Part shown: positions 1 through 64,000 of the stretch, piece after piece | Numbering within the stretch: the first letter of the stretch is position 1 | Layout of the letters: each line of letters opens with the position of its first letter | Assembly: GCA_000004985.1 (NCBI GenBank) | Contig: GG738864.1 | Origin: Naegleria gruberi | Lineage: Eukaryota | DNA: 64,000 nt | Strand: one strand, 5' to 3' | Program-made: the position numbers and the translations under genes | The notes under the pieces: generated by a model | Told to the model about the DNA's origin: nothing | Database searches by the model: none | The model's input: the letters and a program-made list of their open reading frames with translations, nothing else

Positions 1-68
1 ATAATGATGAAAAAAAACAAATTTTACATCATGAATGGAAAGATGGATTTTCTTATATTCCCTATCCG

Positions 69-887
69 ATGGGAAATAATCAGATCATTCCACGAATTAT
101 TCATCAAACCTTTAAAAGTCAAACTAGAAATGAAATGACAAGTGGCATGAGGAATGCAACTTTATCCTTTGCATCCAATTTAAATTTTAAATATATTTAT
201 TATAACAATGATGCAGTTTTACAATTTTTAATTGACAATTATGGGGAAAATTCTGATGAATTTCACACGTTTAACAATATTATTCCATTTGCATATAAAA
301 TTGATTTTTGGAGATTGGCACTTTTATATAAAATTGGAGGTTACTATTCAGATGTTGATTCAGTTTTACTAAAAAAGGAATTGAATAGTTTAATTGAAAA
401 TAATGCAACAATGATTCTACCAGTTGGATATGCCACAGAATTTGTTTGGTTTGGATTTGATTTTGCCTTTATTGGAAGTGTACCTCAACATCCATTATTA
501 AGAATTGCCATGGACATGATTATTTATAATGTGAAAAATAAGTTCATTCCACAAGTTCCACAACGATTGAATGAAATTTGGTTTTTCAAATATTTCACAA
601 TTACAGGACCTGTTCTAATGGGAAAAGCATTTAATAGATTTATGAATGAACCTGATGAAGCTCCACATAATATTGTAAAGGGAAGAAGTTTGGGAATTCA
701 ATTTCTTGGATTTTGTGAAGTGAATGGCAGAAAGTATTTTACCACCATTCCACATCAGAGAAATATCAGGGAATGTAGAGGTGAAACTGTGATACAGTTT
801 GCCTATGATGAATATTGGGAGGAGAGATGGAAAACAAGTAAGCCATATTGGCGAAATGTTATTGAGGGAAAGATTTTTAATTCTTGA
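69..887 (+). CDS. Glycosyltransferase, GT32-like (Och1/Sur1-type, DXD motif)
   Basis: 272-aa ORF from ATG 69 to TGA 885-887. It has an N-terminal IPRIIHQTFK box and a YYSDVDS (DxD) motif, as in the sugar-binding glycosyltransferase family that includes alpha-1,6-mannosyltransferases. Confidence 0.6.
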   Translation: MGNNQIIPRIIHQTFKSQTRNEMTSGMRNATLSFASNLNFKYIYYNNDAVLQFLIDNYGENSDEFHTFNNIIPFAYKIDFWRLALLYKIGGYYSDVDSVLLKKELNSLIENNATMILPVGYATEFVWFGFDFAFIGSVPQHPLLRIAMDMIIYNVKNKFIPQVPQRLNEIWFFKYFTITGPVLMGKAFNRFMNEPDEAPHNIVKGRSLGIQFLGFCEVNGRKYFTTIPHQRNIRECRGETVIQFAYDEYWEERWKTSKPYWRNVIEGKIFNS

Positions 888-1007
888 TATTAAATGTTTA
901 TTTTCAATGTTAATATATTGAAATATTCTAGAAATATGTGGTGATGGTATGCTTTCAAAGATGAGAAAATCTTTCAATTTATTAGTTAATTCACAGATCT
1001 TTAAAAA

Positions 1008-2136
1008 ATGGCACAATATGCATATCTGCAAAACAATTTCACAGAGATTAAAGATTTTATTATTCAACTAGCTGGTAAAACACCATGAGAATTTCTCCAA
1101 TTTATTGAAACTATACGATTTGAATCCGAAAGAATTTATTTGTCATGACGAAAGCAAACTATTCGAGAAATTTGAAATTGATATTAGTCATCATGATGAT
1201 CAACAAAATTATGAAGTTAAAACCATGTTGATGATTTACTTTTTTGGATTGTCAGAATTAGACAAGTATTCTCAACCAAACTTCCAAACAAAGTTTCGTA
1301 ATTTTATTAACAATATAATTCATGACAAATCACTCGCAGGAGAAGTAAATCTATTCGATACTGGAATTGAAACTTTGGAGAAACATCAACAGTTGATACT
1401 TCATTTGTACATTCGTTTGGCAATTGACATTAATAATTCTAAATGTGATTTAGGATTTGGTGGAGTCACTTCAATTCCACCAAGATGTCTTCTACTCACT
1501 CTCTCACAAAGTACTTTTGTGAAAAGAAATAAAAATTCTTGAGTGAAAATTCTGGTCAATTGTGGCAATTTACTGAGAGCGAAAGTTTTCTTTTTACAGA
1601 TATGATCAAATTTTCACATTTTGAATATGAAGCATGTGATCCAGTTGACGATCAAAAGGAACAATACGATCTGTCTGTTGCCAATATTTCACAAATTTCC
1701 ATTGAATGTTTGTATGACAAAATATGAAAATTGTGAAATTTCAAAGGAGATATTGGATGGATTATGTTACATTTCAGAGAAACACATTCCATTTCTTCAT
1801 TCATTGCTTCAATAATTACTTATTAGTGATTATTCAACAAAGAATAGTTGGAAAATATGTTTGGCTAATCAAACACAAGATATTACGAGTCATTGGTGCT
1901 TTATTTTCCAATGATGACCTCTTTATTGGAAAAGTTGACAATCATACACTTTCAATTGATGCAACCCAAAAAGACTGGTAATTACAAAGAGAGTTTTACA
2001 AAAAATTCAAATTGAAATCGACGATGAATCAGAAGGATCACAACAAGAACATGATTCTGCGGATTCTGAAGATTATGAAGATGGAACTGATATATCAGAA
2101 GATGATATTTATTACACTGATACTGAAACTTGTTGA
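1008..2136 (+). CDS. Hypothetical protein, intron-rich gene (model tentative)
   Basis: Consecutive ORF pieces in shifting frames can be joined by GT-AG introns that restore the frame: exons 1008-1074, 1133-1510, 1600-1711, 1780-1933 and 1990-2136, totalling 858 nt. The 1511-1599 intron has a good polypyrimidine acceptor (ttttctttttacag). The last donor (gttgac) is weak, so an alternative C-terminus at 1981 is possible. I recognise no domain. Confidence 0.3.
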
Positions 2137-4196
2137 GTTTCTTCTTCTGATTTCACAGCAGAAGTTGCTTCTGGAAGAGTTTCTTCTTTTTGAGATTTAA
2201 GTGCTTCCTTTTGTTCATGGAGTGATGGTTTGAACTTGGCAACAACCAAGTAAATGACACAAATCACTAATGAAACAACTGACATGAAGATACAAATTGT
2301 CATGAAACCAAATTCTGGTTGACCATTTTCCTTAAAACGATCAATAGCTTGAGAAAGTCCAAAGGCAATCAAAGTTGTCAAGATAATGTAACATGAGTAT
2401 AAGAAACTCATGACAGCTGCCAGCTCATTAACACCAGTCTTTTCGTTTGGTTCTTCAGACAGAGTTGATTGCAAATAAGCAACTTGAGAAATATCACCAG
2501 CAGCCCAAGAACCTGAAATTAACATCATGGCAGGAACCATACAAATAGCAAATATCAAGTTGTCATCAGTCTTTTCATTAAATGTCAAGAATGGGAAAAT
2601 CCACATCAAATTCAAAAACAAGCAATCCAAAACAATCCAAACTGTTGGAAGTTTCACCTTCTTGGCAAATATTAAGAGCATTCCAGCTCCACACAATTCA
2701 CCAAAGTTACTTCCACCCAACAGAATTCCAGAATAAGATCCCTTCTTGAGGATGTTCTTACTGTAAGCAGGGAGGAAGATATTTTCAATCAATCTATGGA
2801 GAACTTGTGGAATGACAAAGCATGGAATCAACCAAATGTAATATCTGTTGGTGAGGACTAATTTGGCACCAATGTACATGCTCTTGAAATAATTCTTGAT
2901 GACAGTTCCAATCTTTTTCAAAATTCTTAAAACTTTGTTGTTTGGTTGAGGAGTTGTTTCTTGAGCTGAGGTTGTAGGAGCAGATTCAGTTGAAGGAACA
3001 TTAACTTGTTCTTTGGTTTCAGAATCTTCAAAGATTTCAACTTCCTTCACAGTAATGAAGAAGAGGAAAATGGAAGCAGCAATGAAAAATACTGGAATGT
3101 GGAAGAGAGCAAAAATAGTTCCCATCTTTTCAATGAAAACACTTGATAAGAAGGCACCAACTGTACCTGCCAATTCATACGTTATGTGAACACCTGCATT
3201 AATTCTCTTCAGCACTGACGATTCATTATTACCTAAAATGGAAGCTGGTATAATCTTTCTCAAAACTTCCATCACACCAACGCTGAATCCAATGAAAATG
3301 TAAATAGGGAAGATAATCCAAGGAGTCCACCAACCAGCAGTGGTCAAAGTGCCACCTGTCGAAGCTTCCAAAATAATCATGACCACCACCAAAAGGGCAA
3401 AGAAAACCAAAGAAAGACAATACAATCTGGTAGCTCTAATAATTTTCAAGAGACCTTCAACAGTTGATGAAGAAATGGATTGAGCCAAACCAAATGAAAT
3501 TGTTAACAAGCTCAAAATTGTGGTAGCTCCCAAAGCATTTCCATCCAATCTATTCAAAATGGTCAACCCAATAGCTCCTGATAATGTTTCATATGAAAAT
3601 TTGAAACACATTGTACCTAGTAAGAATAATATCAGATTGGCAACTCTTCTCTTGAATCCCTTTGGCCTTTTCTTTTCAGTAGTTTGATCTTGTGTTTTGT
3701 GTGATTTGTGGTGGGTTTGATGTTGAAAATGATGAATTTGATTATCAGTGTGAACCATAGTTGGTAAAACGTTCTCGTTAAAGCAATCAAGCACATCATC
3801 AATATTATTGGCAACATTTTCTGAAGTATCCGAAACTGATGAACTCGATGTGATGGTATTAGTAGTAGTATTAGTTAATGTTACAGTGTGATTGTGATTA
3901 TGTTGGTGAATTAAATTCAATTGAGATGGAATTGTACAAAGTTTCAGATCTAAATCTGAAATATCATTTACATTGGTTTCTGGTGGAATATCTACATTTT
4001 CTGCTTCAAAAACAGCCCGTTCTTTAACTTGTTTAGATTCTGATTTGCCTAAATCAACAGCACGATGATTATCAGCAGTTGATTCTTCTGTTTGAGAATG
4101 CAAGTGAGGACTAGTCGATTCTTCAACGACAATAACTTGAATTGTTACTTCTTCTTCTTCTCTGTGTTGAGTACTATTTTCATTCGAAACAGTCAT
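2112..4196 (-). CDS. Multi-pass membrane protein, transporter-like (possibly MFS-type)
   Basis: Uninterrupted 694-aa ORF with ATG at 4196. The N-terminus is hydrophilic and His/Thr/Asn-rich, and about 12 hydrophobic segments follow, split by a hydrophilic central loop. The family assignment rests on topology only. Confidence 0.5.
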   Translation of the reverse strand: MTVSNENSTQHREEEEVTIQVIVVEESTSPHLHSQTEESTADNHRAVDLGKSESKQVKERAVFEAENVDIPPETNVNDISDLDLKLCTIPSQLNLIHQHNHNHTVTLTNTTTNTITSSSSVSDTSENVANNIDDVLDCFNENVLPTMVHTDNQIHHFQHQTHHKSHKTQDQTTEKKRPKGFKRRVANLILFLLGTMCFKFSYETLSGAIGLTILNRLDGNALGATTILSLLTISFGLAQSISSSTVEGLLKIIRATRLYCLSLVFFALLVVVMIILEASTGGTLTTAGWWTPWIIFPIYIFIGFSVGVMEVLRKIIPASILGNNESSVLKRINAGVHITYELAGTVGAFLSSVFIEKMGTIFALFHIPVFFIAASIFLFFITVKEVEIFEDSETKEQVNVPSTESAPTTSAQETTPQPNNKVLRILKKIGTVIKNYFKSMYIGAKLVLTNRYYIWLIPCFVIPQVLHRLIENIFLPAYSKNILKKGSYSGILLGGSNFGELCGAGMLLIFAKKVKLPTVWIVLDCLFLNLMWIFPFLTFNEKTDDNLIFAICMVPAMMLISGSWAAGDISQVAYLQSTLSEEPNEKTGVNELAAVMSFLYSCYIILTTLIAFGLSQAIDRFKENGQPEFGFMTICIFMSVVSLVICVIYLVVAKFKPSLHEQKEALKSQKEETLPEATSAVKSEEETQQVSVSV

Positions 4197-4753
4197 CTTG
4201 AATATAACTGATAATGCGCTCTATCACTTCTTTGTTCTTTGAAAACAAGTGGTGTTTCGATTTCAAGTTGTTTTTTTAGATATTGTTAATATTTTCATAA
4301 GATCTCAATTAAGATTTTCAACTTATCCATTGGTGCTCAATATGATCATCATCATCACCAGGTTTTTTATTAAAATAACGGACCGAGTATGGACCTCATT
4401 GTTGATGCAACAAAAACATGCGAATTACTATTCTAACAAGTTATTTTCCTCAATCGTGCCTGATGATGCGATAAAGCTGAAGATATATGACATATGTTGA
4501 GGTGCATACTAATGGTTGGTACCTGTTTTATTTTGTCTATTTCTCAATGGATAGAAATTTTCCTCAATAGTGCGCGATATGTTTTTTTGCTGTTTGATGG
4601 TTTCTATTTTTGTAATGGCGGTGTGACTTTAGAATTTGGCGCCATACTAACAAAATTTCAGTTTAATGCTGTAGTTGCGGACTTGGAAATCGAATGAAAC
4701 TTTTACAAAGTATCAAGTTTTTGAAAGTTTAGAATAAGAAGATATTGAGATTT

Positions 4754-5707
4754 TTATTGATTCTTTGAATGTTTCCAACATTGATAGCACAATTGACCAT
4801 TTTCCAAGAAATTCAAATGCTTTGGTCTCCATCCCAAAACTTCCATTGCCTTTCTTGGGTTTACAATAACTGAATTTTCACACATTTCAGCTAACAAATC
4901 ATTTTGTGGAATTGGCTCAACTTGGAGGGAATCTTCTTCTCTGTGTGGTGAGCTTGGTTTCCATCCAGTTAGTTTGGCTAATTCAATTCTGAGATGACCA
5001 AATTCTGGATGATCGTTCAATGCAGTCACATTGAAAACTTGACCTGAAATTAAGTTTCTGCCAACTGTCAAGACTTTGACGTATGCTTCACTGAGATCAT
5101 CAACGTGTACCCAACTCCATTTCTTGTGTGGAGAACCAATTACGATAAGCTTATTGTCAGAAGTGATTTTAGGTTTGAAATAATCTTCGAATATACCTCC
5201 ACCACTTTTGCCATATACGAAACCGGGACGAATCACAACATTATCCAAATGCTTGTATTGCTCATTAAGCAATTTGAATTCTACCTCTCTTCTCTTATCC
5301 AGAGCAGGATGATTAGGTCTTTGAGGAAAAGTTTCGTCTACAATCGTATCATTTGTTCCATACGTCAAGATTCCACTCGTAAAAAGAAACAATAATTTAG
5401 GATGTTGTTTCTTAAACCGTTCAGCAGCATGTTCTTGAATTAACTGAATCATTTTCTCAGTATCATTGCTCAATCCAACACAATCAAGAATTGCACTTGT
5501 TCTCCACAATAAATTCTCATACTTCTCATCAGTGAATAATTGAGTAACGTTGGGCAAGATGAGTGGAGTAATTTCATTCGACCACATGAGATGTTCATGT
5601 TTATCTGAACGAACGGCTCCATGAACTGTAAAACCATTTCTTTGAAGTGCCTGAGCAACTCCCAATCCAATGTAACCATTGGCGCCAAGGACAATAACGG
5701 TGGACAT
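4754..5707 (-). CDS. NAD(P)-dependent epimerase/dehydratase-family (extended SDR) protein
   Basis: The ORF carries the Rossmann motif MSTVIVLGANGYIGLGVAQAL directly after the ATG at 5707. The longer ORF-track start at 5797 uses a non-ATG codon. Length and layout fit an extended short-chain dehydrogenase. Confidence 0.65.
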   Translation of the reverse strand: MSTVIVLGANGYIGLGVAQALQRNGFTVHGAVRSDKHEHLMWSNEITPLILPNVTQLFTDEKYENLLWRTSAILDCVGLSNDTEKMIQLIQEHAAERFKKQHPKLLFLFTSGILTYGTNDTIVDETFPQRPNHPALDKRREVEFKLLNEQYKHLDNVVIRPGFVYGKSGGGIFEDYFKPKITSDNKLIVIGSPHKKWSWVHVDDLSEAYVKVLTVGRNLISGQVFNVTALNDHPEFGHLRIELAKLTGWKPSSPHREEDSLQVEPIPQNDLLAEMCENSVIVNPRKAMEVLGWRPKHLNFLENGQLCYQCWKHSKNQ

Positions 5708-5943
5708 TTTGTTTGGTTTTCGAAATTTGTTTTGAAAATTCAGAGATTCTTTAAATAGTTCATTTGTGTCCCAGGAATGTACAATTTCCATTCCCAAATT
5801 CTTTTAAACTCCATAAAAAGAACTTGCCAAAATCAAATTCTGAATTTTTACAATTTTTTTTCAAACACACAAAAATTTGTTCGAGCGATCACTAAACTTT
5901 TTTGGTGGCAAAAAACGAAACTCTGAAAAATCCACACAAAAAA

Positions 5944-7164
5944 ATGTCTGAATATCCTACCATGACATCGTCCTCAGTGGCATTGCCTCGCCACCAATCC
6001 AACAATAATTCGGCCAACAAACGAACCATCCATCAAGTAGTGGTCGAAACCAGACCACCTCAAACTCCATCACTGGACGAAATTAGTGATGGTGTTGAAG
6101 ATGAGCTTAATACCACAATTAATACTCATCCACAAACACAACCAATGAAAAAGTATAAATTTGATTTGGAAATTAATAGAATTGATGATGAAGATAATCA
6201 AGATGATGAAATTGGTTGTTCCGAAAAGATTGAAGATGAAGATGAAGAAGAACAAGAATTGAAACCAAGACAAAGTTTTACTCAAGAAAATACGACACCA
6301 AATGTTGATGATATTGAGATGGAGGTAGATAATGAAGAAGATCCATCGATCAGTGAAAAGAATGATGGAGGAAATAATCAAGATTTAAACAATGATGTTG
6401 CTGCAGGACAGGAACAGGAAACACAAGGTAATGATGATGGAAATGGTTTGGAAATTCCTCAACCAATCGAAACTGGCCATACTAACCATGGAATGTTGAA
6501 TTATTTTGAAGATTTTGCATTAGAGATGGATAGCTCTGGACGAGTTTATTTTGAAGTGGAGATTTGTCATCAGACACCTTTGGTTGAGGATGAAGTTTCA
6601 TTCGAGATTGGAATTTGTAATAGTAATGAAGAATTGATAGCTATGAATAATTGTGGAAAAGTTCAATTGAATATGGAAAGTGTCATGGATATGGGAGTTG
6701 GATTGTTGAAAGAGAATGATGTAGTTGGTGTGCTTTTCAGTTTTGGAAAGATTTACTTTGTGCACAATGGAAAGAGAATTGCTCATGGTTTTGATTGGAA
6801 AGATATTCAGAATAGTTCTGGAAAGATTGTTTGTAGAAATAACTCTCAAAAGTTCTGTATTAAGAATAATAATTTTCTCTATTCTGGATATAGGAAAGTA
6901 TCAGGAAAGGATGATGCTCTTTCTGCTGCCATTAAAACTCCATTCACTGAGGTGATTCAGAAAATTACTCAACTCGAGATGGATTATTTAGTGAAAGAGA
7001 AGGAGAATAGAGAAATGAAATTATTCCACAATAATTTGAGTGCTAGAATGACGTTGAGTGAAGAGGAAGTTTCTCAACTTTCTGATATTAATATTTTCAA
7101 TTTGCAAAGCGTTATTCTTCAATCAATGACCTTGTTAAATGATGAGCTGAAAAATCGTAAATAA
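5944..7164 (+). CDS. SPRY-domain protein with acidic N-terminal region
   Basis: First ATG at 5944. The N-terminal half is D/E-rich. The C-terminal part reads GRVYFEVEI...FEIGICN...NDVVGVLFSFGKIYFVHNGKRI, the typical SPRY/B30.2 pattern. Confidence 0.6.
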   Translation: MSEYPTMTSSSVALPRHQSNNNSANKRTIHQVVVETRPPQTPSLDEISDGVEDELNTTINTHPQTQPMKKYKFDLEINRIDDEDNQDDEIGCSEKIEDEDEEEQELKPRQSFTQENTTPNVDDIEMEVDNEEDPSISEKNDGGNNQDLNNDVAAGQEQETQGNDDGNGLEIPQPIETGHTNHGMLNYFEDFALEMDSSGRVYFEVEICHQTPLVEDEVSFEIGICNSNEELIAMNNCGKVQLNMESVMDMGVGLLKENDVVGVLFSFGKIYFVHNGKRIAHGFDWKDIQNSSGKIVCRNNSQKFCIKNNNFLYSGYRKVSGKDDALSAAIKTPFTEVIQKITQLEMDYLVKEKENREMKLFHNNLSARMTLSEEEVSQLSDINIFNLQSVILQSMTLLNDELKNRK

Positions 7165-7241
7165 GCAGAGCTCTCTACATTATAGAGTTTCAATAATCAG
7201 TTTGAAAATGAATTTCAATTTATAATATACAATACACCTTC

Positions 7242-9095
7242 TTATTCTGAAACAGAAGCTCCTTTTCTTCTCATTACCAAATTACCAATCATGTACTTGG
7301 TAGTCAGAGTTTGAGCAATAGTTCCAATACCATCCACACCAATCTTTTCATTGTTACCAATATCGACACGTTTGAGAGTTTTGTGATCGATAAGAGCCTT
7401 GACTAAACTCTTGGCACCTGCATTATCGAATGGATTTCCGTGTAAACTCAAATCCTTGAGTCCTCTATTGTAAAGGATACCGTCATTACATAAACGAATA
7501 AGACCCTCTGATCCAATAGCATTGAATGACAAGTCCAAAGTTGCCAATGTCTTATTGGCCTTCAATCCTTCAGCGAGAGCTGAGCAACCTTCATCTCCAA
7601 TATTATTATGACCCAAATCCAAACGTTTGAGAAGTGAATTTGAGCATAGAGCTTTGGAAATTGATTTGGCACCATCTGAACCGACTCTATTATAGGAAAT
7701 ATCAAGTCTTTTGAGTGAAACATTGCCTAGTAAGAGATCGCTCAAATAAACACAACCAACATTTCCAATATTATTATGTGAAAGAGTTAATCTCTTCAAT
7801 GTAATGTTAATAAATAGACCGTCTATTAAATCACAAATACCAAAATCAGAAATCAAGTTAAATGACATATCAAGTGAAGTAATAGTTTGATTATCAGCCA
7901 AACCATGGGCCAATAACTTTAAATGTTCATCACCAACATTACAATTGACAATGGATAAACTCTTGAGTGAAACTCTAGAACTTTGAATACAGGTTGTAGT
8001 AAGAGCTTTCAAATCTGAAATTGTGAAAGGATCTTCACCTTCCAAAACTAATTTTTCAATATTAGATTCACGTTTAGCATCATTTTCCTTGTCTTCATCT
8101 GAAGAAGTATCAATAGCAGCAACTGCAGTCAATAACATAACAACAGACAAGAGTGGTCTCTCAACTCCACAAATTTTACAATCGACAAAGTAATCCTCAA
8201 CGAAAATACAAGCTCTAATTCTCTTAACCCAATCCTTGGCATCTTGCATACTTGGAGCAGCCATAAACAGTTCACGATCAGCTGCAATAACACAAAACTT
8301 GTACTTGTAGGCATTGCTTTCGAGTTTTCTTTGAATTTTTGATTGATCACCTCCACCTGCTGAGCTTTCATTATTTGCAGATGATGAATTGGATCCCTTA
8401 GTATTGGTTTCTTCATCTTCATCATCACTATCTAAATCTTCATTATCTAAAACTGTATTAATTCTAATAGTTTGAAAGAAACTATCATAATTTTGAATAT
8501 CTCCCAAATAATAAACTTGAGCTCCCTTCAAATCCATTCTACCTTTGACATCATTTTCATTCTTTTTAGCATTTTTGAAATAGGTCAACACTGAACCTTT
8601 AATTTGGAAATAACGCTATTTACACATTCATCACAAATTTCACATAAATTTCACATAAATTGTTATTCGAAATACATTATTAAAATAAATTTTCATCAAA
8701 TTCAATTTAAATTTCATCACCAATCATCATTATAACCACAATACAAATTACACATTTCATACGAAACTCAACTAAACACTTACCTTCTTCCAACTCTTCA
8801 CCACACGTCCTTCCTTTATCAAAAACCCTTCCTTCCACACTTTTTCATTATATTCCGTATAAATATCGAATCCCTGTGATCCAGGTGTACCAACAGGACT
8901 CGAAGGAGAAGACAAATCATGATTTGAATTTGTTCTGGAAATTGTTTGCAAAGTTGTTGGAGTAATTTGTGAAGTTCCACCGAGGTAGGAAAATCCGCTG
9001 CCACTTCCTTGTTTTTGTAGAGGTGAAGTGGTAGTTGGTGATCCTGTTGGTGTAGAGCTGCCTGAATCCTTCTTCTTGTTGAAGATGCTACGCAT
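7242..9095 (-). CDS. PH-domain plus RNI-type leucine-rich-repeat protein (2 exons)
   Basis: Exon 1 is 8784-9095 (104 codons) and exon 2 is 7242-8615, with a 168-nt intron at 8616-8783 (gtaagt...atag). Splicing rebuilds a PH-like segment, KEGFLIKEGRVVKSWKK|RYFQIKGSVLTYFKN. The C-terminal half consists of about 28-residue ribonuclease-inhibitor-like LRRs (LxxLDLSxNxIGxEG). Confidence 0.7.
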
Positions 9096-9340
9096 TTTTT
9101 TTTAAATGGTTTGATGACACGTGACAGTTTGTTAAGTGGATGAACAGATATGAGTGAAAGGCAAGATTGAGGATGATGATCTGGTGACACACTAGTAGGG
9201 TAAATGAAACGAATCGTTTTTTAACATTGTTTACAATTATAAATATTTTTGTAACATGTTAAATATGTTTAAATATGTTTAACATATATTTAATTGCCTT
9301 TTATCAAGTATTTAACAAATATTTAAATATTTTAAAAAAA

Positions 9341-10219
9341 ATGAACAAAAGCCAACCACAAGAATTTATTCATCAAAATAGCAACAAAGAATTTAAAGAT
9401 GATAATGATGAAAAAGTAAAAACAATTAAAACTCAAGTCGGAGTGGATAATATTGCAATTTCAAAGAGTTCGGAATATTCTCTTTTTGATTGGTTTAATT
9501 ATTGGTTTAGGGGAATTACCTTGTCTGTTTCAACATTTGGAGCAGTGAGTAATCCTCATAAATATATTGAAAAACAAGGAGATTTATTACCTGATAGGCT
9601 GTCTCATGATTTCTATTCGAGAATTTATCGATTTAATAAGGAGGAGTATGTGGATGCTATTGTAAATGCAAAAGATGATGTACATGCCCCACTCACTCAC
9701 AACTATGAAGATTGCATGCAAGCAAGGAGAGGAATGACAATATTTGGAGTCGTCTCGGGTGGAATTTTTGGATCTGCCTTTGCCTATGCAAAGAATTTTG
9801 GTACAATTACCAATAGAAAGAGATATTTGCCTTATACATTGAGTGGAGTGTTGATTGGATTTACAATGTTTAGATTTGTGATTGCTCCAAGAACTGAGAG
9901 TTGTTTTGAGCAAATTATAAATCAAGCTCTTTCAGAGAGAATTATTACAAAGGGATACAATAACATGATGGAATACTATAAACAAAACGAGAAACCAAAG
10001 ATGGTGAATTGGAGTGACTATGAACTCGATAAGGAGCAACAGGACTATCTCAATACCAAAATGAGAGAACACATGCTCAATGCAATGAAGAAGGCTGGAT
10101 GTAATAAGGAAAGTATTGAATCTTTCACTGATGGTAATGAACTGGTGTGGAAGCAACATTTGGATGTCAATTTTAAAAGAAAATATCCATCTCATAGAAA
10201 GTATTTCGAGTTTTTATAA
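9341..10219 (+). CDS. Hypothetical membrane protein
   Basis: ORF with ATG at 9341; an upstream in-frame ATG at 9275 sits in low-complexity sequence. There are two hydrophobic segments (GMTIFGVVSGGIFGSAFAYA and YTLSGVLIGFTMFRFVIA). No family recognised. Confidence 0.4.
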   Translation: MNKSQPQEFIHQNSNKEFKDDNDEKVKTIKTQVGVDNIAISKSSEYSLFDWFNYWFRGITLSVSTFGAVSNPHKYIEKQGDLLPDRLSHDFYSRIYRFNKEEYVDAIVNAKDDVHAPLTHNYEDCMQARRGMTIFGVVSGGIFGSAFAYAKNFGTITNRKRYLPYTLSGVLIGFTMFRFVIAPRTESCFEQIINQALSERIITKGYNNMMEYYKQNEKPKMVNWSDYELDKEQQDYLNTKMREHMLNAMKKAGCNKESIESFTDGNELVWKQHLDVNFKRKYPSHRKYFEFL

Positions 10220-10231
10220 ACATTAATTATT

Positions 10232-11449
10232 TTACACTTCTTGTGATTTCTTTTCCTCACTTGTTGATGAAACAGGAGTGGAATCTTCTGTTTCTCTTAC
10301 TTGCAAGGAAGTATCCTCGATCGTTGATTCAAGATCTTTAGATCTCACATCATCATTAGTTGCCACTGGTAAATACATTTCCTTCTTTAATTTTTCCATT
10401 TCCTCCTTATATTTAAAGTAAGAGTAAGCAATAGTTCCTAATACAGCAACAGCTATTCCAACAATATGATTAACATTCATTGGTTTATCATTTCCAAAGA
10501 ATAAATATCCTCCAATAAGAATAGAAATAGTTTTAGCATGTCCTAAAACTTGGAAGCTAATAAAAGTTAAATCCAACTGTTGTAATAATATCAAAATACA
10601 TACGTAAGTGGTGATAATTTACCAATTACCAAGTAACCAGCAATATTCACAACAAAAGCAGCAAAGCATGAAATGATTACAGAAATCTGATTTGATTAGT
10701 TGGAGATTTGAAATGAAAAACTTACGAAAAATGATGGATCTTGGATGAATCTCATAAAGCTATATGAAATTGAATCAACACCATCAATTGGAACTGCCAA
10801 AGAACCAACTAGAATTGATGAATACAATGAATGGTTCAATAATAATTCAAAACCATTGAGTTCATATTCTTTACAAAAGTAATTGATGGCCTTTAAGAAA
10901 TTAGAATGAATAATCTTTTTAAATACTCACAATCTGAGATGATGCTCCAAAAATGATTGCCAACAATGCAATGATCGATCCGAAAAAGTTTAAATAGAAA
11001 TCTCCTCCAATAACTAAAGCCATTCCTAAAACAATTAACATTAAACAGGCCAAAATCTTTGGTTCTACAACAGTACGGAACCAAACATAATTAATAGCAA
11101 GAATACATGGAATTACCATCAATTTAGCCAGCTGATAAACAGTGATGGAATTGTGAATTAAACTCAAGTTTCCTACGAGAATGGCCGAACCAATATTCAA
11201 TGCAAAGATTATTCCTGTCCTCACTGGTAATATTTTAGCTTTAAACAATTGAATGATCGGGTTGGATGAAACTCTTGTTAACAAAGTCAACAAGATGGAA
11301 ATTATATAGCATGATAAAAAGTGCAAAGCCATGAGCATTGTACCAGCCACTCGTTTATCCGTATAAATATACTTGTTCAGAAATATAATAGCCACACTAC
11401 TCGCATAGGAAAATAGCAAATAGCCAGCTTCTTGATATATTTTCGACAT
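10232..11449 (-). CDS. Triose-phosphate/nucleotide-sugar transporter family protein (SLC35E3-like), 4 exons
   Basis: Exons are 10931-11449, 10726-10890, 10604-10686 and 10232-10556, totalling 1092 nt (363 aa), all GT-AG with donors gtgagt, gtaagt and gtatgt. Splicing restores IGKLSPLT|FQVLGHAKT, which matches the conserved TPT/DMT motif region. Confidence 0.75.
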
Positions 11450-11851
11450 TTTAAAGTATTTACAAAAATAATCCTAGATAAATTATGATATATCGTAATG
11501 ATGATGATGATGATATTTAATAAATTAAAATTTAAATCCAATGAAAGCCACAAAAAGTACCCAATGATCGCTGTCCTTTGTGTGGCTTCTTTTTTTTAAA
11601 AAGTTTAAAACTCTTCCAATGTCATTTCCCGCCCTAGAAAATAATGACAGTATCAAAATTTGAACAGCACACGTAACTTACCACATCATCATCACCAGAA
11701 GAAAGTGTTGTTGGGGCTGCTGATTATTGCATCTAGTGTATTGAAAGCAATTTGATTGCTGAGTTTTCATTCGGACTCCAATGATCTACTGTATTAAGGG
11801 CATTCATTGTACAATGATGAAGGAGATGGCAATTATGAAATTTCCAGAAAT

Positions 11852-12843
11852 TTACTTCTTTTCAGACTTTTTCTTCAAATTGGTAATAGTTTCCTTAAGA
11901 ATCGGATCAGCATAGGCTTGAGCTTGAGCATCAGCTTCTCTGGTGATCATTTGTTCAAGACCTTGAATTTGTTGCATTCTCAAATTCTTTAAACATAATT
12001 TGGTTGCAATTGGAGGATTTCTTGCAATACGAGCTGCATAGTCCAATGCCTTTTCTCTGAGTTTATCTTCACCTTCGACAACTTCATAGACCATTCCAAT
12101 TTCGAGAGCTTTTTGAGCAGAAATCAAGTCACCAGTCAATAATAAAACACTGGCATTTTGATGACCAAGTAAATAAGGGAGGAATATGTAGAGGCCATAC
12201 CTGGTGATAAACCAATATTTACAAAGTTGACACCAAGTTTGGCACTTGTTTCAGCAAATCTGACATCTGTGGCCAAACTGATGGCCAAACCAGCACCTAC
12301 AGCATGTCCATTCAAAGCAGAAATGGTTGGAACTGGAGAGAATTTCAAAAGTGGTTCCAAGAATGAATTATAAAATTGAATCATTCTTCCAGAATTATTA
12401 TATGGTTGATCATTACAACGTTCCAATAAGAAATCAAAATCACCACCTGCACTGAAAGCAGATTTAACACCAGGAGTTTTAGATGGAGCACCTGTCAAGA
12501 CAATACATCCCAAATTCTTGTTTTTCATAATTTTATCACTTGTGAAAAGATCTCTAAATTGTTGAGCAGTTTTAACACAGAGTGCATTCATCTTTTCTGG
12601 CTTGTTAATAGTAACAATTCCGATGGTGGTTTCTTGATTGAATGGAGTGGTGAATTTTGGAGCAATTTGTGAGAGTGGAACTTCTTCAAAGACAATAAAT
12701 TGTTCTTGATCCGATGATGATGATGAACGATTCATGGACATGGTAGAGAAGGATCTTGATGAAGGCATCTTCATCATTGAAAAGCGAGAGGAAGAAGTGG
12801 CTCCAACAAGGGAGAGGACACGTCTTGAAGTGTTTTTGATCAT
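11852..12843 (-). CDS. Enoyl-CoA hydratase/isomerase (crotonase) family, probable mitochondrial; reading frame broken once
   Basis: The two ORFs 12136-12843 and 11852-12139 together give a crotonase fold: an S/R-rich N-terminal presequence, the GGDF oxyanion region, then GLSPGMAST(Y)FLPYLLGHQNASVLLLTGDLISAQKALEIGMVYEVV. The frame changes inside that conserved motif at about 12183-12186. Confidence 0.7.
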
Positions 12844-13143
12844 TTTTTTTGATTGGTGTGAAAAGAGGTTAAATTTTGAATGGGTGATTGATTTCTATTG
12901 GATAGTAATTTTTGTTTGTAATCTTTCAATTTATAATGTTTGAGAAATCAAATTGAGGTTGTAAAGTTCATGTTTTATTCAATTGAATCATTGAAAAACA
13001 AATGAAATCCAAAATCACTTGAAAATATATTTCCATTTTCTAATAAATATACGATTCTTTACACTAGTTTATTGAAGATTTTTACAAACCTTCCTAATTA
13101 ATATTTCAATTACCTTCCAATTCAAGGTAAATAGATAATTTAT

Positions 13144-14013
13144 TTAATCGAGGGATTGAGATGCAAAACGTCCAGTATAAACAGCTCTACCTTCAAGCTT
13201 CATAAAGACGAATTGACACAAGTGAGTGCCTGGATACAATGCAAGAGAATTAGGACTAATGGAGTGTCAAAATGCAAAATTCATTTCAATAAACTTACCT
13301 AGCATTGAAAATTTCCAAGACTTGCTTGTTGTTAATACCTGGTTGCATGAAACCAGCAGTGATGTGAATAGCAAGACCCATACGAGCGAATCTAGATCTA
13401 CCTTCCAACAAACCACAGAAACTTGGTGAAATACTGACAGTTTCTTCAGTGATGCCCAAAACAGTTTGACCTGGTTTGAGAACAAAGCATTCACCCTTTG
13501 GAACCTTAACAACCTTTGAGTATTGCTTATAGTCAACGTCATCAGTAATTGGAATAACATCTTCGGAAACTGTCATTTCTCTGAATTCATCTCCAAGAGT
13601 TCTGTATAAGCATTATAAAATTGCATCATATTCAATATTGCATTTTGTATCATCATTTTGTGGTCAATAACATTTTCATTGCATTTTGATGAAATTTTTC
13701 ATGAATTTAAAAACACAAAGATTTTAAAAAGACACCTACAAGTCATAAGAAGCAGGACCCAAGTGAGACAAGTTGAATGGAGTGATGGTAATTTGTCTAT
13801 AGAGTTGCATCATTAAAAAGGTTCATATCAAACGTTACATTGATCATCACAATGACACACAACAATACATTCAAACATGGTCATCATTCCGAGTAATAAT
13901 ATCAAACAAAAGAGTAGCAGATTTATTGTTGGCACCCTGATGTGTGTCCAACCTTCTTCAACTTACTTGGCTTGAATAGCTTTCAAAATCGAGTCGCGGG
14001 AGAGAACAGACAT
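13144..14013 (-). CDS. dCTP deaminase / dUTPase-superfamily protein, 4 exons
   Basis: Exons are 13967-14013, 13740-13796, 13299-13601 and 13144-13255, totalling 519 nt (172 aa), with introns of 170, 138 and 43 nt, all GT-AG. The product reads MSVLSRDSILKAIQAKQITITPFNLSHLGPASYDLTLGDEF...HITAGFMQPGINNKQVLEIFNASPNSLALYPGTHLCQFVFMKL, which resembles bacterial/archaeal Dcd. Confidence 0.7.
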
Positions 14014-14443
14014 TTTTTTATATTAATTTATATATTAAATAATACAAATGATATTATTAGAGTATCTTTGTCTTGATTACTTTTTTGGGTGCATCAAGAA
14101 TTTTCTGCTCCATGCAACTTTCCAGGCGGCGGAATATATGTGAGGATTTATTTGACTGTGTATTACTTCATGAAATTAATATTAAACACTGTTTGGTACT
14201 ACAGATTTTACACTTGGAAGATAACGGGTAAAATTTCATACTGCTTTCATTCATCTGGGTAATGTCAATCAGCTTATTAAGGTTCTAATGGTTTCGTATT
14301 GTTACACCATCACTTGGCTGGGATAAATGGAAAAAAAAAGAGTCAACTAGTTCAATATTTGCTTTCAATTAGTTGGTTGAGCATAGTGGTATTTTAACCA
14401 TGAACCGTTCTCATTACTTTTCTAAAGTTTAAAAAATAGCAAA

Positions 14444-15877
14444 ATGAAACTTATCAATTTTCTAAGTCTTCTTGATAGCTGTTGGTGCACTGTCTTCTAA
14501 CTTGGTTTCGTCACAAGAAGTTAGGGATGTTTCTTTGAAAGTATGTTAAAAATCTCTAGATTTAGTCAATTACAAGCTTTTAAGATACACTGGCTTCTCT
14601 ATCGACCTAATTCAATTTCTTGTTTCCAAAATGACAAACGTGTCCATTGAATTTTATGAAGCTCCAGATGGTACCTTTGGTAGTCCAACTGCTGCGAATG
14701 TGAATGGAAACTGGTCAGGAACCATCGGTGAAATAATATCTGGTCGTGCTGATGTCATGATTGGCCCTTTAACAATTACTCAAAGTAGACATCAAGTCAT
14801 GGATTTTACAACAAGTTTCTTTGATGTTGGACTTTCTATTCTAACTCTTAAACAAGGAGAGGAATCTAATTTATTTTCATTCTTATTACCATTCTCGTGG
14901 GAGGTTTGGATTTTGATTTTCGTGAGTGCATTAATAGTTGCCTTGCTAACATGGGTTTTTGACCATGTTTCGCCTTATGGACATTCGAAACAATCAGACG
15001 AATCAAAGAATGAATTTGATTTTAGTGGTTCGTTAATCAATGTATGACAATATCTGGTCAAGACGGAAATCCAGGTAAAAGCTGGTCAACCAGAATCATG
15101 TTGTTAGGTTATTTCCTCTTTGTCATGATTATTCTCTCAACTTATACAGCTAATTTGGCAGCCGTCCTGACAACAAAGGTTCAATCCACAAGAGTTACTG
15201 GACTATCTGATATCAGAACCTACGGATTCAAGTTTGGTGTGGCTAAAAACTCTGCTCCTGCTTCTTACATTTCCAGCAGTGAAGACATGGCAGATATCAA
15301 AAAGAATATGGTTGTATTCGATTCCCTCGATGATTGTTTACAAGCTCTGAGAGATGGAAAGGTGGATGCTTTGATTTGGGCAAGTGCCATTCTCGAATAT
15401 ATGGCCAATCAACCACCATGTGATACTTTGGTCGTTGGTGATTTGTTTAGTCCTGGAAATTATGGTTTACCTTTTGCTAAGGGAAATTGGATGATTGGTC
15501 ATTTCACTTCGGTGTTGTTGTCGATGAGAGAAAGTGGACTTGTTGAGAAACTCAAAAGGAAGTGGTGGATTGATAAGGGAAGCTGTTCATTGGTTGAATT
15601 GACACAAACAGCAACAGGTGTAAAGATTCAAGACTTGGGAGGTATCTTTTTGATTTTGGCAGGTTTTGTAGTTGTTGGTGGTGTGGTTTTGATATTCGAA
15701 TTAGTATATAGGGCTGTATATGACAAGACAAAACACAAAACTAAACATCTGAAATATCTGAATAGATTCTTGGGAGGTGAAAAGCACCTAGTTCAACGTG
15801 AGAAAGATGTACAGGAATTGAACACCACGAATATTGCAACTCCAACACTCGAAAAAGATGGGAATATGAACCAGTAA
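14444..15877 (+). CDS. Ionotropic glutamate receptor-like channel without amino-terminal domain; frame disrupted
   Basis: An S1 lobe (YTGFSIDL...GPLTITQSRHQVMDFTTSFFDVGLSIL) is followed by M1, a pore-loop region (NEFDFS/WFVNQCMTISGQDG) and M3 with the STYTANLAAVLT signature. Then come the S2 lobe and M4 (GGIFLILAGFVVVGGVVLIF). Frame problems occur near 14470, at the TAA at 14547-14549 and near 15024-15026. Confidence 0.7.
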
Positions 15878-16055
15878 ATATATTTTAAAAGGGATATGTA
15901 GATATTGATATTTCGTAAATTAAGGTGTTTGGTGGCTTTCTTTCCAAAACTCTACAAGGCAAAACTAGTTAAATTTTCAGCCTCCAAAGACATTGAAATT
16001 GATAATGGGAATTAAGGCAGAATATATTTAATTACCTCGGGTTGAGATTGTCAAT

Positions 16056-16173
16056 GGCTACGGCCATATCACGATGAATGCACCTCATCCCGTCCGATTT
16101 GAGAAGTTAAGCATCGTCGAGCCACATCAGTACTGAGGTTGGAGACAACTTGGGAACCTGTGGTGCTGTAGTC
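16056..16173 (+). rRNA. 5S ribosomal RNA
   Basis: The 118-nt sequence GGCTACGGCCATATCACG...GGGAACCTGTGGTGCTGTAGTC aligns by eye to the eukaryotic 5S consensus. The terminal helix I pairs and a T6 run follows directly. Confidence 0.9.
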
Positions 16174-16288
16174 TTTTTTATTTAACATTTTTTTATTCTG
16201 CCTTAATAAACTGTATTGTCTAGACTTTCTTTGAAACTGAATTTACGTGAATTTATTCGGCTGGAACTTGATTTTTACCACCTTATTA
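16126..16288 (+). repeat. Left arm of inverted duplication (5S 3' portion plus downstream flank)
   Basis: This arm aligns by eye to the reverse complement of 17488-17636. Shared blocks are atcagtactgaggtt(g/a)gagacaacttgg(g)aacctgtg, ttatt(ctg/cca)ccttaataaact, ttctttgaa and ttaccaccttatta. Confidence 0.7.
16174..16179 (+). terminator. Pol III oligo-T terminator of the 5S gene
   Basis: TTTTTT immediately after the 5S 3' end. Confidence 0.7.
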
Positions 16289-16321
16289 ATAATACTGAAT
16301 TTAAATTTCCATAAGTCCATG

Positions 16322-17278
16322 TTACACCATCAAACAGCCTTTCTTTTTTTTATGTAGAGATAATACCTCTTCCAGCACTTTTTTTGGATCATCAATACGT
16401 ACTCGAAACTTTCTAACACATTCTTCCACTAATTTATCAATATTTTCATTTGTTTTTGCACTTGTTTTCAAAATTGTACAATTAGTCAATTCAAATTCTT
16501 TTACAACTTCTTGTACCATTTCCAAATTAATTTCATACCTATCAGGGAGATCACATTTGTTCATGGCAATCATACAGGGAGCATTCTTTCCCTTCCTATC
16601 TACAAATTTACTTATCAATATTTTCAATTCTTCCAAACTTTTCTGGTCTATCATTGAGCAAACAAGAATCAAAACATCGAACATGCAATTTTTCCAATAA
16701 TAATCAGTTTCTTCCTCACTACACGTATCCAAAAAGTTTACAGTTTCCTCTTCATCATCCACAGAGATTGTTCGTTTGTACGAATCATAACCGGTAGGGT
16801 CATATTCTAGGAAGAATTGCCCATATATAAATCTTGTTATGATTGAGGATTTTCCACTGCCTCCCCTTCCAATCACTAACAGCTCAATAATTGGTGTATC
16901 AAATTTTTTTCTAAATATTTTCCCTTGTTTTTCTCTTGTTCGAATCAAATGAATAAAGTAACCTAAACTTTTAACAACTCCAATCTTGGCGAATTTATCA
17001 AAAACATGCAAAGATTCCATTTCTTTTGATTCTACTGATATCGAATACTGATCAAATATCACACCAACAAAAATCCAACAAAATTCATCAATGTATTTTG
17101 CAATAAATTTCGAATAATTTGGATGAATCAATCGGAAACTTAATACATTCGGAATGGAGTTTTTTAATTGATGGAAATATTGTTCATGCAATTTTCTTTC
17201 AGCTAACTCATAAAACGGAGACAAGTATGAAATAATTTCTGTATGAATCTCTTGGGGAAGTTGAAGAAATTTGGACAT
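16322..17278 (-). CDS. Ras-superfamily small GTPase with N-terminal F-box-like extension and CaaX end
   Basis: 318-aa ORF with N-terminal LPQEIHTEIISYLSP (F-box-like). The GTPase motifs are G1 GRGGSGKS, a divergent G3 DTCSEEE (consensus DTAGQEE), G4 NKCD and G5 SAK. The C-terminus is KKKKGCLMV, polybasic plus CaaX. Confidence 0.7.
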   Translation of the reverse strand: MSKFLQLPQEIHTEIISYLSPFYELAERKLHEQYFHQLKNSIPNVLSFRLIHPNYSKFIAKYIDEFCWIFVGVIFDQYSISVESKEMESLHVFDKFAKIGVVKSLGYFIHLIRTREKQGKIFRKKFDTPIIELLVIGRGGSGKSSIITRFIYGQFFLEYDPTGYDSYKRTISVDDEEETVNFLDTCSEEETDYYWKNCMFDVLILVCSMIDQKSLEELKILISKFVDRKGKNAPCMIAMNKCDLPDRYEINLEMVQEVVKEFELTNCTILKTSAKTNENIDKLVEECVRKFRVRIDDPKKVLEEVLSLHKKKKGCLMV

Positions 17279-17393
17279 TTTTTAATGATAAGAAACCTCC
17301 TAAGTTGCTCCTTCAAACAACAACTCACTTGCCAAGGAATAAACATGGATTTAATTAGAAACATTGGGAGTAATATTTTGATGAGATCAAGAA

Positions 17394-17466
17394 GCCGACA
17401 TAGCTCAGTTGGGAGAGCGTAAGACTGAAGATCTTAAGGTCCCTGGTTCGATCCCTGGTGTCGGCA
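17394..17466 (+). tRNA. tRNA-Phe (anticodon GAA)
   Basis: A 73-nt cloverleaf: acceptor GCCGACA/TGTCGGC plus discriminator A, D arm GCTC-AGTTGGGA-GAGC, anticodon arm TAAGA-CTGAAGA-TCTTA, and T arm CCTGG-TTCGATC-CCTGG with one T:T mismatch. An oligo-T run follows. Confidence 0.85.
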
Positions 17467-17468
17467 AA

Positions 17469-17473
17469 TTTTT
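17469..17473 (+). terminator. Pol III oligo-T terminator after tRNA-Phe
   Basis: TTTTT lies 3 nt downstream of the tRNA 3' end. Confidence 0.55.
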
Positions 17474-17487
17474 ATTCCGATAATAAC

Positions 17488-17636
17488 TAATAAGGTGGTA
17501 AGAAAGAAGGGGTACAGAGCAAGACCTAGAAATAGAAGAAATTCTTCATCTAACTTCAAAGAAAGTTTATTAAGGTGGAATAAGAAGGAAAAAACGACAA
17601 CACAGGTTCCAAGTTGTCTCTAACCTCAGTACTGAT
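17488..17636 (-). pseudogene. Truncated 5S rRNA copy (3' ~40 nt) with its downstream flank; right arm of inverted duplication
   Basis: 17601-17636 is the reverse complement of about 5S positions 71-107 with two differences. The adjoining 17488-17600 matches the 5S downstream flank in blocks. The 5S 5' half is absent. Confidence 0.7.
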
Positions 17637-17864
17637 TGGAAAATTCCATTCCTTTTAAACAATTTAAAACTTGGAAATCGTCTAATACATTCAAATTCCA
17701 CTGTTTCAATAATTCAATCATAAATTCCTTATCATTTCTTAGAGAAGGTGGTTATTTTGAAATGAAAATATTTCAAACCCATTTCCTTATCATTTCCAAT
17801 TTGGAAATGAATAAATTGTAGCAAATCTTAAAGCACATTGAATTATTGTAATTGTTGGATTATT

Positions 17865-18881
17865 TCAAATAACACCAATATCAAGTGATGTTAATTGTTT
17901 CATTTCACTTATGAATTTGGATCCTTCTACACCAATTTGATTGTAAGTAATGTCAAGTGATGTTAATTGTTTCATTTCACTTATGAATTTGGCTCCTTCT
18001 ACACCAATTTGATTGCCAGTAATATTAAGTGTTAATTGTTTCATTTCACTTATAAATTTGGATCCTTCTACACCAATTTGATTGTAACCAATATTAAGTG
18101 ATGTTAATTGTTTCATTTCACTTATATATTTGGATCCCTCTACACCAATCCCATTATAATATATATCAAGTGATGTTAATTGTTTCATTTCACTTATGTA
18201 TTTGGCTCCTTCTACACCAATTTGATTGTAACCAATATTAAGTGATGTTAATTGTTTCATTTCACTTATATATTTGGTTCCCTCTACACCAATTCCATTA
18301 TAATATATATTAAGTGATGTTAACTGTTTCATTTCACTTATGTATTTGGATCCTTCTACACCAATTTGATTGTAAGTAATGTCAAGTGATGTTAATTGTT
18401 TCATTTCACTTATGTATTTGGCTCCTTCTACACCAATTTGATTATCAGAAATATAAAGTGATGTTAATTGTTTCATTTCACTTATGAATTTAACTTTATC
18501 TGGAGAGTTACGCAACCTATAACAAAACTTAACATTTACAATACTATTCTTGAATTGGCTTTTCATAAACAATTCAATTCTATTTTCTGTAAATTGTTTT
18601 TTAAATTGAATAACAAGTCTTGAACGTTCCCGGATCACATTAAAGAATTGTTTTGAAATTAAAGAACAATTATTCAAAATAAACCACGAATCATCAATCA
18701 TGGAAATTATGTCAAAACAAACATCATCTGAAAATATATCTTGTTGGAGTTTCACAACTTTTTTTGCTTTCTCTTTCATCGAATAATTATCATTAATCAA
18801 TAGCTCCTCCGAAATTAATTGATTTGCAAAATCTTGGCTGATTCGTTTGCTCATTTTTTTATTACTAATAGTTTTCTTCAT
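17865..18881 (-). CDS. Leucine-rich-repeat protein with possible degenerate F-box-like N-terminus
   Basis: 338-aa ORF. The C-terminal 210 aa are 8.5 near-identical 24-residue units of the form ISEMKQLTSL(D/N)IxYNxIGVEG(A/S/T)K(Y/F). Confidence 0.75.
   Translation of the reverse strand: MKKTISNKKMSKRISQDFANQLISEELLINDNYSMKEKAKKVVKLQQDIFSDDVCFDIISMIDDSWFILNNCSLISKQFFNVIRERSRLVIQFKKQFTENRIELFMKSQFKNSIVNVKFCYRLRNSPDKVKFISEMKQLTSLYISDNQIGVEGAKYISEMKQLTSLDITYNQIGVEGSKYISEMKQLTSLNIYYNGIGVEGTKYISEMKQLTSLNIGYNQIGVEGAKYISEMKQLTSLDIYYNGIGVEGSKYISEMKQLTSLNIGYNQIGVEGSKFISEMKQLTLNITGNQIGVEGAKFISEMKQLTSLDITYNQIGVEGSKFISEMKQLTSLDIGVI
17868..18490. repeat. 72-bp tandem repeat array (coding LRR units)
   Basis: About 8.5 head-to-tail copies of a 72-bp unit with high nucleotide identity. 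One unit carries an in-frame 3-nt deletion (LTLNI in place of LTSLNI). Confidence 0.8.
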
Positions 18882-19099
18882 ATATCAATTATGCCAGCCA
18901 TTTCATTGAACTAATGTCTATTCGATTGGTCAATCAAGAAGAACAACCAACACAAACGAATGTAAGAGAAAAGCTAATGCAGTTACTCAACCAAGAAAAA
19001 GAAGGAATGCTCATTTCCCTATGGCATCGTTCTGCAAATTGACGATGGCGTATTTACTCTTTGAGCTCAAGTTCACTTTAAAATATAAATACTTGTACA

Positions 19100-19583
19100 G
19101 TAAGTTAATATTGACAAGTTGCTAGATAACCAATCTGAACCTTCGAATAAACCATTGCCATTTATTTCACTACATGGTTGGATGTATCAATCTTGTTTGA
19201 TCGAATTTAAGTGCAATATCTTTGCAAGGTCTGTAACTTTGGCGGCCCTTGGTAAATCTTGCTTATTAGCCCAAATTAAAAATTTGGCATTTGATGGATC
19301 TTCCATAACTTTACAGGATGAGGTGCATTCATCGTGATATGACTGTAGCCCTCACTTAATCGAATTCTTAATATAAAAACAATAATATATCAAATCCTAA
19401 GAAAATAAACTTAATTAAATTATGAAAATTACAATGTATTAATTATTTGGTCTTTTATCAAATATTGGAACTTTTCAATTTGTGGTCAGTCTAACCTTGA
19501 AGTTCGTTCATTCTGTTCCTTTTTCTTTATTATTCCAAAGAGATGGTTAATGAAAGACCAAATGAATAATATCCAAAACCCAT
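19100..19583 (-). pseudogene. ARF/ARL-family small GTPase pseudogene
   Basis: Minus-strand translation gives FLIWANKQDLPRAAKVTDLAKILHLNSIKQD*YIQPCSEINGNGLFEGSDWLSS. This is the ARF/ARL C-terminal half, with TGA in place of the conserved Trp codon. Upstream remnants (MG start at 19583, RLD..TT, LGFDI) are interrupted by stops, frameshifts and deletions. Confidence 0.65.
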
Positions 19584-19715
19584 GGCTACTCCTTCTTTGG
19601 AAACTCGTTAATCATATTTCTTTCCAAAATTATTAATTGACTGAGCAAGTACAAGTTTTGAAATCTATAAATTGTGGAAAGTAAAAAATTAAAAACAGAA
19701 TACAAAGAAAACAAA

Positions 19716-20114
19716 ATGAAAAGATTTATTTCAATTCTATTAATTGCATTGACGTTAACAGTTCTTGCTCTTTCATTCACATCAGGAGTTAGTGCCACCA
19801 CTGAAGAACAAGCATCAACTCTCTCCTTGTATATTAGAAAGTATGGAAATAAGAAGAGAAATCTCAAGAAATACAGATTAAAGAAGAGAAAGAACAACAG
19901 AAAGCTCAACAAGTACATTGATACCTATGGAAGAAAGAGAAGAGGATCAAAGAGATTAGGAAAGAGGAGAATTATCAGAAAGAAGGTTGATGTTTATGGA
20001 AAGAAGAGAAGATTGAATAAGAAGAGAAGAATTGATACCTATAGAAAGAAGAATAGAAAGAATAAAAGAGGAGGAAAGAGAAATAAGAAGGTTGATATCT
20101 ATAAGCGTAAATAG
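19716..20114 (+). CDS. Secreted, extremely basic repeat protein
   Basis: ATG at 19716. The predicted signal peptide is MKRFISILLIALTLTVLALSFTSGVSA. The mature part is about half Lys/Arg, with repeated (I/V)D(T/V/I)Y and YG(K/R)(K/R)RR units. Confidence 0.6.
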   Translation: MKRFISILLIALTLTVLALSFTSGVSATTEEQASTLSLYIRKYGNKKRNLKKYRLKKRKNNRKLNKYIDTYGRKRRGSKRLGKRRIIRKKVDVYGKKRRLNKKRRIDTYRKKNRKNKRGGKRNKKVDIYKRK

Positions 20115-20486
20115 AATTTCCTTAAATTTTGTAATTATGAGTAATAAACGTGTGATTCCATTCAATCTTGTTTAACATGAGGCCTTAGAGTCTGAAAACT
20201 TGAATAAATGTTTGGAAGTTTGAATCATGTATAAAAATTCCTTTGGAATGTTTGCACTCCTCAAGCATGGAATAACAAAGAATGTATGTCCATGCACTCT
20301 TAGTCACTCCCGACGGTCTGTCTTAGGGCGTACAAATTTTTCCTCACTAACTGCGTACTATCTCTCTATTTTTATTTAAAAGGCCATTAATCGAAAACCT
20401 CAAATGAAACCAATAACAAAAAAAACTAATCAATTGATTAACTGTTAATAATAGTCATCTATTTAGCTCAAAATATTGAAAAAATC

Positions 20487-21410
20487 ATGTCCGCCTCATC
20501 AAATTCTAATAATTATTCATCTGTTGTAATTGCAGGAGCAAGTGGTAATCTTGGTAACCAAATTGTTAAAGCTTTTCTCAATCAACCAAATGTTAGAACT
20601 CATATTCTTGTTAGAAATGAAAGCAAACACAAGGTTGAAGAATTGATCAAGTTGGGAGCTCACATTATTGAGGGAGATGTAACAACCTCAAGTGTTGAAG
20701 AGTTGGCTCAATCATTCAAAGGAATTGAAGTTATTGTTAGTGCACTTTCTGGTGATCATTCAGTTGTTTTTGATGGTCAACTGAAATTATTGAATGCTGC
20801 CAAGTTGAGTGGGGTTAAAAAGTTTGTTCCTTCAAGTTACGGTTTCAATTTCCAAGATTATTTGCAATTAGGTGATAGTTTACTCATTGATCCAAAGAAG
20901 AAATTGATTAATGATTTGCAATCTCAAAACCAAGTTGACTATCTATTGATTCACAATGGTTTATTCTATAGTTATGCTTTCTTTCCAGGTTTCCTATTCC
21001 AAAAGGAAAATGACACTATTAAATACTATGGAGATTTGAATGTCAAAATCCAATTGACTGACACTTTAGATATTGCCAAGTATGTTGTCGAAGCATCTTT
21101 GAATCCACAATTAAAGAACAAATCCATCAACGTTGCTGGTGATGAAAAGACCTTGGAAGAATTAGCTCACTTGAGTTTCCCTCAAACTCAACTCAAATTT
21201 GAAAAGTTGGGATCCGCCCAAGATTTGAAGAATCTCATCCAGAAAGAAATTCAACAAGGATTGAAACCAGAACAAATTGGTCCAATTATTTATCAACAAT
21301 TACAATGGATTGCAATTTCAGGAGTTGCACATCCACCAAAAACTGATAACGATCTCTTCAATGTTAAACCACTTTCATTGAATGATTATGTAAAAAATCA
21401 AAAACAATAA
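20487..21410 (+). CDS. NmrA-like / isoflavone-reductase-like NAD(P)-binding protein
   Basis: 307-aa ORF with N-terminal VVIAGASGNLGNQIVKAFL (GxxGxxG). Length and pattern are typical of the NmrA/PCBER family. Confidence 0.65.
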   Translation: MSASSNSNNYSSVVIAGASGNLGNQIVKAFLNQPNVRTHILVRNESKHKVEELIKLGAHIIEGDVTTSSVEELAQSFKGIEVIVSALSGDHSVVFDGQLKLLNAAKLSGVKKFVPSSYGFNFQDYLQLGDSLLIDPKKKLINDLQSQNQVDYLLIHNGLFYSYAFFPGFLFQKENDTIKYYGDLNVKIQLTDTLDIAKYVVEASLNPQLKNKSINVAGDEKTLEELAHLSFPQTQLKFEKLGSAQDLKNLIQKEIQQGLKPEQIGPIIYQQLQWIAISGVAHPPKTDNDLFNVKPLSLNDYVKNQKQ

Positions 21411-21745
21411 ACCCTATCCTGTACTATAGTAACGTTAATATTAAATCACCTACAAATTCTCAATTTTTAACAAGCTTCTTCATTGCGCTTATCATTGATG
21501 GCAAAGAAAAACGAATAATTAATCAATTTAAAAAAAACAAACAACAACGCGTCGCAGCGAAAAGCGAGGAAAACTCTGTGTTTTTTAATAATAGGACCAC
21601 ACAACAACAGCAAGTTACTTGCCGACTACAATAGTACACGTGGTGGATCATCAGAAAGAGAGGATTATTTTAGATCGGCTCGTTTTTTATATTGTGTTAT
21701 ATTCTTCTGTATTATATATTTAGTTGTAAATAGTTTCGGAAGGAA

Positions 21746-24493
21746 ATGAACATTCTCTTCTTGGTTGATACATCTTCATCGATGAATCAACTCACAACCA
21801 ATGGGATGAAATTGATTGATATTTCCAAGCATTGTATTGAACATTTCATCAAGAATAGACAAAAACATTTAATGCACCAACAAAAAAGGGATAATTATCT
21901 ATTGGTAACATCTGGACAAAAGGTAGTTGTTGGATGGAAAGATGCCACGGAATCATCATGTTTCCTTCAAAGATTGAAATCCCTAAAGGCTAATGATTTG
22001 ACTGAAATTGGGCCATCTTTGAAAAAGTCTTTTGATGTTTTAAATCAACATCGGCTTCAAAAAGGAGTGGACCATTATGGCATGGGAAGACATGCAAGTG
22101 CTGTAGAAAATTCTGCTATTGTTTTAATTACGGATGGTGAAAGATTAACTCAATCTGTTAATCCATTCGACCAAAGAGTATTTGTAAATCAATTTTTGGA
22201 TGCCAACAAATTGACACTCCCTAATCCACATTCATATTCTACAAAATTGACAGAGGAACCATTTAGATGGGATCAAAGAGTGTTCAGTATTATTTTACAA
22301 TTTCAAGCTGTTGGTACTTCTTTGACAACTGTTTCTCCATCAGCTTCACTTAATCCCTCATTGGCCAATCAACAACAACAACAAGCCAATTTGACAAATC
22401 AAACACCAACTATTACAGATAATCCAATAGCTCCAATAAGTGAAGTTACAGGTGGCTTATCGAGAACTTTCTCAAATATGGTTTCTCTCCTAAAATTTAT
22501 GGATGATTTATCTGGTGTTCAGCTTGCTAGACCTTCAGTGGTTGTAAATTTTGACATTGTAAAAACATTGAATAATAAGCAATCCAGTGTTTTCCCTCCA
22601 ACAAATAATGAGGGTCTAGGAAAAACTGTACTACAATATATTACTCAACCTCAGCAAAGAGAATCCTTTTGGCCAATACCAGAGAACTATCTTCCAGGTG
22701 CTAACATGACAGAACTGCCAACAAGAAGAGCTCAACCATCTATTTCTTTACTATATACTGAAAAGAATGATATTCTTTTGACAATGGCTCTTAACAAATT
22801 CCCAATTTATGATATTTTTGAAATCAGTACTCAAAGTCCAATTGGAAAATATGTTATTCAACAGTCAAGCAGAGAAGGATGCTATAAAGCCTTTGTAACA
22901 AACAGTACTCCGAGTAATTATGGATTTGGAGAAAGTTTTGGATTTTTAAAGAAGATTGCTGTCCAAAATAGTACTGGAGAAGTTGAAAATAAGATTTATT
23001 TCTACCTTCTGCCATATAACTTTTTGAGATTATTTTATTTGATGAATGAGTTTGTTGTAACCCACAAGTCTCAACCCTCAGCTGCTTGGATCCAACAGTT
23101 CCATAAATTTGTACAGAATCTCCCTGCCTACTATATCAAACCACTTAAATCAGCGATGAACAAATGGTTTGGAGCATTTGCCCATTTCCCTGATGTACCT
23201 TACGAACTACCAAGCTCATTACAACTCTATTACAAGCAACTAGTTGATGAGGAGAAACGATTTAACAAAGATATGGAATTAGAGGAAAGTGGATCATCTA
23301 CCAATGTAAATTTACCAAATGACTCACTTCCAAAAAATGACGACCAAATGCAAGATCCTCCATCCTTCCCAATAATCAGTTTCACAAATCCATATGTTGC
23401 CAAAAAGGAAACCAATAATTTAATTAGAAATCCATTCGATATCGACAAAACATCACTCCTGAAACAAATGAAAATGATGAGCCAGTACCTTTTCCATTCA
23501 GTTGTTGTAGAAGTTCCAGAAGATGCTGACCATTCTAAAATACCTTTGGATCAACATTTAAGAGATTTATCAAAAGAAGAAATTAAGAAACACTCCACTC
23601 CAATATCTCAAATGGGTAACTTTGATAAGGTATTATTGTCTAAGGAGGTTTTGAGAGACCCATTCGAGCCTCAAAAGCAGAAACAAGTCAACTTTGGAAG
23701 CCCATATCAGAAAAAGAAAAAGAGATTGAGATCAATTCATATGAACGCCCCATTACTTCTCGATAAATTAGTTGATGAATCTGAGATGGATCTGAAACAA
23801 AAGGAGGAGGAAGAATCATCAGAATTTGATGCAAAGGTGGAATCAATGCTCTTATTAGAACCAAACATTGCCGATTCAAATGTATCATCAATACCAGTTG
23901 AACCTAGTTCAGCTCCACTTGAAACACACGAACCTTTTGAAACAGAGTTAGAAAAGATTGAACCAGTTCCACCAATTATTGAAGATGCTGTTCCAATTAT
24001 TGTAGATGATGTAATACCTGACCAATATGCAGCCCTAACACAAAGTAGTACTAAGCCACAATCCCCTACCTCAAATCTTCCTGGTAAAGCGGCCAATTTT
24101 AGACCTCCATCAACCAATAGAAAATCTAAAGCTAATCCTCAAAAAGAACATGCTCAATTATTTGTTGATAGTTTCCAAAACAACCATGAATGTTTACAAT
24201 TTGTTTCTCAACTTCCTGACCCTTTACTTTCAGCTGTTGTGACGAGAGTAATGCAACAAGAATTAACAGATGGCAAAAAGAAACAACAACTAGATGCCAT
24301 TAGATCAAAGATAAGAAAAAGAAAACGTAAAGACATGGAAGAATTGGAAGAAGCAAAAGATATTACTTCTGATATTAATAAGGTTCATTTCCCAACTAGA
24401 GAAAGTAGGACAGTCTTTGTTAGAGAAATAATCGCTATAGCCGCTTTATTTAAAAAAACCAAACTAGCTCAATTATTGACAGAAGAGCTCTAA
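21746..24493 (+). CDS. Integrator complex subunit 6-like protein (N-terminal VWA domain)
   Basis: 915-aa ORF. The start MNILFLVDTSSSMNQ plus AIVLITDGERLT gives a VWA MIDAS-like pattern, as at the INTS6/DDX26 N-terminus. The conserved-looking C-terminal block is REIIAIAALFKKTKLAQLL. Confidence 0.6.
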   Translation: MNILFLVDTSSSMNQLTTNGMKLIDISKHCIEHFIKNRQKHLMHQQKRDNYLLVTSGQKVVVGWKDATESSCFLQRLKSLKANDLTEIGPSLKKSFDVLNQHRLQKGVDHYGMGRHASAVENSAIVLITDGERLTQSVNPFDQRVFVNQFLDANKLTLPNPHSYSTKLTEEPFRWDQRVFSIILQFQAVGTSLTTVSPSASLNPSLANQQQQQANLTNQTPTITDNPIAPISEVTGGLSRTFSNMVSLLKFMDDLSGVQLARPSVVVNFDIVKTLNNKQSSVFPPTNNEGLGKTVLQYITQPQQRESFWPIPENYLPGANMTELPTRRAQPSISLLYTEKNDILLTMALNKFPIYDIFEISTQSPIGKYVIQQSSREGCYKAFVTNSTPSNYGFGESFGFLKKIAVQNSTGEVENKIYFYLLPYNFLRLFYLMNEFVVTHKSQPSAAWIQQFHKFVQNLPAYYIKPLKSAMNKWFGAFAHFPDVPYELPSSLQLYYKQLVDEEKRFNKDMELEESGSSTNVNLPNDSLPKNDDQMQDPPSFPIISFTNPYVAKKETNNLIRNPFDIDKTSLLKQMKMMSQYLFHSVVVEVPEDADHSKIPLDQHLRDLSKEEIKKHSTPISQMGNFDKVLLSKEVLRDPFEPQKQKQVNFGSPYQKKKKRLRSIHMNAPLLLDKLVDESEMDLKQKEEEESSEFDAKVESMLLLEPNIADSNVSSIPVEPSSAPLETHEPFETELEKIEPVPPIIEDAVPIIVDDVIPDQYAALTQSSTKPQSPTSNLPGKAANFRPPSTNRKSKANPQKEHAQLFVDSFQNNHECLQFVSQLPDPLLSAVVTRVMQQELTDGKKKQQLDAIRSKIRKRKRKDMEELEEAKDITSDINKVHFPTRESRTVFVREIIAIAALFKKTKLAQLLTEEL

Positions 24494-24508
24494 TTATAAT
24501 GTACAGCT

Positions 24509-27500
24509 TTATTCATTCAAAAATTCAAAACTTGACTCTTCTTGATTCTCAGTTTTTTCTTCCTCCTCATTTCCAGCAATGAAATCAAACGATGATTTTT
24601 CTTCGCTAACTGGTTCTGATTCAGTTGGTTCTATAGTTGATTCAATAATTGGGACTTGTTCAGTTGGTTCTTCATCTCCTGATGCGATAAAATCAAAGGA
24701 CGATTCCTCTTGTTTTGGTTCTTCTTCATTTTGAGACTCTTCAGAAATAAAATTGAAGGATGATGGTTCAGTTGTCTCTTCAGTTGGTTCTTCAACTTGC
24801 TTAGCTTCTTCAACAACTTCTTCAACTGGTTCTTCTTCAGTTTTAATAAAATCGAAAGAGGTTGATTCCTCAACTGCTTCATTATCGTTACTGTCATTGA
24901 AGGTTTGATATTCTTCAACATGTTGCTCTTCTTCTTGTGGAGCCTCACTAACAGTAGTAGTGGCAACGGCTTCTGTTGATTCTTCTACTTTTTCTTCCTT
25001 TTCAGTAACCTTTTCTTCTACCAACTCTTCTTCCACCTTTTCTTCCTTTGGTTCTTCAGGAGGAATTTGAGATTTCAATTCTTCAATTTTAGTTTTGACT
25101 TCTGCAATCTTAACCTTTGTTTCTTCCAATTGTTGGTCCAAAACTTCACATAAATCAAATTGCTCCTTTTCTAAAGCATCATTGATATTGTCATTAATCT
25201 TACTTTCTGATTTCTTCAATTCTTCAAGATTAGATTCTAATTTTACAAGCTTATCCTTTGGAGATAAATTTTCCTCAACAACTTTGACTTCATTAACTTG
25301 GACTTGTTGTTGTTGATTTGGAGATTGCTCTTCAACCTTTTCAATAACTGGAGTTTTAGGTTTTGGTACCTCTGGACTATTGATTGACTTTTTCATTTCG
25401 AGCAATTCCTCATCTGATAGTGAAATAATTGACTTAAGCTGTCTAACTTGATAATTGAAAAGAGCAATTAATTCATCAATAACATCAAATCTCAACTTGA
25501 GTTGTTCAGGTGCTTCAACTTCTAAAAGCTTTACGCGATTTTTTTCCAAGAAATCTATTCTCTTCAAACACAATCTAATGAATCGTTTAGAATCCACCTT
25601 ATCAACTTGTTCAAGTCTGTTGTGGGTAGCATCAAGTTCTTGGGTCAATCCTAGCTTTTGTTCCTCCAATTGTGTTTGTTCTTGCTTTAAGCTTGGGATA
25701 CTTGATTCAAGTTCCTGAATCAATTTGGTTAATTTATCGCTTTCTTCTTTACATTGAGCAGCTTCCTTAAATTTACGTGCTTTAGCATATTCAAGCTTGT
25801 CTGCCTGTACTTTTGGCAATCTATCATTTGCTCTTTGAAGTTGTTGAGTTGAGTTATCCAATTCCATTGAAACAGATGAGAGATGAGATTTGAGGGTAGA
25901 CAATTGTTGACTGAGAGCTCCTAATTCCTTAATTATTTGAGGTCTACTGTCATTAGGTGAACCTGGACATTCTTCCAGTTTATCCAATTTTTCAACCATG
26001 TCAATTATTTGTGAAACTCTTACTTGTTGGGTTTGTAGGTAGTCCTTGTATTGTCTCTTATCCATCATGGCATCATATTTCTTGGTTTCTTTGGTTTCAA
26101 TATTGGTCAAGTCCTTATTAAGAGTTGCAGAAAGTTTTTCAAACGAATCAACATCATCCAAATAATTTTGCTTTCTCTTTTGGAATTGTTCCTCATCATA
26201 AGATATCAACTTGAGTTGTTCATTAAAATCTTCCTCATACTTCTTGATTTTGTCTGTAACATCACTAAGTAAAGAAAGAACAGTCTTTTGTTCTGCTCTC
26301 TTTTCTTTCAACTTTCTTTCAAGTTCAGCAATTTCTCTAGAGATTTCTTCATTTTGATCTCTTAAATTATCTTCTTGAATTCTCAAATCCTTTGTAGAAT
26401 AATCAATTTGGTCAGTAATTCTTGTCTTTCTCTTTTGGAATTCATTCTCTTCCAATTTAATGCTTTCACCCATTCTCTTGATACGATTAGTTTCTGATTC
26501 TAATCTTTCACGACGTAATTCCTTCAATGGATTATTTTTCTTTAAAAAGTCATCATAATCCTTCTTTGTTGTTGTAAATGAGAAATCAACTCTTGAGTAA
26601 ACAAGATTGATTTCCTTCTTCATTTCAGTCAAAGTCTTAGAAATTGCAGAAATATAAGAATCGTTATTTTTCTCGGTCACTTGAATTTCTTCAATTTTTG
26701 TTCTCAACTCTGTTAATTCTTGTTCAATTTGTTCAGCCTTCTCGAATTCTTCCTGTTCAGTATATTCATCAAGTAATTGTTCGAGAGATTGAATTTTTTC
26801 TTGAAGAAGAGAGAATTGGTTCTCCTTCTTTTCATCAATCTTCTTTTGTTCTTCATCAAGCAATTTTGAAATTCTAGTTGAATATTTTGTAAGAGATGAA
26901 TTAATTGTAGACTTGATGTTTATCCAATCATTATCTACTGTTTCCTTTTCCTCCTCAATAGTTTCCGATTTGAAGGAATCTCTTCTTGTTGGTTTTTCCT
27001 CCTTGATTGATGTAACAACTGGACTTTCAATATGCTTTACAGGAGTAGAAGCTACAGGAGTTGAAGCAGAACCAACTTCAGAACTTGAACTACCTCTATC
27101 AAGTCTTCTTGGCTTGACTTGTAAAGAAGCAAAATCAATATCATCAGAAGGGCTTGAGGATTTTCTTGGTTCTGCAACTACTGGTGATGGTTTTAATTTT
27201 GGTTCCTCATCCTCAGTAGTCTTCAGAAATGATGAAATTGTAGAATCATCTTGTTCCTCATCCTCATTAGTATTACTATTGTTATTTGATTGAATGTGTG
27301 TTGTTAATTGAGAGCTGTGATTCAACTTAATATTATTTTCAATGTTTGAAAATGTTTTTTGAGCCATTGAATATTCTCTATCCAATTCATCACTTGTTTG
27401 ATCCAATTGTTTTAATTCTTCATCAACCTTGCTATTTTTTGCATTCTTTCTTCTTCCTTTTCCTACAGATCGATTGATTTTAATTTGACCAGGAATTGGT

Positions 27501-27908
27501 TGAATATTTTCAGGTTCATCTTGAGGTGTTGTTGCAGAGGTTGTTGTATCATCATCGTTAATAAAAGAAAAAGAAGATCCAGTATCGTGAGTTGAAACTG
27601 TTGGTGTGACTTCTCTGTGGCTACTGAGTCTAGAAGAACTTCCGGATGATGTACTGTTTTGAAAATAATGTTGTTTTTAAATATTACTACTTTGTTTTTA
27701 AAACCTACGAGTAAGTAGAAGTATTTCCGTAGTTGCTTGAATGTACTGTCATTCCTCCAAACAATTCATCTCCTTGATTTTGTTGATTTATAGAAGAAGG
27801 TGACGAAGAAGCAGCTGTTCCCAAAGGTGGTTCATACTCGGCAGTGCTCTTAGTTGGAGCATTATTCCGTTGTTTTGAATTATTACCTCTACCGAAGAAG
27901 CCAAACAT
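24509..27908 (-). CDS. Large coiled-coil protein with six acidic SSFxF(I/L) motifs, 2 exons
   Basis: Exon 1 is 27709-27908 and exon 2 is 24509-27653, separated by a 55-nt intron (gtaggt...aaacag), giving about 1114 aa. The centre has long heptad-like E/K/L/Q-rich stretches. The motif occurs once near the N-terminus (SSFSFIND) and five times in the acidic C-terminal 130 aa. Confidence 0.65.
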
Positions 27909-28123
27909 GCTTTACTTTCAAGATTTTTTTTATTGATGATGTAATTACTCATAGTACCCAGCAATTACTCATAATGAAACACAGTAAAGATTATTTATCA
28001 TCAAAATATGATTTAGATAATAGAGAACATTTTACAATCCTAATGAAACTACCCAAGAAGAAAAATTATACAAGGAAATTATAATTTAGAGTTTTGCTAG
28101 TTGATGTATTATTAATAATTAAA

Positions 28124-28638
28124 TTATTCAATCTTTGGGTTAACTGGTGGACGGAATTCAACACCCAAAACGTGGTGAGCGCATGATTCAAAAGCACTTC
28201 TTTGTGGATAACAATCTAATATAAATTATATTATTATGTTTAAACATTCCGATTCATTAATTAATTCCTTACCTTTGTAGTCATATTCACGCTTTCTCAG
28301 ACATTCAACGAGAGTAGAGAACTTTGGTTGACAAGGAGAGTTCATAAATTCAGAAGCAAGACTGAAGACACATTTACGACAGTTAATGCTTTCCTTCAAA
28401 CAATCTACAATATTATAATATTAATTCGACAATTAATGTTGTGTGATGAAAAATAAAATAATAATTTTGATGATCGTCAAATTAAAACACTATTGCGAAA
28501 TTTACCTTCTGGATTTTCGCTCTTTGATTTACATTTCATATATTCAGTATTTTCAGTTGAACACTTGGTCAAGAGAGCAGGAGCCAAGGCAGCAATGACA
28601 GCGGAAGAGTCAATAGAGTATTGTTCGGTGGTAGACAT
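28124..28638 (-). CDS. NDUFA8-like complex I subunit (twin CHCH domains), 3 exons; one extra base
   Basis: Exons are 28506-28638, 28272-28404 and 28124-28215. The product has four Cx9C motifs: CSTENTEYMKC, CLKESINCRKC, CQPKFSTLVEC and CYPQRSAFESC. The total is 358 nt, and the frame holds only if one A of the AAA run at 28319-28321 is ignored. Confidence 0.65.
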
Positions 28639-29082
28639 TTTTTTCGTGTAATTACAACATCGCAACAATAAGAGAAGGCTTTAAAGTATTGCAGTCTACT
28701 GATTGAATTCTCCTACATGATGGTTTGGAATGAAGAAAAGAATAGAATAATGTACAATCAGTTGCATCATACATGTTTTCTTCTTAGTAATCTTCAGCTC
28801 AGTCACAATGAATAAAATTATTGTCTATTAAAATATTTGAAAGGCCAATAAAAAACTGCAAAATTTTATGAAAAACTAACTTGTTAAGGTAAAGAATTAG
28901 CATTAATAAACACTAATTTTACAAAGTTACAAAAATTGTGTATGTGAAAATTGTACATCAACACTATTCCTTGTTCATTGACTGTGGTTATTCCGTTGAT
29001 GCTTTGTGTTCAATAACAAAAAGGAAAAACAATAAAAAAGAAATTGAGGAGGGAAATACAAAGCCAAAAATAACTCAAAAAA

Positions 29083-30435
29083 ATGGCAGACGATCTATTA
29101 ATGAGTTTTATGTCTATCACAGACGAAAACAACGTTGAAACTGCTCAACATTACTTGGAAGCAGCTGGATTTGATTTGGAGACTGCTGTAGAATTATTCT
29201 TCTCTAATCAACCTGCAAGTAAATCCAATTCAAGTGCTACTACTACTACAAGTAACAAGCCTACAATACCCTCCGATTATGAAGATATTAGATCACCTAT
29301 TCCGCAACAAGCCTCCAGACTGTATGACTCATTTCAAGGAAATGATTATTCCTATGATAATTCTCAATCCTATTCTGTACCATCTTTTGTAACTTCAAAT
29401 CAATACAACAATAGAGCAAACCAACAATTCCAATCATCAAGATTAACAAAACACGGTGATGAATTTTCGGAAATGTTTAAAAAGCCAGATATTGTATTTA
29501 AGGGAAGTTTTGATGCTGCCAAACAAGAGGCTGAAACATCAGGAAGATGGCTTATTGTAGAAATTCAAAAGGATGATATTTTTGACTGTCACAGAATGAA
29601 TAGAGATACTTGGAATCACGAAGTTGTGAAAACAATTGTGGATACATTCTTTGTTCTTTGGCAAGCTGATGATGGAACTAATCAGGCTGAATTATTTAAA
29701 ACAAGATATCGTATTCGTTCCTATCCTTTCGTTTGTATTATTGACCCAAGAACTGGAGAAAATATGAAGACTTGGGAAGGTAAATATATCGATGCCAGCA
29801 CAATGGTAGATTCTCTTCAAAACTTTGCCGATAGTCACTCACTTATGGATCACCTTCCTTCACCATCTCCAAATACTTTACATACTCCAAATCCATTCGA
29901 TAATATTCCAGTTCAACACCTTCCTTCAACAACGGCAACAACAACAACTAGTCACCATACTGATATGTCAACAGGTGATGAAACAGAGGAAGAAATGATT
30001 AGAGCTGCTATTGAGGCTTCACTCCAAGAATCTAATGCCATGCAGGACGATGACGTGCAAATTTTAGATAGTTTCCCAATTGCTCAACCAACAACAGCCA
30101 CTAATACTATATCGACACCAGTTGTTCAAGAACCACCAAAACCTCAAGAAACACCTGACAAGCAAGTTAATGTTTCCGATTTTGTCGTTGAACAAGGAGA
30201 TACAACCAGAATTCAAGTTAAATTACCAGACGGAAAGAAGGAAGTTATTAAGATTTTGAAGAGTGCTCCATTGGCAGCTGTTTATGCTGTCTGTAGACAA
30301 AAATTAGGAGACAGTGTACCATCATTTACCATTACTTATTTTGACAAGACTCAAAAGACTTTGGAAAATACCTTAGAAAAAACTTTAGGAGGAGAAGGAA
30401 TTTTAGGAGCTGCTTTATCAGTTGTTCCTGAATAA
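29083..30435 (+). CDS. UBX-domain protein (UBA-like, UAS/thioredoxin-like, UIM, UBX; UBXD7/Ubx5-like)
   Basis: 450-aa ORF. It has an N-terminal UBA-like helix bundle and a UAS region (FKGSFDAAKQEAETSGRWLIVEIQ...). A UIM (EEEMIRAAIEASLQES) and a C-terminal UBX-like beta-grasp (TRIQVKLPDGKKEVIKIL) follow. Confidence 0.7.
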   Translation: MADDLLMSFMSITDENNVETAQHYLEAAGFDLETAVELFFSNQPASKSNSSATTTTSNKPTIPSDYEDIRSPIPQQASRLYDSFQGNDYSYDNSQSYSVPSFVTSNQYNNRANQQFQSSRLTKHGDEFSEMFKKPDIVFKGSFDAAKQEAETSGRWLIVEIQKDDIFDCHRMNRDTWNHEVVKTIVDTFFVLWQADDGTNQAELFKTRYRIRSYPFVCIIDPRTGENMKTWEGKYIDASTMVDSLQNFADSHSLMDHLPSPSPNTLHTPNPFDNIPVQHLPSTTATTTTSHHTDMSTGDETEEEMIRAAIEASLQESNAMQDDDVQILDSFPIAQPTTATNTISTPVVQEPPKPQETPDKQVNVSDFVVEQGDTTRIQVKLPDGKKEVIKILKSAPLAAVYAVCRQKLGDSVPSFTITYFDKTQKTLENTLEKTLGGEGILGAALSVVPE

Positions 30436-30570
30436 ATGACAAATCCATTACTTTAAAGAAAGTGTATAGCGTAAATACCATTTAAATCATCAAGAAGCAA
30501 AAAACAAATTAGCTCACGATCGTAGGTGACAATAATAAACAAGTAAAATGTCAAAAAACTAAACACAAAT

Positions 30571-30928
30571 TTATTGGTGCTTGGCGAGCAATTCCTTGAC
30601 GAGAGCAACGTATTGTTCCATGGCATCTTCCTTGGTCATACCTTCCTTACCCTTCCAGGCGTCCCTATTTTAATATTGTTGTTATTAATAAAATATCATT
30701 TTAAAACAACTTACCATTTAGCTCTATCCTTCATGTAGAAGATAGATGGTTGATCAGTGTTGCAATCACCAACAGTAGCTTGCTTGTACTATAAAATTAT
30801 TAGTTGATGACATGATGAATATTTAAACATACCAAAGAGTACAACAAAAGGAGATCATCATTGGTTGGTCCAGAGGTCAACTTCTTGATGTCTTCAGCAG
30901 CTTGAGTGAAATCTTCTTGCAAACCCAT
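30571..30928 (-). CDS. Acyl-CoA-binding protein (ACBP), 3 exons
   Basis: Exons are 30833-30928, 30715-30788 and 30571-30664, totalling 264 nt (87 aa). The product reads MGLQEDFTQAAEDIKKLTSGPTNDDLLLLYSL|YKQATVGDCNTDQPSIFYMKDRAKW|DAWKGKEGMTKEDAMEQYV. An in-frame upstream ATG at 30988 would add 20 residues. Confidence 0.85.
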
Positions 30929-31185
30929 TTTTATGTGTTGTTGATTTTTTGTTTTTTGAAAATTTATTTTCCTTCTTCCGAAGGCCATTTAATTCGGCCC
31001 AAGACAAGTCATCAAATTTTTAGTCCGTTGTTGATTGTCGACGTTGTAAAGTTGCTTTCAGTTTATTGGTTTGAATTATCAATTAACAGCTTTGGCACGT
31101 CAAGAGTTGAGGATGGCCATTAATTGCATGAAAAGTTTCTTAATTGTTAAATTGTCTAATTTGCAATATTTTCAAATATTAAAAA

Positions 31186-34062
31186 ATGTCAAAGTATGAT
31201 CCATACGTTGTCGATGACAATGAAAGTAGTTGTGAGGAAGTTGATGATGAAGAAAATGAAGATGATGATGATGATGACGATGAGGACATTAATACATTAG
31301 AAACAAAACCAGCCTTGGGATCCTTATTTTCTAGTGTTGTTGAGATGGGTGGAGGTAATTTTACTTGTGGAGGTGCATTGCAAAGTAATTTTGGCTTACC
31401 TGGATTGGAAATTATCATTCCGAAGTCATCATCGGATCAATCATCAAGTAATGTTTCTTCATCAAGTGAACAATTTGAATATAAACCAATTGCCTTACCA
31501 ATTGTTTCAAAAGAACAAGCTAATGAATTAATTTCTCAATGCTCTAAAGCTCCTTTTGGAAAAGGAGAAGAAACAATTTATGATGATAAGGTTAGAAATT
31601 CATGGCAATTGTCACCTTCACAATTTAGAATTTCTAATAAGAATTGGAATGTTATGTTAAATGAATTAATGAATGGTGAATTGAAACGTGGATTGGGAAT
31701 TAATGAAAATGTTAAAATTAAGTGTTCACTATACAAATTATTATTATATGAGGAAGGTGGACATTTTGAATTTCACAGAGATACTGAAAAGGAAGATCAA
31801 ATGTTTGCTACTTTAGTGATTCAACTTCCATCAGTTTATAAAGGAGGTAATATTATTGTAAAACATTGATCTAATGAGGAAGTTTATGATTTATCAAACG
31901 AATCATCATATACTCCATTCTATTTCAGTTTCTATTGTGATTGTAAACACAAAGTAGACGTAGTTACAAGTGGTTATAGAACTTGCTTGATTTATAATGT
32001 CTGTTATGTTTCCGGAAGTAAGCCAATCATTACAGATAATACCTCACTTGTTACAACATTTAATGAGATTGTTAATAATTGGAGTCTTTCAACCCCAATA
32101 CTGTGCTATCTACTTGGCCATAAATATTCAAAAGCAGGTCTAAGCTTTGATTGTCTAAAGGGTAGTGATACAAAGATATTACAATTAATCAGACAATACA
32201 ATGCCAAACACTCAGAACAAGGTATTGAAGTGTTTCTAGCAATGATGACGAAAACAGAGAGTGGGTATGGAGATCCATATAATATTGAGTGGGAAGAGAC
32301 TTCTTACAGCATTACTCATATGATTGATGAGAGTGGTCATATTCATTCAAACACCAATAACTTGGATTTGGACGAAAGTGATTTCTTTCCAGAAGATGCT
32401 CTAGAAGAATTAGAACAATCTGGTGAAGAAGTAAGTTCTATCTGTACATTAATTTATAACTCAGTTCGTTGTCATCTCTAGATTGAAGAACATACAGGTA
32501 ATGAAGGAGCTACTGCTTCAAGATGGTACAAATCAGCATGCTTAATCATTTATCCAAAGAGATTCAAATATTTAATGGCATTGAAGTTTGGTGGTTCAAG
32601 TGCTTATAAAGGACTCCAGGATTTATGGGAAGCTTATCTGAAAGATGCTTCATTAAGAAATCAACTCGTTCAATATTTGAAGAGTTTTATAGAAAAAACG
32701 TATAGTCGTTATATGGTTGGCAATTTTAGTATTGGTAATTACATTTCCGAATTAAGAGAATTGAGTTTGGCAAAATTATTACTTTCTCAATATAAATGTT
32801 CGAAAGAAGATGTTATTCAAATGGTATCAGCATTTGGAATTGACCCACTCAGAAACGAAATCATTGGATACTATAAGAACATGGATTTTAATTCCCTTGC
32901 TGAATTTTTGGATGTATTTCCTGATAATAATTTGGCTCAATTATTAATTCCTACTCTTCTAACCAATAATAGATACTCTTATAGAAGTAATTCATCAACA
33001 GATTATGAGACTGCATTAACCGCTTGCTCAAAGTATAATATTACCTTGGACTCTGAAACAAAAAAGAAAATTCTATCCGATAGTTCATATAACACTACTC
33101 AACTCTATCAATTGGGATGCAAACTAAAAGATATTTATTGTTTGATGGAAGTATTGAAAAGATCATTCTCTATCAGCTTGAATTCAAACAGATTCTATTT
33201 AAATTCTAATACTGTAACACCTCCTACCACATTACCTGTTAAAATAATTGTAAATTGTATTCAAATTATTGGACTTGATAATTGTAGAGCCACATTAGAA
33301 CAATTAATTTCAGAATTTGTGAATAGAAATGGAATTTCATCATCTCTAGATAGTATTCAATTATTTAGTGATAATACAGATAATATTCACGTATCAGATT
33401 TCATTTCAAAGTCAATTGTTAAGAATATTAAGGCAAGAAATGATTTAAAATCTCAAAACATTGATATTTATGAAAAGATATTTATTCAATTCTACAAGTG
33501 TGGAGCAATTGATGAGATGAGTGATCTTGCTAAATTATTAATTTCTAATCCTAATTCTCAATATATTCACTCAACAATTAATCCACTTGTTTTGAAAATT
33601 TCAAGAGCCAATATTAATGTTATCAATAGTGAACCCCTTCAATTTTTAATTAGAAAATGTATTCAATACTATGATTCAGTAATTACAAACCAATCAAATG
33701 TACCAACACCTAATAATTGGGTCATTAATGCTACTTTGGGTTGTACATGTGGTAATTGTAAATCATGTAATGAATTCCTCAAATCAGCCACACAAGTTAC
33801 TCATTCGATAAAGGCATCAGCCAGCGTTAGAGATCATGTCGAGAGGGAGTCACGTAAAGTTACAATTGATTTGCAATATGATACACTCAGACAAGGTTCT
33901 CCACACACTCTCGTATTGACAAAGATTAGAAAATCACAAGAATTGAAACAGAGAGCATTACAAGAGTCCATTACTTCCAGAAATAATTTAACACCACTGG
34001 TGAGGAAAGCAGGAGCATCCACAAATGATCCACCTTCCAAGAAGCTTAAAAGTGAACATTAA
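31186..34062 (+). CDS. Large protein with N-terminal 2OG-Fe(II) oxygenase-like domain; in-frame TGA
   Basis: One frame runs throughout, with a 51-nt intron at 32431-32481 (gtaagt...ctctag). The oxygenase-like motifs are GGHFEFHRDTEK (HxD), YKGGNIIVKH and CKHKVDVVTSGYRTCLIYN. An in-frame TGA lies at 31867-31869 inside this domain. Confidence 0.55.
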
Positions 34063-34656
34063 TAAAGATGATCTATTACGCCACAGAATATTTATTGTTC
34101 ATCCATTATGTTAAACTTGGTATTCCTTAATAATAATGTTGATGATTTTCTTTTTCTACGTATGTAATTTTCCCATTGTCATTTCATTTGTAATAGTACT
34201 ATCATCTCTCCTGTTGTTCAACATTTGATTTCCATCAATTAAATAAAAGAATTTATCATTAATTTCGGAATGAGAAGACAGTGTTGATTAGTGATTGTCT
34301 ATTGATGTTGAGATTGAATTGATTAATTCCATCATTTAATTGTCTAATTGTCTGCGATTAAAAACATTGCAAGAGATGAAAATATTTCCAATTTCAGGAA
34401 ATCAAGTGTTTGTCTGTTGTTTTTGTAACAAACTGATTCGGAAGGATTTACACTCTCACTTTGTTTACTAATCACCATGTTGAAGAGAGTCATTTTGGTT
34501 TGCAAGCTTCATTGTTGTACATCCTTGTTGTGGTGAGTGATGAAAATTTTTTCCAAGTCTATTGCTTGCCATTTTTCGCTGAAGAAATTCTTTGTTGTAA
34601 AATAATAGTTAACCAAGAATAAAAAACTTGTTGAAAAAAAATAAGTCGAAAGCACA

Positions 34657-35550
34657 ATGGTTTGTATTCATCTGCTGAATTTTATCTTTGCTTACACTTT
34701 GCTGTTTTAATATTAACACTAACCTCCTCTTCATACCCTATTGTTAATGTTGTTCTTCAAATTTAAACTATAATAGCCTCCAAAGAATCCACAAGAAAAG
34801 AAGGCCAAGAAAGTCGTCAAGACCTCTGGTAAGAAGATCCAAAAGGGTGACTTCAAGAATTTATTGGCTCCTAGACCAAAGGATATCGGTATTGGTAGAG
34901 ATTTGGGCGCTAAGATGAACTTGACTAGATTCGTCAAATGGCCAGTTTATGTCCGTCTCCAAAGACAAAAGAGAATTCTCTTGAAGAGAGTCAAGATTCC
35001 ACCAGCAATCAACCAATTCAGAATTGTTGCTGATAAGCCTTTGGCTCACTCTGTTGTCCAATTCCTTGCTAAATACAAGCCAGAAGATGAACAACAAAAG
35101 AAGGAAAGACTCAGACAAGCTGCTAAGGATAAGGTTGAAGGTAAGGCTGCTACTCCAAAGAAGAGTGAATCCTCCCTCATCCACGGTATTAACGAAGTTG
35201 TCAAGGCTGTTGAAAGAAAGCAAGCTTCATTGGTCGTTATTGCTCACGATGTTGAACCAATCGAACTCGTTTTGTTCCTCCCTGCTTTGTGTAAGAAGCT
35301 CGATATCCCATACGTCATTGTTAAGTCCAAGTCCAGATTGGGTCAATTGGTCCACATGAAGAACTGTGCTGCTGTTGCTTTGACTGAAGTCAAGAAGGAA
35401 GATAGAGATCAATTCGCCAAGATTGTTGAAGCCGTCAGAGGTGCTTTCGTTGACAGATTCAGAACTGTCAATACCAAGTGGGGTGGTGGTCAATTGAGCA
35501 AGAGATCAATCATCGAACAAAAGAACAGAATCAAGAAGCTCAAACAATAA
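34657..35550 (+). CDS. RPL7A: 60S ribosomal protein eL8 (L7a), 2 exons
   Basis: Exon 1 is the ATG alone (34657-34659). After a 117-nt intron (gtttgt...ataatag), exon 2 is 34777-35550. The product reads MPPKNPQEKKAKKVVK...RFVKWPVYVRLQRQKRILLKRVKIPPAINQF, about 258 aa. Confidence 0.9.
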
Positions 35551-35648
35551 ATTCCAACATAAAAACCATAAATTTAAAATTAAAAACATTTTACTTTTTT
35601 ATTTACAAAATAGACTTGCCCTTTTACTTTGGTTTTGCAGAGCTCTCC

Positions 35649-37178
35649 TTAAGGTAAGAACATGGATAAGAATTCATCCATATTTTCATCACGTTCTTGT
35701 TGCTTTGTTTCTTCGTCTTCATCTTGGAGAAATACGTTTTCAAAGGATCCAATCATGGAATCTTCTTGGTTTGTATCAATCATTGAAATCTCATCTAGTG
35801 GTGTTTGTTGCATTGGCACAGTATTGTGAGAAGGTTCTTGTTGGTAAGATTCAGAGATGAGAAAAGATGAAAAATCATAACTTGGAATATCACTGTTTGA
35901 GGAATGGGAAGAGACAGGAGTTCTTGAGACTGGTGAATAACTGTAGCTTGAAGATGCAGTTTCCCTTATTCTCATCTTGTTTGCCTTTTGTTGAGGAATT
36001 TTGATTGGTTGATGGTTACTAGCATATCGTTGTTTGAATTGTTGATAGTTAAAGGATTGAGAAAGTTGACTCAAATCTACACTATTCATATTTACAACTG
36101 ATTGAGTTTGCTGGGAACTGTTTGGTTCATGAACATTACTATTAGCATTGACTGCATTCAAACTTCCACCTCTTGGTGTTGACACTGATGCTCTTCTAAT
36201 ACTGGATCTTCTCTGTCTATGAACTGAATCTGAAGTACCACTTTGAGTATTGCTTCCTCCAACATTGAACATTGAAGTATTGCCATTGCTTCCTTCCAAT
36301 TCTAACAACTTGGTAAAGAAATCAAATTCAGCACTTGGTTGACCTCCAAATGATTGAACTCTTTGCAAATTATTGTGAGCATTATTGGGTGGAGGACTAA
36401 TCATTCCACTATTGTTACTAGTGTATGAGCTTCTTGGAGTTGATGAATTAGAATTTGAATTCAAATCCATCATCATTGAATCAGTCATTCCTCCATAACT
36501 GAAATTATTTGGATATGAGGATGAGATTCTTACAACCTTTGTTGGAGTATAGATACTATCATTACTATAACTATGATACATACTTTGAGCTGATGTATCA
36601 ATAAAGAGTGGATGAGAATCATCACCATTCAATTCTGATGTTGCGGTTGTTGCTGTTGTAACCGAATTGAGATTTTGTTGTTGAGGATTAGTATTATTAC
36701 TATGATACAATTGATTCATCGAATCAGAATGATGCAAACCTGAAACATTAAAGGTAGTTTGCAAGAGAGAAATACCAGATATTGTGTTTCTTCTTTTATG
36801 TGAATAATTGCTATTGGCACTCGAAGAATCATGATGAATGGCAGCAGCATCATATTGAGAGGTGGAGGAGGAGAGGAAATCATCATCGGTTGGAGTTACA
36901 ACTGAATGAGAGGATGAGTTCTTACGTTTCTTCCTATCATTCTTATCAGTCTTGAAGAAAAAGTAGTTGGCTTGAAATTCGGTATTGCTTCTGAATTGCT
37001 TGTTGACTTTGAGCAGTTTATCTCCTTTCAATTGAGTCTTGAGTTTCACCTCATCTGTTAGATCGACAATTGAGAATTTGCCATTACCATTCGAATCATT
37101 CGTTGATGCAGTTGATATTGTTGTGGCAGATGCAATTCCATTATTGTTGGTATTCAATGATGAAGAGGCTTGTTGCAT
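35649..37178 (-). CDS. Ser/Asn-rich low-complexity protein, function unknown
   Basis: Uninterrupted 509-aa ORF with ATG at 37178. It has S/N/T/Q-rich composition, basic-Ser clusters (RRRSSIRRASVS) and an acidic C-terminus. No domain recognised. Confidence 0.45.
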   Translation of the reverse strand: MQQASSSLNTNNNGIASATTISTASTNDSNGNGKFSIVDLTDEVKLKTQLKGDKLLKVNKQFRSNTEFQANYFFFKTDKNDRKKRKNSSSHSVVTPTDDDFLSSSTSQYDAAAIHHDSSSANSNYSHKRRNTISGISLLQTTFNVSGLHHSDSMNQLYHSNNTNPQQQNLNSVTTATTATSELNGDDSHPLFIDTSAQSMYHSYSNDSIYTPTKVVRISSSYPNNFSYGGMTDSMMMDLNSNSNSSTPRSSYTSNNSGMISPPPNNAHNNLQRVQSFGGQPSAEFDFFTKLLELEGSNGNTSMFNVGGSNTQSGTSDSVHRQRRSSIRRASVSTPRGGSLNAVNANSNVHEPNSSQQTQSVVNMNSVDLSQLSQSFNYQQFKQRYASNHQPIKIPQQKANKMRIRETASSSYSYSPVSRTPVSSHSSNSDIPSYDFSSFLISESYQQEPSHNTVPMQQTPLDEISMIDTNQEDSMIGSFENVFLQDEDEETKQQERDENMDEFLSMFLP

Positions 37179-37317
37179 TCTTTTTTGTCAGTGTTTTGAT
37201 GAATATTGTTGGTGGAGCTCTCTCTCGTTCCAAGTTTTCATTCTTCCTTCCATAATTGAGGAGCAACAATTAAAACATGTCATCAATTGCTTTGAATTGT
37301 TGCAGACTAGTGAAAAA

Positions 37318-37503
37318 TTCATTTCATGCATGCAAAAACCTTTTTTGTAATTTGGAGGACAATATCGACATCAATGCACAATCTGATCCTCTCACATAAC
37401 CAGCCAATCCTTCTTCTGTGCTCGTTGGTTGTTGTTATTGTTCAATAGTATAAAAAAGGAATGTTTGAAATAGTCCCAATTGTCTCTATTTAATTGTAAT
37501 GTT
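37318..37503 (+). repeat. Copy A of ~185-bp dispersed/direct repeat
   Basis: This copy aligns by eye with 37923-38102. Shared blocks are ttcatttcatgc..aaaacctttt.tgtaatttggag, caatctgatcc and aatagtat.aaaagga..tttgaaatagtcccaatt.tctct..attgtaat. Confidence 0.6.
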
Positions 37504-37922
37504 CATTGCGTGGTATTACAATGAATCTTCGTGTGAGATTTCTAATATTCTGTTCGATTCCTAAAAAATTCAGCAGCTGTTTGATATTAAATCAGGAAAA
37601 ACAGGATTTTTTTGACCCAGTAGCCAATTTTTCTAATAGCAATCGAATGAATATTGACAAATCTTACCATGATTGTTTAACTATATTTTTATCACTATTC
37701 ATACGCTGTCTAAAAATCTTCTGAATAAAATCAAAAAAACAAGCATTAGAAAAGATTAAGCAAATTGCTCCAACATTTGCATGTTTGTGTAATAAAGGAA
37801 GTGACCTGACAGATAGTGCAAATTATTGGTGCTTAACTCAAGGAGAATTGGCTTCAAGCAGACTTGAATCAACAATAAAAATCACTTGCCAACATGTTTC
37901 CCCCTCAGTCAATACAACAATT

Positions 37923-38102
37923 TTCATTTCATGCAAAAACCTTTTATGTAATTTGGAGAATAATATTGTAGATAGGTTGTCCAATCTGATCCACAATCTA
38001 ATCCACTCATTTATCCATGTTAACCTTTTCTGTAAGGATTTGTAATAGTATTTAAAAGGAAATTTGAAATAGTCCCAATTTTCTCTAATCTATTGTAATA
38101 TT
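37923..38102 (+). repeat. Copy B of ~185-bp direct repeat
   Basis: See copy A. Copy B ends 15 bp from the DnaJ gene stop codon. Confidence 0.6.
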
Positions 38103-38116
38103 AAATGATGGTGAAA

Positions 38117-39247
38117 TCACTTTGAATTTTCTGAAGATACTGTTGTTGGAGTACTGTTTTTGGCTGCATTCTTAGATGAATCGTCAAATTTAGTTCTAAG
38201 ATTTTTGTAAGCTCTTGCTGTCTTTTCTTCATTACTGACATAATTTTGTCCGACTCCAGATCCACCATCATTACCAATTTTAGTACCATCTCGTGAGTAA
38301 ACTCTGTATCTATTGTTTTGAACACCTCTAACTCTATTCTCCTCGATTTCTTTCATTTTAGAGGTTTGAGCTTCTCTTCTCACAAGAGAGGTCATTCCTT
38401 TGAAAACTAAATAAATTGCAAAAACGTAAGCCACGTAAGCCATCAATTTCATACCGAGAGCAATGGCTTTAGTTGGAGTCATTCCGTTCATCTTAATGTC
38501 GTAAACAAAACTGAAAATGACTGGTGATTTCAACAAGACTTTTTTAACAAGCTCATGTTGGTCTTTGAAATGAGTTTGAATTATAGTTTCTCTTTGTTTC
38601 ATTTCTTTTTCTTGTCTTCTCTCTGAATTATACTTATTCATAATACCAAGGAAAGTGGTATGTTCTGAATCAGCAAACCATGTCTTTTCACCCTTCTTAT
38701 ATTTTTCAATTCTTGTCAGGAAATCATCATCTGAAAATGGGAATACATCGAATGGATTGTAACGAGATCCACTACTAAATGGATCCTTTCCCCAAAATCC
38801 TCTTGGATCTGATTGTCCTGTTCCAAATGGTGCACTATTTGGATTGTTTGGATTTTGAACATTTCCTTGTTTAATTTGAGAATAGGCTGCATTAATTTCA
38901 GCCATCTTATCTTTAGCATCCTCTGTCTTGTTAAGATCTGGGTGAAATTTCTTACTCAACTTGATATAAGCCTTTCTGACAACATCTTCACTTGCTCCAA
39001 ATTGAACTCCTAAAACTTCATATGGATTTTTCGTGGCATTTTGAAAAAAGGATTGTGTATGAAAGGAACGACTTGTTCCGATATTTAATAAATCCAAATA
39101 ATTATTATTGCGTTTTAATAAATTACTATTATTGCTACTATTAATGTTCCAAAGAAATAAATTATTCAGTGATGATGACAAACGTAAATTGGAGGAGAAG
39201 GTGGCGAAAGTTTGTCTTCGAGAGTATCGGGAAATCATTCGAGACAT
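38117..39247 (-). CDS. DnaJ (J-domain) protein, probably membrane-anchored/mitochondrial
   Basis: 376-aa ORF. The J domain is [34 protein letters not shown], with the HPD motif. The N-terminus is basic and S/R-rich, like a presequence. There is one strong TM segment ([22 protein letters not shown]). Confidence 0.7.
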
Positions 39248-39554
39248 TTTTTAATTAAAGTACAAGATATTATGTGGATGATGACGACAATATATTGTTG
39301 AACGAATACTTGCAAAAGTACTCATAAATCAGAAATGATTGAGGCATATTCTTATTGTTTTCATCAAGAATTACAACACCTTTGCAGAAGAGTGAGAGTT
39401 TCAAACTTGTGAAGTGGTAAAAATGAAGGGACGAAACTTTGATTGTAAAAACAAAAATCGGTGGTCATCCCAGGAAATTTTTTGAAAAAAAAAGCCCAAA
39501 CGTAAGTAGACCTTTTATTTCGCCCATCTCGTTACACAGACATTTTAATAGAAA

Positions 39555-39803
39555 ATGCAAAACGACGCCGGTGTCCAAGTTGATTACTATCACCCAAGAA
39601 AGTGTACTGCCACTAAGAATTTGATCACTGCTAAGGATCACGCTTCCGTTCAAATCACTGTTGGTTTGGTTGATGAAAACGGTGTTTACACTGGTGAAAA
39701 TGCCACTGTTGCTTTGTGCGGTGATTTGAGAATGAAGGCTAAGTCTGATGGTGCTGTCAACAGACTCATGCTCGAACAAAAGATTATGAAGGATATCCAA
39801 TAA
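39555..39803 (+). CDS. RPS21: 40S ribosomal protein eS21
   Basis: The 82-aa ORF MQNDAGVQVDYYHPRKCTATKNLITAKDHASVQITVGLVDENG... closely matches the eS21 consensus (MQNDAGEFVDLYVPRKCSA...AKDHASIQ). Confidence 0.9.
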   Translation: MQNDAGVQVDYYHPRKCTATKNLITAKDHASVQITVGLVDENGVYTGENATVALCGDLRMKAKSDGAVNRLMLEQKIMKDIQ

Positions 39804-39937
39804 ATTCTCAACTAAAAAACTATTTAAAATATTAAATTTACCTTTACTTTTTCTAATTACAATAGTAGAATGACATTTGAAAAAGCATTAGATGATATTT
39901 CAACATCATTCGTTTTTGCTTATTATTTTCAAAAACA

Positions 39938-42601
39938 ATGTCTCTAATTGGCCCAAAGGATTTATCGGACCAATGCAAAATTCATATCAGCAAGGATTAT
40001 AACTTGCAGATTGTTAGCATTGTCATTTGCTTTCTGAGTATTATAAGTAGTGTTTTTGTATTTGCAGGAGTGTTTTTGTATAGGAAGGAGACCAAATCGC
40101 CTCGGATGAACATTTTAGCGTATGTATTAATCTAATTCTTCTCATCAACAACTTTATCTGTTTTACAATTCTTGTTAAATTTCATTATTTCACCAATGTT
40201 CTCTTTCAACAACAATATAACATCATTACGATAGTATAATCAACATTTTCGGATTCATCTATTGTTTATGTATTGAAATTGAATCAATAATTATCACATT
40301 GTGTAGGTTTTCGCAAAATGTAATAATACTAATTAATTAATCAACATGATTGTACATCATCAACTTTGTTCCGAATTCAATTCATCAAAAATCATCATCA
40401 AATCTGAAATAATACAGTGGGAAATGTCACTTACATTTATCCTCTATGCCAAATTCAAGCCTTTGTTGCAAATAGCTCTTCATTGTGTCTGAACACATTT
40501 TCTCTGTGTTTGACATTCTTCCTCTTCTACACAGTGGTTGTTAATAATCAGTATAGGAAATTGAAATCCCTCTACTCTAAACTCATTATCATCTTTTTAG
40601 TGCTTTGTTTCCTTGTCTCTATTCCATTCTTTGTATTTATATTTCCTGTTCCAGTTCCAAACTCTTCGAGATATGCAGAGCTCTATGGAAAATCATCGAA
40701 ATTGTGGTGTGATTTTGCCAATACCCCTAATCATTATATTAATCAAACTGATGATGCATCAATGAGTAGTTTTATTAGTCAATCATCACCTAAATTGCTA
40801 ATGACATCAACAATATCAACAATGGGAGAATTTTCGAGGAAGAATGCAACAGTGGCGGATCCTGTGGAAACTTATTGGGCTATTTTCTTTGAGATTGGAT
40901 TCTTTTATGTTCCAAATACTCTAATTCTGTTTGGGTATGTTTCCTATTTCATGACATGAATTAATATTTGGAAATTATAGAAATGTTCTCTTGTTTTTAG
41001 TGATTATTGTGAAAATTAGGAGGAATTCAACAATTCTTAAGAATCACCAACAGATGTTTTCATTGATGAGGGAGTCTTCTTCCAACACCTCTATTGTAGA
41101 TGATTCAGAGGTTTCTCAATCGGTTCCTATTAAAAATCCAAAGAGAGTTGGTTCTATGGCAAATATGAGTCCATCCAATAGGAGGAACACACCATCGGTT
41201 GGCTCTCTTGGAAATAATCTTTCATTTTCTAATGAATGTATTGATGAGGACAATCAGGAGGCAATAGATGAAGGAAGGCCATTACTGAATCCAAAAAAGT
41301 TTTTCACGAGTAATTCTTCTTCTTTAAATCTACTGGCAAAGAAGGGATCTTCAAATTCATTGGTTATTCCAAAAAGTGGCCCAAAGCCAAACTCAGTCAC
41401 ACAACCTTTGGAGGCATCTCTTCCTAGTACTTTTTCCTTCTTTATGTTTGGAAGTAATATCAAATATTCCACGTTAACACAGAGAGATATTGATGAATAT
41501 ATTCAATTTTTACATTCTCAATCTAGAACAGCCTTGTATTATATTGCCGTATTGACATTTAATTGGATTGTATGGATTGTTTCAAGGTTATGTTGGGAAT
41601 TTACACAATGTCAACAATCTGAGAGTCAATCTATTATCATTTTCGTTCTTTTATCGATAGCAGAACAATGTAGTGGACCTAGAATGAGTTCCATTCTGCT
41701 ATCTATTATTTTTGGTATTAGTGAGGATACAGTTTCACCATCAACACTTTTTGACATGTTCCAAGATGTAACATGTCTCAGATATTTTACGACATATTGT
41801 TCTGAGAGAGATTCAACAGTTTCTAACAAAGAACCACAAGAAGAAAAACCATTACCTATCGAATATGATAATTTGGTTTTCTTTTGGTTTGATATTTATC
41901 AACTCAAAGAGCTAATTATGAAGGAAGAGGAGACAGAGCAAGAATTGAGAAAGAAGAAAATATCTGCAAAGGTTCAAGATATTTGTGATCTCTACTTCTC
42001 TGAAACATCACAATTTAAAATCAATTCTGACATTGTTACGAATAAGGAGAAGAACTTCTTGAGGACAACATGTATTAATTATATTAAGGGAGGTGCTCAT
42101 GACGAATCTGATGACGAATATTCAGAGAGTAGTGATGTTGAAGGAGATTCAGCCTCAACTGTATCAGGAGCTCATGAAGGAGTTCCTAAAGAAGATTTGG
42201 TTCTTCTCAACACTTTGAAACAACCTTTAAAATCATCACTTAAAATTATGAATGATTTATTATCAGAATTTAAAACTAGCCCAGCTTTTGATGAACTTAT
42301 TAATATTTTGAGAATGAAAGCTGTTTCGCAAAGAAGAAGCTTATTCAAAGACATTATCTCCAAATTGGGAAGGTTATTTATTAACTGCTTTGGAATGTGT
42401 CAAGTGTTCTTTTTGTCCAGTAGACATGAAAGTGAAGTTGAAGGATATGAAACAGTTACAGATATTGAAAATAAGCATGTAGATCATGTTGATGTACAAA
42501 TCAAGGACTTGTGGTCCAAAGAATATTCGCAAGATGTTTTCGAATTCCTCGAAAGACTAAAGAATTTGAAATTGGATAATAGAAAGATTTGGGTAATTTA
42601 G
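39938..42601 (+). CDS. Seven-transmembrane receptor-like protein with C-terminal RGS domain; 5' exon structure unresolved
   Basis: Exon 3 (40981-42601) joins exon 2 (ending 40934) cleanly through a 46-nt intron (gtatgt...tatag). Hydrophobic helices lie in 39938-40119, 40418-40934 and 40981-41700. The RGS-like segment is YDNLVFFWFDIYQLKE...ICDLYFSETSQFKINSDI. The junction between the first coding block and 40418 does not keep frame. Confidence 0.55.
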
Positions 42602-42685
42602 TTAATATGTACTACAAAGTCAACAACAGAACACTCCACACGTTCTATTGTCATCTAATGTATTGATTAGTTAGTAATTTACAAG

Positions 42686-43929
42686 TTATTGTTTGAGTTC
42701 ATCAAAGTATGGATGTTTAAGGGCATCACTTGCACTTATTCTATTTGCAGGATTTATGACTAACATTCTTGATAGCAGATCCAATCCTTGGGAGTCTAAA
42801 GGTGTATTAATAAATTTTGATGCAAGCAAATTTACGTTCCATTTAGGGAATGTTGTTCTAAAGTTTGGTAATTGTGTTACAGCTCCATCAGAAGGTGTGC
42901 CTAATAATTGGAATACCTTAAATAAATGGTCAATTTCTGAATCGCTTGGGAATAATGGTTGTAATAAAACCAATTCAGCAAAGATACAACCAACTGTTTA
43001 AAGTAAATTAAAACAATAAACGAGTTCACTACTTACTTGACCATATATCTACTGAGGTTGAATATTTGTTTGCTCCCAATAAGAGTTCTGGGCATCTGTA
43101 CCACAAAGTAATGACTTCCTTAGTGAGTGTTCTGAGAGGAATATTGAATTCTCTGGCCAACCCAAAGTCTGCAAGTTTAATATTCCCCTGGGAATCTATC
43201 AGAATATTTTGTGGTTTGATATCTTTGAAGAGTTATAAAATAGGTTCAAAATGTGAAACAAACCTCTATGTAATACACGTCGTGCATGACAAAAAGCCAG
43301 AGCTTGTAACATCTGGAACATGTATTTCTTCACTAAAATTGGAGGGAAATATGTTTTAGTTTTTCTTTGTTGATCGATAAATACTTTAAGGTCACTATCT
43401 ACAAATTCAAATACTAAATTCAATTGATTGTTTTCGTGTATTACTTCAAAAAGTCTTTAGAATTTCAATACGAGAAATAGTTCAATAATTGAAACCTACC
43501 TTACAACACAAGGGTGACAAATATGTTTCAGCAAGGCAATTTCTCTCAATGTTGTGGATGGTACTCCTTCATCTTCCTTTTCTAATCTAATTCTCTTCAC
43601 TGCCACAACGTTATTATTTGTTAAATCTATGGCCTAAATGTATTTCAAGTTTAGATTAGATCAATAACAAGTAGAATCACAAAATACTGACTTTAAAAAC
43701 TACACCATATGTTCCTTCTCCAATCTTTTCTAACTTTTCATATTTGGCCAATTTACTTGATCTGTGTAATGTAGTTGATTCCGTATCACAATCATGTTGT
43801 TGACAAATTATTCTTGTTATGTTATTAATTATTGAAACTCTACCCAAAGTTTGCTTGCTGTTGCACTTGTTGTTGCTGTTGTTGAATATGAATGTTTTGC
43901 GCGTAAATATTCGGTTGTTGTGTTTGCAT
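42686..43929 (-). CDS. Cyclin-dependent kinase (PSTTLRE motif), 6 exons
   Basis: Exons are 43844-43929, 43692-43761, 43500-43633, 43264-43454, 43037-43222 and 42686-42993, totalling 975 nt (324 aa), all GT-AG with introns of 41-82 nt. Kinase motifs are [32 protein letters not shown] and WYRCPE. The N-terminal extension is Gln-rich. Confidence 0.85.
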
Positions 43930-44157
43930 TTTTTTTATTTGAATTTAAAAAGTTAGAAATTTTGGCGGCAACATTTAGAAAATACTAATTAAGATGACTA
44001 AGTGTTGTTAATATAACAATAAATGAAATTATTAATAGACTCTTTATTCTATCTTTACAAAAAATTAAAGGATTTAATAAACAATTAACGATTTACAAAA
44101 TGATAATACATATAATACGCCATAATGGTGGTGTGAAATAAGTTAAATAGGAAAAAT

Positions 44158-45650
44158 TTAAAGCTTCTTGGCAAACTCGACTTCTTCTTCGTCTTCCTTA
44201 AGGAATTCAATGAAATCTCCGAGACTCTTATCCTTGTATTCCTCAGATGTTGGATCATATTTAAATACATATTCATCTTCGGTTCCTTCCTTCAGTTTGA
44301 AAAGATCTTGATTCCACTTTTGTCCATTTTCTTCTCTCTTCTTTCTCAATCCACGTTGTTTTTCTTCAATCAAGTTCTTTTGTACGTTTGCATCTTCGAA
44401 TTCACTATCAGCTAAAGCTTTGGTGACCTTGTGCCAAACTCTACGAGATTCGTTTAATTTTTGACTGGCAACCTTCTTTACAAACCATGGAGCATGTTCG
44501 ACTTCCTTAGAATCAAAGAATAAGCTTTGTTTCTTGGTCTTGACACTACGGATTTGAACTTGACCAGTGATTGATCCATTAACCTTGTAGAGACGGTTTC
44601 CATCCTTTTTGATAGAACCCTTAATTTCATTGTCAGTACCAGATTTGAATTGAATCTTGGCAGAATAACCAGTACCTGGGCAAGAGATTTTCAAATCTTC
44701 ATTGATTTCAATACATTGAGTTCCCCATATTAATCCCTTGGCAACAACCCATGGGAAGACAATTTCATACACTTCGGTTTCTGGTTGGTTCAAGAAACGC
44801 ATTGTGATTGTACCTTCCAAGACAATTGATGCACTGTTACCATGGAATTTACTCTTAGGTTTTATCATGGCATTAACGAGGAGATTGTTTTTACGGTTCA
44901 TCAATACACAGGAAGCCATTGGGGGATGGTGAGATACTTGTTCCGCAATATATTCTGTTTTAGAAATTTCACCACTTGATGGATCCTTATGGATCCATTT
45001 ACAAGCAAAAACTTCACCAATAATTGGATTGTATGGTTTGGCTTGCATAATACCACCACGAGGTGTGTGGCTGGTATTACTCAACCACCATTTCAAAACT
45101 GAGATGAAACGTTGTTCTGGATCGAATGATTTGTGGGCACTTTAAAGAAACAAGAAACGTCATTATGTTGTATGTTTGACAGATTTAACACAAAAAGTTC
45201 AAGTGTCATTTTTCGGTTGATGATGAGTTGAAAAAGACGATTGGAGTTGAAAACAAAGTTTGTTGATAGATAAAGTAGATGATCGTGTCCAATAGATAAA
45301 GATCGTACGATTTTTTGATGAAGAAAATTAAATACTACAAAAGTTAAACTAATTACATACCTCAAGATATAATTTTGTGGTCTAACAAAGTAGGAAATAT
45401 ATTCAAGCATACTGATTGGAGCCAACAACGCGGATGGGAGAGAAATTCTGAACAAGTCTGCTCCGGTACGCAATTGTTTAACAACATCCATAATGATTGA
45501 TCCTCTGCTAATACCCTTTTCCTTCAAGGTTGATTCCTCAGCTTTAAATTGAGTTTGTCCATAATACTTTTGTTCTGTTGCGAGTTGTTCATCTGTTGGT
45601 TCGATATCCAAAATTTCGCTACCAGTTGTTGATGTTGGGGTGTCAGACAT
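44158..45650 (-). CDS. Oxysterol-binding protein-related protein (short ORP, Osh4/Kes1-like), 2 exons
   Basis: Exon 1 is 45361-45650 and exon 2 is 44158-45139, with a 221-nt intron (gtatgt...ttaaag), giving about 423 aa. The OSBP fingerprint EQVSHHPP is present. Confidence 0.85.
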
Positions 45651-46344
45651 TTTTTTTCGATGAGTAACGTTCCTATGCGTATTTTCTGTCGTGATGATGC
45701 ATTAAATTTTTTGGCTTGGATCTCAATCGCGCACAAAATTTCAAAAGGACGCTTGTATTTAAAGTACAACAGCAGATGGACCTCAGGTAAGGAATACCAT
45801 GTGACCTTTGGGTGTATTGAAATTGATATTTTACCAAGAGGTTCATTGGTGCTAATGATGTTGATGAACAGCAAGAATATCCCGTCCTATTGGTTTGTTC
45901 TCATCATTTTGTCGAGAATGCAGAGAGTGCAAAAAAGGCTCTTAATATTCCGTGGAGCTTTAATGGACTCTAAGAATCTCTAATCAAATAAATACTACTT
46001 ACGAATCGTTCCAACATTCGAAACATATGAAAAAGAATTTTCTTGATAATCATCATATTATAATGAATTAGATGGTGGCTAATGAGTAATGATGAATGGA
46101 TAATTATCCATTCATTCTAAATGGACGCTCTATGAAATCCTGACATACACTCGTTGAGGGAACATGGTTTTTTCAACGTTTAAGAGATGCTCATCTCTTC
46201 ATCGTTTGAAATTTACGATTGTATAGTTCATTCAATGGAGAAAAATGGTCTTCTTCCTTGTTTGCTGTTTGACTATATGAAGAATATTAAGGTATTTAGA
46301 AAATTACAAAAATATATATAACATTGAAGAATTGTATTGAGAAA

Positions 46345-49300
46345 TTAAGTATCTTCCTCCTTAACAGTGTAGAGGTGAGAATGTTTGTATACATGTCTAA
46401 GTTGTTCCTTAAGGAGATTGAATGGTTTTTGATGTTGTTCAATCTCAGAGTTGTGATTCATGCATTTTTCAATTAGATTCTTGCTGATATCTTGTAAGGT
46501 ATATCCAAATGATTCTCTATATACTCTAAAGAGTTTTGGAAGGATAATTATATTATTGGATTGAGAAGTAGAGTTGTTGAAATTGTTAATAATTTTGATG
46601 TTTTGTAGGAGGAATAATTCTGTTTCCTTTCTGACAAATGATTCATAGTTTTCTGGAGTAATGTATGGGAATAAAGTACAACAATTTCTCATTCTCATAT
46701 TCTTGAATTGTTGTGAGTTTGGAAGGATAGATATTTGAGATTTTTCATTCCACAATAGCTCACCATATCTGTACATTATAAATATCAATCTCAAATCAAC
46801 ATAATTAGAGTAGAAAGAAATAAATCGTGATCTTCTATCAAAAGATTTCATACCATTCCCATTCAAAACATTGATTGGAGGAGCTAACAATTTACTAGAG
46901 CCAACAATATTTTTCTGGTCGTGAGACATATCTGTAACAATACCATTAGGATAGCTCTTGTTTCCTCTCAAAATTCCATCACGAATGTCAGAAAGTGAAA
47001 ATATCAAGCCATCAACTTGATAAGCCATTCTATTATAGAAAATGAAAGTGGCATTATTTCCCACTAGTCTATACTTGCTGCTAGATCCCATTATCAATAA
47101 AGAATGATAGAATAGTGTTAAGAATAGGTTCAAAAAGAAACATCTGAATCTAACTCGTTCATTCTTTTCTTCATGAACATCCATAAGACTAGAAAGATCA
47201 ATTCTTGATAATTCATGGCAAAGAGGAAGTAACTGAGTTAGGTAAATGTGGTTTGTACACACAATTTTTCTAGAATGTTGGGATACAGTCTTGAAGAAAG
47301 TGGCATTTCGGAAATTATACTTTTCATATTTAGGGAATATTCCTTGATACATTTGTCTTAGGTATTCCATTAATTTGTAAAGAACTGCATTAGGTTCACA
47401 CCTATATGGAATGTTTTCAATCGATTCAGGATATGAAAATACGTCACTAATAGGTAAACTCATGTTAATAACTCGGATTGGGTTATCATTACTAAATCTA
47501 TACAAATAATAGCCATCAATAAATGATAGCCCATAGTTAACATGGTGAATAATGTTGGACTCAAGGAGAAGTTGATAGAATTCAACTGCTTGCTTTCTAC
47601 TTTCCATATTAATTACAACAAATGGTTGGCTGAGATCATTATTTTGGGTGTTGTTAAAATTCAAAAGCAAATCTATCGCCTCTTTAGATTCGAAACATTT
47701 TCTGTAAATCTTTCCTTTCAATAAATTATACAATGAAGTTGAATAATTACTTTGCTTTGGGTAACGAACTCTATCCAGTAGGGTAAGGTTATTCTTCAAA
47801 TAGGCTATTACAACTTGAATGTGTGAAACTAACTGATCAATATCGTGTGCCAATGGAAAGAATTTTTTAAGCTTGTTCAATACAATAATATCGTCCTTAT
47901 AGAGAAGAACCAATGAATTGATAGCAGAAAGTGGACCATCTACAATATTATTCTTAGGCTTCTTATCATTGGATGTAACTTGCTTGTACATATTAATCTT
48001 TGAAACCTCTTTCTTATTCAGGAATGATACATCATATTGATACTTTACATATTGGCCATAAATGGTTTGGTTATGAGCTGGTACAATATAAGGGGTTATT
48101 GATTTGGATTCAAACTGATTTTCAATAAAGTATTGAGAAATATATTCATCATATTCCTGTGATCTTTGAACTGATTGATCACTAATATTCTTTTCCTCAA
48201 TTAATTGGTTATTAAATTCGGTGGTATAATTAGAATACATATCCATATCATAACTAGGAATAACATTTCTTTCTATACATTTTCTTGCTTGTAAATTATT
48301 GTAAATAGAATTAACATCTACATTATAGAAATCTCTCAATACTTCAAATGAAATATTTGGATACTCATTACTCATTTTACCTTCTAATGATCTCAAAATT
48401 TCTCCCTGAGGAAGAACAGTTGTAGAGCCATTCTCGTTGAGAGTAAGCTTCATAGAGTTCATAATACTCTTAAGGATTTTTTCATTCTCTGCCACATTAT
48501 CAGAAGGTGTTGGGATTGGTGAAGTAGGTGATTTTTCTTGTTTCTTTTCGTGTGTCTTATTCTCCATTTCTTTCACTGGAAGAACTGATTCGATTTCATC
48601 TTCAACTTCAGAGTTAATAGTCAAAGAGAGCTGATCTAGCCTTTCATCACTCAGGTCTGTTATTTGTCTTGGATTATATGTTTCATCAAAATAGAGCTGG
48701 GAGGTAACTTGATTAGATACTTCCTCTTCATCATCTGAGTCATCAGAGTAATCGTCACAAGAGTCTTCTTCATCAGTAATCATACTTAAATCCCTATCAT
48801 CGTGTAAATAAATATCACCACTTTCCAAATCCCACAAATGTACTCCAAACAATCTAATGTGGAAACTTGGTTTATAGTTACCCAAAAATATATTGATAGC
48901 ATGTTGTTTCCACTCATCTTTAAAGTTACTACTATAATATCTTTTCATATTTGTCATTAAATCAGCCAAAACACCTCCTCTATTGTGAATATCAACACTA
49001 ACTGTTCTACTTCCACTGTATTGAATAGCAATATGGTCACTAACTTGTTCATACATTTGCATTAAAATTAAAATGAATTGACCATGGTGAACAAGATGAG
49101 GTGATTCAATAATTCCCAGTGAACATAATTGTTCTCCAAGAACATATTTGGCAATAATAAATTGAGCTACACCTGTTCTATCAAGACAATCAATACAATT
49201 AGTTCTTAAAACACCAGATTGTTCCTGTATCACTTTTCCATACTTGGATGTTGTGAAAAATTTACATTGTCTTACATGATTTTCTGCAATTGCATGGAGT

Positions 49301-51090
49301 TCATTCAATGCCTTTTCAGGTTTGTCTTTAATTGCATTCCTGAAATCAAATGGAACATATTCTATATGCTTCTTTTGTTTGAATGGTTCTTCATTTTTGT
49401 AAATATTCCTGTTAAGATATTCTATGCAAATCTTGAATTTTTCTCCCAATATTATTTCTCTTGGTTTTTTCTCGTGCTGTTTCACTAGATCCAGACACAT
49501 GATTGGAGAACCTTCGTATCTTTCGAATAGGTTATTGAAATGATGCATACTATCCAGATAGAGAGGATCAAATTTTGTAATAATAATATTAGGTTTTGAG
49601 AGTAGGTTTGATGTGGATGCTTTTGTTGTGGTAGTAGTAGTATTCTTTTGATCGTTTTCATCGACAGTGGTCGTGGTAGTGGTCATTGTTGTAGTGGTAG
49701 CAGTAGATTGAGACCAATATAGAGGAATACTTCCTCTCACTTGAACAAAGCTACTAAATGCACCTTGAGATTGATTATTGAATAAATGGTGATTTGCTTC
49801 ATAAACTATTTGCTCAATTTCAACATGATTGGCCACATGACCTCCATCTGAAATACCTCGTTTAAGGTATCTAGTACCAGCATAATATCGACTTCTCCTT
49901 GCAATAACTGTCAATACAATAGATATATTACTGTTACCTGTTTTAATTTGATTTTTCTGGAGTGTTTTGTTGAATTCTTCATGTTGAGAAGGTTTCATTA
50001 ATTCCTTTGAAGAGTTTCTTTTAACTGGCACTGGTTTGGTATAATCAGCAAGAGCCATTGAAACCTTGGATTGAATAAAGTGGCCATGAATGCATGGACA
50101 CATCCATTTAGACATTTTCGTCCTCTTCAATGGTTCAAGAAGATGTGAATTCCAAACAAACATATCACATGTTGTGTTTTTTGGTTCATCTCCATAAGTC
50201 ACTATTGGTGTAGAGTTTTGTTGCAATGTTTTTGTGAGATCATAGTTATAACTAAAGTAAAAATCCTGATTCAAATTAATATTATTAAATAATTCCTTAT
50301 ACTTGTCTTCGATTAACTGTTCTTGTTTTGAAAGGTTGTCATGCATAGATAATTTCACTAATTTAGTATCTTTAATTTCATAGACACTAGCATTACCAAT
50401 CATTCCAACTTTAAGTCTATCCGTTATCAAAACCAAATAATGATGAGATTTGAGTTCAATAAACCCCAAAATGCCATAAATATTATTAGTATGGAGTTTG
50501 ATATCTTGTTGAATACTCTTCATTGCAAATTTTATCATGTGCAATAGATCATTGATTTGTTTCAAGCTATACTCTCCAGCATCTTCATTTAAATAATTGA
50601 CAATGTCACAATCAGCTCCATTGGGTCTATCAATTTTTAACATTTTATACTTTGTTTTTGATCCATTGCATCCAACAAGATAAAATCTATTATATGCCTC
50701 GTATAATGTAAAGTTGCTATACTTTTCACCAAATGTAAAATCAATTTTACTATATTCACATTCAAATGATGAATTAAATTCCTGTTGAGGAATATCGTCT
50801 CCTCCCGTCTGAATATCCGTATCAGAATTGGTTGTGATGGGCTGAAATGATGAAATTGGAGGTTGAATTGGTGATGATGGTTCCACTACTTGTTCTTCAA
50901 CATTTCTCATTCGGGATTGATCTAATATTGGCGAATCATCATTGAATTCGTAGGTTGGTGATTTTTTGGATTTTTGATCACCATAGGGTGTGTTCTTTTG
51001 TGGGCTCGTATTTGAAGATGAAGGAACGAGCAACCTTTTGATGAACATTTTTTTTGTTAAAAAATCTTTTAAAGAAGCACTTAATATCAT
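46345..51090 (-). CDS. SAC-domain phosphoinositide phosphatase with DEP-like and DUF547-like C-terminal regions
   Basis: Uninterrupted 1581-aa ORF. The SAC catalytic motif is RTNCIDCLDRTG, within RYLKRGISDGGHVANHVEIEQIV...VRGSIPLYW. A DEP-like block (FESKEAIDLLLNF...AVEFYQLLLESNIIHHV...YLYRF) and a DUF547-like block (RFRCFFLNLFLTLFYHSLLIMG...FSLSDIRDGILRGN) follow. Confidence 0.7.
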   Translation of the reverse strand: MILSASLKDFLTKKMFIKRLLVPSSSNTSPQKNTPYGDQKSKKSPTYEFNDDSPILDQSRMRNVEEQVVEPSSPIQPPISSFQPITTNSDTDIQTGGDDIPQQEFNSSFECEYSKIDFTFGEKYSNFTLYEAYNRFYLVGCNGSKTKYKMLKIDRPNGADCDIVNYLNEDAGEYSLKQINDLLHMIKFAMKSIQQDIKLHTNNIYGILGFIELKSHHYLVLITDRLKVGMIGNASVYEIKDTKLVKLSMHDNLSKQEQLIEDKYKELFNNINLNQDFYFSYNYDLTKTLQQNSTPIVTYGDEPKNTTCDMFVWNSHLLEPLKRTKMSKWMCPCIHGHFIQSKVSMALADYTKPVPVKRNSSKELMKPSQHEEFNKTLQKNQIKTGNSNISIVLTVIARRSRYYAGTRYLKRGISDGGHVANHVEIEQIVYEANHHLFNNQSQGAFSSFVQVRGSIPLYWSQSTATTTTMTTTTTTVDENDQKNTTTTTTKASTSNLLSKPNIIITKFDPLYLDSMHHFNNLFERYEGSPIMCLDLVKQHEKKPREIILGEKFKICIEYLNRNIYKNEEPFKQKKHIEYVPFDFRNAIKDKPEKALNELHAIAENHVRQCKFFTTSKYGKVIQEQSGVLRTNCIDCLDRTGVAQFIIAKYVLGEQLCSLGIIESPHLVHHGQFILILMQMYEQVSDHIAIQYSGSRTVSVDIHNRGGVLADLMTNMKRYYSSNFKDEWKQHAINIFLGNYKPSFHIRLFGVHLWDLESGDIYLHDDRDLSMITDEEDSCDDYSDDSDDEEEVSNQVTSQLYFDETYNPRQITDLSDERLDQLSLTINSEVEDEIESVLPVKEMENKTHEKKQEKSPTSPIPTPSDNVAENEKILKSIMNSMKLTLNENGSTTVLPQGEILRSLEGKMSNEYPNISFEVLRDFYNVDVNSIYNNLQARKCIERNVIPSYDMDMYSNYTTEFNNQLIEEKNISDQSVQRSQEYDEYISQYFIENQFESKSITPYIVPAHNQTIYGQYVKYQYDVSFLNKKEVSKINMYKQVTSNDKKPKNNIVDGPLSAINSLVLLYKDDIIVLNKLKKFFPLAHDIDQLVSHIQVVIAYLKNNLTLLDRVRYPKQSNYSTSLYNLLKGKIYRKCFESKEAIDLLLNFNNTQNNDLSQPFVVINMESRKQAVEFYQLLLESNIIHHVNYGLSFIDGYYLYRFSNDNPIRVINMSLPISDVFSYPESIENIPYRCEPNAVLYKLMEYLRQMYQGIFPKYEKYNFRNATFFKTVSQHSRKIVCTNHIYLTQLLPLCHELSRIDLSSLMDVHEEKNERVRFRCFFLNLFLTLFYHSLLIMGSSSKYRLVGNNATFIFYNRMAYQVDGLIFSLSDIRDGILRGNKSYPNGIVTDMSHDQKNIVGSSKLLAPPINVLNGNGMKSFDRRSRFISFYSNYVDLRLIFIMYRYGELLWNEKSQISILPNSQQFKNMRMRNCCTLFPYITPENYESFVRKETELFLLQNIKIINNFNNSTSQSNNIIILPKLFRVYRESFGYTLQDISKNLIEKCMNHNSEIEQHQKPFNLLKEQLRHVYKHSHLYTVKEEDT

Positions 51091-51104
51091 TCCGAATATT
51101 TTGA

Positions 51105-51980
51105 TTATTTATCAGAATTTGAATCATTGGATGGTTTCCTATTCGAATACGAATATTGAAGTGCAAATTTAACACAACGTTGGAAATAATGACCTTCCCA
51201 AAAGAATTTTTTGCAAGTTGGACATTTTGTGACTGTTTGACCGTACAGATCATAAATTCGTTTTCCTCCCATAATTTTGGTCAATTCTTGAATTTCTTCT
51301 TCAGTAGTTGCTTTGATACACTGTACAGGATCGTTGCATTTCAAACATCTGGTGTAAATTTTTGCTGGATGAAACATGAGGTGGAATGATTTTACAATAT
51401 CTGAAATTGAGTCATGAAACTCAACTTTTCTTGAATCAATGAAAAGATATCGAATTTGTTTTGTTTCCTCATTATTCGAATTTTCTTCATTTTCTTCCTC
51501 GTCACTATCATAATAATCTTTCACTTTTGGTTTAGTTCCCTTGTTTTCACTCTTAATTTTTGAAGCCAAAGAAGCAGATCCAGTAACTATTATTCTATTC
51601 TCTGATCTAGCTTTATAAATAATATAATTCGTGGAATAGGATGGATCACTAATACAATCATATCCCAGTAATCTGATATGTTTGGCAATTTTTGAAATAC
51701 TTGTATCAGCAATAAATTTTGTATTTCGGAAAAAGCCATTAATTTCAGTTTGTTCTTCCTCAGTACAATCCACAAGAGGTTTATCTTGTTTTAAAACTCC
51801 CTTCGGAAATGTAAAATTCGATGTTTGTTCATTATTCTCCTTTTCCTCTTGATTCAGTACGAGAGAATTTGTTTGATTGATAATAGACATCATTTCTTCA
51901 TCCAAAAATTCATCTTCCTCTCCATTTGCTTGTTCGTCCACATTCCGAGCCTCCATCATAGGTTCATTACTTGCTAACAT
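51105..51980 (-). CDS. Mut7-C (DUF82) nuclease-domain protein with zinc ribbon
   Basis: 291-aa ORF with an acidic N-terminus. The PIN-like Mut7-C pattern is FIADTSISKIAKHIRLLGYDC...RIIVTGS, ending in CLKCN...CPTCKKFFWEGHYFQRC. Confidence 0.65.
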   Translation of the reverse strand: MLASNEPMMEARNVDEQANGEEDEFLDEEMMSIINQTNSLVLNQEEKENNEQTSNFTFPKGVLKQDKPLVDCTEEEQTEINGFFRNTKFIADTSISKIAKHIRLLGYDCISDPSYSTNYIIYKARSENRIIVTGSASLASKIKSENKGTKPKVKDYYDSDEEENEENSNNEETKQIRYLFIDSRKVEFHDSISDIVKSFHLMFHPAKIYTRCLKCNDPVQCIKATTEEEIQELTKIMGGKRIYDLYGQTVTKCPTCKKFFWEGHYFQRCVKFALQYSYSNRKPSNDSNSDK

Positions 51981-52216
51981 TTTTTATTTGTCTTTGCAAC
52001 AACTATTGTGTATTTCTTCAAATGGAAAAGAGTAGCATCTTCATGTTACGCTCTAAAATAGTACATTCTTATTACACCAGTTATTAATATTACCATTCAT
52101 CATCAAGTTGTTTCCTCTTCTTCCTACCTTGATAACATAAGAGAACGTTACGAAAGCAAGACTTTCTAAAAAATTTTGAAGTTGAAAAAATATTCAAAAA
52201 AATTGAATTGAAAAAA

Positions 52217-55200
52217 ATGTCCACCGTCATAGCAAAGAGCCTTCAATTCAAATTTTATTCGGACGAGGATATTGAAAAATTGTCAGTTCTCGAAGTTGAT
52301 AATGCTATTACACACGATGAATTCCAAATACCTGTGCGGGGAAGTTTATATGATCCAAAGATGGGTCTTAGGGACAATGATGGACCAATGGCAAGATGCG
52401 AAACTTGTGGATTGGTGAATACATTCTGTCCTGGACACTTTGGTCATATAAGTATTCCACAACCTGTTTTTAATGTATTGTTAAAAACCGACGTAACACA
52501 AGTTATGAATTTATGTTGTCCTTTTTGCGAAAAGTTGCATATACCAAAGGAAGAAAAGACAATATTATATTTGGTTTTGAGACTCTTAGATTGTGGATTA
52601 CCTTCCGAAGCCATGGAGTTAAACGATAAACCTCTCATGTTTTTGAGAAAGTACGGAAATGAACAAGAGGAAGAACCTATGAGCGAAGAGGAAGCAGAAG
52701 AAGGTAAAAAGAAAAAGAAGAAAAAGAAGAAAAAACTTGATTTGGAAACTGAACACTACAGATTTGAAGATGATTATCAAAAGCTTGTCTCAACTACTTT
52801 AGGTCTTATCCAACAACAAATTTTAAAATACGACGTGTCGAATGAATTGGAGCTCCATTCAAAATTCTTAAATGACGAAATTGTCTTTGATTTAAAACAT
52901 CAAATCAAGGAAAAGATTATGAAGACACATGCCCATCCACCTCTTTCCAAGATTAAGACTACAGGTTGTAGAAATTGTAAAGCTGTAAGAGTTCCATTTG
53001 CTATTCTCAACAAGGATTGTGTTGCTTTGCACGAGACTACTGTTGTTAATTTTGAATTTTTGAAAGCTCTTAAGGAATGGCATGGTAAATGTATCCACAA
53101 GGATTATGCTGACAAGAGTTTATTCGATGATGTGGACCAAGTTGATACCGTTCTTAAAAAGAGAATTGAAAAGCCATTCTGTTTAGCTAATAATTTCCAC
53201 TTGATGACAACTAAAATTTTGAAGGAAACTACTTCACTTTTCTATAATTACCTTCACACTGATGAAGTAGTAGATATGCTTGACCGTGTTTATTATAATG
53301 GTATTGAAACAGCTCTCAATGAAGTTTTATTCAAGATGGATATCAACAATGAAGAAGAACATTTATTTGATCTTATTGCTGGAAGTATCCAAGATAATAG
53401 AATCAGATATATGGATTCTTATATTTTACACTCCTTTTTTGATAACAGTCCTGCTCTCATGTTTACTAAGAAGGTTTTGGTGATGCCAGTTCGTTTCAGA
53501 CCAATTTCTCCTCTTCATATTGCTGCTAAGGAAGAAGGTAAAACTATGGTTACCTACGTTAAAACTGATATTGATATTCACTACATTAACGTTTTAAAGA
53601 CAAAGAAACTTTACGAAGATATTCAAGCTAAATTGGGAACAAGTACTATCAGATCTGATAACACAGCTATTGCTGTTTTGAGAGCTCTCCAATGTTACAT
53701 TAACGATATGTTGGACAGTACAAGTAATACTTCTTCTGGGTCAAATAGATTCTACTCATCACTTCTTAAGAAGAAGAAAACATCTACTACAACTTTGAAT
53801 CGTGGTATGAAACAATTGATGGATAAAAAGGCTGGTTTAGTCAGACAATCTATGATGGGTAAGCGTGTCAACTACAGTGCTCGTACAGTTATTTTGCCTG
53901 ATGTTGCTATTGCTTGTAATGAAGTCAGTTTCCCAGCAATGTTTGCTAAGAAGATGACATTCATGGAAACTGTCACTAACTTTAATATTAACAAGATGAG
54001 AGAATTAGTTATCAATGGTGCTAAACAATATCCTGGTGCTAATCAAATCGTTAAGAGTGGTAAAACTCAATCTGATGTTTCTTCCTCAACAGCTGTTGCT
54101 CCATATACTCGTCCTCCACTTTCAATTCAACTTAATGTTGTTAAATCAAAGAAACAAAGAGTTGCTATGGCTAATCAATTGCAAGTTGGTGATGTTGTCT
54201 ATCGTCACCTCCAAGATGGAGATATGTTGTTGATGAACAGACAACCTTCATTGCACAGACCTAGTATTTTAGCTCACAGAGCTAGAGTTATTGCTAACCA
54301 ACGTGTTATGCGTCTCCACTATGCCAGTTGTAAATCTTTCAATGCTGACTTTGATGGTGACGAAATGAATGCTCACTTTGTACAAAACCCAATTGCTCAA
54401 AGCGAAGCTCGTCAATTAATGGATGCTCAATTGTCTTTCTGTACTCCTACCAGTGGTGAACCATTGCGTGGCTTAATTCAAGATCACGTTTCATCTGCTG
54501 TCTTGTTGACTATGAAAGATAACTTTTTATCTCGTGAAGATTATCAAGAAATTTTGCTCAGTGCTAACATTTTTGATGTCAATGAAGTCATTCGCTCTGA
54601 AATTCCATCCATTTTGAAACCAACACCTTTGTGGACTGGTAAGCAAGTTATTACAAGTCTTTTGAAGCATGTTGCCAAGAAGAATACTCCAGCTGGTGCT
54701 CCAGTTTTTGGTGTCAATTTGGATTGTAAGACTAAGGTTAAAGGTACTGTTTGGGGTGCTCACAACGAAGAAGGAATGGTCATTATTAGAGATAACGAAC
54801 TCTTGACTGGTATTTTTGATAAGTCTCAAGTTGGTTCTTCAAAATATGGTATTTTGCACGCTTTTGATGAATGTTATGGTAACAACGCCAGTAATATGCT
54901 CATTTCATGTTTATCAAGAATGTTAACTTTCTACTTGCATTACTTTGCCATCAGTTGTGGTATTGATGACTGTCTCCTTTCCAAGTCTGCTGAAGCTAAC
55001 CGTATTGAAACTTTGAAAAACTCCAATGAAGCATGTCATCATGCTACTGCTTCCTACTGTGGTCTCCCAAAGAAGAAGGATGCTTCACAATATGATCACG
55101 ACAAGGTTAAGGAATTTTTGGCCAAACATATGCTTAACCCAACTGTTTCTAAACAAACAGGTGAAATTATCAATGAAAAGATTGTCCGTAAATTGGATTC

Positions 55201-57484
55201 AACTGTCAAGAAGAGTATTAACAAGTTCACAACAAAGGCTATCAATGATTCTATTCCTATGGGTCAATACAAGGCTTTCCCATACAATATGCTTTCACTC
55301 ATGACTGAAACTGGTGCCAAGGGTTCTATGGTTAACTCTTCACAAATTGCTGTCTGTTTAGGTCTTCAAGAATTTGAAGGTAAACGTGTTAACGTTCAAG
55401 TTAAGAGTGGTAAGACCCTGCCATCATTCGATTCTTTCGATTCAAACAATATTGCTAACGGTTACGTTGCTAGTAGATTCTTGACTGGTATCAAGCCACA
55501 AGAATTCTTCTTCCATTGTATGGCTGGTAGAGATGGTCTGATTGATACTGCTGTCAAGACAGCTCGTAGTGGTTACTTGCAAAGATGTTTGATTAAGCAC
55601 TTGGAAGACCTTTCCGTTCAATATGATGGTACTGTCAGAAATGGAAACAAGACAGTCGTCCAATTCTCTTACGGTGGTGACCATATTGATCCAATCAAGA
55701 CTGGTTATATGACTCAATTCGATTTCATGAGAATGAACCAAGATTTACTTTCTCAAAGATATAATGAAGAATCAGCTATTCAATACACTAAGGATGTTAA
55801 GGAATGGCAAGAAAAGACTAAGAATGCCACATCTACTATTTATAAGAACGACTTTGTTCAAATCGAAGATCCATGGAATTATTTGGGTGGTGTTTCTGAT
55901 GCTTACGATAAGAAGCTCAAGAAGTACATTGAGGCAACTAAGACCACTACTTTGTCTGATACAAAGAAGAAATTCGACCCAGAACGTATCAAGACATTGG
56001 CTCATCTCAAATATCTCCGTAGTTTGGTTAACGCTAGTGATCCAGTTGGTATTATTGCTGGTCAATCTATTGGTGAACCTTCAACACAGATGACTTTGAA
56101 CACTTTCCACTTTGCTGGTTTGGATATGGCTCACGTTACAGTTGGTATTCCTAGATTGGTTGAATTGTTGATGAGAGGTACTACTCGTGTCCTCACAATG
56201 AATGTTCCAGTTAAGAAGGAATGCGCTCAATACCAAGTCGAAAAGATTTACCAATATGCTGATAGTATTTCAAAGTTGCCATTCTTCAGAGTTTTGACTA
56301 ACATGGACATTCAAGAACAATTCAAGTTCTCCGTTGACGTTAAGCGTAAACAAATTTCAGTTTCTCTCTTCTTTGATATGAAGGACATTACTGAATACTA
56401 CCAAATTTCTAATGATGTTTTTGACAAGAAGGTTCAAACTCTTCTCATCTTGTTAACAGCAAGAATTGTTTCTCCAAAGAAGCTCATGTACTCTAGAATG
56501 AAGGCAATGTTATCCAAACTTGCCAGTTTTGGTGGTACTGGTGCTGTTGCTGATGGAGCTGCACCAGCTGAGGCAGAACCTGAAGAAAACAAGGAAGCCA
56601 CACCAATGGATGCATTCATGGGTACTGATACAGCTGAAATGATGAAAGAGGATAGTGATGAATCCAATGTAAAGAAACCTAAGAAGAAGAAAAAGAAGAG
56701 TGATAGCGACGACGAAGATGAAGATAATGACGAAGATGAAGAAGAAAAGAGATCTAAGAGAAAGAAGAAGAGGGATGAAGAAGAAGAAACACAAATTAAT
56801 AATGATGAAGGCCTTTCTGGAGAAGACCTTTTCATTAAGACTTTCGGATCTGCTTTGGGTGAATATGATGAACATTCTATCAATGCTAAGGAAGGTGTTG
56901 TCACTTTCACATTTACTCAAAAATCAGATGCTGGTAAGGTTTACATTGCTGAAGGTATTCAAGATGTTTTGAAGAATTGCTTCTTACAAAGTGTTGACGG
57001 TATTGAAAACGTTACAGTTGTTCCAACTAATGATGGATACGATCTTTCAATTGAAGGTTTCAACTTTTATGCTTTGCACGCTCTTCCAATGTCCCATGAA
57101 TTGCTCGACCTCAATCGTTTGGTCACAAACAATGTCAACATTATGAACGACCATTATGGTATTGAATCAGGATACGGATTGATTGTTAAGGATGTTTCTT
57201 ACGTCTTTGACATGTACGGTATGGAAGTCAGTCCAGCTCACATTCAATTGATTGCTGATTACCTTACATATCGTGGTTACTATTCCTCATGTAACAGATT
57301 TACCATTAAGAACAGCCCTTCAACATTCTACCGATCTTCTTTCGAACAAGCTTGTCAAAATCTCTTGAAGGCTGCTGTCAGAAGCGAAACTGATACTATG
57401 GTTTCTCCAACTGCTCGTGTTGCCTTGGGTACACCTGTTAGTGTTGGTACTGGCAGTTTTGATTTGTTGCTTGTAAATAAGTAA
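52217..57484 (+). CDS. RPA1: DNA-directed RNA polymerase I largest subunit (A190/RPA1-like)
   Basis: Uninterrupted ORF of about 1755 aa from ATG 52217. It has the zinc-binding N-terminus CETCG...CPGHFGHI and the catalytic NADFDGDEMN motif. There is no heptad CTD. Lys-rich and Asp/Glu-rich insertions and the overall size fit Pol I rather than Pol II or III; that assignment is from memory of family features. Confidence 0.75.
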   Translation: MSTVIAKSLQFKFYSDEDIEKLSVLEVDNAITHDEFQIPVRGSLYDPKMGLRDNDGPMARCETCGLVNTFCPGHFGHISIPQPVFNVLLKTDVTQVMNLCCPFCEKLHIPKEEKTILYLVLRLLDCGLPSEAMELNDKPLMFLRKYGNEQEEEPMSEEEAEEGKKKKKKKKKKLDLETEHYRFEDDYQKLVSTTLGLIQQQILKYDVSNELELHSKFLNDEIVFDLKHQIKEKIMKTHAHPPLSKIKTTGCRNCKAVRVPFAILNKDCVALHETTVVNFEFLKALKEWHGKCIHKDYADKSLFDDVDQVDTVLKKRIEKPFCLANNFHLMTTKILKETTSLFYNYLHTDEVVDMLDRVYYNGIETALNEVLFKMDINNEEEHLFDLIAGSIQDNRIRYMDSYILHSFFDNSPALMFTKKVLVMPVRFRPISPLHIAAKEEGKTMVTYVKTDIDIHYINVLKTKKLYEDIQAKLGTSTIRSDNTAIAVLRALQCYINDMLDSTSNTSSGSNRFYSSLLKKKKTSTTTLNRGMKQLMDKKAGLVRQSMMGKRVNYSARTVILPDVAIACNEVSFPAMFAKKMTFMETVTNFNINKMRELVINGAKQYPGANQIVKSGKTQSDVSSSTAVAPYTRPPLSIQLNVVKSKKQRVAMANQLQVGDVVYRHLQDGDMLLMNRQPSLHRPSILAHRARVIANQRVMRLHYASCKSFNADFDGDEMNAHFVQNPIAQSEARQLMDAQLSFCTPTSGEPLRGLIQDHVSSAVLLTMKDNFLSREDYQEILLSANIFDVNEVIRSEIPSILKPTPLWTGKQVITSLLKHVAKKNTPAGAPVFGVNLDCKTKVKGTVWGAHNEEGMVIIRDNELLTGIFDKSQVGSSKYGILHAFDECYGNNASNMLISCLSRMLTFYLHYFAISCGIDDCLLSKSAEANRIETLKNSNEACHHATASYCGLPKKKDASQYDHDKVKEFLAKHMLNPTVSKQTGEIINEKIVRKLDSTVKKSINKFTTKAINDSIPMGQYKAFPYNMLSLMTETGAKGSMVNSSQIAVCLGLQEFEGKRVNVQVKSGKTLPSFDSFDSNNIANGYVASRFLTGIKPQEFFFHCMAGRDGLIDTAVKTARSGYLQRCLIKHLEDLSVQYDGTVRNGNKTVVQFSYGGDHIDPIKTGYMTQFDFMRMNQDLLSQRYNEESAIQYTKDVKEWQEKTKNATSTIYKNDFVQIEDPWNYLGGVSDAYDKKLKKYIEATKTTTLSDTKKKFDPERIKTLAHLKYLRSLVNASDPVGIIAGQSIGEPSTQMTLNTFHFAGLDMAHVTVGIPRLVELLMRGTTRVLTMNVPVKKECAQYQVEKIYQYADSISKLPFFRVLTNMDIQEQFKFSVDVKRKQISVSLFFDMKDITEYYQISNDVFDKKVQTLLILLTARIVSPKKLMYSRMKAMLSKLASFGGTGAVADGAAPAEAEPEENKEATPMDAFMGTDTAEMMKEDSDESNVKKPKKKKKKSDSDDEDEDNDEDEEEKRSKRKKKRDEEEETQINNDEGLSGEDLFIKTFGSALGEYDEHSINAKEGVVTFTFTQKSDAGKVYIAEGIQDVLKNCFLQSVDGIENVTVVPTNDGYDLSIEGFNFYALHALPMSHELLDLNRLVTNNVNIMNDHYGIESGYGLIVKDVSYVFDMYGMEVSPAHIQLIADYLTYRGYYSSCNRFTIKNSPSTFYRSSFEQACQNLLKAAVRSETDTMVSPTARVALGTPVSVGTGSFDLLLVNK

Positions 57485-57589
57485 ATAAAACATTAAATCT
57501 TTAAAAATTATTTATCCTGTTCCAAATTTTAGGTTCCTAAATCCTTATGAAATAGCGAAAACTTTAATGCTACATTTATTAAGATTTAT

Positions 57590-59794
57590 TTATCTTCTTT
57601 TATAGTAACTGTTATTATTGCCACCACCATAGCTTGAGTGATAACCTCTTCTTGCACTGGTATTCACACAATCTCTCAAATACTTTGCAATAGATGAATT
57701 ATCATATAATGTACCTATTCCGACATAGTCAAAGTATTGTTTGAAAGATGAAACATTTTGAATCTTGAAAACTTCACGTTGTAACACATCTTCCAACAAT
57801 TCACCACTCTTTGTCTTTGGAGGACAGCCAAAGTTTGTATCGTACAATCTTCCAAATTCTTCCAAGGAGAGATCACTATATTCTTCAACAATGTTTCTCA
57901 AAAAGAAGACGTGGAACATGATCAATTTGCAGGAAACTTGGTTTGCTTCCCATGATTTGATACATCTTTCAGAGTCCATTTCGTTGAATCTAGCCAATCC
58001 AGGATGCATCTTGATAACCCACAATGCATTTCTAATTGAGGTTTCTTCAACAACAGAGGTCTTAATTGAGTTCCATGTTAATTTACTTGGACCCAGAACT
58101 GAAAGCTTTGGAAGGAATTCTCCAAGATTTGGACAGGAGCTCTTTAATCTAGCGCTTTCAGAGTTCTTGAATTGATTGACTTGATACTTTAAACGATCCA
58201 AAGCTTGTGGGAATTTTTCAATCAAGTAAATTAACCAACGATGGAAGTACATGTAACCGTAGAGAGCTTTGATTGAGGCATGAGTATTACCTTTCATAAT
58301 TTCAACAACCATAGTATTCATCAACTTGCACATCAATTCAATATAAATTGTTGCATTATCTAAGGATTCAGAGCTTGAAATTGAAGGATAAGCAATTTGA
58401 ATTTTCATCACTGACTGTTTCAAAATCTCAAAGTTACCATGCTTTCTGTTGATAAATACTGGGATCCAGTGAGAGAAACATCTTCCCCAGACACTCTTTC
58501 TGACATTCTCCTTATAGAAGGAAGTGTGAGAGAGAAGATCCAGAGGAGTTGAAATTGAGGCAATTGTGCCATCTTTCTTAGTTTCGAAAGATAGACCAAC
58601 ACCAAGTGTATCCTCATTAAATGTTTCCTTAGAGTGGAAACACACTAATTCTCTGGCTGTAGACAAGAATTTGTGTTCACACAAATCATAGAGATATTTG
58701 CTAGACTGTTCAACTCTCTTCAATTCAATAATATTAAGATAGCTGAGAGTGTGTAAAATCAATTCGTTAGGTAAGTCTTTGAGATGCTTCTTTGGTTCAG
58801 GAGTTTTCTTCAACATGCTTACAGCAATTAGGTTTTTGGAAGGTTGCGCAGGAGAAGCTGTTTCAATAATGGTTGATGATTCAACTGCAGACTTTTTCTT
58901 TTCCATCTTTTCTTGAACTTTCTTCAATCTGTTCAGTTTCTTTTTCTTGTTCTTTCCAATGTAGTTTGGATCCTTGGCTTCATCTTGAGATGGTTTTGGT
59001 TGTTCTTCCTTCTTGGCAACAACCTTAGTTGGATCAACATATTGAAAAGGAATATCCCAGGCATTTGTGTTGACTGGAACTGCTTTAGGTTCTGGTTTGG
59101 TTTCTACTGGTTTAGTTTCAGCTATTGTTTTAGGTTCTACAGGTTTAGTTTCAACTTTTGGTTCAACCGTCTTTGGAGTTTCTTTCTTTGGAACTGGCTT
59201 GACCACAGGTTTGTCTTTCTTTAGAACGACAGCTTTAACAGGTTGTGGAACATACTTTGAAGCAAGAATTTCTGAAACATTCCAATAAGGAGCACATGGA
59301 TATATGGTTCCCTTTGTTGGATTGTGTCCAGTTGTGGAATTAACATATTTCCTGGAAGCGTCAATATCACTCTGTATATATCTTTCCTGTCTATCCTCTT
59401 CTTCCAATAAGAATGATTGTAATTGCAACAAGATTGACAAACAAGAGTAACTTGTACTCCAACCCATGTATGGAATATCGTCAAAATAGTGAGCTTTCAA
59501 CATGTCCAAGCAGATCCACCCACCAAAAACGTGAGAGTGATGCAATTGAGTAAGGCAAGCAATTTGTGGAGGTTCATTAGGATAATCCTTTGGAAACTTG
59601 ATATCCAATACAACAATAATTCCATGATACTTGGATGTCTTTGGAGCTAACACAGTTGCATACCAATGAAACATGTCTCCTTGAAATGGCTCAGCATAGA
59701 CAGTTTCTAATGGATTCGATTGAATTTCCTTCAAGTCTCTCGTTATTCTTTTGAGAGCAGAAGAAGGGAGAGCCTTCGAGCTGCTGCTATTCAT
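57590..59794 (-). CDS. Ubiquitin-conjugating (UBC/E2) domain protein fused to an F-box-like motif and a large C-terminal region
   Basis: 734-aa ORF. The N-terminal UBC fold is LKRITRDLKEIQSNPL...FPKDYPNEPPQI...HHSHVFGGWICLDML, with the active-site Cys context retained and HPN replaced by HSH. A P/K/E/V-rich linker follows, then LPNELILHTLSYLNIIELKRVEQSSKYLYDL (F-box-like). Confidence 0.65.
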   Translation of the reverse strand: MNSSSSKALPSSALKRITRDLKEIQSNPLETVYAEPFQGDMFHWYATVLAPKTSKYHGIIVVLDIKFPKDYPNEPPQIACLTQLHHSHVFGGWICLDMLKAHYFDDIPYMGWSTSYSCLSILLQLQSFLLEEEDRQERYIQSDIDASRKYVNSTTGHNPTKGTIYPCAPYWNVSEILASKYVPQPVKAVVLKKDKPVVKPVPKKETPKTVEPKVETKPVEPKTIAETKPVETKPEPKAVPVNTNAWDIPFQYVDPTKVVAKKEEQPKPSQDEAKDPNYIGKNKKKKLNRLKKVQEKMEKKKSAVESSTIIETASPAQPSKNLIAVSMLKKTPEPKKHLKDLPNELILHTLSYLNIIELKRVEQSSKYLYDLCEHKFLSTARELVCFHSKETFNEDTLGVGLSFETKKDGTIASISTPLDLLSHTSFYKENVRKSVWGRCFSHWIPVFINRKHGNFEILKQSVMKIQIAYPSISSSESLDNATIYIELMCKLMNTMVVEIMKGNTHASIKALYGYMYFHRWLIYLIEKFPQALDRLKYQVNQFKNSESARLKSSCPNLGEFLPKLSVLGPSKLTWNSIKTSVVEETSIRNALWVIKMHPGLARFNEMDSERCIKSWEANQVSCKLIMFHVFFLRNIVEEYSDLSLEEFGRLYDTNFGCPPKTKSGELLEDVLQREVFKIQNVSSFKQYFDYVGIGTLYDNSSIAKYLRDCVNTSARRGYHSSYGGGNNNSYYKRR

Positions 59795-60501
59795 TTGTAT
59801 TTGTTTTTTCTTTGTTGATATTGTTAAAGCATGGAACAGCCTTCCGAGCTATTTAAATAGTTTCAAAATTTGATGAACAGAGTAGAGCTGAAGTTGAATT
59901 TTCAAAGTAAATCCGGATCGATTTGATGAGATGTTATCAAGTAAATTGAATTTTCATCATTTTTTTAAGCGCCAAAAATAGCTTGAAAAGGTATTTGAAA
60001 CAAAAAGAAAGAGCTGTGATTACTTCTGGTTTACGGTCTGGAAAATTTTGCAAGTAATAACCTTAATCTTAAATAACTTCCCATGCATGATTAATCAATG
60101 TGATAATAAATATTTACCAAGAGAAGGTGATTAAAAAATGATTACCACAATCAACCTCATTTTTTCGTCAATAAAAAATTGTGAAGCATCTTTGCATCCT
60201 TTTAGAGCCTAATGATGATCACTAAATCATGACTAGAGTCTCCGAATCCCTGTGAGCGATAACCCAACAAACTCAACTCAACAACTCTGACAAGCTTATT
60301 ATCTTTACATTAATTTAATTGCTAAATATTAAATACACATTAATTTTTTAATTTTGAATCAATTTTCAAAATTGGAAAATCTAAGGAGATGACATACTCC
60401 TTCAAAACTCCTTGGAGATGGGAGTGAGTATCAAGAAGAAAACCTGGCGTGAAATTTAATGATCCTCTCGCTTGTCAATAGTTTTCATATCATAAAAAAA
60501 T

Positions 60502-62417
60502 ATGAAACAATCACTCTTGCTAGTTGTTGCTGTTTGTTCCGTGATGGCAATGTTATTGTCATCATTGGCCGTGGCACAAACTGAAAAGGATCATCTCGTT
60601 ACAACTCTCCCTGGTTATAAGGTATGTTTGTTTTATTGCATGGATGCTGATATGCTGAACCATTGACAATAATGCACGGGCAAATTATTCACAAATATTC
60701 ACTCTTGTATGAATTTTAATAATAATTAATAATATAGGATGGTAGAACACCACTTCCATTCAAATCATATACTGGTTATTTATTGGCAAATCAAACTAGA
60801 GGCCATTACTTGTTTTATTGGTTTTTTGAAGCTCAAACAAATAGTGACACAGCTCCTCTTGTTTTCTGGACAAATGGTGGACCAGGTTAGTAGTATAATC
60901 TGTTGTGGCATTCAATATTTTCTATGAAAATCATGCAATTTTTTTATGATATGGAACTATACAGGCTGTTCAAGTCTTGGAGGAGAAGCCAGTGAACGTA
61001 TGTATTTAAAAGTTATTATCAATTGAGGATCATTTAATATTATATAGATGGATTTTTACTTGTCAATGCTGATGGTGCTACTTTGAGAGAAAATCCATAC
61101 AGTTGGAATAGAAAGGCCAATATGTTGTACATTGAACAACCTATTGGTGTTGGTTTCAGTTATTCAAATCATACTTCTGATTATGGAGTTGTCAATGATG
61201 TGATGGCTGCTTCTGATATGGCTAATGCTTACAGAGATTTCATTAAGAGATTCCCAAAGTTTTTGAATAGAGATGTTTATTTGTCAGGTGAAGTAAGTAT
61301 ATTCACACATTGAATGAGATTGAATTTCTTACCAAATAATAGTCTTATGGAGGAGTTTATGTTCCAACTACTGCAGCTGAAATTATTCAAGGAAACCAAA
61401 ATGGACAAGTCCCATACATTAATTTGAAGGGTATTTTAGTCGGAAATGGTGTTACAGGTATGTTTACTGAAATGTTAAATTCCATAACAATTATTTCTAG
61501 ATGCTGAGGCTGACGCAAATAGCATTCCACCAATGATGAAATATCACAGTTTGATCTCTATCAAGTATTACGAGCAAGGTTTTGCTGCATGCAAGGGTGA
61601 TTTCTTTAACAATCAAAATGTTCCAGCTTGTGCTCAATTTTTGGACCAAAGTAACAATGTCATGGGTAATATTAACCCATACTACATTTATGACAGCTGT
61701 CCATGGTTGGGTATTACTTCTCAAAAAGCCAAGATTTCATTCCAAGAAAAGAAATTCAATGTTTTGAATGAACAAGGAAAGAAAGTCGATGTTCATCCAC
61801 TTTTCCAAATGTACAAACATGGTGGTTGGTCAAAGAGAGTTGCATTGCAATCAAATTCTAAGGTTAGAATGGAGTCTGACAGTCCATGTGTTCCAAATCA
61901 ATCCATTGCTAAATATTTCAAGAGATTGGATGTCCAAAAAGCCCTTGGTATTCAACACGGAACTGTTGATCCAAATGGTTGGGATATCTGTACCAATGCC
62001 ATTAATTATACTCAAGTTTATCCAAGTATTCTTCCATTCTATACAAAGTTGTTGCAACACATTAGAATTCTTGTTTTCTCTGGTGATGTAGACATGGTAA
62101 GTTCTCCATATTTCTAATTGTTTTTAATAATTACTAATTTTAATATTTTAATTCCATAGGTTGTTAACTCTTACGGAACTCAAGCTGCTATTGATAAATT
62201 GCAATTGCAAGAAACTTCATCTTGGAGAACTTGGGAACATGAAACAGTTACTGGAACAGTTGTTGGAGGATATATCAGAAAGTTTGGACCAGGCGGAAAG
62301 AATGGACAAGGATTGACCTTTATTACCATTAGAGGCGGTTCTCACATGGTTCCTATGGTGAAACCAGAAGCTGCTCTCACCTACTTTACTAAATTCTTGG
62401 ATGGTGATTGTTGTTAA
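60502..62417 (+). CDS. Serine carboxypeptidase (S10 family), 7 exons; one extra base in exon 2
   Basis: Exons are 60502-60621, 60737-60885, 60965-60997, 61048-61292, 61343-61457, 61501-62096 and 62160-62417, all GT-AG. A signal peptide is present. Family motifs are WTNGGPGCSS, G-E|S-Y-G-G (split by an intron), FSGDVDM and GGSHMVP. The frame breaks at the TTTT run at 60778-60781. Confidence 0.8.
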
Positions 62418-62432
62418 ATAAAGTTAAACATT

Positions 62433-63008
62433 TTATTGAGATGATTCATTTGGATTCTTTAAATATTTAATAACCTTACAAGGATTTCCAGCAGCAACAA
62501 CATATGGAGGAATATCCTTAGTGACAACAGAACCAGCTCCAATAGTTGTTCCCTTTCCAATCTTAACTCCTGGAAGAATAATTGCAGCTCCACCAATCCA
62601 AACATCATCTCCAATCTCAATTGGTTTTGCATATTCCAATCCAGATTTTCTCTCCTCTGGATCCACTGGATGAGTTGCAGTATATACATTTACATTAGGT
62701 CCAAATAAAACATTATTTCCAATTCTAATTTCACACACATCCAACATGACACATCCAAAATTAGCAAAAAATGATTTTCCATAATGAATATTATATCCAT
62801 AATCACATCTAAATGTTGGTTCTAGAAAACTTCCCTCACCATGAGTTCCCATCAATTCTTTCAAAATTCCATCCATTACCTTCTTATCTTGTTCATTATT
62901 ATAGAGATGAACGAGTTGACGAGCTTTGGCTCTCTCTTGAACTAGCTGTTCATCCATGGCATTGTAGAGCTCTCCAGCGAGCATTTTCTCCTTTTCACTT
63001 CTTTGCAT
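62433..63008 (-). CDS. Maltose/galactoside O-acetyltransferase-like (left-handed beta-helix hexapeptide transferase)
   Basis: Intronless 191-aa ORF. The Maa/LacA-type N-terminus is MLAGELYNAMDEQLVQERAKARQL, and hexapeptide repeats follow (IGNNVLFGPNVNVY...IGDDVWIGGAAIILPGVKIGKGTTIGAGSVV). Confidence 0.8.
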   Translation of the reverse strand: MQRSEKEKMLAGELYNAMDEQLVQERAKARQLVHLYNNEQDKKVMDGILKELMGTHGEGSFLEPTFRCDYGYNIHYGKSFFANFGCVMLDVCEIRIGNNVLFGPNVNVYTATHPVDPEERKSGLEYAKPIEIGDDVWIGGAAIILPGVKIGKGTTIGAGSVVTKDIPPYVVAAGNPCKVIKYLKNPNESSQ

Positions 63009-63267
63009 TTTTTTTTGATTGTTTTTTGTAATAATTTAACTTGGATATTAATATTGGACGAATCTTATTTGGAAAGACACGTGTTTTTTCATTCTTTTCA
63101 GCTGAATTGAAAAAGAAATATCTTTTCAATAAATGTTTAAAGTTTAAAACAACTTACAAAATCCGCCAAATCAAGTTCTTTAAGTTTTGTAACACAATAT
63201 GGAGTTTACTTTAGTTATGTAACATGATATGGAGTTTACAATATTATAACACATCCCAACAAAAAAA

Positions 63268-64000
63268 ATGTCAATATTTTCACCACAAAACGATAATGAT
63301 GAAGAATTTCTCATTCAAGATTTGATCAAGGCACATTTAGAAGGAAAATCATCACAAAAAACACTTGAAAAATTCCTAAATGATCCCTTCTATGGGATGT
63401 GTGATCGGATCAGAAGGTGGATTAAACAAGATGAATCGAGAGGATGTTCTGTTGCTTCGGAAGAAGTGATCAATGTGGATTTACTTAGAAAATTGGATGA
63501 TAATATCAAGTATGATATTATGGAATTTATTCCAACCTTTTCGAAATGGAAACAATTCAATCTGGAAAGGGAATATTTGAAAAGGATTAATTTTCCAAAA
63601 GAAATAATTCATTCCAATGAATATTATCTGGATAGCAACTTGGTAACCTTTCACAAAATGAGATTAATTTCCAAATCTTTCAATAGACGAATGATGATTA
63701 AAATATTGAATATTGAAGAAGTTTTCATTGATATGGAATTACCTAATGCAAGAGAACTAATCGAAGGTTTCAATATATTATTCGCTAAACAGACTAAATA
63801 TGTTAAGGAAAATAGAATATTACCAGATTCAACTTTGTATCTGTATTCAGATAAGACAGTTCCTGATCCTTTAGAAGCTTTGAAAAAGAGTGTTAAGAAG
63901 GTTAAGAAGAAAGCATCCTTGTTCGATGATGAGGATGAGGATGAGATGTTTCCTGTTGGAACGAGTAGCTCAATATTTGATGATTCATCTGAGGATGATT
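63268..64000 (+). CDS. Hypothetical protein, 5' part only (runs off window end)
   Basis: The frame is open from ATG 63268 to the window edge (at least 244 codons by manual translation; it is absent from the ORF track because no stop is reached). The tail is acidic (DDEDEDE...DDSSEDD). No domain recognised. Confidence 0.45.
   Translation, partial: MSIFSPQNDNDEEFLIQDLIKAHLEGKSSQKTLEKFLNDPFYGMCDRIRRWIKQDESRGCSVASEEVINVDLLRKLDDNIKYDIMEFIPTFSKWKQFNLEREYLKRINFPKEIIHSNEYYLDSNLVTFHKMRLISKSFNRRMMIKILNIEEVFIDMELPNARELIEGFNILFAKQTKYVKENRILPDSTLYLYSDKTVPDPLEALKKSVKKVKKKASLFDDEDEDEMFPVGTSSSIFDDSSEDD

What the first reader, a model, noticed from the sequence alone, without database searches (positions are those of the whole stretch)
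14444..15877. Minimal ionotropic glutamate receptor homologue without an amino-terminal domain, with a disrupted reading frame
The gene encodes S1, M1, pore loop, M3 (STYTANLAAVLT signature), S2 and M4 in about 450 residues. Only about 430 bp separate it from the upstream gene, so no large amino-terminal domain can be encoded here. That layout resembles bacterial GluR0-type and other minimal iGluRs rather than metazoan receptors, and the pore loop (WFVNQCMTISGQDG) lacks a K-channel-like TxVGYG. The frame is broken three times. The ATG at 14444 is out of frame with the obvious signal-peptide continuation LIAVGALSSNLVSS. A TAA lies in frame at 14547-14549. A 1-nt shift falls between NEFDFS and WFVNQ at about 15024-15026, inside residues homologous to the conserved NEFxxFNSLWF segment, so an intron cannot explain it.
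Basis: partly seen in the sequence, partly recalled or inferred. Interest (0 to 1): 0.6.

Follow-up and report, generated by a model that had tools for sequence, protein, structure and literature searches.

The report
Broken amoeba glutamate-receptor channel gene
This is an already annotated Naegleria gruberi gene for a short, animal-like glutamate-receptor ion channel that lacks the large amino-terminal domain; this copy carries a real reading-frame break in the pore region and is probably a recently inactivated duplicate, so the finding is largely ordinary.

Summary
The window is Naegleria gruberi nuclear DNA. The gene at about 14.1-15.9 kb is GenBank XP_002677912.1 ("predicted protein"). 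It was used, with two N. gruberi paralogues, in a 2025 phylogeny that defined an Amoebozoa/Discoba iGluR clade.

The family call is solid. Pfam finds Lig_chan, Lig_chan-Glu_bd and SBP_bac_3. The best solved relatives are GluN1 and GluA2 (E about 1e-51). A model of the paralogue superposes on AMPA-receptor LBD-TMD chains.

The architecture without an amino-terminal domain is real: three metagenomic homologues run signal peptide straight into S1. In sequence the protein is animal-like, not GluR0-like. It has M4 and the S2 cysteine pair, and it has no TxVGYG.

Of the three reported breaks:
- The third is real but misplaced. It lies at 15041/15042 and is a 4-nt deficit relative to all homologues. 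"WFVNQ" is out-of-frame text.
- The TAA is real. It sits in a 14-codon stretch that has lost the conserved PPF strand.
- The out-of-frame ATG may simply not be the start codon. An upstream mini-exon plus a 327-nt intron is a candidate alternative.

The public gene model hides the frameshift behind a 104-nt "intron" that deletes M1. The most likely reading is a recently inactivated paralogue. Assembly error is the main rival.

The parts
14112..14139 (+). Candidate 5' mini-exon (ATG CAA CTT ... = MQLSRRRNI plus 1 nt). Inferred, not shown.
   Evidence: Eight in-phase ATG-to-donor combinations join the 14467 acceptor without a stop. This is the only one with a consensus donor (TAT|GTGAGG). Joined to 14467 it gives MQLSRRRNIFFLIAVGALSSNLVSS, a canonical signal peptide. 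All three N. gruberi gene models start at the first in-frame Met downstream of this acceptor position, as expected if a mini-exon was missed.
14140..14466 (+). Candidate intron 1 (327 nt, GTGAGG...TTTTCTAAG).
   Evidence: ATG 14444 opens MKLINFLSLLDSCWCTVF*, which is out of frame with the downstream coding frame.
14467..14540 (+). Hydrophobic core and cleavage region of the signal peptide, then the first S1 residues (FLIAVGALSSNLVSS QEVRDVSLK).
   Evidence: QEVRDVSLK aligns with PVKDTVIRA, AVQNVQLRA and PVKDVVLRA of L001, L003 and L002. There is no ATG in this frame.
14541..14582 (+). Degenerated S1 strand (VC*KSLDLVNYKLL) with the in-frame TAA at 14547-14549. Alternatively, 14541-14576 is a 36-nt in-frame intron (GTATGT...ACAAG).
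   Evidence: It takes the place of the conserved xTIxQPPFVFxN strand, which is LKIVTIHQEPFVYV in GluN1. These are the only columns conserved at 85% or more in the family at which the window differs. Coordinates.
14583..14897 (+). S1 half of the ligand-binding domain (RYTGFSIDL ... GPLTITQSR ... SFLLPFS).
   Evidence: Pfam Lig_chan-Glu_bd 3.7e-22. tblastn to L001 from 14583. The ligand-carboxylate Arg in GPLTITQSR (14763-14789) is invariant in alignments A2 and A3.
14898..14960 (+). M1 transmembrane helix (WEVWILIFVSALIVALLTWVF).
   Evidence: Conserved in all family members. Helix 88-111 in the AlphaFold model of paralogue P0002.
14922..15025 (+). The 'intron' of the public gene model XP_002677912.1 (104 nt, GTGAGT...TTTTAG). 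It removes most of M1 and restores the frame. Judged an annotation artefact.
   Evidence: Exons 14631-14921 plus 15026-15877 translate exactly to P0001. The removed segment is coding, and 31 of 35 residues are identical, in paralogue P0002.
15039..15049 (+). Site of the real frame break: AAT GTATG ACA, 4 nt short of the family's N-x-x-x-T spacing. It lies in the pore-helix segment.
   Evidence: P0002 reads SLINACMTISGQDG here.
15044..15172 (+). Pore loop (MTISGQDGNPGKSWSTR) and M3 with the gate motif STYTANLAAVLT (15137-15172).
   Evidence: Pfam Lig_chan 1.3e-26. Coordinates. No K-channel filter.
15173..15640 (+). S2 half of the ligand-binding domain, including ALIWASAILEY (15368-15400), PPCDTL (15413-15430) and KWWIDKGSC (15560-15586).
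   Evidence: Alignment to GluN1 and GluA2. Family alignment. Coordinates.
15641..15877 (+). M4 helix (15641-15709), cytoplasmic tail with the clade motif LKYLNRFLGG (15749-15778), and stop TAA 15875-15877.

Best explanation
**What it is.** The locus is the Naegleria gruberi gene annotated as XP_002677912.1. It belongs to the Amoebozoa/Discoba clade of short ionotropic glutamate receptors.

**Layout.** Signal peptide, S1, M1, pore loop, M3 (SYTANLAA gate), S2, M4, then a cytoplasmic tail with an HRF(L/F)GG-type motif. There is no amino-terminal domain.

**How intact members should work (inferred).** By homology with GluA2 and GluN1 they should assemble as tetramers. A small ligand closing the S1-S2 clamshell would pull M3 open and pass cations. 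In an amoeba this would most plausibly serve chemosensing.

**State of this copy.** As assembled, it cannot make that protein.
- A 4-nt deficit at 15041/15042 shifts the frame inside the pore helix.
- An in-frame TAA sits in a stretch of S1 that has lost the conserved PPF strand.

The rest of the gene shows almost no decay, so I read this copy as a recently inactivated paralogue, or a null allele, of XP_002681313.1. The public model is an artefact that bridges the frameshift by splicing out M1.

**Shown versus inferred.** Shown: family membership, architecture, and the position and size of the frame break. Inferred: that the lesions exist in the organism rather than only in the assembly, and the physiological role.
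For: - **Identity of the locus.** P0001, 'predicted protein [Naegleria gruberi]', equals exons 14631-14921 plus 15026-15877. It is listed as XP_002677912.1 in the sequence set of Commun Biol 2025;8:994, which describes the Amoebozoa/Discoba clade.
- **Family.** Pfam hits. GluN1 and GluA2 at E about 1e-51 across S1 to M4. The AlphaFold model of P0002 (pLDDT 77) matches AMPA-receptor LBD-TMD chains at E about 1e-25.
- **No amino-terminal domain.** L001 is an uninterrupted 492-aa ORF. L002 and L003 have the same N-termini. About 20 relatives are 447-592 aa.
- **Frameshift.** tblastn switches frame at 15041. A codon-level comparison shows a 4-nt deficit. P0002 is continuous there. A 4-nt loss between ATG repeats looks like a slippage mutation, not a typical base-calling error (inference).
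- **S1 lesion.** The TAA plus the loss of the P-F columns are the only departures from columns conserved at 85% or more.
- **Rate.** The window copy carries 25 derived residues against 13 in the paralogue (p = 0.07), a weak trend towards relaxed constraint.
Against: - Apart from these lesions, the 448 remaining codons are stop-free and keep every other conserved column. Inactivation would have to be very recent, or not real.
- The rate asymmetry is not significant.
- The neighbouring enoyl-CoA hydratase gene also has a 1-nt deletion (TTT to TT at 12182) relative to a 97.9%-identical environmental contig in which that gene is intact. Frame-breaking indels in this draft assembly may therefore be errors.
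- The TAA could lie in a 36-nt in-frame intron, and the ATG problem disappears under the mini-exon model. That leaves a single lesion.
- No reads, transcripts or paralogue DNA could be examined.
Confidence: 0.55

Rival explanations
1. The gene is intact and functional in the organism. The pore-region frameshift is an error of the draft Sanger assembly. The out-of-frame ATG is explained by a missed 5' mini-exon with a 327-nt intron. The TAA is either a base-call error or lies in a short intron.
For: - The coding body is almost perfectly preserved.
- The neighbouring ECH gene has a 1-nt homopolymer deletion absent from a 97.9%-identical relative. The public models of both genes step around such indels.
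- A mini-exon with a consensus GTGAGG donor restores a canonical signal peptide.
- All three N. gruberi models start at the first Met downstream of that acceptor.
- A 47-nt intron is documented in the related locus L003. A candidate 40-nt intron lies in this window at 10891-10930.
Against: - The deficit is 4 nt, not 1 nt. An error explanation needs either a rare 4-nt consensus loss, or a natural 1-codon deletion in the pore helix plus a 1-nt error.
- The S1 stretch differs from the family at many positions, which errors cannot produce.
- Splicing the 36-nt candidate intron would delete the conserved PPF strand.
- Pfam could not confirm the 40-nt intron candidate.
Confidence: 0.3
2. The public model is right. 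The 104-nt segment 14922-15025 really is spliced out (GTGAGT...TTTTAG), and the locus expresses an M1-less, N-terminally truncated protein starting at Met 14631.
For: - The model's intron has consensus splice signals and restores the frame.
- The downstream 283 codons are open.
Against: - The removed segment encodes M1. It is conserved throughout the family and is coding in the 83%-identical paralogue.
- The product would have no signal peptide, no first S1 strands and an impossible membrane topology.
- The GTGAGT arises from a Val-Ser codon pair where the paralogue has Ala-Ser.
Confidence: 0.05
3. It is a GluR0-type receptor of bacterial origin (recent horizontal transfer or contamination), as the layout without an amino-terminal domain suggested to the first reader.
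For: - There is no amino-terminal domain.
- IMG annotates metagenomic relatives as 'ABC-type amino acid transport substrate-binding protein'.
Against: - M4 is present, there is no TxVGYG, and the S2 cysteine pair is present.
- Animal iGluRs score far better than the one short, ATD-less metagenome protein I take to be bacterial-type; its origin was not established.
- The gene sits in a 442-kb N. gruberi scaffold among typical Naegleria genes with the same base composition.
- Relatives occur in Pyxidicula, an amoebozoan. One homologue (L003) carries a spliceosomal intron.
Confidence: 0.03

Closest known systems
Amoebozoa/Discoba iGluR clade (Commun Biol 2025;8:994, PMC12226733), including N. gruberi XP_002681313.1 and XP_002676467.1
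   Same: - This very gene (XP_002677912.1) is in that paper's sequence set.
- It is 83% identical to XP_002681313.1.
- The layout, M4, the gate motif, the S2 cysteines and the C-terminal (L/F)xYxxRF(L/F)GG motif are shared with 447-592-aa relatives from metagenomes and Pyxidicula.
   Different: - The window copy has a frameshift in the pore helix, a TAA, and a degenerated PPF strand in S1.
- The published protein sequence for it lacks M1 because of a model artefact. In the passages I read, that paper does not mention this.
Metazoan iGluRs (GluN1, GluA2; AKDF and NMDA classes)
   Same: - S1-M1-P-M3-S2-M4 order, the SYTANLAA gate, the ligand-carboxylate Arg, the PCD...KGxC cysteine pair and the KWW motif.
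- E about 1e-51 to solved GluN1 and GluA2 chains, and 27-30% identity.
   Different: - No amino-terminal domain (no ANF_receptor hit).
- Gly at the position aligned with the GluN1 N-site, by my reading of the alignment.
- Ala instead of the acidic residue that binds the ligand amino group (GluN1 D732, GluA2 E705) in ALIWASAILEY.
- A short tail with a clade-specific motif.
Prokaryotic GluR0 (Synechocystis) and the rotifer receptor AvGluR1
   Same: GluR0 also lacks an amino-terminal domain and has the S1-channel-S2 order (background from PMC2924276).
   Different: - GluR0 has no M4, and both carry a K-channel TxVGYG filter (PMC12455266; PMC3483616).
- The window protein has M4 and no such filter.
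- It is much closer in sequence to animal receptors.

Membership tests
Ionotropic glutamate receptor superfamily | Bilobed S1/S2 ligand-binding domain split by the channel | tested here: met
   Pfam Lig_chan-Glu_bd 3.7e-22 and SBP_bac_3 2.6e-12, spanning residues on both sides of the channel. Alignment to GluN1 S1 and S2.
Ionotropic glutamate receptor superfamily | M1-pore loop-M3 channel core with a SYTANLAAF-type gate | tested here: met
   Pfam Lig_chan 1.3e-26, profile positions 1-143 of 146. STYTANLAAVLT at 15137-15172.
Ionotropic glutamate receptor superfamily | Conserved Arg that binds the ligand alpha-carboxylate (GluA2 R485) | tested here: met
   The R in GPLTITQSR (14763-14789) is an invariant column in alignments A2 and A3.
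Ionotropic glutamate receptor superfamily | Acidic residue that binds the ligand alpha-amino group (GluA2 E705, GluN1 D732) | tested here: not met
   Ala in ALIWASAILEY. It is Val in P0002 and Ala in L001, but Asp in XP_002676467.1 and about half of the clade. This bears on ligand type, not on family membership.
Ionotropic glutamate receptor superfamily | One open reading frame encoding the whole subunit | tested here: not met
   A 4-nt deficit at 15041/15042, TAA at 14547, and no in-frame ATG contiguous with the signal peptide.
Metazoan and plant full-length iGluRs | Amino-terminal domain (ANF_receptor, PF01094) before S1 | tested here: not met
   No PF01094 hit in the repaired protein, in L001 or in P0002. 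S1 starts about 25-30 residues after the initiator Met in L001, L002 and L003. The upstream neighbours are minus-strand genes.
Metazoan and plant full-length iGluRs | M4 helix after S2, and the S2 disulfide cysteines | tested here: met
   GIFLILAGFVVVGGVVLIFELVY at 15641-15709. Helix 336-379 in the P0002 model. PPCDTL and KGSC are conserved.
GluR0-type prokaryotic glutamate receptor | No amino-terminal domain | tested here: met
GluR0-type prokaryotic glutamate receptor | Only M1-P-M2, with no M4 | tested here: not met
   M4 is present.
GluR0-type prokaryotic glutamate receptor | K-channel-like TxVGYG selectivity filter | tested here: not met
   No GYG or TxVGxG in any frame of 14444-15877.
Amoebozoa/Discoba iGluR clade | Groups with the published clade members | tested here: met
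   The gene is in the paper's Discoba sequence set, next to its paralogues. The profile search ranks short amoebal and metagenomic relatives (230-372 bits) above long animal-type receptors (about 200 bits). I did not build a tree.
Amoebozoa/Discoba iGluR clade | C-terminal (L/F)xYxxRF(L/F)GG motif after M4. This is my own observation, not a published criterion. | tested here: met
   LKYLNRFLGG at 15749-15778. The motif is present in most of P0037-P0055.
Pseudogene | Frame-disrupting lesions relative to intact homologues | tested here: met
Pseudogene | Relaxed constraint (excess of derived changes, dN/dS near 1) | tested here: inconclusive
   25 derived residues against 13 in the paralogue, p = 0.07. 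dN/dS could not be computed because the paralogue DNA could not be fetched.
Pseudogene | Lesions present in the organism (reads, second assembly, transcripts) | not testable with these tools
   No N. gruberi reads or transcripts were reachable. An exact look-up of the 277-aa ORF found nothing.

The most novel reading that the evidence does not exclude
The two closely related N. gruberi genes (XP_002677912.1 and XP_002681313.1) are both functional and share a remodelled 5' end. That end would consist of a 28-nt mini-exon, a roughly 330-nt intron, and an S1 domain that has dispensed with the otherwise universal PPF strand. Their binding site lacks the acidic residue that holds the amino group of amino-acid ligands. 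They would then be receptors without an amino-terminal domain, tuned to a ligand other than an amino acid, in a free-living amoeba. The frameshift in this copy would be an assembly error.
Probability: 0.12. Interest if true: 0.45.

Novelty: already known. Interest (0 to 1): 0.2.

Why it matters
Receptors of the animal iGluR type that lack an amino-terminal domain, found in amoebae, bear on where the family came from. An early survey reported none in unicellular eukaryotes (PMC2924276). The 2025 phylogeny recovered an Amoebozoa/Discoba clade that is either paralogous to NMDA receptors or sister to all eukaryotic iGluRs. That point is already published.

What this analysis adds is small and practical:
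- The public protein XP_002677912.1, which was used in that phylogeny, is a model artefact missing M1.
- The locus carries a 4-nt frame break and a degenerated S1 strand.
- The N-termini of all three N. gruberi models are probably truncated.

Anyone who expresses or aligns these proteins should use corrected sequences.

Tried and rejected
- **Paralogue DNA.** Exact look-ups of P0001, P0002 and the 277-aa window ORF in the contig index found nothing. I therefore could not obtain paralogue DNA, compute dN/dS or find an independent copy of the locus.
- **Metagenome scan.** A scan with the family alignment returned only two distant loci, L004 and L005, which are not of this clade.
- **Intron at the pore-region break.** Rejected. 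The only GT...AG option (GTATGA...CAAG, 21 nt) would remove the conserved MTISGQ residues, and the homologues are collinear there.
- **Thirteen-nucleotide 'intron' in the signal peptide.** GTCTTCTTGATAG would fix the frame but was rejected as far too short.
- **Stop-codon reassignment (TAA = Gln, as in ciliates).** Rejected. The gene's own terminator is TAA and the neighbouring genes translate as long ORFs under the standard code.
- **Programmed frameshifting.** Considered and set aside. There is no slippery-site context, and the deficit is 4 nt relative to the homologues.
- **A frameshift in the dCTP-deaminase gene.** Checked and rejected. An in-frame ATG at 13813 gives MMQLYRQITITPF....
- **Confirming the candidate 40-nt intron at 10891-10930.** Pfam gave no hits.
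- **Structure prediction of the repaired window protein.** The paralogue P0002 was modelled instead.
- **Literature.** Searches for Naegleria together with iGluR terms found no paper that discusses these genes in its main text.

Full report
**Origin and identity.** The window is AT-rich (about 33% G+C) eukaryotic DNA. It carries a 5S rRNA gene and a tRNA-Phe gene. It also encodes F-box/Ras and leucine-rich-repeat proteins.

A search with the repaired translation returned two "predicted protein [Naegleria gruberi]" entries:
- P0001 is 380 aa and lies on a 441,990-bp scaffold.
- P0002 is 417 aa, 83% identical, and lies on another scaffold.

P0001 is the gene model of this very locus. Exons 14631-14921 plus 15026-15877 translate exactly to it.

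The supplementary sequence file of Commun Biol 2025;8:994 lists P0001 as XP_002677912.1. It lists P0002 as XP_002681313.1, and a third N. gruberi paralogue as XP_002676467.1. That paper describes "a clade of receptors from ... Amoebozoa and Discoba" that is attached to the animal cluster. The gene and its clade are therefore already in the literature.

**Family and fold.**
- The repaired protein hits Lig_chan (1.3e-26), Lig_chan-Glu_bd (3.7e-22) and SBP_bac_3.
- The intact homologue L001 matches solved GluN1 and GluA2 chains at E about 1e-51 from S1 through M4.
- An AlphaFold model of P0002 (pLDDT 77) matches AMPA-receptor LBD-TMD chains at E about 1e-25.
- M1, the pore loop, M3 with STYTANLAAVLT, S2 with PPCDTL and KWWIDKGSC, and M4 are all present.
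- There is no K-channel filter.

**Architecture.** Three metagenomic homologues (L001, L002 and L003, 46-48% identical to the window protein) run from a signal peptide directly into S1.
- L001 is a single uninterrupted 492-aa ORF with the same three Pfam domains and no ANF_receptor hit.
- A profile search of 1.8 billion representatives places about 20 proteins of 447-592 aa above the long animal-type receptors (230-372 bits against about 200 bits).
- One of these comes from the amoebozoan Pyxidicula operculata.
- They share the layout and a C-terminal (L/F)xYxxRF(L/F)GG motif.

In the window, the upstream neighbours are minus-strand genes: a dCTP-deaminase-like gene starting at 13813, and an enoyl-CoA hydratase gene. 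The layout without an amino-terminal domain is therefore real.

It is not GluR0-like in any other respect. The protein has M4 and the S2 cysteine pair. Animal receptors score far better than the one short, ATD-less metagenome protein that I take to be bacterial-type, whose origin was not established (2e-49 against 8e-16).

**The frame disruptions.**

- The paralogue reads NELDFSGSLINACMTISGQDG in one frame.
- tblastn with L001 follows the first frame to ...GSLIN (15041) and then switches.
- At the DNA level, L001, L002 and L003 have AAT + 9 nt + ACN. The window has AAT (15039-41) + GTATG + ACA.
- The break is therefore a 4-nt deficit at 15041/15042, inside the pore-helix segment.
- "WFVNQ" is out-of-frame text. 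The real counterpart of metazoan NSLWF is GSLIN.
- No intron can account for the break.
- The public model steps over it with a 104-nt "intron" (14922-15025, GTGAGT...TTTTAG). That intron deletes M1, a segment that is coding and conserved in the paralogue.

*(b) TAA at 14547-14549.* This is confirmed.
- It lies in a 14-codon stretch (VC*KSLDLVNYKLL, 14541-14582).
- That stretch replaces the strongly conserved xTIxQPPFVFxN strand, which is LKIVTIHQEPFVYV in GluN1.
- Both flanks (QEVRDVSLK and RYTGFSIDL) are conserved and in the same frame.
- The stretch starts with GTATGT, and 14541-14576 could be a 36-nt in-frame intron. Splicing it would remove a conserved strand.
- The shortest intron I could document in a relative is 47 nt (L003).

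*(c) ATG 14444.* It is indeed out of frame, but it need not be the start codon.
- Eight in-phase ATG-to-donor combinations could join the acceptor at 14466/14467.
- Only one has a consensus donor: ATG 14112 ... TAT|GTGAGG at 14140.
- It yields MQLSRRRNIFFLIAVGALSSNLVSS, a canonical signal peptide.
- All three N. gruberi models begin at the first in-frame Met downstream of that acceptor position. That is what a gene finder would do if it missed a 28-nt first exon. This is an inference.

**Pseudogene or assembly error?**

For a real and recent inactivation:
- The deficit is 4 nt, flanked by ATG repeats, which looks like slippage.
- The S1 stretch has diverged at many positions.
- The window copy has 25 derived residues against 13 in its paralogue (p = 0.07).

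Against a real inactivation:
- Every other column conserved at 85% or more is intact, and 448 codons are stop-free.
- The adjacent enoyl-CoA hydratase gene also has a frame-breaking indel. The window has TT at 12182, where a 97.9%-identical environmental contig (L006) has TTT and an intact 330-aa gene (P0188). All other coding indels between the two sequences are multiples of 3.
- The public model of that gene, P0189, again skips the site.
- Draft-assembly errors are therefore a serious rival.

I put about 0.55 on real lesions (a pseudogene or a null allele) and about 0.30 on an intact gene that was mis-assembled or mis-annotated.

**Mechanism of intact members (inferred from homology).** They should form tetramers. 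Ligand-induced closure of the S1-S2 clamshell would open the M3 gate. The carboxylate-binding Arg is present. The acidic contact for the ligand amino group is Ala here, Val in P0002 and Ala in L001, but Asp in XP_002676467.1 and about half of the clade. The ligand of this subgroup may therefore not be a standard amino acid. The residue aligned with the GluN1 N-site is Gly, by my reading of the alignment.

**Verdict.** The finding is a real but already known gene of a published clade. The useful by-product is a correction of the public gene model.

Noticed in passing
window 11855-12843 (minus strand), indel at 12182: The enoyl-CoA hydratase gene is frameshifted: GMASTY | FLPYLLGHQNAS. The window has ACATATTCC where a 97.9%-identical ENA contig (L006, ERZ929261) has ACATATTTCC and an intact 330-aa protein (P0188). 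The repaired protein covers ECH_1 positions 3-238 of 251 (1.4e-39). The public N. gruberi model P0189 skips the site.
   Followed up: yes
window 16056-16174 (+) and 17394-17466 (+): A 5S rRNA gene (105 bits) lies 179 nt downstream of the iGluR stop codon. A tRNA-Phe(GAA) gene lies 1.2 kb further on. These are dispersed small-RNA genes between protein-coding genes.
   Followed up: no
L002 2498-3629: The iGluR homologue in a second metagenomic contig also looks broken. There is a frame change near 3270, internal deletions in S2 (VVEY and CDTLKV are missing), and a stop before M4. Decay of copies may be common in this family.
   Followed up: partly
window 15749-15778, and P0037-P0055: A conserved cytoplasmic motif (L/F)xYxxRF(L/F)GG follows M4 in most short amoebal and metagenomic iGluRs. 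I did not see it described in the passages I read.
   Followed up: partly
window 10891-10930 (minus strand): A candidate 40-nt intron (GTGAGT...TTCTTAAAG) joins two ORFs of a multi-pass membrane protein. Pfam gave no hit, so it remains unconfirmed.
   Followed up: partly
window 16322-17278 (minus) and 17865-18881 (minus): A 318-aa protein carries a Ras-family GTPase domain; its N-terminal part looks F-box-like by eye, which was not tested. A 338-aa protein is made of ISEMKQLTSL-type leucine-rich repeats. To my recollection (not checked here) both kinds are typical of expanded Naegleria families.
   Followed up: no
P0042 (Papaver somniferum RZC75549.1, 2362 aa): A plant-genome 'hypothetical protein' matches the amoebal iGluR profile in five separate stretches at 307 bits, better than true plant GLRs would be expected to score. 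This may be a tandem array or a contaminant in that assembly.
   Followed up: no

What the first reader, a model, noticed from the sequence alone, without database searches (positions are those of the whole stretch)
16011..17636. 5S rRNA gene with flanking 14-bp inverted repeat, and an inverted partial 5S copy bracketing a Ras-like gene and tRNA-Phe
The 5S gene (16056-16173) is flanked by a perfect 14-bp inverted repeat, attaaggcagaata at 16011-16024 and tattctgccttaat at 16194-16207. The last ~48 nt of 5S plus ~115 bp of its downstream flank (16126-16288) recur in inverted orientation at 17488-17636, with blockwise identity including the ccttaataaact and ttaccaccttatta motifs. The two arms enclose 1.2 kb holding the F-box/Ras-like gene and tRNA-Phe. 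This suggests a 5S-associated repeat unit that has been copied or truncated, by retroposition, template switching or an inversion breakpoint. It may mean that 5S genes are dispersed together with a conserved flank.
Basis: seen in the sequence. Interest (0 to 1): 0.55.

Follow-up and report, generated by a model that had tools for sequence, protein, structure and literature searches.

The report
Intact 5S gene beside split 5S pseudogene
In this Naegleria gruberi window, one working 5S rRNA gene sits near the remains of a second, oppositely oriented 5S gene that a 1.7-kb insertion split in two; this is ordinary genome decay, not a new kind of element.

Summary
There is a full 5S gene at 16056-16174(+) and tRNA-Phe at 17394-17466(+). 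A perfect 14-bp inverted repeat brackets the 5S gene. An inverted copy of the 5S 3' end plus about 130 bp of downstream flank lies at 17467-17639. The flank similarity alone is significant (0 of 1000 shuffles reach it). It also exceeds all 6,292 other real segments of the window.

The second copy is split, not truncated. Its first 38 nt lie 1.68 kb further on at 19313-19350(-), on the same strand and in the correct order. Nucleotides 39-66/70, which include box A, are missing. The intervening DNA holds an Arf-family pseudogene fragment and an LRR ORF. It has no terminal repeats, target-site duplication or poly(A).

The organism is Naegleria gruberi. About 279 dispersed putative 5S genes, some partial, are already catalogued for it.

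Most likely this is an old inverted duplication of 5S plus flank. Both genes were kept for a long time, and one was later broken by captured DNA.

Thirteen independent metagenomic 5S loci show no shared flank, motif or bracketing repeat. A flank conserved across 5S loci is therefore unsupported, though I could not test it on the N. gruberi assembly. Interest is low.

The parts
16011..16024 (.). Left arm of the perfect 14-bp inverted repeat (ATTAAGGCAGAATA), at -45..-32 from the 5S start. Its 3' end overlaps the TATA-like stretch by 2 nt (16023-16024).
16023..16034 (+). TATA-like stretch TATATTTAATTA at -33..-22 of the 5S gene. I take it as the upstream promoter element by inference. PMC3369914 reports a TATA box upstream of N. 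gruberi 5S genes.
   Evidence: sequence; paper
16056..16174 (+). Intact 5S rRNA gene. Box A-like AGTTAAGCATCGTCG lies at nt 50-64.
   Evidence: 105.4 bits, full model
16174..16194 (+). Two T-runs (T6 at 16174-16179, T7 at 16188-16194), inferred to be Pol III terminators.
   Evidence: sequence; inference from Pol III biology
16194..16207 (.). Right arm of the 14-bp inverted repeat (TATTCTGCCTTAAT). It is part of conserved flank block m1.
16181..16307 (+). Downstream flank of the intact 5S (arm 1), homologous to 17467-17590 in inverted orientation. It contains blocks m1 (16190-16217) and m2 (16267-16293).
16322..17278 (-). Ras-family GTPase gene between the arms. It is 100% identical to an NCBI N. 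gruberi 'ras family small GTPase' and ends in a CaaX-like CLMV. It is not part of the repeat.
17394..17466 (+). tRNA-Phe (GAA). The inner end of arm 2 abuts its 3' end.
17467..17594 (-). Downstream flank of the pseudogene (arm 2), including its T-run at 17589-17594. It is 63% identical to arm 1, with indels.
17595..17639 (-). 3' piece of the 5S pseudogene (5S nt 67/71-119), with 2 substitutions and 5 deleted bases.
17640..19312 (-). Interrupting DNA of about 1.68 kb, 29% GC, with no terminal inverted repeats, no target-site duplication and no poly(A).
17865..18881 (-). LRR (LRR_6-type) ORF of 338 aa inside the interrupting DNA. No identical protein is in the database. The best N. gruberi paralogues are 67-75% identical.
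19115..19309 (-). Arf-family GTPase pseudogene fragment covering only the C-terminal third (Pfam Arf profile 111-173 of 174). An in-frame TGA replaces the conserved Trp. It is fused directly to the 5S 5' piece.
19313..19350 (-). 5' piece of the 5S pseudogene (5S nt 1-38, 35/38 identical). All three changes are G>A or C>T.
19367..19375 (-). TATA-like TATATTAAG at -25..-17 of the pseudogene's 5' piece, probably a remnant of its promoter (inference).
   Evidence: sequence

Best explanation
The window comes from Naegleria gruberi, whose 5S genes are many and dispersed. The locus holds one intact, solitary, Pol III-type 5S gene with a TATA-like upstream element, box A and T-run terminators. It also holds, convergent with that gene, the wreck of a second 5S gene.

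The two derive from an old inverted duplication that carried the 5S gene and at least about 130 bp of its downstream flank. The Ras-like gene and tRNA-Phe lie in the 1.16-kb spacer between the arms. Both 5S copies were held near-identical for a long time, by selection or by gene conversion within the family, while the flanks drifted to 63% identity.

Later the second copy was broken between nt 38 and nt 67-71. About 1.68 kb of unrelated DNA was captured there (an Arf-family pseudogene fragment plus an LRR ORF) and about 30 nt were lost, including box A. That copy is therefore dead.

The junctions carry no transposon or retroposon signature. End-joining or template-switch repair of a break is the most likely route; this step is inferred.

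The perfect 14-bp inverted repeat around the intact gene is most simply a young, local inverted micro-copy of flank block m1, made by a short template switch. This too is inferred. I found no evidence that any of these sequences has a function beyond the intact 5S gene and the tRNA.
For: **Organism and family**
- The organism is N. gruberi.
- 279 putative 5S genes are catalogued for it, dispersed over many scaffolds, with about 15 partial entries of 80-112 nt.

**The two genes**
- The intact 5S matches the full Rfam model. Box A lies at nt 50-64.
- The pseudogene pieces cover nt 1-38 and nt 67/71-119. They lie on the same strand, in collinear order, do not overlap, and are 1.68 kb apart.

**Flanks**
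- Flank-only homology gives z = 8.3, with 0 of 1000 shuffles reaching it. It beats every real segment in the window.
- The 5S pieces are 75/82 identical (91%) against 81/128 (63%) for the flank; Fisher p = 3.7e-6. This difference is what suggests the 5S part was conserved or homogenised after the duplication.
- The upstream flanks are not similar (z 1.3-2.1).

**The insert**
- It has no terminal inverted repeats (score 10.5 against a shuffle mean of 9.2), no target-site duplication and no A-tail.
- It contains an Arf fragment (Pfam E 1.3e-12, profile 111-173/174) with an in-frame stop.

**Comparison loci**
- Independent 5S loci have unique flanks.
- Two 5S copies of an uncultured organism with a related 5S (about 76-77% identical to the window gene; taxon not determined), L002 and L011, share a 109-nt downstream element at the same offset. 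Duplication of 5S together with its flank therefore occurs elsewhere too.

**No extra RNA gene in the flanks**
- The flanks do not fold better than shuffles (z -1.1 to +0.6).
Against: - **Timing is not fully coherent.** The 5S pieces are only about 9% diverged. Yet the inserted Arf fragment has no close relative in 5.8 billion proteins, and the LRR ORF's best paralogues are only 67-75% identical. Either the captured DNA was already old and decayed, or its source was lost or never annotated, or the short 5S pieces have been partly homogenised since the break.
- **A single insertion event is assumed, not shown.** Two or more rearrangements could give the same map.
- **No outgroup or second strain was available**, so neither the direction of events nor an empty site is demonstrated.
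- **The 14-bp repeat is unlikely by chance at one given locus.** None of 2000 randomly placed 100-nt/100-nt positions in the window reached 14 nt apart from hits attributable to this same repeat, so p is roughly below 1e-3. A functional or mobile-element reading therefore cannot be dismissed on statistics alone.
Confidence: 0.72

Rival explanations
1. The two pseudogene pieces are remains of different events. They could be two independent truncated 5S fragments, or an inversion or translocation breakpoint that fell inside a 5S gene. In that case there was no single insertion into one gene.
For: - The Arf fragment abuts the 5' piece directly, like a breakpoint junction.
- The upstream flanks of the two 5S copies are unrelated.
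- Partial 5S hits exist elsewhere in the genome.
Against: - The pieces lie on the same strand, in the correct 5'-to-3' order, cover complementary non-overlapping parts (1-38 and 67/71-119), and are only 1.68 kb apart.
- Both pieces show similar low divergence.
Confidence: 0.1
2. The 5S gene rides in a small mobile unit. One version is a TTAA-bounded MITE-like element of about 187 bp (TTAA|GGCAGAATA...TATTCTGCC|TTAA). Another is an RNA-mediated copy, such as a 5S-derived SINE or a chimeric 5S-mRNA retrocopy. Either would explain the dispersal of 5S genes in Naegleria.
For: - The perfect 14-bp repeat is unique in the window and brackets the whole transcription unit.
- Both arms contain TTAA at their outer ends.
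- 5S(1-38) is fused to the 3' third of an Arf-family coding sequence, which resembles template-switch chimeras.
Against: - Homology between the two copies continues about 100 bp beyond the right arm, so the repeat is not the unit boundary.
- The pseudogene has no left arm.
- There is no other copy of the arm in the 64 kb.
- None of the eight metagenomic 5S loci with 100 nt of sequence on both sides, including the Naegleria-type L005, has a bracketing repeat longer than 9 nt.
- There is no poly(A) or target-site duplication at any junction.
- The termini are not the canonical piggyBac CCC...GGG (from memory).
Confidence: 0.06
3. The conserved flank blocks (YYRCCTTAWTAA) and the bracketing repeat are functional cis elements of Pol III genes. 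They could be a factor-binding, boundary or termination-reinitiation element, retained by selection in both arms.
For: - Conservation is blocky: 14/14 and 18/20 within a flank that is 63% identical overall.
- All five motif copies lie within 1.6 kb of the Pol III genes, and the longer motif occurs nowhere else in the 64 kb.
- The repeat spans the unit from promoter to terminator.
Against: - The core motif is absent near the 5S in all 13 independent loci.
- The 8-mer core occurs 10 more times elsewhere in the window.
- At 63% identity, a perfect 14-mer run somewhere in about 130 nt is not rare (my estimate is about 0.4).
- The pseudogene arm keeps the blocks although its gene is dead.
- The flanks show no RNA structure signal.
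Confidence: 0.07
4. Assembly artefact: a mis-join within the repeated 5S sequences created the apparent split copy.
For: 5S is a roughly 280-copy repeat in a Sanger-era draft assembly (assembly history from memory).
Against: - A mis-join through a shared repeat would produce an intact-looking 5S. It would not produce two diverged pieces with a 30-nt gap, substitutions and small deletions.
- The diverged flank copy is independent evidence for a real second locus.
Confidence: 0.02

Closest known systems
Catalogued dispersed 5S rRNA genes of Naegleria gruberi (279 putative genes, Table S1 of PMC3369914)
   Same: Same organism and gene family. The genes are solitary or loosely clustered, lie off the rDNA unit, and have an upstream TATA box and an internal control region. 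The list already includes partial, low-similarity entries.
   Different: That catalogue gives coordinates only. It does not describe flanks, an inverted pair, or a copy split by inserted DNA.
Dispersed 5S genes and isolated 5S pseudogenes of Neurospora crassa (Selker and colleagues, 1981; recalled from memory, not checked here)
   Same: The 5S genes are dispersed in unique flanks. The coding regions are kept alike while the flanks diverge. Occasional pseudogenes retain only part of the 5S sequence.
   Different: Here both halves of the dead gene are still present either side of a 1.68-kb insert, and about 130 bp of downstream flank is still recognisably shared with a neighbouring live copy.
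Template-switch chimeric retrocopies (small RNA fused to the 3' part of an mRNA; Buzdin et al. 2002-2003, from memory) and 5S-derived SINEs (SINE3, from memory)
   Same: A 5S 5' segment is joined directly to the 3' third of a protein-coding sequence.
   Different: There is no poly(A), no target-site duplication and no multicopy family in the window. The missing 3' part of the same 5S lies downstream in register, which an RNA-mediated chimera does not predict.
Mobile elements that target small-RNA or Pol III genes (Dada DNA transposons, Ty3, Dictyostelium TRE/DGLT-A; from memory)
   Same: Foreign DNA sits inside or next to a Pol III gene.
   Different: The insert has no transposase or reverse-transcriptase ORF, no terminal repeats and no target duplication. 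About 30 nt of target were deleted instead.
Short template-switch mutations that create perfect inverted repeats (Ripley's quasi-palindrome model; Loytynoja and Goldman 2017; from memory)
   Same: A short, perfect, isolated inverted copy lies about 170 bp from its source. It does not extend beyond 14 bp.
   Different: No ancestral state is available, so the event is inferred rather than shown.

Membership tests
Eukaryotic 5S rRNA gene (Rfam RF00001), for 16056-16174 | Covariance-model score above the gathering threshold over the full model | tested here: met
   105.4 bits against a gathering score of 38, model positions 1-120
Eukaryotic 5S rRNA gene (Rfam RF00001), for 16056-16174 | Pol III signals: internal box A and a downstream T-run terminator | tested here: met
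   The box A consensus from PMC3369914 matches at nt 50-64. T6 and T7 runs follow the gene. That paper's box C consensus did not match exactly.
Eukaryotic 5S rRNA gene (Rfam RF00001), for 16056-16174 | Transcribed and incorporated into ribosomes | not testable with these tools
   No expression data available
5S pseudogene, for 19313-19350 plus 17595-17639 | Significant sequence homology to 5S | tested here: met
   5' piece 35/38, E 6e-8. 3' piece 28-nt core at 96% identity, and the full arm at E about 1e-11.
5S pseudogene, for 19313-19350 plus 17595-17639 | Loss of parts required for function | tested here: met
   Nucleotides 39-66/70, including box A, are absent, and the gene is interrupted by 1.68 kb. 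There is no Rfam 5S hit at the 3' piece even at E<=10, and none for either piece at the gathering threshold. The permissive scan did not cover the 5' piece.
5S-derived SINE or retroposed 5S copy | 5S-derived head with internal promoter, an A-rich or LINE-like tail, target-site duplications, and many copies | tested here: not met
   The arm holds the 3' end of 5S rather than the head. There is no tail, no duplication, and no further copies in the 64 kb. Genome-wide copy number could not be tested.
Template-switch chimeric retrocopy (small RNA plus the 3' part of an mRNA) | Small-RNA part fused to the 3' part of an mRNA | tested here: met
   5S nt 1-38 abuts Arf profile positions 111-173
Template-switch chimeric retrocopy (small RNA plus the 3' part of an mRNA) | Poly(A) tail and flanking target-site duplications | tested here: not met
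   The only A7 runs in the insert lie inside the LRR ORF, more than 200 bp beyond the end of the Arf fragment, so none marks a tail. There are no direct repeats at the junctions.
TTAA-targeting (piggyBac-like) MITE carrying the 5S gene | Terminal inverted repeats bounded by duplicated TTAA | tested here: met
   TTAA|GGCAGAATA ... TATTCTGCC|TTAA
TTAA-targeting (piggyBac-like) MITE carrying the 5S gene | Homology between copies ends at the terminal repeats, and multiple copies exist | tested here: not met
   Homology with the second copy runs about 100 bp past the right arm, and that copy has no left arm. There are no other copies in the window or beside the metagenomic 5S genes. The whole genome was not testable.
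Transposon that targets small-RNA genes (Dada-like, Ty3-like), for the 1.68-kb insert | Element-encoded transposase or RT, defined termini, and a target-site duplication | tested here: not met
   The ORFs of 60 aa or more are the LRR ORF, a 61-aa ORF at 17636-17821(+) and a 72-aa ORF at 19119-19337(+), the last antisense to the Arf fragment. Only the LRR ORF and the Arf fragment were scanned against Pfam, and neither is a transposase or RT. There are no terminal repeats or duplication, and the target carries a deletion instead.

The most novel reading that the evidence does not exclude
The TTAA-bounded perfect repeat and the YYRCCTTAWTAA blocks are not debris. They mark a 5S-carrying unit or a Pol III-associated cis element specific to N. 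gruberi. Such a unit would help explain how about 280 5S genes became scattered through this genome, with active Pol III genes also acting as preferred sites for capture of foreign DNA.
Probability: 0.07. Interest if true: 0.5.

Novelty: new member of a known kind. Interest (0 to 1): 0.2.

Why it matters
It matters little beyond annotation. The locus should be annotated as one functional 5S gene plus a split 5S pseudogene, an Arf-family pseudogene fragment and an unannotated LRR ORF.

It gives a small, clear example of how dispersed multicopy Pol III genes evolve. The coding parts stay uniform while the flanks drift, and individual copies die by capturing DNA.

It would only become interesting if a genome-wide look showed the flank or the inverted repeat recurring at many 5S loci. 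That would point to a mechanism for 5S dispersal in Heterolobosea.

Tried and rejected
- **Reaching the rest of the N. gruberi genome.** Exact-protein look-ups for the Ras-like protein, the LRR ORF and a paralogue all returned nothing on record. Scans of bacterial/archaeal genomes and viral contigs with the 5S core found nothing. Only the metagenome scan gave loci.
- **Parent of the Arf fragment.** No protein shares even three 5-residue words with it.
- **Recent parent of the LRR ORF.** The best paralogues are only 67-75% identical.
- **Does the duplication extend further?** It does not extend into the tRNA or the Ras-gene end (z = 0.0). It does not extend upstream of the 5S (z = 1.3).
- **Does the 14-bp repeat extend?** No.
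- **Is the flank an internal tandem repeat or a decayed 5S?** Not for the intact arm (z = -0.9), and only marginally for the pseudogene arm (z = 2.9).
- **Is there an ncRNA in the flank?** Only chance-level Rfam hits, the best being ceN108 at 18.6 bits, E 2.3. Folding is no better than shuffles.
- **Do L005's flanks resemble the pseudogene's flanks?** A blastn hint was not significant on testing (z 0.3-1.7).
- **F-box in the Ras-like protein.** Sub-threshold only.
- **Transposon termini on the insert.** None.
Full report
**1. What is in the sequence**

The region holds a full-length 5S rRNA gene at 16056-16174(+) (Rfam RF00001, 105.4 bits, model 1-120). It also holds tRNA-Phe(GAA) at 17394-17466(+). 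These are the only Rfam or ARAGORN hits in the 64 kb.

The ORF between them, 16322-17278(-), is a Ras-family GTPase (Pfam E 2.8e-25). It is 100% identical to an NCBI protein named 'ras family small GTPase [Naegleria gruberi]' on a 441,990-bp contig. The window is therefore N. gruberi nuclear DNA at 33.5% GC. Its suggested F-box is only a sub-threshold match to the first ~20 residues (E 0.05-0.07).

**2.

The 14-bp inverted repeat (16011-16024 and 16194-16207) is perfect. It is the only perfect inverted repeat of 14 nt or more with a loop of 300 or less in the window. Block shuffles give 0.235 per window. It does not extend beyond 14 bp.

The inverted partial 5S copy is also real. 16126-16307 aligns with the reverse complement of 17466-17636 (E about 1e-11 to 3e-14).

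With the 5S part and T-run removed, the flank-only alignment scores 31. Dinucleotide shuffles give 12.8 +/- 2.2, and none of 1000 reach 31. The maximum over 6,292 real segments from the rest of the window is 23.5. The similarity goes beyond the 5S segment, and the flank is not common AT-rich sequence within this window.

**3.

A self-search of the unit against the window found a third piece. 5S nt 1-38, 35/38 identical (E 6e-8), lies at 19313-19350 on the minus strand.

Read on the minus strand, the order is as follows:

- TATA-like stretch
- 5S nt 1-38 (19350..19313)
- about 1.68 kb of other DNA
- 5S nt 67/71-119 (17639..17595)
- T-run
- diverged flank (to 17467)

The second copy is therefore an interrupted gene, not a truncated one. 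Nucleotides 39-66/70 are missing. They include the box A-like AGTTAAGCATCGTCG at nt 50-64. No Rfam 5S hit is found at the 3' piece even at E<=10, and neither piece reaches the gathering threshold. The copy is dead.

**4. The interrupting DNA**

Directly after the 5' piece comes the C-terminal third of an Arf-family GTPase. It matches Pfam Arf at E 1.3e-12, profile positions 111-173 of 174. An in-frame TGA sits where the conserved Trp should be. No N-terminal part exists in the window.

A 338-aa LRR_6-type ORF follows at 17865-18881(-). No identical protein is on record for it. Its best N. gruberi paralogues are 67-75% identical.

The insert has no terminal inverted repeats, no target-site duplication and no poly(A). 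About 30 nt of the target were lost. No transposase or RT was found: Pfam scans of the LRR ORF and the Arf fragment show neither, and the only other ORFs of 60 aa or more are two short ones of 61 and 72 aa that were not scanned.

**5. Order of events (inference)**

The 5S pieces are 91% identical to the live gene (75/82). The flank is 63% identical (81/128) and carries many indels (Fisher p = 3.7e-6). The upstream flanks are unrelated.

The simplest history has three steps:

- An old inverted duplication carried the 5S gene plus at least ~130 bp of downstream flank.
- For a long period both genes were kept uniform, by selection or gene conversion within the family, while the flanks drifted.
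- A later break in one copy was repaired with captured DNA.

One loose end remains. The captured Arf fragment has no close relative among 5.8 billion proteins, and the LRR ORF has no near-identical paralogue. The captured DNA was therefore already old, or its source is lost or unannotated, or the short 5S pieces have been partly homogenised since the break.

**6. The 14-bp repeat**

The right arm is part of conserved flank block m1. The homologous block in the pseudogene (TTATTCCACCTTAAT) differs from it at two positions. The left arm matches the live copy's version exactly.

This suggests that the left arm is a young inverted micro-copy of the adjacent block, as produced by a short template switch. 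That is an inference from memory of the mechanism, and no outgroup was available.

The arms do have TTAA at their outer ends, so I considered a MITE-like reading. Against it, homology between the two copies runs ~100 bp past the right arm, and the pseudogene has no left arm.

**7. Is the flank a general 5S feature?**

I could not reach the N. gruberi assembly.

The literature already lists 279 putative 5S genes in N. gruberi. They are scattered over many scaffolds, include about 15 partial entries, and are reported to have an upstream TATA box and an internal control region (PMC3369914).

A metagenome scan with the 5S core returned 13 loci. Each holds a single 5S gene.

- L005 carries a Naegleria-type 5S that differs from the window gene by 1 nt.
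- Its flanks are not significantly similar to either window flank (z 0.3-1.7).
- None of the eight loci that could be tested has a bracketing repeat longer than 9 nt.
- No locus has the CCTTAWTA core near the gene.
- Two loci, L002 and L011, from an uncultured organism whose 5S is about 76-77% identical to the window gene, share a 109-nt element at the same offset downstream of the 5S (79% identity, E 1e-20). Pairs of 5S copies with a shared flank also arise there.

The flanks in the window show no sign of a structured RNA and give only chance-level Rfam matches.

**8. Verdict**

It is wrong about truncation and retroposition, and unsupported on a conserved dispersal flank.

The object is an ordinary product of genome turnover: a live solitary 5S gene next to a split 5S pseudogene. 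It is a new instance of a known kind and of low interest. A residual ~7% chance remains that the repeat or motif marks a real 5S-associated unit, and only a genome-wide search can settle that.

Noticed in passing
window 19115-19309 (-): Arf-family GTPase pseudogene fragment covering only the C-terminal third, with an in-frame TGA at the conserved Trp. No protein in the 5.8-billion-sequence database shares three 5-residue words with it.
   Followed up: yes
window 17865-18881 (-): An intact 338-aa LRR_6-type ORF ('ISEMKQLTSL...NQIGVEGAK' repeats). It has no identical entry among N. gruberi proteins, and its closest paralogues are 67-75% identical. It appears to be unannotated or treated as a pseudogene. 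It ends mid-repeat ('DIGVI*').
   Followed up: partly
window 14631-15877 (+): An ionotropic-glutamate-receptor-like gene (Pfam Lig_chan-Glu_bd and Lig_chan) is split into two ORFs that overlap by 4 nt (14631-15047 and 15044-15877). This indicates a frameshift, a very short intron or a sequencing error.
   Followed up: no
window 19674-20114 (+): A 146-aa ORF with a hydrophobic signal-like N-terminus followed by an extremely basic Lys/Arg-rich periodic sequence (…YGKKRR…, …KKRRIDTYRKKNRKNKRGGKRNKK…). It was not examined further.
   Followed up: no
L002 1171-1290 and L011 221-329: Two solitary 5S genes from one metagenome project (VFQM contigs; their 5S is about 76-77% identical to the window gene) share a 109-nt element at the same offset (+93/+98) downstream of the 5S. 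It is 79% identical and contains a B-box-like GGTTCAAYCCTC. It has no Rfam match and is absent from the other loci and from the window.
   Followed up: partly
L003 6-111: A metagenomic 5S variant whose 3' end departs from its relatives (…GAGTACTCTTTTGA). It matches only Rfam model positions 7-113 and may be another decaying copy.
   Followed up: no
window 16322-17278 (-): The Ras-family protein has a roughly 125-residue N-terminal extension and ends in a CaaX-like CLMV. Nothing but itself was found at E<=1e-5 among 1,439 candidates, so it looks lineage-specific.
   Followed up: partly
window 19313-19350 (-): All three differences between the pseudogene's 5' piece and the live 5S gene are G>A or C>T transitions. 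There are too few to interpret.
   Followed up: no

What the first reader, a model, noticed from the sequence alone, without database searches (positions are those of the whole stretch)
16322..17278. Ras-like GTPase with an F-box-like N-terminal extension, a degenerate switch II and a CaaX tail
G1 (GRGGSGKS), G4 (NKCD) and G5 (SAK) are intact. G3 reads DTCSEEE instead of DTAGQEE, so both the Gly and the catalytic Gln are lost, which predicts a GTPase-deficient, constitutively GTP-bound or non-cycling protein. A ~130-residue N-terminal extension starts with LPQEIHTEIISYLSP, the first half of an F-box. The C-terminus is polybasic plus CLMV, a prenylation box. Combining an SCF adaptor motif with a membrane-anchored Ras-like module is unusual.
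Basis: partly seen in the sequence, partly recalled or inferred. Interest (0 to 1): 0.5.

Follow-up and report, generated by a model that had tools for sequence, protein, structure and literature searches.

The report
Naegleria Ras GTPase with cryptic F-box
This is a real Naegleria gruberi gene for a divergent Ras-type GTPase with a degraded F-box-like head, an altered catalytic loop and a lipid-anchor tail; it belongs to a small amoeba-specific family, and F-box-plus-GTPase fusions are already known to be common in Naegleria, so it is a modest addition rather than a surprise.

Summary
Window 16322..17278(-) is an intact 318-codon ORF identical to N. gruberi XP_002678008.1 ("ras family small GTPase"). 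Alignment to RalA/Rap1b shows G1 GRGGSGKS, Thr35, NKCD and SAK intact. G3 reads DTCSEEE (A59C, G60S, Q61E), and the tail is KKKKGCLMV.

Alone, the N-terminus scores below Pfam's F-box cut-off (12.9-13.7 bits). However, the protein belongs to a family found only in Naegleria and Willaertia, plus a few unassigned environmental sequences. Members share an LPxEI head, a helical linker, a Ras domain, a C-terminal helix and KKKCxxM.

- The family head matches bona fide F-boxes profile-to-profile (95%, P 4e-8; shuffles reach at most 5.7%).
- All ten best PDB hits are F-box proteins.
- The signal comes mainly from helix 1, and AlphaFold models give no F-box fold.
- Most members lack Gln61 (Pro, Ala, His or Glu instead). 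This suggests weak or GAP-insensitive hydrolysis across the family, but that is untested.

Herman et al. 2021 already reported F-box fusions with Rab-like, Rho, Ran and Gα GTPases in Naegleria. They list this gene as plain Ras.

Most likely function (inferred): a prenylated, non-cycling Ras-like module linked to SCF ubiquitin ligase. Novelty is low to moderate.

The parts
16322..17278 (-). Complete single-exon gene: 318 codons plus stop. Encodes XP_002678008.1, a Ras-family GTPase with an N-terminal extension and a CaaX tail.
17066..17266 (-). Residues 5-71: diverged F-box-like module. It comprises LPQEIHTEIISYL (helix 1), a roughly 21-residue insertion (A25-V45), LSFRLIHPNYSKF (equivalent to l..V.K.W) and YIDEFCW (equivalent to d..lW).
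16895..17065 (-). Residues 72-128: helical linker between the F-box-like module and the G domain. Lys102 is nearly invariant in the family.
   Evidence: The region is predicted all-helical with low to moderate pLDDT.
16406..16894 (-). Residues 129-291: Ras-type G domain. G1 GRGGSGKS (137-144), switch I YDPTGYDSY (159-167), G3 DTCSEEE (184-190), G4 NKCD (240-243), G5 SAK (273-275).
   Evidence: Pfam Ras E 2.8e-25. PDB alignments. AF2 pLDDT is about 90 for the domain. Motif table.
16709..16729 (-). Codons 184-190: G3/switch II DTCSEEE in place of DTAGQEE (A59C, G60S, Q61E).
16325..16405 (-). Residues 292-318: short C-terminal helix, polybasic KKKK and the CaaX box CLMV (Cys315).
   Evidence: Cys315 is invariant in the family alignment, whose consensus is KKKCxxM.

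Best explanation
The gene encodes a fast-evolving member of a lineage-specific family. The family is seen only in the heteroloboseans Naegleria gruberi, N. lovaniensis and Willaertia magna, plus a few environmental sequences of unknown origin.

Shown:
- Family members share one architecture: a diverged F-box-like module (LPxEI...W), a helical linker, a Ras-derived G domain, a C-terminal helix, and a polybasic CaaX prenylation signal.
- The nucleotide-binding motifs (G1, Thr35, G4, G5) are intact.
- The catalytic Gln61 is replaced in most family members. In this protein Gly60 of DxxG is also replaced.

Inferred:
- The protein is prenylated and sits on a membrane.
- It binds guanine nucleotide but hydrolyses GTP poorly and is insensitive to RasGAP. 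It therefore acts as a static or slowly cycling binding module rather than a fast switch.
- Its F-box-like head recruits Skp1-Cullin, so the Ras-like domain would serve as the substrate- or partner-recognition end of a membrane-bound SCF ubiquitin ligase.

This would work like RhoBTB (an atypical Rho domain plus a Cul3-binding BTB domain), using the SCF route that Naegleria has repeatedly attached to Rab-like, Rho, Ran and Gα GTPases.
For: Real gene and Ras domain.

Family and shared architecture:
- The full HMMER scan found relatives aligning through the N-terminus: P0037 over query 6-291, P0026 over 32-305, P0009 over 56-295.
- The alignment has L7, P8, E10 and C315 invariant and W68 nearly invariant.
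- Sources are N. gruberi, N. lovaniensis and W. magna.
- More N. gruberi members appear in Herman et al. Table S8.
- The window N-terminus matches a family HMM built without it, E 4.5e-7.

F-box ancestry:
- hhalign gives 95%, P 3.7e-8, score 38.5, against a maximum of 16.0 in 100 column shuffles.
- The reference F-boxes all pass Pfam cut-offs.
- All 10 best PDB profile hits are F-box proteins.
- 8 of 10 members give sub-threshold F-box-like hits; P0048 covers profile positions 2-44 of 47.
- Removing the insertion in silico lifts the window sequence to 21.2 bits, above the 20.5 cut-off.

Loss of Gln61: most members aligned with the head carry Pro, Ala, His, Glu or another residue at position 61. 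Only P0147, P0155 and XP_002673837 keep Gln. All 8 non-family Ras relatives have DTAGQEE.

Precedent: F-box-GTPase fusions in Naegleria and a suggested GTPase-dependent ubiquitination; TbFRP.
Against: - No family member reaches Pfam's F-box gathering score (best 22.9 against 24.3).
- The homology signal rests mainly on helix 1. The part after helix 1 aligns in the right register, but only at P 0.026.
- The 21-residue insertion and the replacement of the usual Lys-x-Trp by Pro-Asn-Tyr could abolish Skp1 binding.
- Q61E does not necessarily abolish intrinsic hydrolysis.
- X = Val is a non-consensus CaaX ending; the family consensus is Met.
- A neighbour-joining tree of the G domain alone gives no bootstrap support for family monophyly.
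- There are no expression data.
Confidence: 0.5

Rival explanations
1. The N-terminal module is a decayed F-box remnant that no longer binds Skp1. It now serves as a family-specific helical domain, for example for autoinhibition, dimerisation or effector binding. On this view the protein is simply a membrane-anchored atypical Ras with no link to ubiquitination.
For: Pfam scores are sub-threshold in every member. The second half of the F-box is not independently significant. The AF2 model is a generic helical bundle with no F-box hits. There is a 21-residue insertion, and the conserved Lys/Trp of helix 3 is lost in this protein.
Against: L7, P8 and E10, the residues that define the start of an F-box, are invariant across a family that is otherwise only 13-23% identical to the window protein in this region. 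That indicates purifying selection on the F-box signature itself. Isolated F-boxes are often poorly modelled without Skp1.
Confidence: 0.25
2. The F-box-like head does not make the protein a substrate adaptor. Instead it couples the GTPase itself to SCF for rapid turnover or processing, as was proposed for the trypanosome FYVE-F-box-GTPase TbFRP.
For: The TbFRP authors link its F-box to rapid proteolysis that releases the GTPase domain. F-box proteins are commonly auto-ubiquitinated (general knowledge).
Against: There is no evidence on stability here. No FYVE domain or other TbFRP feature is present. TbFRP's G domain is Rab18-like, not Ras-like.
Confidence: 0.12
3. The gene is a non-functional or decaying copy in a birth-and-death family. 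On this view the odd G3 motif and the weak F-box simply reflect relaxed constraint.
For: - Its closest relative (44.6% identity in the G domain, sister in 60 of 100 bootstraps) is a putative pseudogene with a wrecked P-loop and a frameshift.
- No relative above about 35% identity was found in N. lovaniensis or W. magna.
- It has the second-lowest Ras-domain score among the nine complete family members scanned: 89 bits against 82-158.
- Herman et al. describe birth-and-death dynamics for the F-box Rab-like clades.
Against: - The 318-codon frame is intact in AT-rich DNA (chance about 3e-11).
- G1, Thr35, G4 and G5 are all intact.
- All family-invariant residues, including the CaaX Cys, are kept.
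- The curated census does not flag it as a pseudogene.
Confidence: 0.13

Closest known systems
Naegleria F-box-GTPase fusions (Rab-like, Rho/Rac, Ran, Gα) described by Herman et al. 2021, BMC Biol 19:142, Supplementary Material 4 and Table S8
   Same: Same organism and the same layout: an N-terminal F-box followed by a small-GTPase domain. [quoted passage not shown] The clades are lineage-specific and rapidly evolving, with pseudogenes. The authors make the same inference of GTPase-linked ubiquitination.
   Different: The G domain here is Ras-type: best PDB matches are Ral, Rap and Ras, and the authors themselves list it as 'Ras'. The paper names only Rab, Rho, Ran and Gα as F-box partners. 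It lists this gene and its relatives as plain Ras with no extra domain. The F-box here is too diverged for Pfam.
RhoBTB (atypical Rho GTPase fused to BTB domains, Cul3 adaptor)
   Same: A small-GTPase domain with non-canonical catalytic residues sits in one chain with a cullin-RING-ligase adaptor module. This is the closest analogy for how the protein might work (general knowledge; cited as a comparator).
   Different: The adaptor is BTB/Cul3, not F-box/Skp1/Cul1. The GTPase is Rho-type and N-terminal. There is no CaaX anchor. No BTB domain was detected here.
TbFRP (FYVE-F-box-GTPase of Euglenozoa; PMC3593210)
   Same: An F-box lies upstream of a small-GTPase domain in another discoban lineage, and membrane targeting is built into the same chain.
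   Different: Membrane targeting is by a PI3P-binding FYVE domain, not by prenylation. The G domain is Rab18-like. The authors found no N. gruberi orthologue. No FYVE domain is present here.
Naturally hydrolysis-impaired small GTPases (Rnd, RhoH, RGK family; 'pseudoGTPase' class that still binds nucleotide)
   Same: G1, G4 and G5 are intact while the switch II catalytic residues are replaced. In RGK proteins the DxxG glycine is also replaced (from general knowledge, not tested here).
   Different: These are unrelated subfamilies of animal proteins with no F-box. Biochemistry is known for them and unknown for this protein.

Membership tests
Ras family small GTPase (Pfam PF00071) | Profile score above the curated cut-off over the whole G domain | tested here: met
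   89.2 bits against a cut-off of 21.6, residues 133-291, profile positions 2-160 of 162. Best solved relatives are RalA, Rap1b, Ras, Di-Ras and R-Ras2, at E 1e-21 to 1e-17.
Ras family small GTPase (Pfam PF00071) | Nucleotide-binding motifs G1 GxxxxGK[ST], switch I Thr, G4 NKxD, G5 SAK | tested here: met
   GRGGSGKS, YDPTGYDSY, NKCD and SAK all align to the Ras motifs.
Ras family small GTPase (Pfam PF00071) | G3 DxxGQ with Gly60 and the catalytic Gln61 | tested here: not met
   The motif reads DTCSE: A59C, G60S, Q61E. Only Asp57 and Thr58 are kept.
Ras family small GTPase (Pfam PF00071) | C-terminal CaaX prenylation box | tested here: met
   The tail is CLMV at the extreme C-terminus after KKKKG, and the Cys is invariant in the family. 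X = Val is non-consensus (family: Met). Actual prenylation was not tested.
F-box domain (Pfam PF00646 / PF12937) | Profile score above the curated cut-off | tested here: not met
   The window protein scores 12.9-13.7 bits against cut-offs of 20.5 and 24.3. The best relative scores 22.9 against 24.3. Only an in-silico construct lacking the 21-residue insertion reaches 21.2 bits on PF00646.
F-box domain (Pfam PF00646 / PF12937) | LPxE[IL] start plus the hydrophobic helix 1 pattern | tested here: met
   The sequence is LPQEIHTEIISYL. L7, P8 and E10 are invariant in 12 of 12 family members.
F-box domain (Pfam PF00646 / PF12937) | Profile-profile homology to bona fide F-boxes | tested here: met
   hhalign gives 93-95%, P 3.7e-8 to 2.6e-7. 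In 100 column shuffles the maximum probability was 5.7% and the maximum score 16.0, against 38.5 observed. The reversed alignment gives 0.1%. The reference set passes Pfam cut-offs. All 10 top PDB profile hits are F-box proteins, at weak E-values of 0.06-1.8.
F-box domain (Pfam PF00646 / PF12937) | Helices 2-3 (l..V.K.W..l) recognisable on their own | tested here: inconclusive
   With helix 1 removed, hhalign still finds the right register (SFRLIHPNYSK against l.rVckn), but at P 0.026 and probability 1.9%.
F-box domain (Pfam PF00646 / PF12937) | Compact three-helix F-box fold | tested here: inconclusive
F-box domain (Pfam PF00646 / PF12937) | Binds Skp1 | not testable with these tools
   This needs a multimer prediction or a binding assay.
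Heterolobosean F-box-like-Ras-CaaX family (defined in this report) | N-terminal module matches a family HMM built without this protein; shared invariant residues; same domain order | tested here: met
TbFRP (FYVE-F-box-GTPase) | N-terminal FYVE domain | tested here: not met
   No FYVE hit in Pfam at E up to 1.
RhoBTB | BTB domains and a Rho-type G domain | tested here: not met
   No BTB hit, and the G domain is Ras-type.

The most novel reading that the evidence does not exclude
A previously unrecognised Heterolobosea-specific class of prenylated SCF substrate receptors. In this class a Ras-derived, hydrolysis-dead G domain is the nucleotide-dependent substrate-recognition module. It would place Ras-type GTP sensing directly inside a membrane-bound cullin-RING ligase, a Ras counterpart of RhoBTB that arose independently. 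The published Naegleria GTPase census lists these genes as plain Ras.
Probability: 0.3. Interest if true: 0.5.

Novelty: new member of a known kind. Interest (0 to 1): 0.3.

Why it matters
If the diverged head still binds Skp1, Naegleria and Willaertia would have wired Ras-type GTPases into SCF ubiquitin ligases. Rab-like, Rho, Ran and Gα fusions are already known there. That would strengthen the idea that GTPase-dependent ubiquitination is a major regulatory mode in these amoebae.

It would also give a natural series of switch II variants to study: Q61P, Q61A, Q61H, Q61E, and loss of Gly60.

In practical terms, at least eight or nine N. gruberi genes now listed as plain 'Ras' probably carry a cryptic F-box-like domain. 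Standard Pfam thresholds miss it. This is an annotation refinement, not a new principle.

Tried and rejected
- Word-indexed searches of the 5.8-billion-protein set gave almost nothing. The full protein returned only itself and one weak hit. The N-terminal profile returned only two W. magna proteins. The exhaustive HMMER scan was needed to find the family.
- There is no paralogue inside the 64 kb window (tblastn).
- The neighbour-joining tree of the G domain gave 0 of 100 bootstrap support for family monophyly. The environmental members and one short Ras (P0018) interleave. The family rests on shared architecture and the N-terminal HMM, not on the G-domain tree.
- TbFRP orthology was rejected: no FYVE domain and a different G-domain type.
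- Reading the gene as a mis-called or chance ORF was rejected.
- dN/dS against the nearest paralogue was not attempted. At 45% amino-acid identity, synonymous sites are saturated.

Full report
**What is there**

Window 16322..17278 on the minus strand is an uninterrupted ORF of 318 codons. An in-frame TAA lies two codons upstream of the ATG. At this base composition, 318 open codons have a chance probability of about 3e-11. The translation is 100% identical over its full length to NCBI XP_002678008.1 / EFC45264.1, 'ras family small GTPase [Naegleria gruberi]'. The window is therefore N. gruberi nuclear DNA at about 33% G+C. The gene lies between a 5S rRNA gene (16056-16174, +) and a tRNA-Phe gene (17394-17466, +).

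**Check of the motif reading**

Pfam Ras (PF00071) matches residues 133-291 at E 2.8e-25. HMMER alignments to solved RalA and Rap1b chains (E about 1e-21) place the motifs as follows:
- GRGGSGKS on G1
- YDPTGYDSY on switch I, with Thr35 kept
- DTCSEEE on DTAGQE(D/E)
- NKCD on G4
- SAK on G5

In H-Ras numbering the changes are A59C, G60S and Q61E. The C-terminus is HKKKKGCLMV.

**The protein is not an orphan**

An exhaustive HMMER scan of 1.84 billion representatives found many ordinary Ras proteins. It also found relatives of 315-366 residues whose alignment runs into the N-terminal extension: P0037 over query 6-291, P0026 over 32-305, P0009 over 56-295, and also P0147, P0128, P0022, P0024, P0048 and P0090.

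These come from N. gruberi, N. lovaniensis, Willaertia magna and a few environmental contigs. All share the same order of parts:
- an N-terminal LPxEI...IL.YL motif
- a variable loop
- an 'l.s[IV].k.f' segment and a 'YFN..WW+' segment
- a helical linker
- the Ras domain
- a C-terminal helix
- a tail of the form KKKCxxM

L7, P8, E10 and C315 are invariant, and W68 is nearly so. An HMM of the N-terminal regions built without the window protein matches its residues 2-71 at E 4.5e-7 for a proteome-sized search space.

Table S8 of Herman et al. 2021 holds further N. gruberi members: XP_002673059, XP_002677816, XP_002673837, XP_002668120 and one from unassembled reads. All are listed as plain 'Ras'.

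**Is the head an F-box?**

On its own, no. PF00646 and PF12937 give 12.9-13.7 bits against cut-offs of 20.5 and 24.3, covering only the first 19-21 profile positions. No relative reaches the cut-off either. Still, 8 of 10 give sub-threshold F-box-like hits, and P0048 (22.9 bits) covers profile positions 2-44 of 47.

At family level the evidence is better:
- A profile of the N-terminal alignment searched against all PDB sequences returns ten hits, and all ten are F-box proteins: Legionella AnkB, FBXW7 (several entries), FBXL5, TIR1, FBXO3, FBXO42 and cyclin F. Their E-values are weak, 0.06-1.8.
- I took nine Naegleria Rab and Rac F-boxes from Herman's Table S8. Every one passes Pfam's cut-offs at 28-65 bits.
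- hhalign of the family head against this set gives probability 95%, P 3.7e-8 and score 38.5.
- In 100 column-shuffled controls the maximum was probability 5.7% and score 16.0. The reversed alignment gives 0.1%. Leaving the window protein out changes nothing.

The alignment places a roughly 21-residue insertion (A25-V45) between helix 1 and 'LSFRLIHPNYSK', the counterpart of l..V.K.W. Deleting that insertion in silico lifts the window sequence to 21.2 bits on PF00646, just over the cut-off. This construct is exploratory; its boundaries were taken from hhalign.

There are two cautions.
- The signal is carried mainly by helix 1. With helix 1 removed, the right register is still found, but only at P 0.026.

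I conclude that common ancestry with F-boxes is likely (about 0.7) and that retained Skp1 binding is open (about 0.4-0.5).

**Switch II across the family**

All eight non-family Ras relatives examined have DTAGQEE. The members with the LPxEI head show the following at G3:
- DTAGPE (several)
- DTAGAE
- DTAEHM
- ETSEHD
- DTAALH
- DTI-ESD
- DTCSEE (this protein)

Only P0147, P0155 and XP_002673837 keep Gln61. Loss of the catalytic Gln is therefore a family trait, not a quirk of this gene. This gene and a few others have also lost Gly60.

What this means biochemically is inferred, not shown. Reviews in the held library report an eight-fold lower GTPase for Q61E and Q61P H-Ras (Der et al. 1986), but an increased intrinsic GTPase for Q61E. 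They also report raised GTP loading for NRAS G60E. From memory, Pro and Glu are the two codon-61 substitutions that do not transform cells, and Gly60 substitutions block the GTP-induced switch II movement. I have not verified these two points here.

G1, Thr35, G4 and G5 are intact, so nucleotide binding is likely. Fast GAP-driven cycling is unlikely. 'Constitutively GTP-bound' is only one of several possible states.

**The tail**

Cys315 is invariant in the family and is preceded by a basic run. The family ending is CxxM in 9 of the 12 aligned sequences (8 distinct endings), which predicts farnesylation. This protein ends in CLMV. Val is a non-consensus X residue, so prenylation is plausible but less certain, and the enzyme cannot be assigned. 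This is my knowledge of CaaX rules and was not tested.

**Evolutionary context**

The nearest relative of this gene is a copy on N. gruberi contig ACER01000199.1. It is 44.6% identical in the G domain and is the sister of the window gene in 60 of 100 bootstraps. Herman et al. flag that copy as a putative pseudogene. An almost identical copy sits on a 936-bp environmental contig (L001). There I could see a damaged P-loop (GSVYSGKT), no Thr35 and a frameshift after G3.

No relative above about 35% identity turned up in N. lovaniensis or W. magna. The window gene is thus a fast-evolving, apparently species-restricted paralogue in a birth-and-death family. Its intact frame, intact nucleotide-binding motifs and retained family-invariant residues argue that it is still functional. 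This is not proven.

**Comparison with what is known**

Herman et al. 2021 (BMC Biol 19:142, Supplementary Material 4) make several relevant statements:
- F-box is the most frequent additional domain on Naegleria GTPases.
- It is found with Rab, Rho, Ran and Gα domains.
- Three divergent Rab-like clades carry N-terminal extensions that are identifiable as F-boxes in at least some members.
- One of these clades ends in a CaaX motif.
- This points to GTPase-dependent ubiquitination.

Ras is not among the partners they name, and this gene is listed with no extra domain. TbFRP of Euglenozoa (FYVE-F-box-Rab-like GTPase) is another discoban precedent. RhoBTB is the closest functional analogy.

What is new is modest. 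A Ras-type subfamily carries a cryptic, sub-threshold F-box-like head, and that subfamily has largely given up Gln61.

**Verdict**

The best explanation is a prenylated, poorly hydrolysing Ras-like module tethered to an F-box-like head, possibly acting as a membrane-bound SCF receptor (overall confidence about 0.5). The rivals are a dead F-box remnant (0.25), self-turnover (0.12) and a decaying gene (0.13). Novelty: a new member of a known kind. Interest: 0.3.

Noticed in passing
window 16056-16174 (+) and 17394-17466 (+): The GTPase gene is flanked tightly by two Pol III genes. A 5S rRNA gene (105 bits) lies 147 bp beyond its stop, and a tRNA-Phe(GAA) gene lies 115 bp upstream of its ATG. This is a dispersed 5S copy rather than one in an rDNA array.
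   Followed up: partly
window 14631-15047 (+) and 15044-15877 (+): An ionotropic-glutamate-receptor-like gene (Lig_chan-Glu_bd, then Lig_chan) is split into two ORFs in different frames that overlap by 4 nt. The cause could be a short intron, a frameshift or an assembly error.
   Followed up: no
window 17865-18881 (-) and 7242-8591 (-): Two LRR_6 repeat proteins typical of the Naegleria LRR expansion. The first has an N-terminal stretch (FSDDVCFDIISMID...CSLISKQFFNVI) that looks like an F-box lacking the Leu-Pro, which Pfam does not call. Cryptic F-box-like heads may be common in this genome.
   Followed up: no
L001 1-936 (ENA metagenome ERZ929261 contig): An environmental contig nearly identical to the N. 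gruberi putative pseudogene on ACER01000199.1, the closest paralogue of the window gene. It has P-loop GSVYSGKT, no Thr35, a frameshift between G3 and the next strand, and a hydrophobic tail instead of CaaX. The gene caller annotated only the C-terminal 127 residues (P0008).
   Followed up: partly
P0003 (541 aa, source not looked up): Three tandem Ras domains in one predicted protein. Each is followed by a polybasic run and a Cys-containing tail: KKKKGKCLLI twice, internally, and KKGKCSLM at the C-terminus. It looks like a read-through fusion of a tandem array of CaaX Ras genes, or a genuine multi-Ras protein.
   Followed up: no
Herman et al. 2021 Table S8 (PMC8296547, supplement 10), N. gruberi sheet: At least five further N. 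gruberi entries listed as plain 'Ras' carry the same LPxEI head and a C-terminal CaaX-type box: XP_002673059.1, XP_002677816.1, XP_002673837.1, XP_002668509.1 and XP_002673033.1. Two more listed sequences appear to belong: one from unassembled reads, whose listed sequence starts after the LP motif but ends in CSVM, and XP_002668120.1, which has the LPYEI head but whose listed sequence stops before any tail. XP_002680544.1 has a CaaX tail and a badly degenerate P-loop (GPGGSGIH) but no LPxEI head.
   Followed up: partly
window 21746-24493 (+): A 915-aa ORF with a VWA domain plus an INTS6 beta-barrel, an Integrator subunit 6-like protein. It is ordinary and was noted only as context.
   Followed up: no

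What the first reader, a model, noticed from the sequence alone, without database searches (positions are those of the whole stretch)
19716..20114. Signal-peptide-bearing polybasic repeat protein with Tyr-Gly-dibasic units (possible processed or antimicrobial peptide precursor)
A textbook signal peptide (MKRFISILLIALTLTVLALSFTSGVSA) is followed by about 105 residues that are roughly half Lys/Arg. They are organised around repeated (I/V)D(T/V/I)Y cores, three of them followed by Gly and then a multibasic run (YGNKKR, YGRKRR, YGKKRR). Gly followed by dibasic residues is the classical signature for prohormone-convertase cleavage plus C-terminal amidation. The overall charge also resembles cationic antimicrobial or nucleic-acid-binding secreted proteins. 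I recognise no family.
Basis: inference. Interest (0 to 1): 0.6.

Follow-up and report, generated by a model that had tools for sequence, protein, structure and literature searches.

The report
Naegleria-specific secreted polybasic protein gene
This is a real but unannotated gene of the amoeba Naegleria gruberi for a small secreted protein that is almost half lysine/arginine; it belongs to a six-copy family seen only in Naegleria, and its role is untested (probably binding or killing bacteria, possibly after being cut into short peptides).

Summary
Window 19716..20114 (+) is a 132-codon ORF in Naegleria gruberi DNA. It encodes a classical signal peptide followed by a 105-residue domain with 47% Lys/Arg, net charge about +43 and pI 11.7. 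Four (I/V)D(T/V/I)Y islands sit in that domain. This exact protein is not annotated. Five paralogues on other N. gruberi scaffolds are annotated as 'predicted protein', and three environmental relatives exist. Nothing else matched among 1.84 billion representative proteins.

The gene is real. The annotated frame has pN/pS 0.23 with no stops, against 0.5-1.4 with stops in the other five frames. ORF identity to a paralogue is 88%, against 62% and 43% in the flanks. A TATA-like box and an AATAAA are conserved, and AAG Lys codons are strongly preferred.

Across the family every Asp lies in an xDxY island, every Glu lies just after the predicted cleavage site, and there is no Cys. AlphaFold gives no fold, and no amphipathic helix is detectable.

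The 'Gly-dibasic amidation' reading is weak. Only two of the four cores carry Gly, the C-terminal core never does, and 30 dibasic pairs make the signature unspecific.

My best reading is a secreted, disordered polycation that binds polyanions and probably acts against bacteria. That function is inferred, not shown.

The parts
19665..19673 (+). TATA-like element CTATAAATT, about 50 nt upstream of the ATG
   Evidence: Read. Near-identical in the paralogous locus L002 (TCTTTAAATTG) and identical in the environmental relative L001 (CTATAAATT), while the surrounding 5' flank is only 62% identical. Promoter function is inferred.
19716..20114 (+). Complete intron-less CDS, 132 codons plus TAG, of an unannotated family member
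   Evidence: ORF. The exact product is absent from the 15-billion-protein collection. It is 83-88% identical to XP_002673524. The annotated frame has pN/pS 0.23, no stops and 25 of 43 differences at third codon positions.
19716..19796 (+). Signal peptide (residues 1-27), predicted cleavage after V-S-A
   Evidence: h-region mean Kyte-Doolittle 2.6. MKR..SILLIALTL is invariant, and V-x-(A/C/G) at -3/-1 is kept in all 8 family sequences. Against L002 it shows 10 synonymous and 3 non-synonymous differences. This is the only AlphaFold segment with pLDDT above 80. No dedicated signal-peptide predictor was available.
19797..19835 (+). Short acidic/neutral N-terminal piece of the mature protein (TTEEQASTLSLYI)
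   Evidence: All Glu of every family member lie within the first 1-4 predicted mature residues, and STLS is invariant. A role in keeping the N-in/C-out orientation at the translocon is inferred from the charge-difference rule.
19836..20111 (+). Polybasic domain (residues 41-132), with K/R runs of at most 4 separated by N, G, L, I and the xDxY islands
   Evidence: Composition. 25 of 29 Lys codons are AAG against 48% in the window's long ORFs (p=2e-5), and the longest A run is 4. AlphaFold gives pLDDT about 45-65 with no fold. No amphipathic moment exceeds the shuffles.
19917..19928 (+). xDxY core 1 (IDTY, residues 68-71), followed by G-RKRR
   Evidence: Part of DNA repeat families D1 and D3. 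Conserved in all N. gruberi paralogues and degenerate (KYIGKK) in L001/L003.
19986..19997 (+). xDxY core 2 (VDVY, residues 91-94), followed by G-KKRR
   Evidence: Present in the N. gruberi paralogues and deleted in L001/L003.
20031..20042 (+). xDxY core 3 (IDTY, residues 106-109), followed by RKK with no Gly
   Evidence: KRRIDTY is the best-conserved island, with D107, T108 and Y109 invariant. The next residue is R in four members and G in P0005, L001, L003 and P0011.
20091..20102 (+). xDxY core 4 (VDIY, residues 126-129), followed by KRK and the stop
   Evidence: The C-terminal KKVD(I/L/F)YK(R/K)K-stop is kept in the window copy, P0004-P0007, L001, L002 and L003, and is never followed by Gly.
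20143..20148 (+). AATAAA, 29 nt after the stop (putative polyadenylation signal)
   Evidence: Read. (G/A)AATAAA..TGTGA is conserved in L002 although the 3' flank is only 43% identical overall. Function is inferred.

Best explanation
Window 19716..20114 (+) is a real, intron-less, currently unannotated Naegleria gruberi gene. It belongs to a small family with at least six dispersed loci, so far seen only in N. gruberi and close environmental relatives.

Proposed mechanism, with each step marked:
1. The N-terminal 27 residues act as a cleavable ER signal peptide. This is inferred from the n/h/c architecture and from a V-x-small site conserved in all members.
2. The two or three Glu residues directly after the cleavage site keep the flank next to the signal peptide non-basic, so the chain inserts N-in/C-out despite the polybasic body (inferred).
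3. The mature protein is about 13 kDa with net charge about +43. It is intrinsically disordered, has no Cys and no N-glycosylation sequon, and leaves by the secretory route to the medium or to the food vacuole (inferred).
4. It acts electrostatically by coating polyanions such as bacterial envelopes, nucleic acids, polyphosphate or acidic polysaccharides. In a bacterivorous amoeba this most plausibly agglutinates or damages prey or competitor bacteria (inferred).
5. The xDxY islands are the only hydrophobic/aromatic patches and hold the only acidic residues in the basic domain. They are the constrained recognition, anchoring or processing points (inferred).

With 30 dibasic pairs the chain may well be cut into short cationic peptides on the way. 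That step is neither required nor shown.
For: Organism: the neighbouring ORF is XP_002677914 of N. gruberi.

Family: there are five annotated paralogues on five other scaffolds, plus L001, L002 and L003. No further relatives were found in 1.84e9 representatives, in 5.8e9 clusters, or in JGI metagenomes.

Coding in this frame:
- pN/pS is 0.23 with no stops, against 0.5-1.4 with 4-18 stops in the other five frames; the codon-alignment estimate is 0.17.
- The only indel against L002 is 3 nt.
- ORF identity is 88%, against 62% and 43% in the flanks.
- A TATA-like box and an AATAAA are conserved.
- AAG is used for 25 of 29 Lys codons (p=2e-5) and no A run exceeds 4. This fits selection for smooth translation of a Lys-rich product.

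Secretory route: the signal peptide is the most conserved segment, and -3/-1 is V-x-(A/C/G) in all 8 sequences.

Charge is selected: K+R is 42-47% and net charge +32 to +44 in every member. This holds even in the 45%-identical relatives, whose spacers differ in length and sequence.

Islands are constrained: 29 of 29 Asp lie in xDxY.

Disorder: pLDDT 59 and pTM 0.19, and no PDB relative at E<=10.

Precedent: Naegleria releases antimicrobial polypeptides (naegleriapores) from secreted polyproteins (Herbst 2004, as cited in PMC5850478).
Against: There is no expression, localisation or activity evidence of any kind. No paper cites the family's locus tags.

The protein lacks the amphipathic helix typical of membrane-active peptides: maximum hydrophobic moment 0.54 against 0.56 in shuffles. 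Only about 23% of residues are hydrophobic, so any antibacterial action would have to be of the protamine or polylysine type.

The strict conservation of xDxY is not explained by a purely electrostatic mechanism.

The polypurine codon bias (77% purine, GGA 8 of 8) could partly reflect slippage-driven expansion rather than selection for charge.

No dedicated signal-peptide predictor was available.
Confidence: 0.45

Rival explanations
1. The protein is a multi-copy precursor of very small signalling peptides. Kexin-like cleavage at the multibasic runs and carboxypeptidase trimming would release xDxY tetrapeptides (IDTY, VDVY, VDIY and variants). Those followed by Gly would be amidated to xDxY-NH2. 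The basic spacers would be discarded.
For: Every core is bracketed by [KR][KR] on both sides, except core 1 on its N side, in all members. The core is the most conserved element of the basic domain and holds all 29 Asp. Gly follows 2 of 4 cores here, 3 of 4 in P0005 and 3 of 5 in P0011. The number of cores varies from 2 to 5 between members, as in other polyprotein precursors (general point in PMC5850478). The signal peptide is highly conserved, as in many peptide-precursor families.
Against: The spacers are far more basic than cleavage sites require, and they keep that composition at 45% identity. Gly is not conserved: it alternates with Arg at core 3 and is never present at the C-terminal core. 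PAM is reported absent from excavates, although Naegleria is not named (PMC6529398). The presence of a dibasic-specific convertase in Naegleria was not established. The environmental relatives keep only two cores in a 112-residue mature chain, a poor payload yield.
Confidence: 0.2
2. The protein is a structural, adhesive or matrix polycation. It would be secreted to glue or condense acidic material such as cyst-wall or plug polysaccharide, substrate adhesion sites or luminal polyanions. The Lys/Tyr islands would serve for cross-linking or interfacial adhesion, as in Lys/Tyr-rich marine cement proteins or diatom silaffins.
For: It has a signal peptide plus a repetitive, disordered, Lys/Arg/Gly/Tyr-containing sequence with no Cys. 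Tyr is conserved in every island, and there are 8 Tyr in 105 residues. It forms a multi-copy, lineage-specific family, as is common for structural proteins.
Against: Tyr content (7.6%) is well below that of known Tyr/DOPA adhesives (comparison from my own knowledge). There is no Ser-rich or Gly-rich structural repeat. No link to encystment or adhesion could be tested. No tyrosinase or peroxidase partner was examined.
Confidence: 0.15
3. The protein is an intracellular basic protein (nucleolar, ribosome- or RNA-binding, or a membrane-anchored protein with a cytosolic polybasic tail). On this reading the hydrophobic N-terminus is not a cleaved secretory signal.
For: The polybasic composition resembles nuclear/nucleolar targeting and nucleic-acid-binding sequences (composition). 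No signal-peptide predictor or localisation data were available.
Against: The N-terminus is the most conserved part and has full n/h/c architecture, with V-x-small at -3/-1 in all 8 sequences. The flank just after it is acidic, and the N-terminal flank is basic (MKR). By the charge-difference rule this predicts N-in/C-out, so the basic body would be luminal. There is no match to any ribosomal or nuclear protein family in Pfam or PDB.
Confidence: 0.05
4. It is not a gene. The ORF would be a chance reading frame kept open by a polypurine tract, or the real product would be encoded antisense or in another frame.
For: The tract is 77% purine, which removes stop codons on both strands. Antisense ORFs of 110 and 69 aa overlap it. 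This copy is absent from the published annotation.
Against: Only the stated frame is stop-free and shows purifying selection: pN/pS 0.23 against 0.5-1.4. Start, stop, signal peptide and C-terminus are conserved in eight sequences, including a relative at saturated synonymous divergence (dS about 1). Indels are in frame. Conservation drops outside the ORF. Four paralogues were called as genes by the genome annotators.
Confidence: 0.02

Closest known systems
N. gruberi 'predicted proteins' XP_002673524 (NAEGRDRAFT_71365), XP_002673814 (_71069), XP_002676724 (_68008), XP_002676161 (_68479) and the N-terminal 133 residues of XP_002675247 (_50395)
   Same: These are true homologues (E 1e-58 to 1e-18). 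They share the signal peptide, the EE..STLS piece, a polybasic body with xDxY islands and a KKVDxYKRK C-terminus.
   Different: All are uncharacterised, and no paper mentions them. The window copy is a separate locus on another scaffold and is not annotated. _68479 lacks the signal peptide in its model. _50395 is fused in its model to a NOT2/3/5 C-terminal domain, which probably reflects a merged gene model.
Multi-copy prohormone/neuropeptide-type precursors (TRH precursor, FMRFamide precursors, yeast alpha-factor)
   Same: A signal peptide is followed by several copies of a short conserved core bracketed by basic residues, and Gly precedes the basic run in some copies.
   Different: No homology. 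The spacers are themselves about 70% K/R rather than neutral or acidic. Gly is not conserved. The cores are only 4 residues long. The processing enzymes are not shown in Naegleria, and PAM is reported absent from excavates. The comparison with the named precursors rests on my own knowledge.
Secreted cationic host-defence polypeptides with a conserved signal peptide, an acidic piece and a cationic body (Hydra arminins, amphibian dermaseptin-type precursors, mollusc molluscidins), and protamine- or polylysine-like polycations
   Same: The layout is a conserved signal peptide, a short acidic piece and then a very basic product. The pI is extreme. The composition is rich in dibasic repeats, as in molluscidin.
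   Different: No homology. The acidic piece is only 2-3 residues. The basic body is long (about 90 residues) and has no amphipathic helix. Activity is untested. The comparison rests on my own knowledge; molluscidin is mentioned as a conserved mollusc AMP in bioRxiv 10.64898/2026.08.23.746575.
Naegleriapore precursors (saposin-like antimicrobial polyproteins of Naegleria)
   Same: They come from the same genus and are secreted or vacuolar antimicrobial polypeptides released from a repeat-containing precursor (cited in PMC5850478).
   Different: Naegleriapores are Cys-rich saposin-fold domains. This protein has no Cys and no predicted fold. There is no sequence relationship.
Diatom silaffin precursor Sil1p and Lys/Tyr-rich marine cement proteins
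   Same: A signal peptide is followed by repeated Lys-rich units that each contain Tyr and are separated by multibasic sites. The proteins are disordered polycations that work by binding polyanions.
   Different: This protein has no Ser-rich units, much lower Tyr content and no known mineral or cement biology in Naegleria. The comparison rests on my own knowledge only.

Membership tests
Naegleria polybasic secreted protein family (uncharacterised; XP_002673524 and paralogues) | Significant full-length sequence similarity to the annotated members | tested here: met
   E 2e-58 to 1e-34 at 100% coverage, 66-88% identity. A profile search recovers the same set plus P0011.
Naegleria polybasic secreted protein family (uncharacterised; XP_002673524 and paralogues) | Shared architecture: MKR..SILLIALTL signal peptide, V-x-small cleavage site, EE/STLS piece, K/R body of at least 42% with xDxY islands, C-terminal KKVDxYK(R/K)K | tested here: met
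   All elements are present in the window copy and in 7 other sequences.
Amidated-peptide (prohormone-type) precursors | N-terminal signal peptide | tested here: met
   n/h/c architecture and a conserved -3/-1 site. No dedicated predictor was available.
Amidated-peptide (prohormone-type) precursors | Repeated payload bracketed by di- or multibasic cleavage sites | tested here: inconclusive
   The cores are bracketed by [KR][KR]. However, 30 dibasic pairs in 105 residues make this expected from composition alone.
Amidated-peptide (prohormone-type) precursors | Conserved Gly amide donor directly after each payload | tested here: not met
   Gly follows 2 of 4 cores in the window copy. It alternates with Arg at core 3 across members and is absent from the C-terminal core in all 8 sequences. 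The third YG is not conserved.
Amidated-peptide (prohormone-type) precursors | Processing machinery in the same genome (kexin/PC-type S8 protease with P domain, carboxypeptidase, PHM and PAL) | not testable with these tools
   No eukaryotic genome collection could be searched. A review reports PAM as absent from excavates, with Naegleria not named. Literature searches for a Naegleria kexin gave nothing decisive.
Cationic amphipathic antimicrobial peptides | High net positive charge in a secreted product | tested here: met
   Net charge about +43 and pI 11.7 after the signal peptide.
Cationic amphipathic antimicrobial peptides | Amphipathic helix or strand with a substantial hydrophobic face | tested here: not met
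   The maximum helical moment is 0.54 against a shuffle mean of 0.56, and the beta moment is below the shuffle mean. About 23% of residues are hydrophobic. The AlphaFold model has low confidence.
Cationic amphipathic antimicrobial peptides | Demonstrated antimicrobial activity | not testable with these tools
   This requires a synthetic or recombinant protein assay.
Any curated protein family or solved structure | Match to a Pfam model or a PDB sequence | tested here: not met
   Pfam gives only a sub-threshold hit of the signal peptide to LPAM_1 (E 0.05, below the cut-off). PDB gives 0 hits at E<=10.

The most novel reading that the evidence does not exclude
The family is a peptidergic signalling system in a heterolobosean amoeba. 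Each precursor would be cut at its multibasic runs to release several copies of an xDxY or xDxY-amide tetrapeptide. These peptides would act as an extracellular cue, for example for density sensing, chemotaxis, encystment or the amoeba-to-flagellate switch. This would extend prohormone-style multi-copy peptide precursors to Discoba.
Probability: 0.12. Interest if true: 0.75.

Novelty: new variant of a known kind. Interest (0 to 1): 0.4.

Why it matters
If the reading is right, a bacterivorous amoeba makes a lineage-specific family of secreted, protamine-like polycations. This would be a class of protist effector unrelated to the saposin-like naegleriapores, and one that trypsin-based proteomics would largely miss. 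A tryptic digest of the window copy leaves only three peptides of 6 residues or more.

The finding also adds a missing gene to the N. gruberi annotation. It flags two probably faulty gene models in the same family.

The conserved xDxY islands give a concrete, testable handle. They can be mutated or synthesised to decide between a polycation function and a tetrapeptide-precursor function. The second outcome would bear on how old prohormone-style processing is in eukaryotes.

As it stands, this is an orphan family with an inferred function. It is moderately interesting, not a breakthrough.

Tried and rejected
- Pfam on the ORF gave only a sub-threshold LPAM_1 hit to the signal peptide.
- The PDB sequence search gave 0 hits at E<=10.
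- AlphaFold2 with the family alignment gave pLDDT 59 and pTM 0.19. The model is not usable, so no fold search was run.
- tblastn of all family members against the window found no second copy in the 64 kb.
- The exhaustive profile search of 1.84e9 representatives found only the known members plus P0011.
- A second word-index search with a wider alignment found nothing new.
- The JGI metagenome scan matched 600 patterns but confirmed none.
- Genomic DNA of the N. gruberi paralogues P0004, P0005, P0006 and P0011 was not on record. The DNA comparisons therefore used the metagenomic loci L001-L003.
- Literature searches found no paper with the family's locus tags. A Naegleria plus PAM search gave nothing relevant. 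A Naegleria plus kexin search gave nothing decisive. One search was badly specified and wasted.
- The proteomics supplement of PMC9035749 gave only chance numeric hits, and the file is truncated.
- The test for an amphipathic helix or strand was negative.
- The test for avoidance of long K/R runs showed a trend (maximum 4 against a shuffle mean of 5.5-6.4) but was not significant (P 0.08-0.5).
- The antisense and alternative-frame readings were rejected by six-frame pN/pS and stop counts.
- Rfam found no RNA family in the ORF region.

Full report
**What is there.** The window is Naegleria gruberi nuclear DNA. The ORF just downstream (20487..21410, NmrA-like) is identical to XP_002677914 / NAEGRDRAFT_66903 on a 442-kb scaffold. 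The window averages about 33% G+C and carries typical Naegleria LRR_6 genes. At 19716..20114 (+) there is an ATG-to-TAG ORF of 132 codons. Its product starts with MKRFISILLIALTLTVLALSFTSGVSA, which has a basic n-region, an 18-residue h-region (mean Kyte-Doolittle 2.6) and V-S-A at -3 to -1. The remaining 105 residues contain 28 Lys and 21 Arg (47%) and only 4 Asp and 2 Glu. They contain no Cys, Trp, Pro or His. The pI is 11.7 and the net charge about +43.

Four xDxY islands occur at residues 68, 91, 106 and 126. None of 100,000 shuffles reaches four. The islands sit in diverged internal DNA repeats of about 45 nt, so they arose by duplication and are not independent events. Only two of the four islands are followed by Gly. 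The third 'YG' (RKYGNKKR) is not an island and is not conserved in the nearest paralogues.

**Is it a gene?** The exact protein is absent from a 15-billion-sequence collection that includes the N. gruberi annotation, so this locus is unannotated. It has clear relatives:
- four N. gruberi 'predicted proteins' on four other scaffolds: XP_002673524 at 83-88% identity, XP_002673814 at 66%, XP_002676724 at 70%, and XP_002676161;
- a fifth, more divergent copy that forms the first 133 residues of XP_002675247. The rest of that model is a NOT2/3/5 C-terminal domain, which is almost certainly a merged gene model;
- three metagenomic contigs. L002 is a strain variant of XP_002673524. L001 and L003 come from a related organism at about 45% identity.

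Comparing the window with L002 gives pS 0.28-0.30 and pN 0.06. In the annotated frame pN/pS is 0.23 (a codon-alignment estimate gives 0.17), there are no stops, and 25 of 43 differences are at third codon positions. The other five frames give 0.5-1.4 with 4-18 stops. The single indel is 3 nt. Identity is 88% in the ORF, 62% upstream and 43% downstream.

A CTATAAATT element 50 nt upstream of the ATG recurs in L002 and L001, and an AATAAA 29 nt after the stop recurs in L002. Lys is encoded by AAG in 25 of 29 cases, against 48% in the window's long ORFs (p=2e-5). No A run exceeds 4. I read this as avoidance of poly(A) tracks in a translated Lys-rich message, which is an inference from general knowledge. 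The overlapping antisense ORFs are by-products of the 77% purine tract. I conclude that the gene is real.

**Family anatomy.** These features hold in all eight sequences:
- MKR..SILLIALTL is invariant.
- Positions -3/-1 are V-x-(A/C/G).
- The predicted mature N-terminus carries every Glu of the protein within its first 1-4 residues, followed by an invariant STLS.
- K+R is 42-47% and net charge is +32 to +44.
- All 29 Asp lie in an xDxY island, and there is no Cys and no N-glycosylation sequon.
- All sequences whose C-terminus is available end in KKVD(I/L/F)YK(R/K)K-stop.

The signal peptide is the most conserved segment. Against L002 it has 10 synonymous and 3 non-synonymous changes. Against L001 its pN is 0.23, compared with 0.35 for the rest. 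The spacers between islands differ in length and sequence in L001/L003 but stay K/R/N/G-only, and the number of islands ranges from 2 to 5. The constrained features are therefore the secretory signal, the overall positive charge and the islands.

AlphaFold2 gives pLDDT 59 and pTM 0.19, with only the signal-peptide helix confident. No PDB or Pfam relative exists. The hydrophobic moment does not exceed shuffles. The mature protein is best described as a disordered polycation.

**Distribution.** An exhaustive HMMER profile search of 1.84 billion representatives found nothing beyond these sequences. Neither did a second index search or a scan of JGI metagenomes. No N. fowleri or N. lovaniensis protein appeared. 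Small unannotated ORFs in those genomes could not be checked with the tools available. No paper mentions any of the family's locus tags.

**How it most likely works.** Shown here: a conserved coding frame, a conserved signal-peptide-like N-terminus, a conserved extreme charge and conserved islands. Inferred: co-translational ER entry with cleavage after VSA. The EE patch keeps the flank next to the signal non-basic, so orientation follows the charge-difference rule. The protein is then exported to the medium or the food vacuole and binds polyanions electrostatically. In a bacterivore the obvious polyanions are bacterial envelopes. Naegleria is already known to release antimicrobial polypeptides from secreted polyproteins (Herbst 2004, cited in PMC5850478). 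I therefore favour a protamine- or polylysine-like antibacterial or agglutinating role at 0.45, with or without fragmentation at some of its 30 dibasic pairs. This does not explain why xDxY is so strictly kept. The islands may be anchoring, recognition or processing points.

**Rivals.**
It is supported by the basic bracketing and the strong conservation of the cores. It is weakened by non-conserved Gly, which alternates with Arg at core 3 and is absent from the C-terminal core in all members. It is also weakened by spacers far more basic than cleavage requires and by the low payload in L001/L003. A review states that excavates lack PAM, with Naegleria not named (PMC6529398). I could not establish whether Naegleria has a dibasic-specific convertase.
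- Structural, adhesive or matrix polycation (0.15). The composition is compatible, but Tyr content is modest and no link to encystment or adhesion could be tested.
- Intracellular basic protein (0.05). The conserved signal architecture argues against it.
- Not a gene (0.02). This is rejected.

**Comparison with known systems and novelty.** The locus is a bona fide member of an uncharacterised Naegleria family (membership tested and met). It fails one defining feature of amidated-peptide precursors, the conserved Gly donor. It fails one defining feature of classical cationic antimicrobial peptides, amphipathicity. It may still work like a polycationic host-defence protein. I rate it a new variant of a known kind, a secreted cationic polypeptide with no homology to any described one. 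Interest is 0.4: a real, odd, lineage-specific orphan family with a testable motif, but no evidence yet of an unusual mechanism.

**Practical note.** A tryptic digest of the window copy leaves only three peptides of 6 residues or more (TTEEQASTLSLYIR, YIDTYGR, VDVYGK), so standard proteomics would largely miss this protein. A look into one N. gruberi proteomics supplement was uninformative.

Noticed in passing
window 16056..16174 (+) and 17394..17466 (+): A full-length 5S rRNA gene (105 bits) and a tRNA-Phe(GAA) gene lie among protein-coding genes 2-3.5 kb upstream of the finding.
   Followed up: partly
P0011 = XP_002675247 / NAEGRDRAFT_50395 (another N. gruberi scaffold): The 565-aa gene model joins a family member (residues 1-133, signal peptide plus 5 xDxY islands) to a NOT2/NOT3/NOT5 C-terminal domain (residues 436-557). 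It is very probably two genes merged by the annotation.
   Followed up: partly
P0007 = XP_002676161 / NAEGRDRAFT_68479: The model has a non-homologous N-terminus (MVMGFRHTQTQTQTHTQ...) in place of the signal peptide. Either the 5' end is mis-modelled or the copy is truncated or a pseudogene.
   Followed up: no
L001 110..529 and L003 127..549 (ENA metagenome contigs): The deposited gene calls (163 and 164 aa) read through the TAG stop. The real ORFs are 139 and 140 aa and end in VD(F/L)YKKK, like the rest of the family. The two contigs differ by 14 non-synonymous and 1 synonymous changes, clustered near the C-terminal spacer. This is suggestive of diversification, but by my hand calculation it is not significant (binomial P about 0.19; counts).
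   Followed up: partly
window 20487..21410 (+): The NmrA-like neighbour shares a 90%-identity cluster with a second N. gruberi protein on a different scaffold (XP_002682502 / NAEGRDRAFT_62363, 254 aa). This hints at a recent duplication of this neighbourhood or gene.
   Followed up: no
window 17865..18881 (-) and 21746..24493 (+): The LRR_6 protein ORF and the 915-aa INTS6-like (VWA plus INTS6 beta-barrel) ORF are not in the protein collection with these exact sequences. The published gene models at these loci must therefore differ from the simple ORFs, for example in introns or alternative starts.
   Followed up: no
window 19586..19918 (-) and 19956..20165 (-): Antisense ORFs of 110 and 69 aa, rich in Phe/Leu/Ser, overlap the gene. 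L002 has an equivalent antisense ORF. They are open because the coding strand is 77% purine, and they show no purifying selection (pN/pS 0.5-1.4 with stops).
   Followed up: yes
window 24509..27406 (-) and 9275..10219 (+): Long ORFs of 965 and 314 aa have no Pfam match at E<=0.001.
   Followed up: no

What the first reader, a model, noticed from the sequence alone, without database searches (positions are those of the whole stretch)
57590..59794. UBC/E2 catalytic domain fused to an F-box-like motif in one 734-aa protein
The N-terminal 150 residues form a UBC fold with the active-site Cys context (GGWICLDML). The canonical HPN triad reads HSH. After a Pro/Lys/Glu-rich linker comes a good F-box-like match (LPNELILHTLSYLNIIELKRVEQSSKYLYDL), then a ~370-residue region I cannot assign. 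An E2 that could dock on Skp1 directly would short-circuit the usual E2/RING/SCF arrangement. I do not recall this combination as a described architecture.
Basis: partly seen in the sequence, partly recalled or inferred. Interest (0 to 1): 0.6.

Follow-up and report, generated by a model that had tools for sequence, protein, structure and literature searches.

The report
E2, F-box, UBR4-like E3 fusion
One Naegleria gene joins a ubiquitin-conjugating (E2) domain, a genuine F-box and a previously unassigned C-terminal domain predicted to fold like the E2-binding E3 module of the giant ligase UBR4; I found no paper describing this design, which defines a large protist family that looks like self-contained ubiquitin ligases.

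Summary
Window 57590-59794 (- strand) is one uninterrupted 734-codon ORF, identical to an annotated Naegleria gruberi protein. It has a UBC domain (Pfam 76 bits, Cys95 present, HPN triad reads HSH). A disordered K/P/V/E-rich linker follows, then an F-box that passes Pfam's F-box-like threshold. A profile built only from relatives' F-box segments hits only solved F-box proteins.

The domain defines a large family (2790 representatives). It nearly always sits C-terminal to a UBC domain, and about half the members carry an F-box directly in front of it. Named members come from Heterolobosea, Amoebozoa, a diatom and Anaeramoeba.

Most likely this is a single-chain E2-E3 enzyme tethered to Skp1 through the F-box. 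That mechanism is inferred, not shown. The UBR4 zinc ligands are not conserved, and one invariant cysteine (Cys385) is unexplained. I found no published description.

The parts
57590..59794 (-). Whole gene: single-exon ORF of 734 codons plus stop
   Evidence: It is 100% identical to the annotated N. gruberi protein. It lies convergent with an Rpb1-family gene, with 105 bp between the two stop codons.
59255..59764 (-). UBC (E2) domain with a family-specific C-terminal appendage (aa 11-180)
59531..59539 (-). Triad His86-Ser87-His88 in place of the canonical HPN
   Evidence: Across 106 family UBC domains, position 3 is Asn in 53% and His in 39%.
59510..59512 (-). Catalytic Cys95 in the motif WICLDML
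   Evidence: Cys occupies this column in 95% of family UBC domains.
58781..59254 (-). Disordered K/P/V/E-rich linker (aa 181-338) containing a Lys-rich helix at aa 281-302
   Evidence: Composition. pLDDT is below 50, with one predicted helix at 281-302.
58664..58780 (-). F-box (aa 339-377), KDLPNELILHTLSYLNIIELKRVEQSSKYLYDLCEHKFL
   Evidence: Pfam F-box-like scores 26.2 bits, above its cutoff of 24.3. The family profile hits only solved F-box proteins. Three helices are predicted at 343-350, 355-364 and 366-372, at low pLDDT of 46-62. Where an F-box is present in the family it lies before the C-terminal domain, with gaps mostly in two ranges (about 1-11 and 32-37 aa), a few intermediate.
58436..58663 (-). 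Beta-rich N-terminal subdomain of the C-terminal domain (aa 378-453). It occupies the position of the UBR4 hemiRING and contains the invariant Cys385.
57632..58435 (-). Helical bundle of the C-terminal domain (aa 454-721), UZI-like
57590..57631 (-). Short disordered G/N/Y/R tail (aa 722-734) and the stop codon

Best explanation
The gene encodes a three-module ubiquitin enzyme. The modules are an N-terminal UBC (E2) domain, a long flexible linker, an F-box, and directly after it a 345-residue domain with the predicted fold of the UBR4 hemiRING-UZI E3 module.

Proposed mechanism:
1. E1 charges Cys95 of the UBC domain with ubiquitin.
2. The C-terminal module binds its own UBC~Ub in cis across the flexible linker and positions or activates it, as the UBR4 module does in trans for UBE2A.
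3. The F-box tethers this self-contained E2-E3 unit to Skp1, with or without cullin-1. Skp1 then supplies localisation, partners or substrates.

Family members that lack the F-box carry LRR, CCCH, RRM, S1, VWA, TerD, SPRY or ankyrin domains instead. This fits a constant catalytic core (UBC plus C-terminal domain) with interchangeable targeting modules.

Shown here: the ORF, the UBC and F-box homologies, the predicted fold match, and the conserved architecture. Inferred: cis E2-E3 docking, catalytic competence with HSH in place of HPN, and Skp1 binding.
For: - The ORF is single and matches the annotated protein.
- The UBC domain retains its Cys.
- The F-box is homologous to solved F-box proteins, many of them structurally characterised with Skp1.
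- The C-terminal domain model is confident without templates: pLDDT 90.1, pTM 0.89.
- The UBR4 module is an E2-binding, E2-activating unit (PMC10873205).
- Co-occurrence: 113 of 170 sampled family proteins have UBC N-terminal to this domain, and most of the remainder are short fragments. Of 65 representatives, 43 hit Pfam UQ_con.
- In 13 members the two domains are nearly contiguous, with gaps of 54-78 aa.
- Variable targeting domains appear in relatives.
- The full-length model has pTM 0.59 although 27% of residues are disordered. That is more than the C-terminal domain alone could contribute. This is weak, indirect support for a defined UBC to C-terminal domain arrangement.
Against: - No sequence-level link to UBR4 was found. 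Profiles of 16 and 36 diverse domains do not hit 8B5W/8BTL, and no Pfam family matches.
- The four UBR4 zinc ligands (C-x2-C...H-x2-C) are not conserved. Only one Cys, Cys385, is conserved in the subdomain. The E2-docking surface may therefore differ.
- The triad Asn is His here.
- The F-box helices have low model confidence.
- F-box plus C-terminal-domain proteins without any UBC exist, for example N. fowleri P0019. The C-terminal domain can therefore function without a cis E2.
- Coordinates and PAE were not available, so the cis contact was never observed directly.
- No biochemical or expression data exist for this protein.
Confidence: 0.5

Rival explanations
1. It is a canonical SCF substrate receptor with a built-in E2. 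The F-box docks on Skp1-Cul1-Rbx1. The C-terminal domain is simply the substrate-binding domain. The tethered UBC is activated by the Rbx1 RING, which removes the diffusion step for E2 recruitment.
For: The F-box is genuine and sits directly N-terminal to a folded C-terminal domain, as in ordinary F-box proteins. F-box plus C-terminal-domain proteins without a UBC domain exist.
Against: The C-terminal domain's only structural relative is an E2-binding E3 module, not a substrate receptor. About half of the family has UBC plus the C-terminal domain with no F-box, so the conserved functional pair does not need SCF.
Confidence: 0.2
2. The F-box-derived helices do not bind Skp1. Instead they act intramolecularly as an E2-affinity element. 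This would be equivalent to the uncharacterised helical region just N-terminal of the UBR4 hemiRING, which raises affinity for UBE2A and may contact the E2 backside.
For: The segment abuts the C-terminal domain, with gaps mostly in two ranges (about 1-11 and 32-37 aa). The UBR4 N-terminal helical region is described in PMC10873205 and PMC11668491.
Against: The segment retains the full F-box sequence signature and matches solved F-box proteins such as SKP2 and FBXW7 at about 1e-9. Half the family works without it.
Confidence: 0.13
3. The UBC domain is a catalytically impaired pseudo-E2, because HPN reads HSH. It would serve as a ubiquitin-binding or E3-binding module in the manner of a UEV domain.
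For: The triad Asn, important for isopeptide formation in canonical E2s (established knowledge), is His. The window protein also has Val62 where 97% of the family has His.
Against: The catalytic Cys is retained here and in 95% of family members. The H-x-H variant is found in 39% of family UBC domains and is conserved across Heterolobosea, which indicates selection rather than decay. Canonical HPN is present in 47 of 106 relatives.
Confidence: 0.07
4. The architecture is a gene-model or assembly artefact that joins two separate genes.
For: None was found beyond the long low-complexity linker.
Against: The 2205-nt ORF is continuous with no stop codon. The same domain order is found in at least 55 relatives from independent genomes and in single Trinity transcripts.
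Confidence: 0.02

Closest known systems
UBR4 C-terminal E3 module (hemiRING + UZI; PDB 8B5W, and 8BTL in complex with UBE2A)
   Different: - Sequence identity is only 11-13% and is undetectable by HMMER profiles.
- The C2HC zinc ligands are not conserved, with a single invariant Cys instead.
- The E2 is fused in cis rather than recruited in trans.
- The host protein has 734 aa, not about 5200.
- An F-box precedes the module.
E2/E3 hybrid enzymes UBE2O and BIRC6
   Same: In both cases a UBC domain is embedded in a larger polypeptide that supplies E3-like functions, so one chain does both jobs.
Canonical F-box proteins of SCF ligases (SKP2, FBXW7, FBXL5)
   Same: The F-box sequence is homologous at E about 1e-9. 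It is placed directly N-terminal to a folded C-terminal domain.
   Different: Canonical F-box proteins carry substrate-binding WD40, LRR or other domains and rely on Rbx1 plus a free E2. This protein carries its own E2 and a predicted E3 module. The survey by Grau-Bove et al. 2015 states that E2 families use exclusive accessory domains with little connection to other nodes of the ubiquitin domain network.
Engineered E2-RING fusion proteins used in structural biology (UbcH5-RING1B, RNF168-UBE2D3, UbcH5B-MIB1 RING3)
   Same: An E2 is covalently tethered to its E2-binding E3 module to stabilise a weak complex. Such fusions appear among the PDB hits.
   Different: Those are artificial constructs with short linkers and canonical zinc RINGs. 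This is a natural, conserved gene family with a predicted zinc-poor hemiRING-like subdomain.

Membership tests
UBC / E2 superfamily (Pfam PF00179) | Profile match to the UBC core and a UBC fold | tested here: met
UBC / E2 superfamily (Pfam PF00179) | Active-site cysteine in the conserved loop | tested here: met
   Cys95 lies in WICLDML. The column is Cys in 95% of the family.
UBC / E2 superfamily (Pfam PF00179) | HPN triad upstream of the catalytic Cys | tested here: not met
   The triad reads HSH. Across the family it is HPN in 47 of 106 domains, and the third position is His in 39%.
UBC / E2 superfamily (Pfam PF00179) | E1-dependent ubiquitin thioester formation | not testable with these tools
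   This requires biochemistry.
F-box (Pfam PF12937 / PF00646) | Profile match above the curated threshold | tested here: met
   PF12937 scores 26.2 bits, above its cutoff of 24.3. PF00646 scores 19.6, below its cutoff of 20.5. The family profile hits 39 solved F-box proteins, the best at 1.2e-9. Relatives reach 5.8e-12.
F-box (Pfam PF12937 / PF00646) | Three-helix F-box topology | tested here: inconclusive
   Three helices are predicted at 343-350, 355-364 and 366-372, but at pLDDT 46-62.
F-box (Pfam PF12937 / PF00646) | Binding to Skp1 | not testable with these tools
   Only single-chain prediction was available, and the Skp1 sequence is not in the window.
UBR4-type E3 module (hemiRING-UZI) | Overall fold: a small RING-like subdomain packed on an 11-helix UZI bundle at the C-terminus | tested here: met
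UBR4-type E3 module (hemiRING-UZI) | C2HC zinc ligands of the hemiRING (Cys4838, Cys4841, His4887, Cys4890) | tested here: not met
   There is no C-x2-C motif. Cys385 (100%) is the only conserved Cys. His387 is at 71% and His452 at 96%.
UBR4-type E3 module (hemiRING-UZI) | Detectable sequence homology to UBR4 or UBR1-3 UZI regions | tested here: not met
   HMMER profiles of 16 and 36 domains do not hit 8B5W/8BTL at E<=10. No Pfam hit was found. Profile-profile comparison was not possible because no UBR4 alignment was available.
UBR4-type E3 module (hemiRING-UZI) | Binds and activates a UBC-fold E2 | not testable with these tools
   Only indirect support exists, namely the near-obligate fusion to a UBC domain.
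UBE2O / BIRC6-type E2-E3 hybrids | UBC domain belonging to the UBE2O/BIRC6/UBE2Z clade | tested here: not met

The most novel reading that the evidence does not exclude
The C-terminal domain may not be a passive RING-like clamp. It could be a cysteine-dependent E3 in which the single, 100%-conserved Cys385 accepts ubiquitin from the fused UBC Cys95. Cys385 sits at the start of the subdomain that takes the place of the UBR4 hemiRING. This would be a natural single-chain E2-to-E3 thioester relay, plugged into Skp1 through an F-box, and so a ligase class of its own. It appears widespread in protists; I saw none from animals, fungi or plants among the members that carry names.
Probability: 0.12. 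Interest if true: 0.9.

Novelty: new variant of a known kind. Interest (0 to 1): 0.68.

Why it matters
E2 and E3 activities are normally on separate proteins. The textbook SCF ligase needs an F-box protein, Skp1, a cullin, a RING protein and a free E2.

This family puts an E2, an F-box and a UBR4-like E2-binding module on one chain. There are 2790 representatives at 50% identity, and named members span at least four major protist lineages.

If the proposed mechanism holds, three things follow:
- It would be a natural, compact model (about 500 ordered residues) for studying how the recently discovered hemiRING-UZI module of the 574-kDa UBR4 activates an E2.
- It would give the UZI fold an evolutionary history outside UBR proteins.
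- It would reveal an unrecognised way of wiring an E2 into Skp1-based complexes.

It also assigns a structure and a plausible function to a large domain family that has no match in the Pfam copy searched here.

Tried and rejected
- Pfam on the whole protein and on 16 isolated C-terminal domains at E<=10 found nothing for aa 380-734.
- HMMER profiles of the C-terminal domain (16 and 36 maximally diverse sequences) against all PDB sequences gave no UBR4 hit, only noise above E 0.1.
- The Foldseek AFDB50 library was not available, so no AlphaFold-database neighbours were obtained.
- A papain-like Cys-Asp-His triad (Cys385/Asp419/His505) suggested by the first 17-sequence alignment was rejected. 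Across 136 domains His505 is only 69% conserved and Asp419 89%, and the fold is not a peptidase fold.
- A zinc site equivalent to the UBR4 C2HC site was rejected on conservation. An alternative Cys385/His387/His452/His719 site cannot be excluded without coordinates.
- Literature searches for a described UBC-F-box or UBC-UZI fusion found none. The Burroughs et al. 2008 E2 survey is not in the library, so prior mention there cannot be excluded.
- A tandem-repeat scan of the gene found only trivial short repeats.
- My first regex census of HPN variants was faulty. It was replaced by an HMM-column census.
- A search for papers on Naegleria Skp1 was uninformative.

Full report
**1. The observation**

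Window 57590-59794 holds a single ATG-initiated ORF of 734 codons on the minus strand. It is 100% identical over its full length to an annotated Naegleria gruberi protein named 'ubiquitin-conjugating enzyme family protein', on a 442-kb contig.

The window's G+C content is about 33%. The neighbours are an Rpb1-family RNA polymerase large subunit, a serine carboxypeptidase and a hexapeptide acetyltransferase. This fits a eukaryotic protist chromosome.

- **UBC domain.** Pfam UQ_con covers aa 16-134 at 76.2 bits against a cutoff of 27. UBE2D1-3 are the best solved relatives at about 2e-20.
- **Active site.** The motif reads HSHVFGGWIC, so the triad is HSH and the catalytic residue is Cys95.
- **Linker.** It is rich in K, P, V and E and is predicted disordered.
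- **F-box.** Pfam F-box-like covers aa 339-375 at 26.2 bits against a cutoff of 24.3. PF00646 falls just under its cutoff.

As an independent test of the F-box, I built a profile from this segment in 17 family members only and searched all PDB sequences. All 39 hits at E<=0.01 are F-box proteins. FBXW7 scores 1.2e-9, FBXL5 2.6e-9 and SKP2 5.9e-9, and the list continues through FBXL3, cyclin F, beta-TrCP and TIR1. The F-box is therefore genuine and not a chance match.

**2. The fusion is conserved and is one gene**

A homology search found the same UBC + F-box + C-terminal architecture in these sources:
- a second N. gruberi paralogue;
- N. lovaniensis, N. fowleri, Willaertia magna and Acrasis kona;
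- metagenomic and transcriptomic proteins.

Several relatives are complete ORFs on single Trinity transcripts. Cavostelium, Pellita, Pyxidicula and Protostelium carry UBC, F-box and C-terminal domain on one transcript. N. gruberi RNA data themselves were not available.

**3. The unassigned 350 residues**

In the family alignment the region from aa 378 to 721 is the best conserved part of the protein. It has no Pfam match even at E<=10.

A profile of this region alone, searched against 1.84 billion representative proteins, gave 2790 hits at E<=1e-3 and 1011 at E<=1e-30. It is therefore a large domain family with no matching Pfam model.

AlphaFold2 was run with the 16-sequence alignment and no templates. 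It gave a confident model with mean pLDDT 90.1 and pTM 0.89. The model has a small beta-rich subdomain of about 75 residues followed by a bundle of about a dozen helices.

- **Foldseek** independently returned 8b5w ('E3 module from UBR4') as the only significant hit: E 8.4e-6, probability 1.00, TM 0.61 in both directions. The next hit has E 0.16 and TM below 0.25.

The UBR4 module was described in 2024 (PMC10873205). It consists of a single-zinc 'hemiRING' that docks UBE2A/B and an 11-helix UZI subdomain that runs to the C-terminus and modestly activates E2~Ub. The authors found UZI-like folds only in UBR1-3. That explains why Ubr1 is my second hit.

**4. Family anatomy**

I built HMMs for the three modules from the family alignment and scanned 170 family proteins. 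The architectures were:

| Architecture | Count |
|---|---|
| UBC - F-box - C-terminal domain | 55 |
| UBC - C-terminal domain | 58 |
| F-box - C-terminal domain | 10 |
| C-terminal domain only (many on contigs of 1-3 kb, so probably fragments) | 47 |

- The UBC domain, when present, lies N-terminal to the C-terminal domain in every architecture found.
- The F-box, when present, lies before the C-terminal domain, with gaps mostly in two ranges (about 1-11 and 32-37 residues) and a few in between.
- A Pfam scan of 65 representatives found UQ_con in 43 and F-box-like in 23. Scattered members carry TerD, CCCH, LRR, RRM, S1, VWA and ankyrin domains. One relative has a SPRY domain.
- The gap between the UBC core and the C-terminal domain ranges from 54 to 885 residues. 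In 13 F-box-less members it is 54-78 residues, so the two domains are almost contiguous.

Named members come from these groups:
- **Heterolobosea:** Naegleria (at least three full paralogues in N. gruberi), Willaertia, Acrasis and Percolomonas.
- **Amoebozoa:** Acanthamoeba, Arcella, Pellita, Pyxidicula, Protostelium, Cavostelium and Soliformovum.
- **Others:** the diatom Seminavis robusta and Anaeramoeba ignava.

No animal, fungal or plant protein appeared among the named hits. Only 30 clusters were looked up by name, on top of the names printed by the searches, so absence from those groups is not established.

**5. The catalytic residues**

Across 106 family UBC domains the catalytic Cys is conserved in 95%.
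- The first triad position is His in 88%.
- The third triad position is Asn in 53% and His in 39%. The commonest triads are HPN (47), HPH (9) and HSH (8).

The window's HSH therefore belongs to a recurrent, conserved variant rather than a decaying site. Whether His can replace the triad Asn functionally is unknown.

Helix alpha-2 (SILLQLQSF) and the loop GWSxxY are almost invariant.

After the UBC core, 67 of 99 members carry the motif F-x-C-x(1-2)-C-x-H...WP. The Naegleria clade has lost both cysteines but keeps His157 and Pro166.

Conservation in the C-terminal domain across 136 sequences is as follows:

| Conservation | Residues |
|---|---|
| 100% | Cys385, Gly398, Pro445, Glu584, Arg588 |
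| 99% | Ser507, Lys551, Gly558, Trp574, Trp592, Phe631, Tyr718 |
| 96% | His452 |
| 91% | His719 |

Only one cysteine is conserved. The C2HC zinc quartet of the UBR4 hemiRING is therefore not retained as such. The invariant Cys385 remains unexplained. It could be a residual metal ligand, a structural residue or a catalytic residue.

**6. Most likely mechanism**

I consider the following the best-supported reading, at about 0.5 confidence. This is a single-chain E2-E3 enzyme.
1. E1 loads Cys95.
2. The C-terminal UBR4-like module engages its own UBC~Ub across the flexible linker.
3. The F-box anchors the unit to Skp1.

The main support is as follows:
- The only structural relative of the C-terminal domain is an E2-binding, E2-activating module.
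- The domain is almost always fused behind a UBC domain.
- The variable extra domains look like interchangeable targeting devices around a constant UBC plus C-terminal-domain core.
- The full-length model's pTM of 0.59, with 27% of residues disordered, hints at a defined inter-domain arrangement. I could not inspect it.

The region just N-terminal of the UBR4 hemiRING is an uncharacterised helical segment that raises E2 affinity. The F-box occupies the same relative position here. That motivates one of the rival readings.

The rivals, listed in the structured fields with their evidence, are:
- an F-box-derived intramolecular E2-affinity element (0.13);
- a pseudo-E2 (0.07);
- a gene-model artefact (0.02).

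**7. Comparison with what is known**

- It works like a fusion of UBE2A with the UBR4 E3 module. It is not a demonstrated member of that family, because the fold criterion is met on a predicted model while the zinc ligands and sequence homology are not met.
- It is a bona fide UBC-fold protein with a non-canonical triad, and a bona fide F-box protein by sequence.
- It resembles UBE2O and BIRC6 only in concept. Its UBC domain is structurally closer to UBE2J2 and UBE2D2.
- PDB contains many engineered E2-RING fusions made to stabilise weak E2-E3 complexes. This family looks like a natural counterpart.

I found no paper describing a UBC-F-box or UBC-UZI fusion. A broad survey of ubiquitin-system architectures states that E2s use exclusive accessory domains with little connection to other nodes. 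The 2008 E2 survey by Burroughs et al. could not be read.

**8. Verdict**

- Novelty: a new variant of a known kind, made of known modules (E2, F-box, UBR-type E3 module) in a combination I found undescribed in the literature searched, in a large family whose C-terminal domain has no Pfam model.
- Interest is about 0.68. A ubiquitin specialist would be surprised, and the system is compact enough to test directly. However, the mechanism rests on structure prediction and architecture statistics only.

Noticed in passing
window 58889-58954 (- strand; aa 281-302): A Lys-rich predicted helix, KNKKKKLNRLKKVQEKMEKKK, lies inside the otherwise disordered linker. It is conserved in relatives P0002 and P0005. 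It looks like a nuclear localisation signal or a charged interaction helix.
   Followed up: no
window 59255-59347 (- strand; aa 150-180) and relatives: The UBC domain has a well-ordered C-terminal appendage. In 67 of 99 family members it carries F-x-C-x(1-2)-C-x-H...WP, a zinc-knuckle-like motif. The Naegleria clade has lost both cysteines and keeps only His157 and Pro166.
   Followed up: partly
window 59609-59611 (- strand; aa 62): The window protein has Val62 at a beta-strand position where 97% of family UBC domains have His. This is a lineage-specific departure of unknown meaning.
   Followed up: no
window 58640-58642 (- strand; Cys385): Cys385 is the only cysteine conserved in the C-terminal domain, at 100% of 136 sequences. 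It lies at the very start of the subdomain that replaces the UBR4 hemiRING. Its role is unexplained.
   Followed up: partly
relative P0013 (1173 aa, metagenomic): This family member has Ser in place of the catalytic Cys (motif SISMD) and carries a C-terminal TerD domain. TerD domains recur in 7 of 65 representatives.
   Followed up: no
relative P0088 (NAEGRDRAFT_76881, 233 aa on a 3.7-kb contig): This N. gruberi fragment is 80% identical to the window protein's C-terminal domain. It is either a recent paralogue or an unassembled duplicate. N. gruberi also has the full paralogues NAEGRDRAFT_59412 and NAEGRDRAFT_65426.
   Followed up: no
window 52208-57484 (+ strand): A 1758-aa ORF with Rpb1 domains 1-5, acidic and Lys-rich insertions, and no heptad-repeat tail visible in the translation. 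It is probably the RNA polymerase I largest subunit. It is convergent with the studied gene, with only 105 bp between the stop codons. The listed TTG start is probably not the real one.
   Followed up: partly
window 61083-62417 (+ strand): A serine carboxypeptidase (Peptidase_S10) gene is split over several ORFs, which implies introns. The studied gene, by contrast, has none.
   Followed up: partly
window 62433-63008 (- strand): A 191-aa maltose/galactoside O-acetyltransferase-like protein with a Mac cap and hexapeptide repeats. This family is mostly bacterial, so the gene is a possible old lateral transfer.
   Followed up: no
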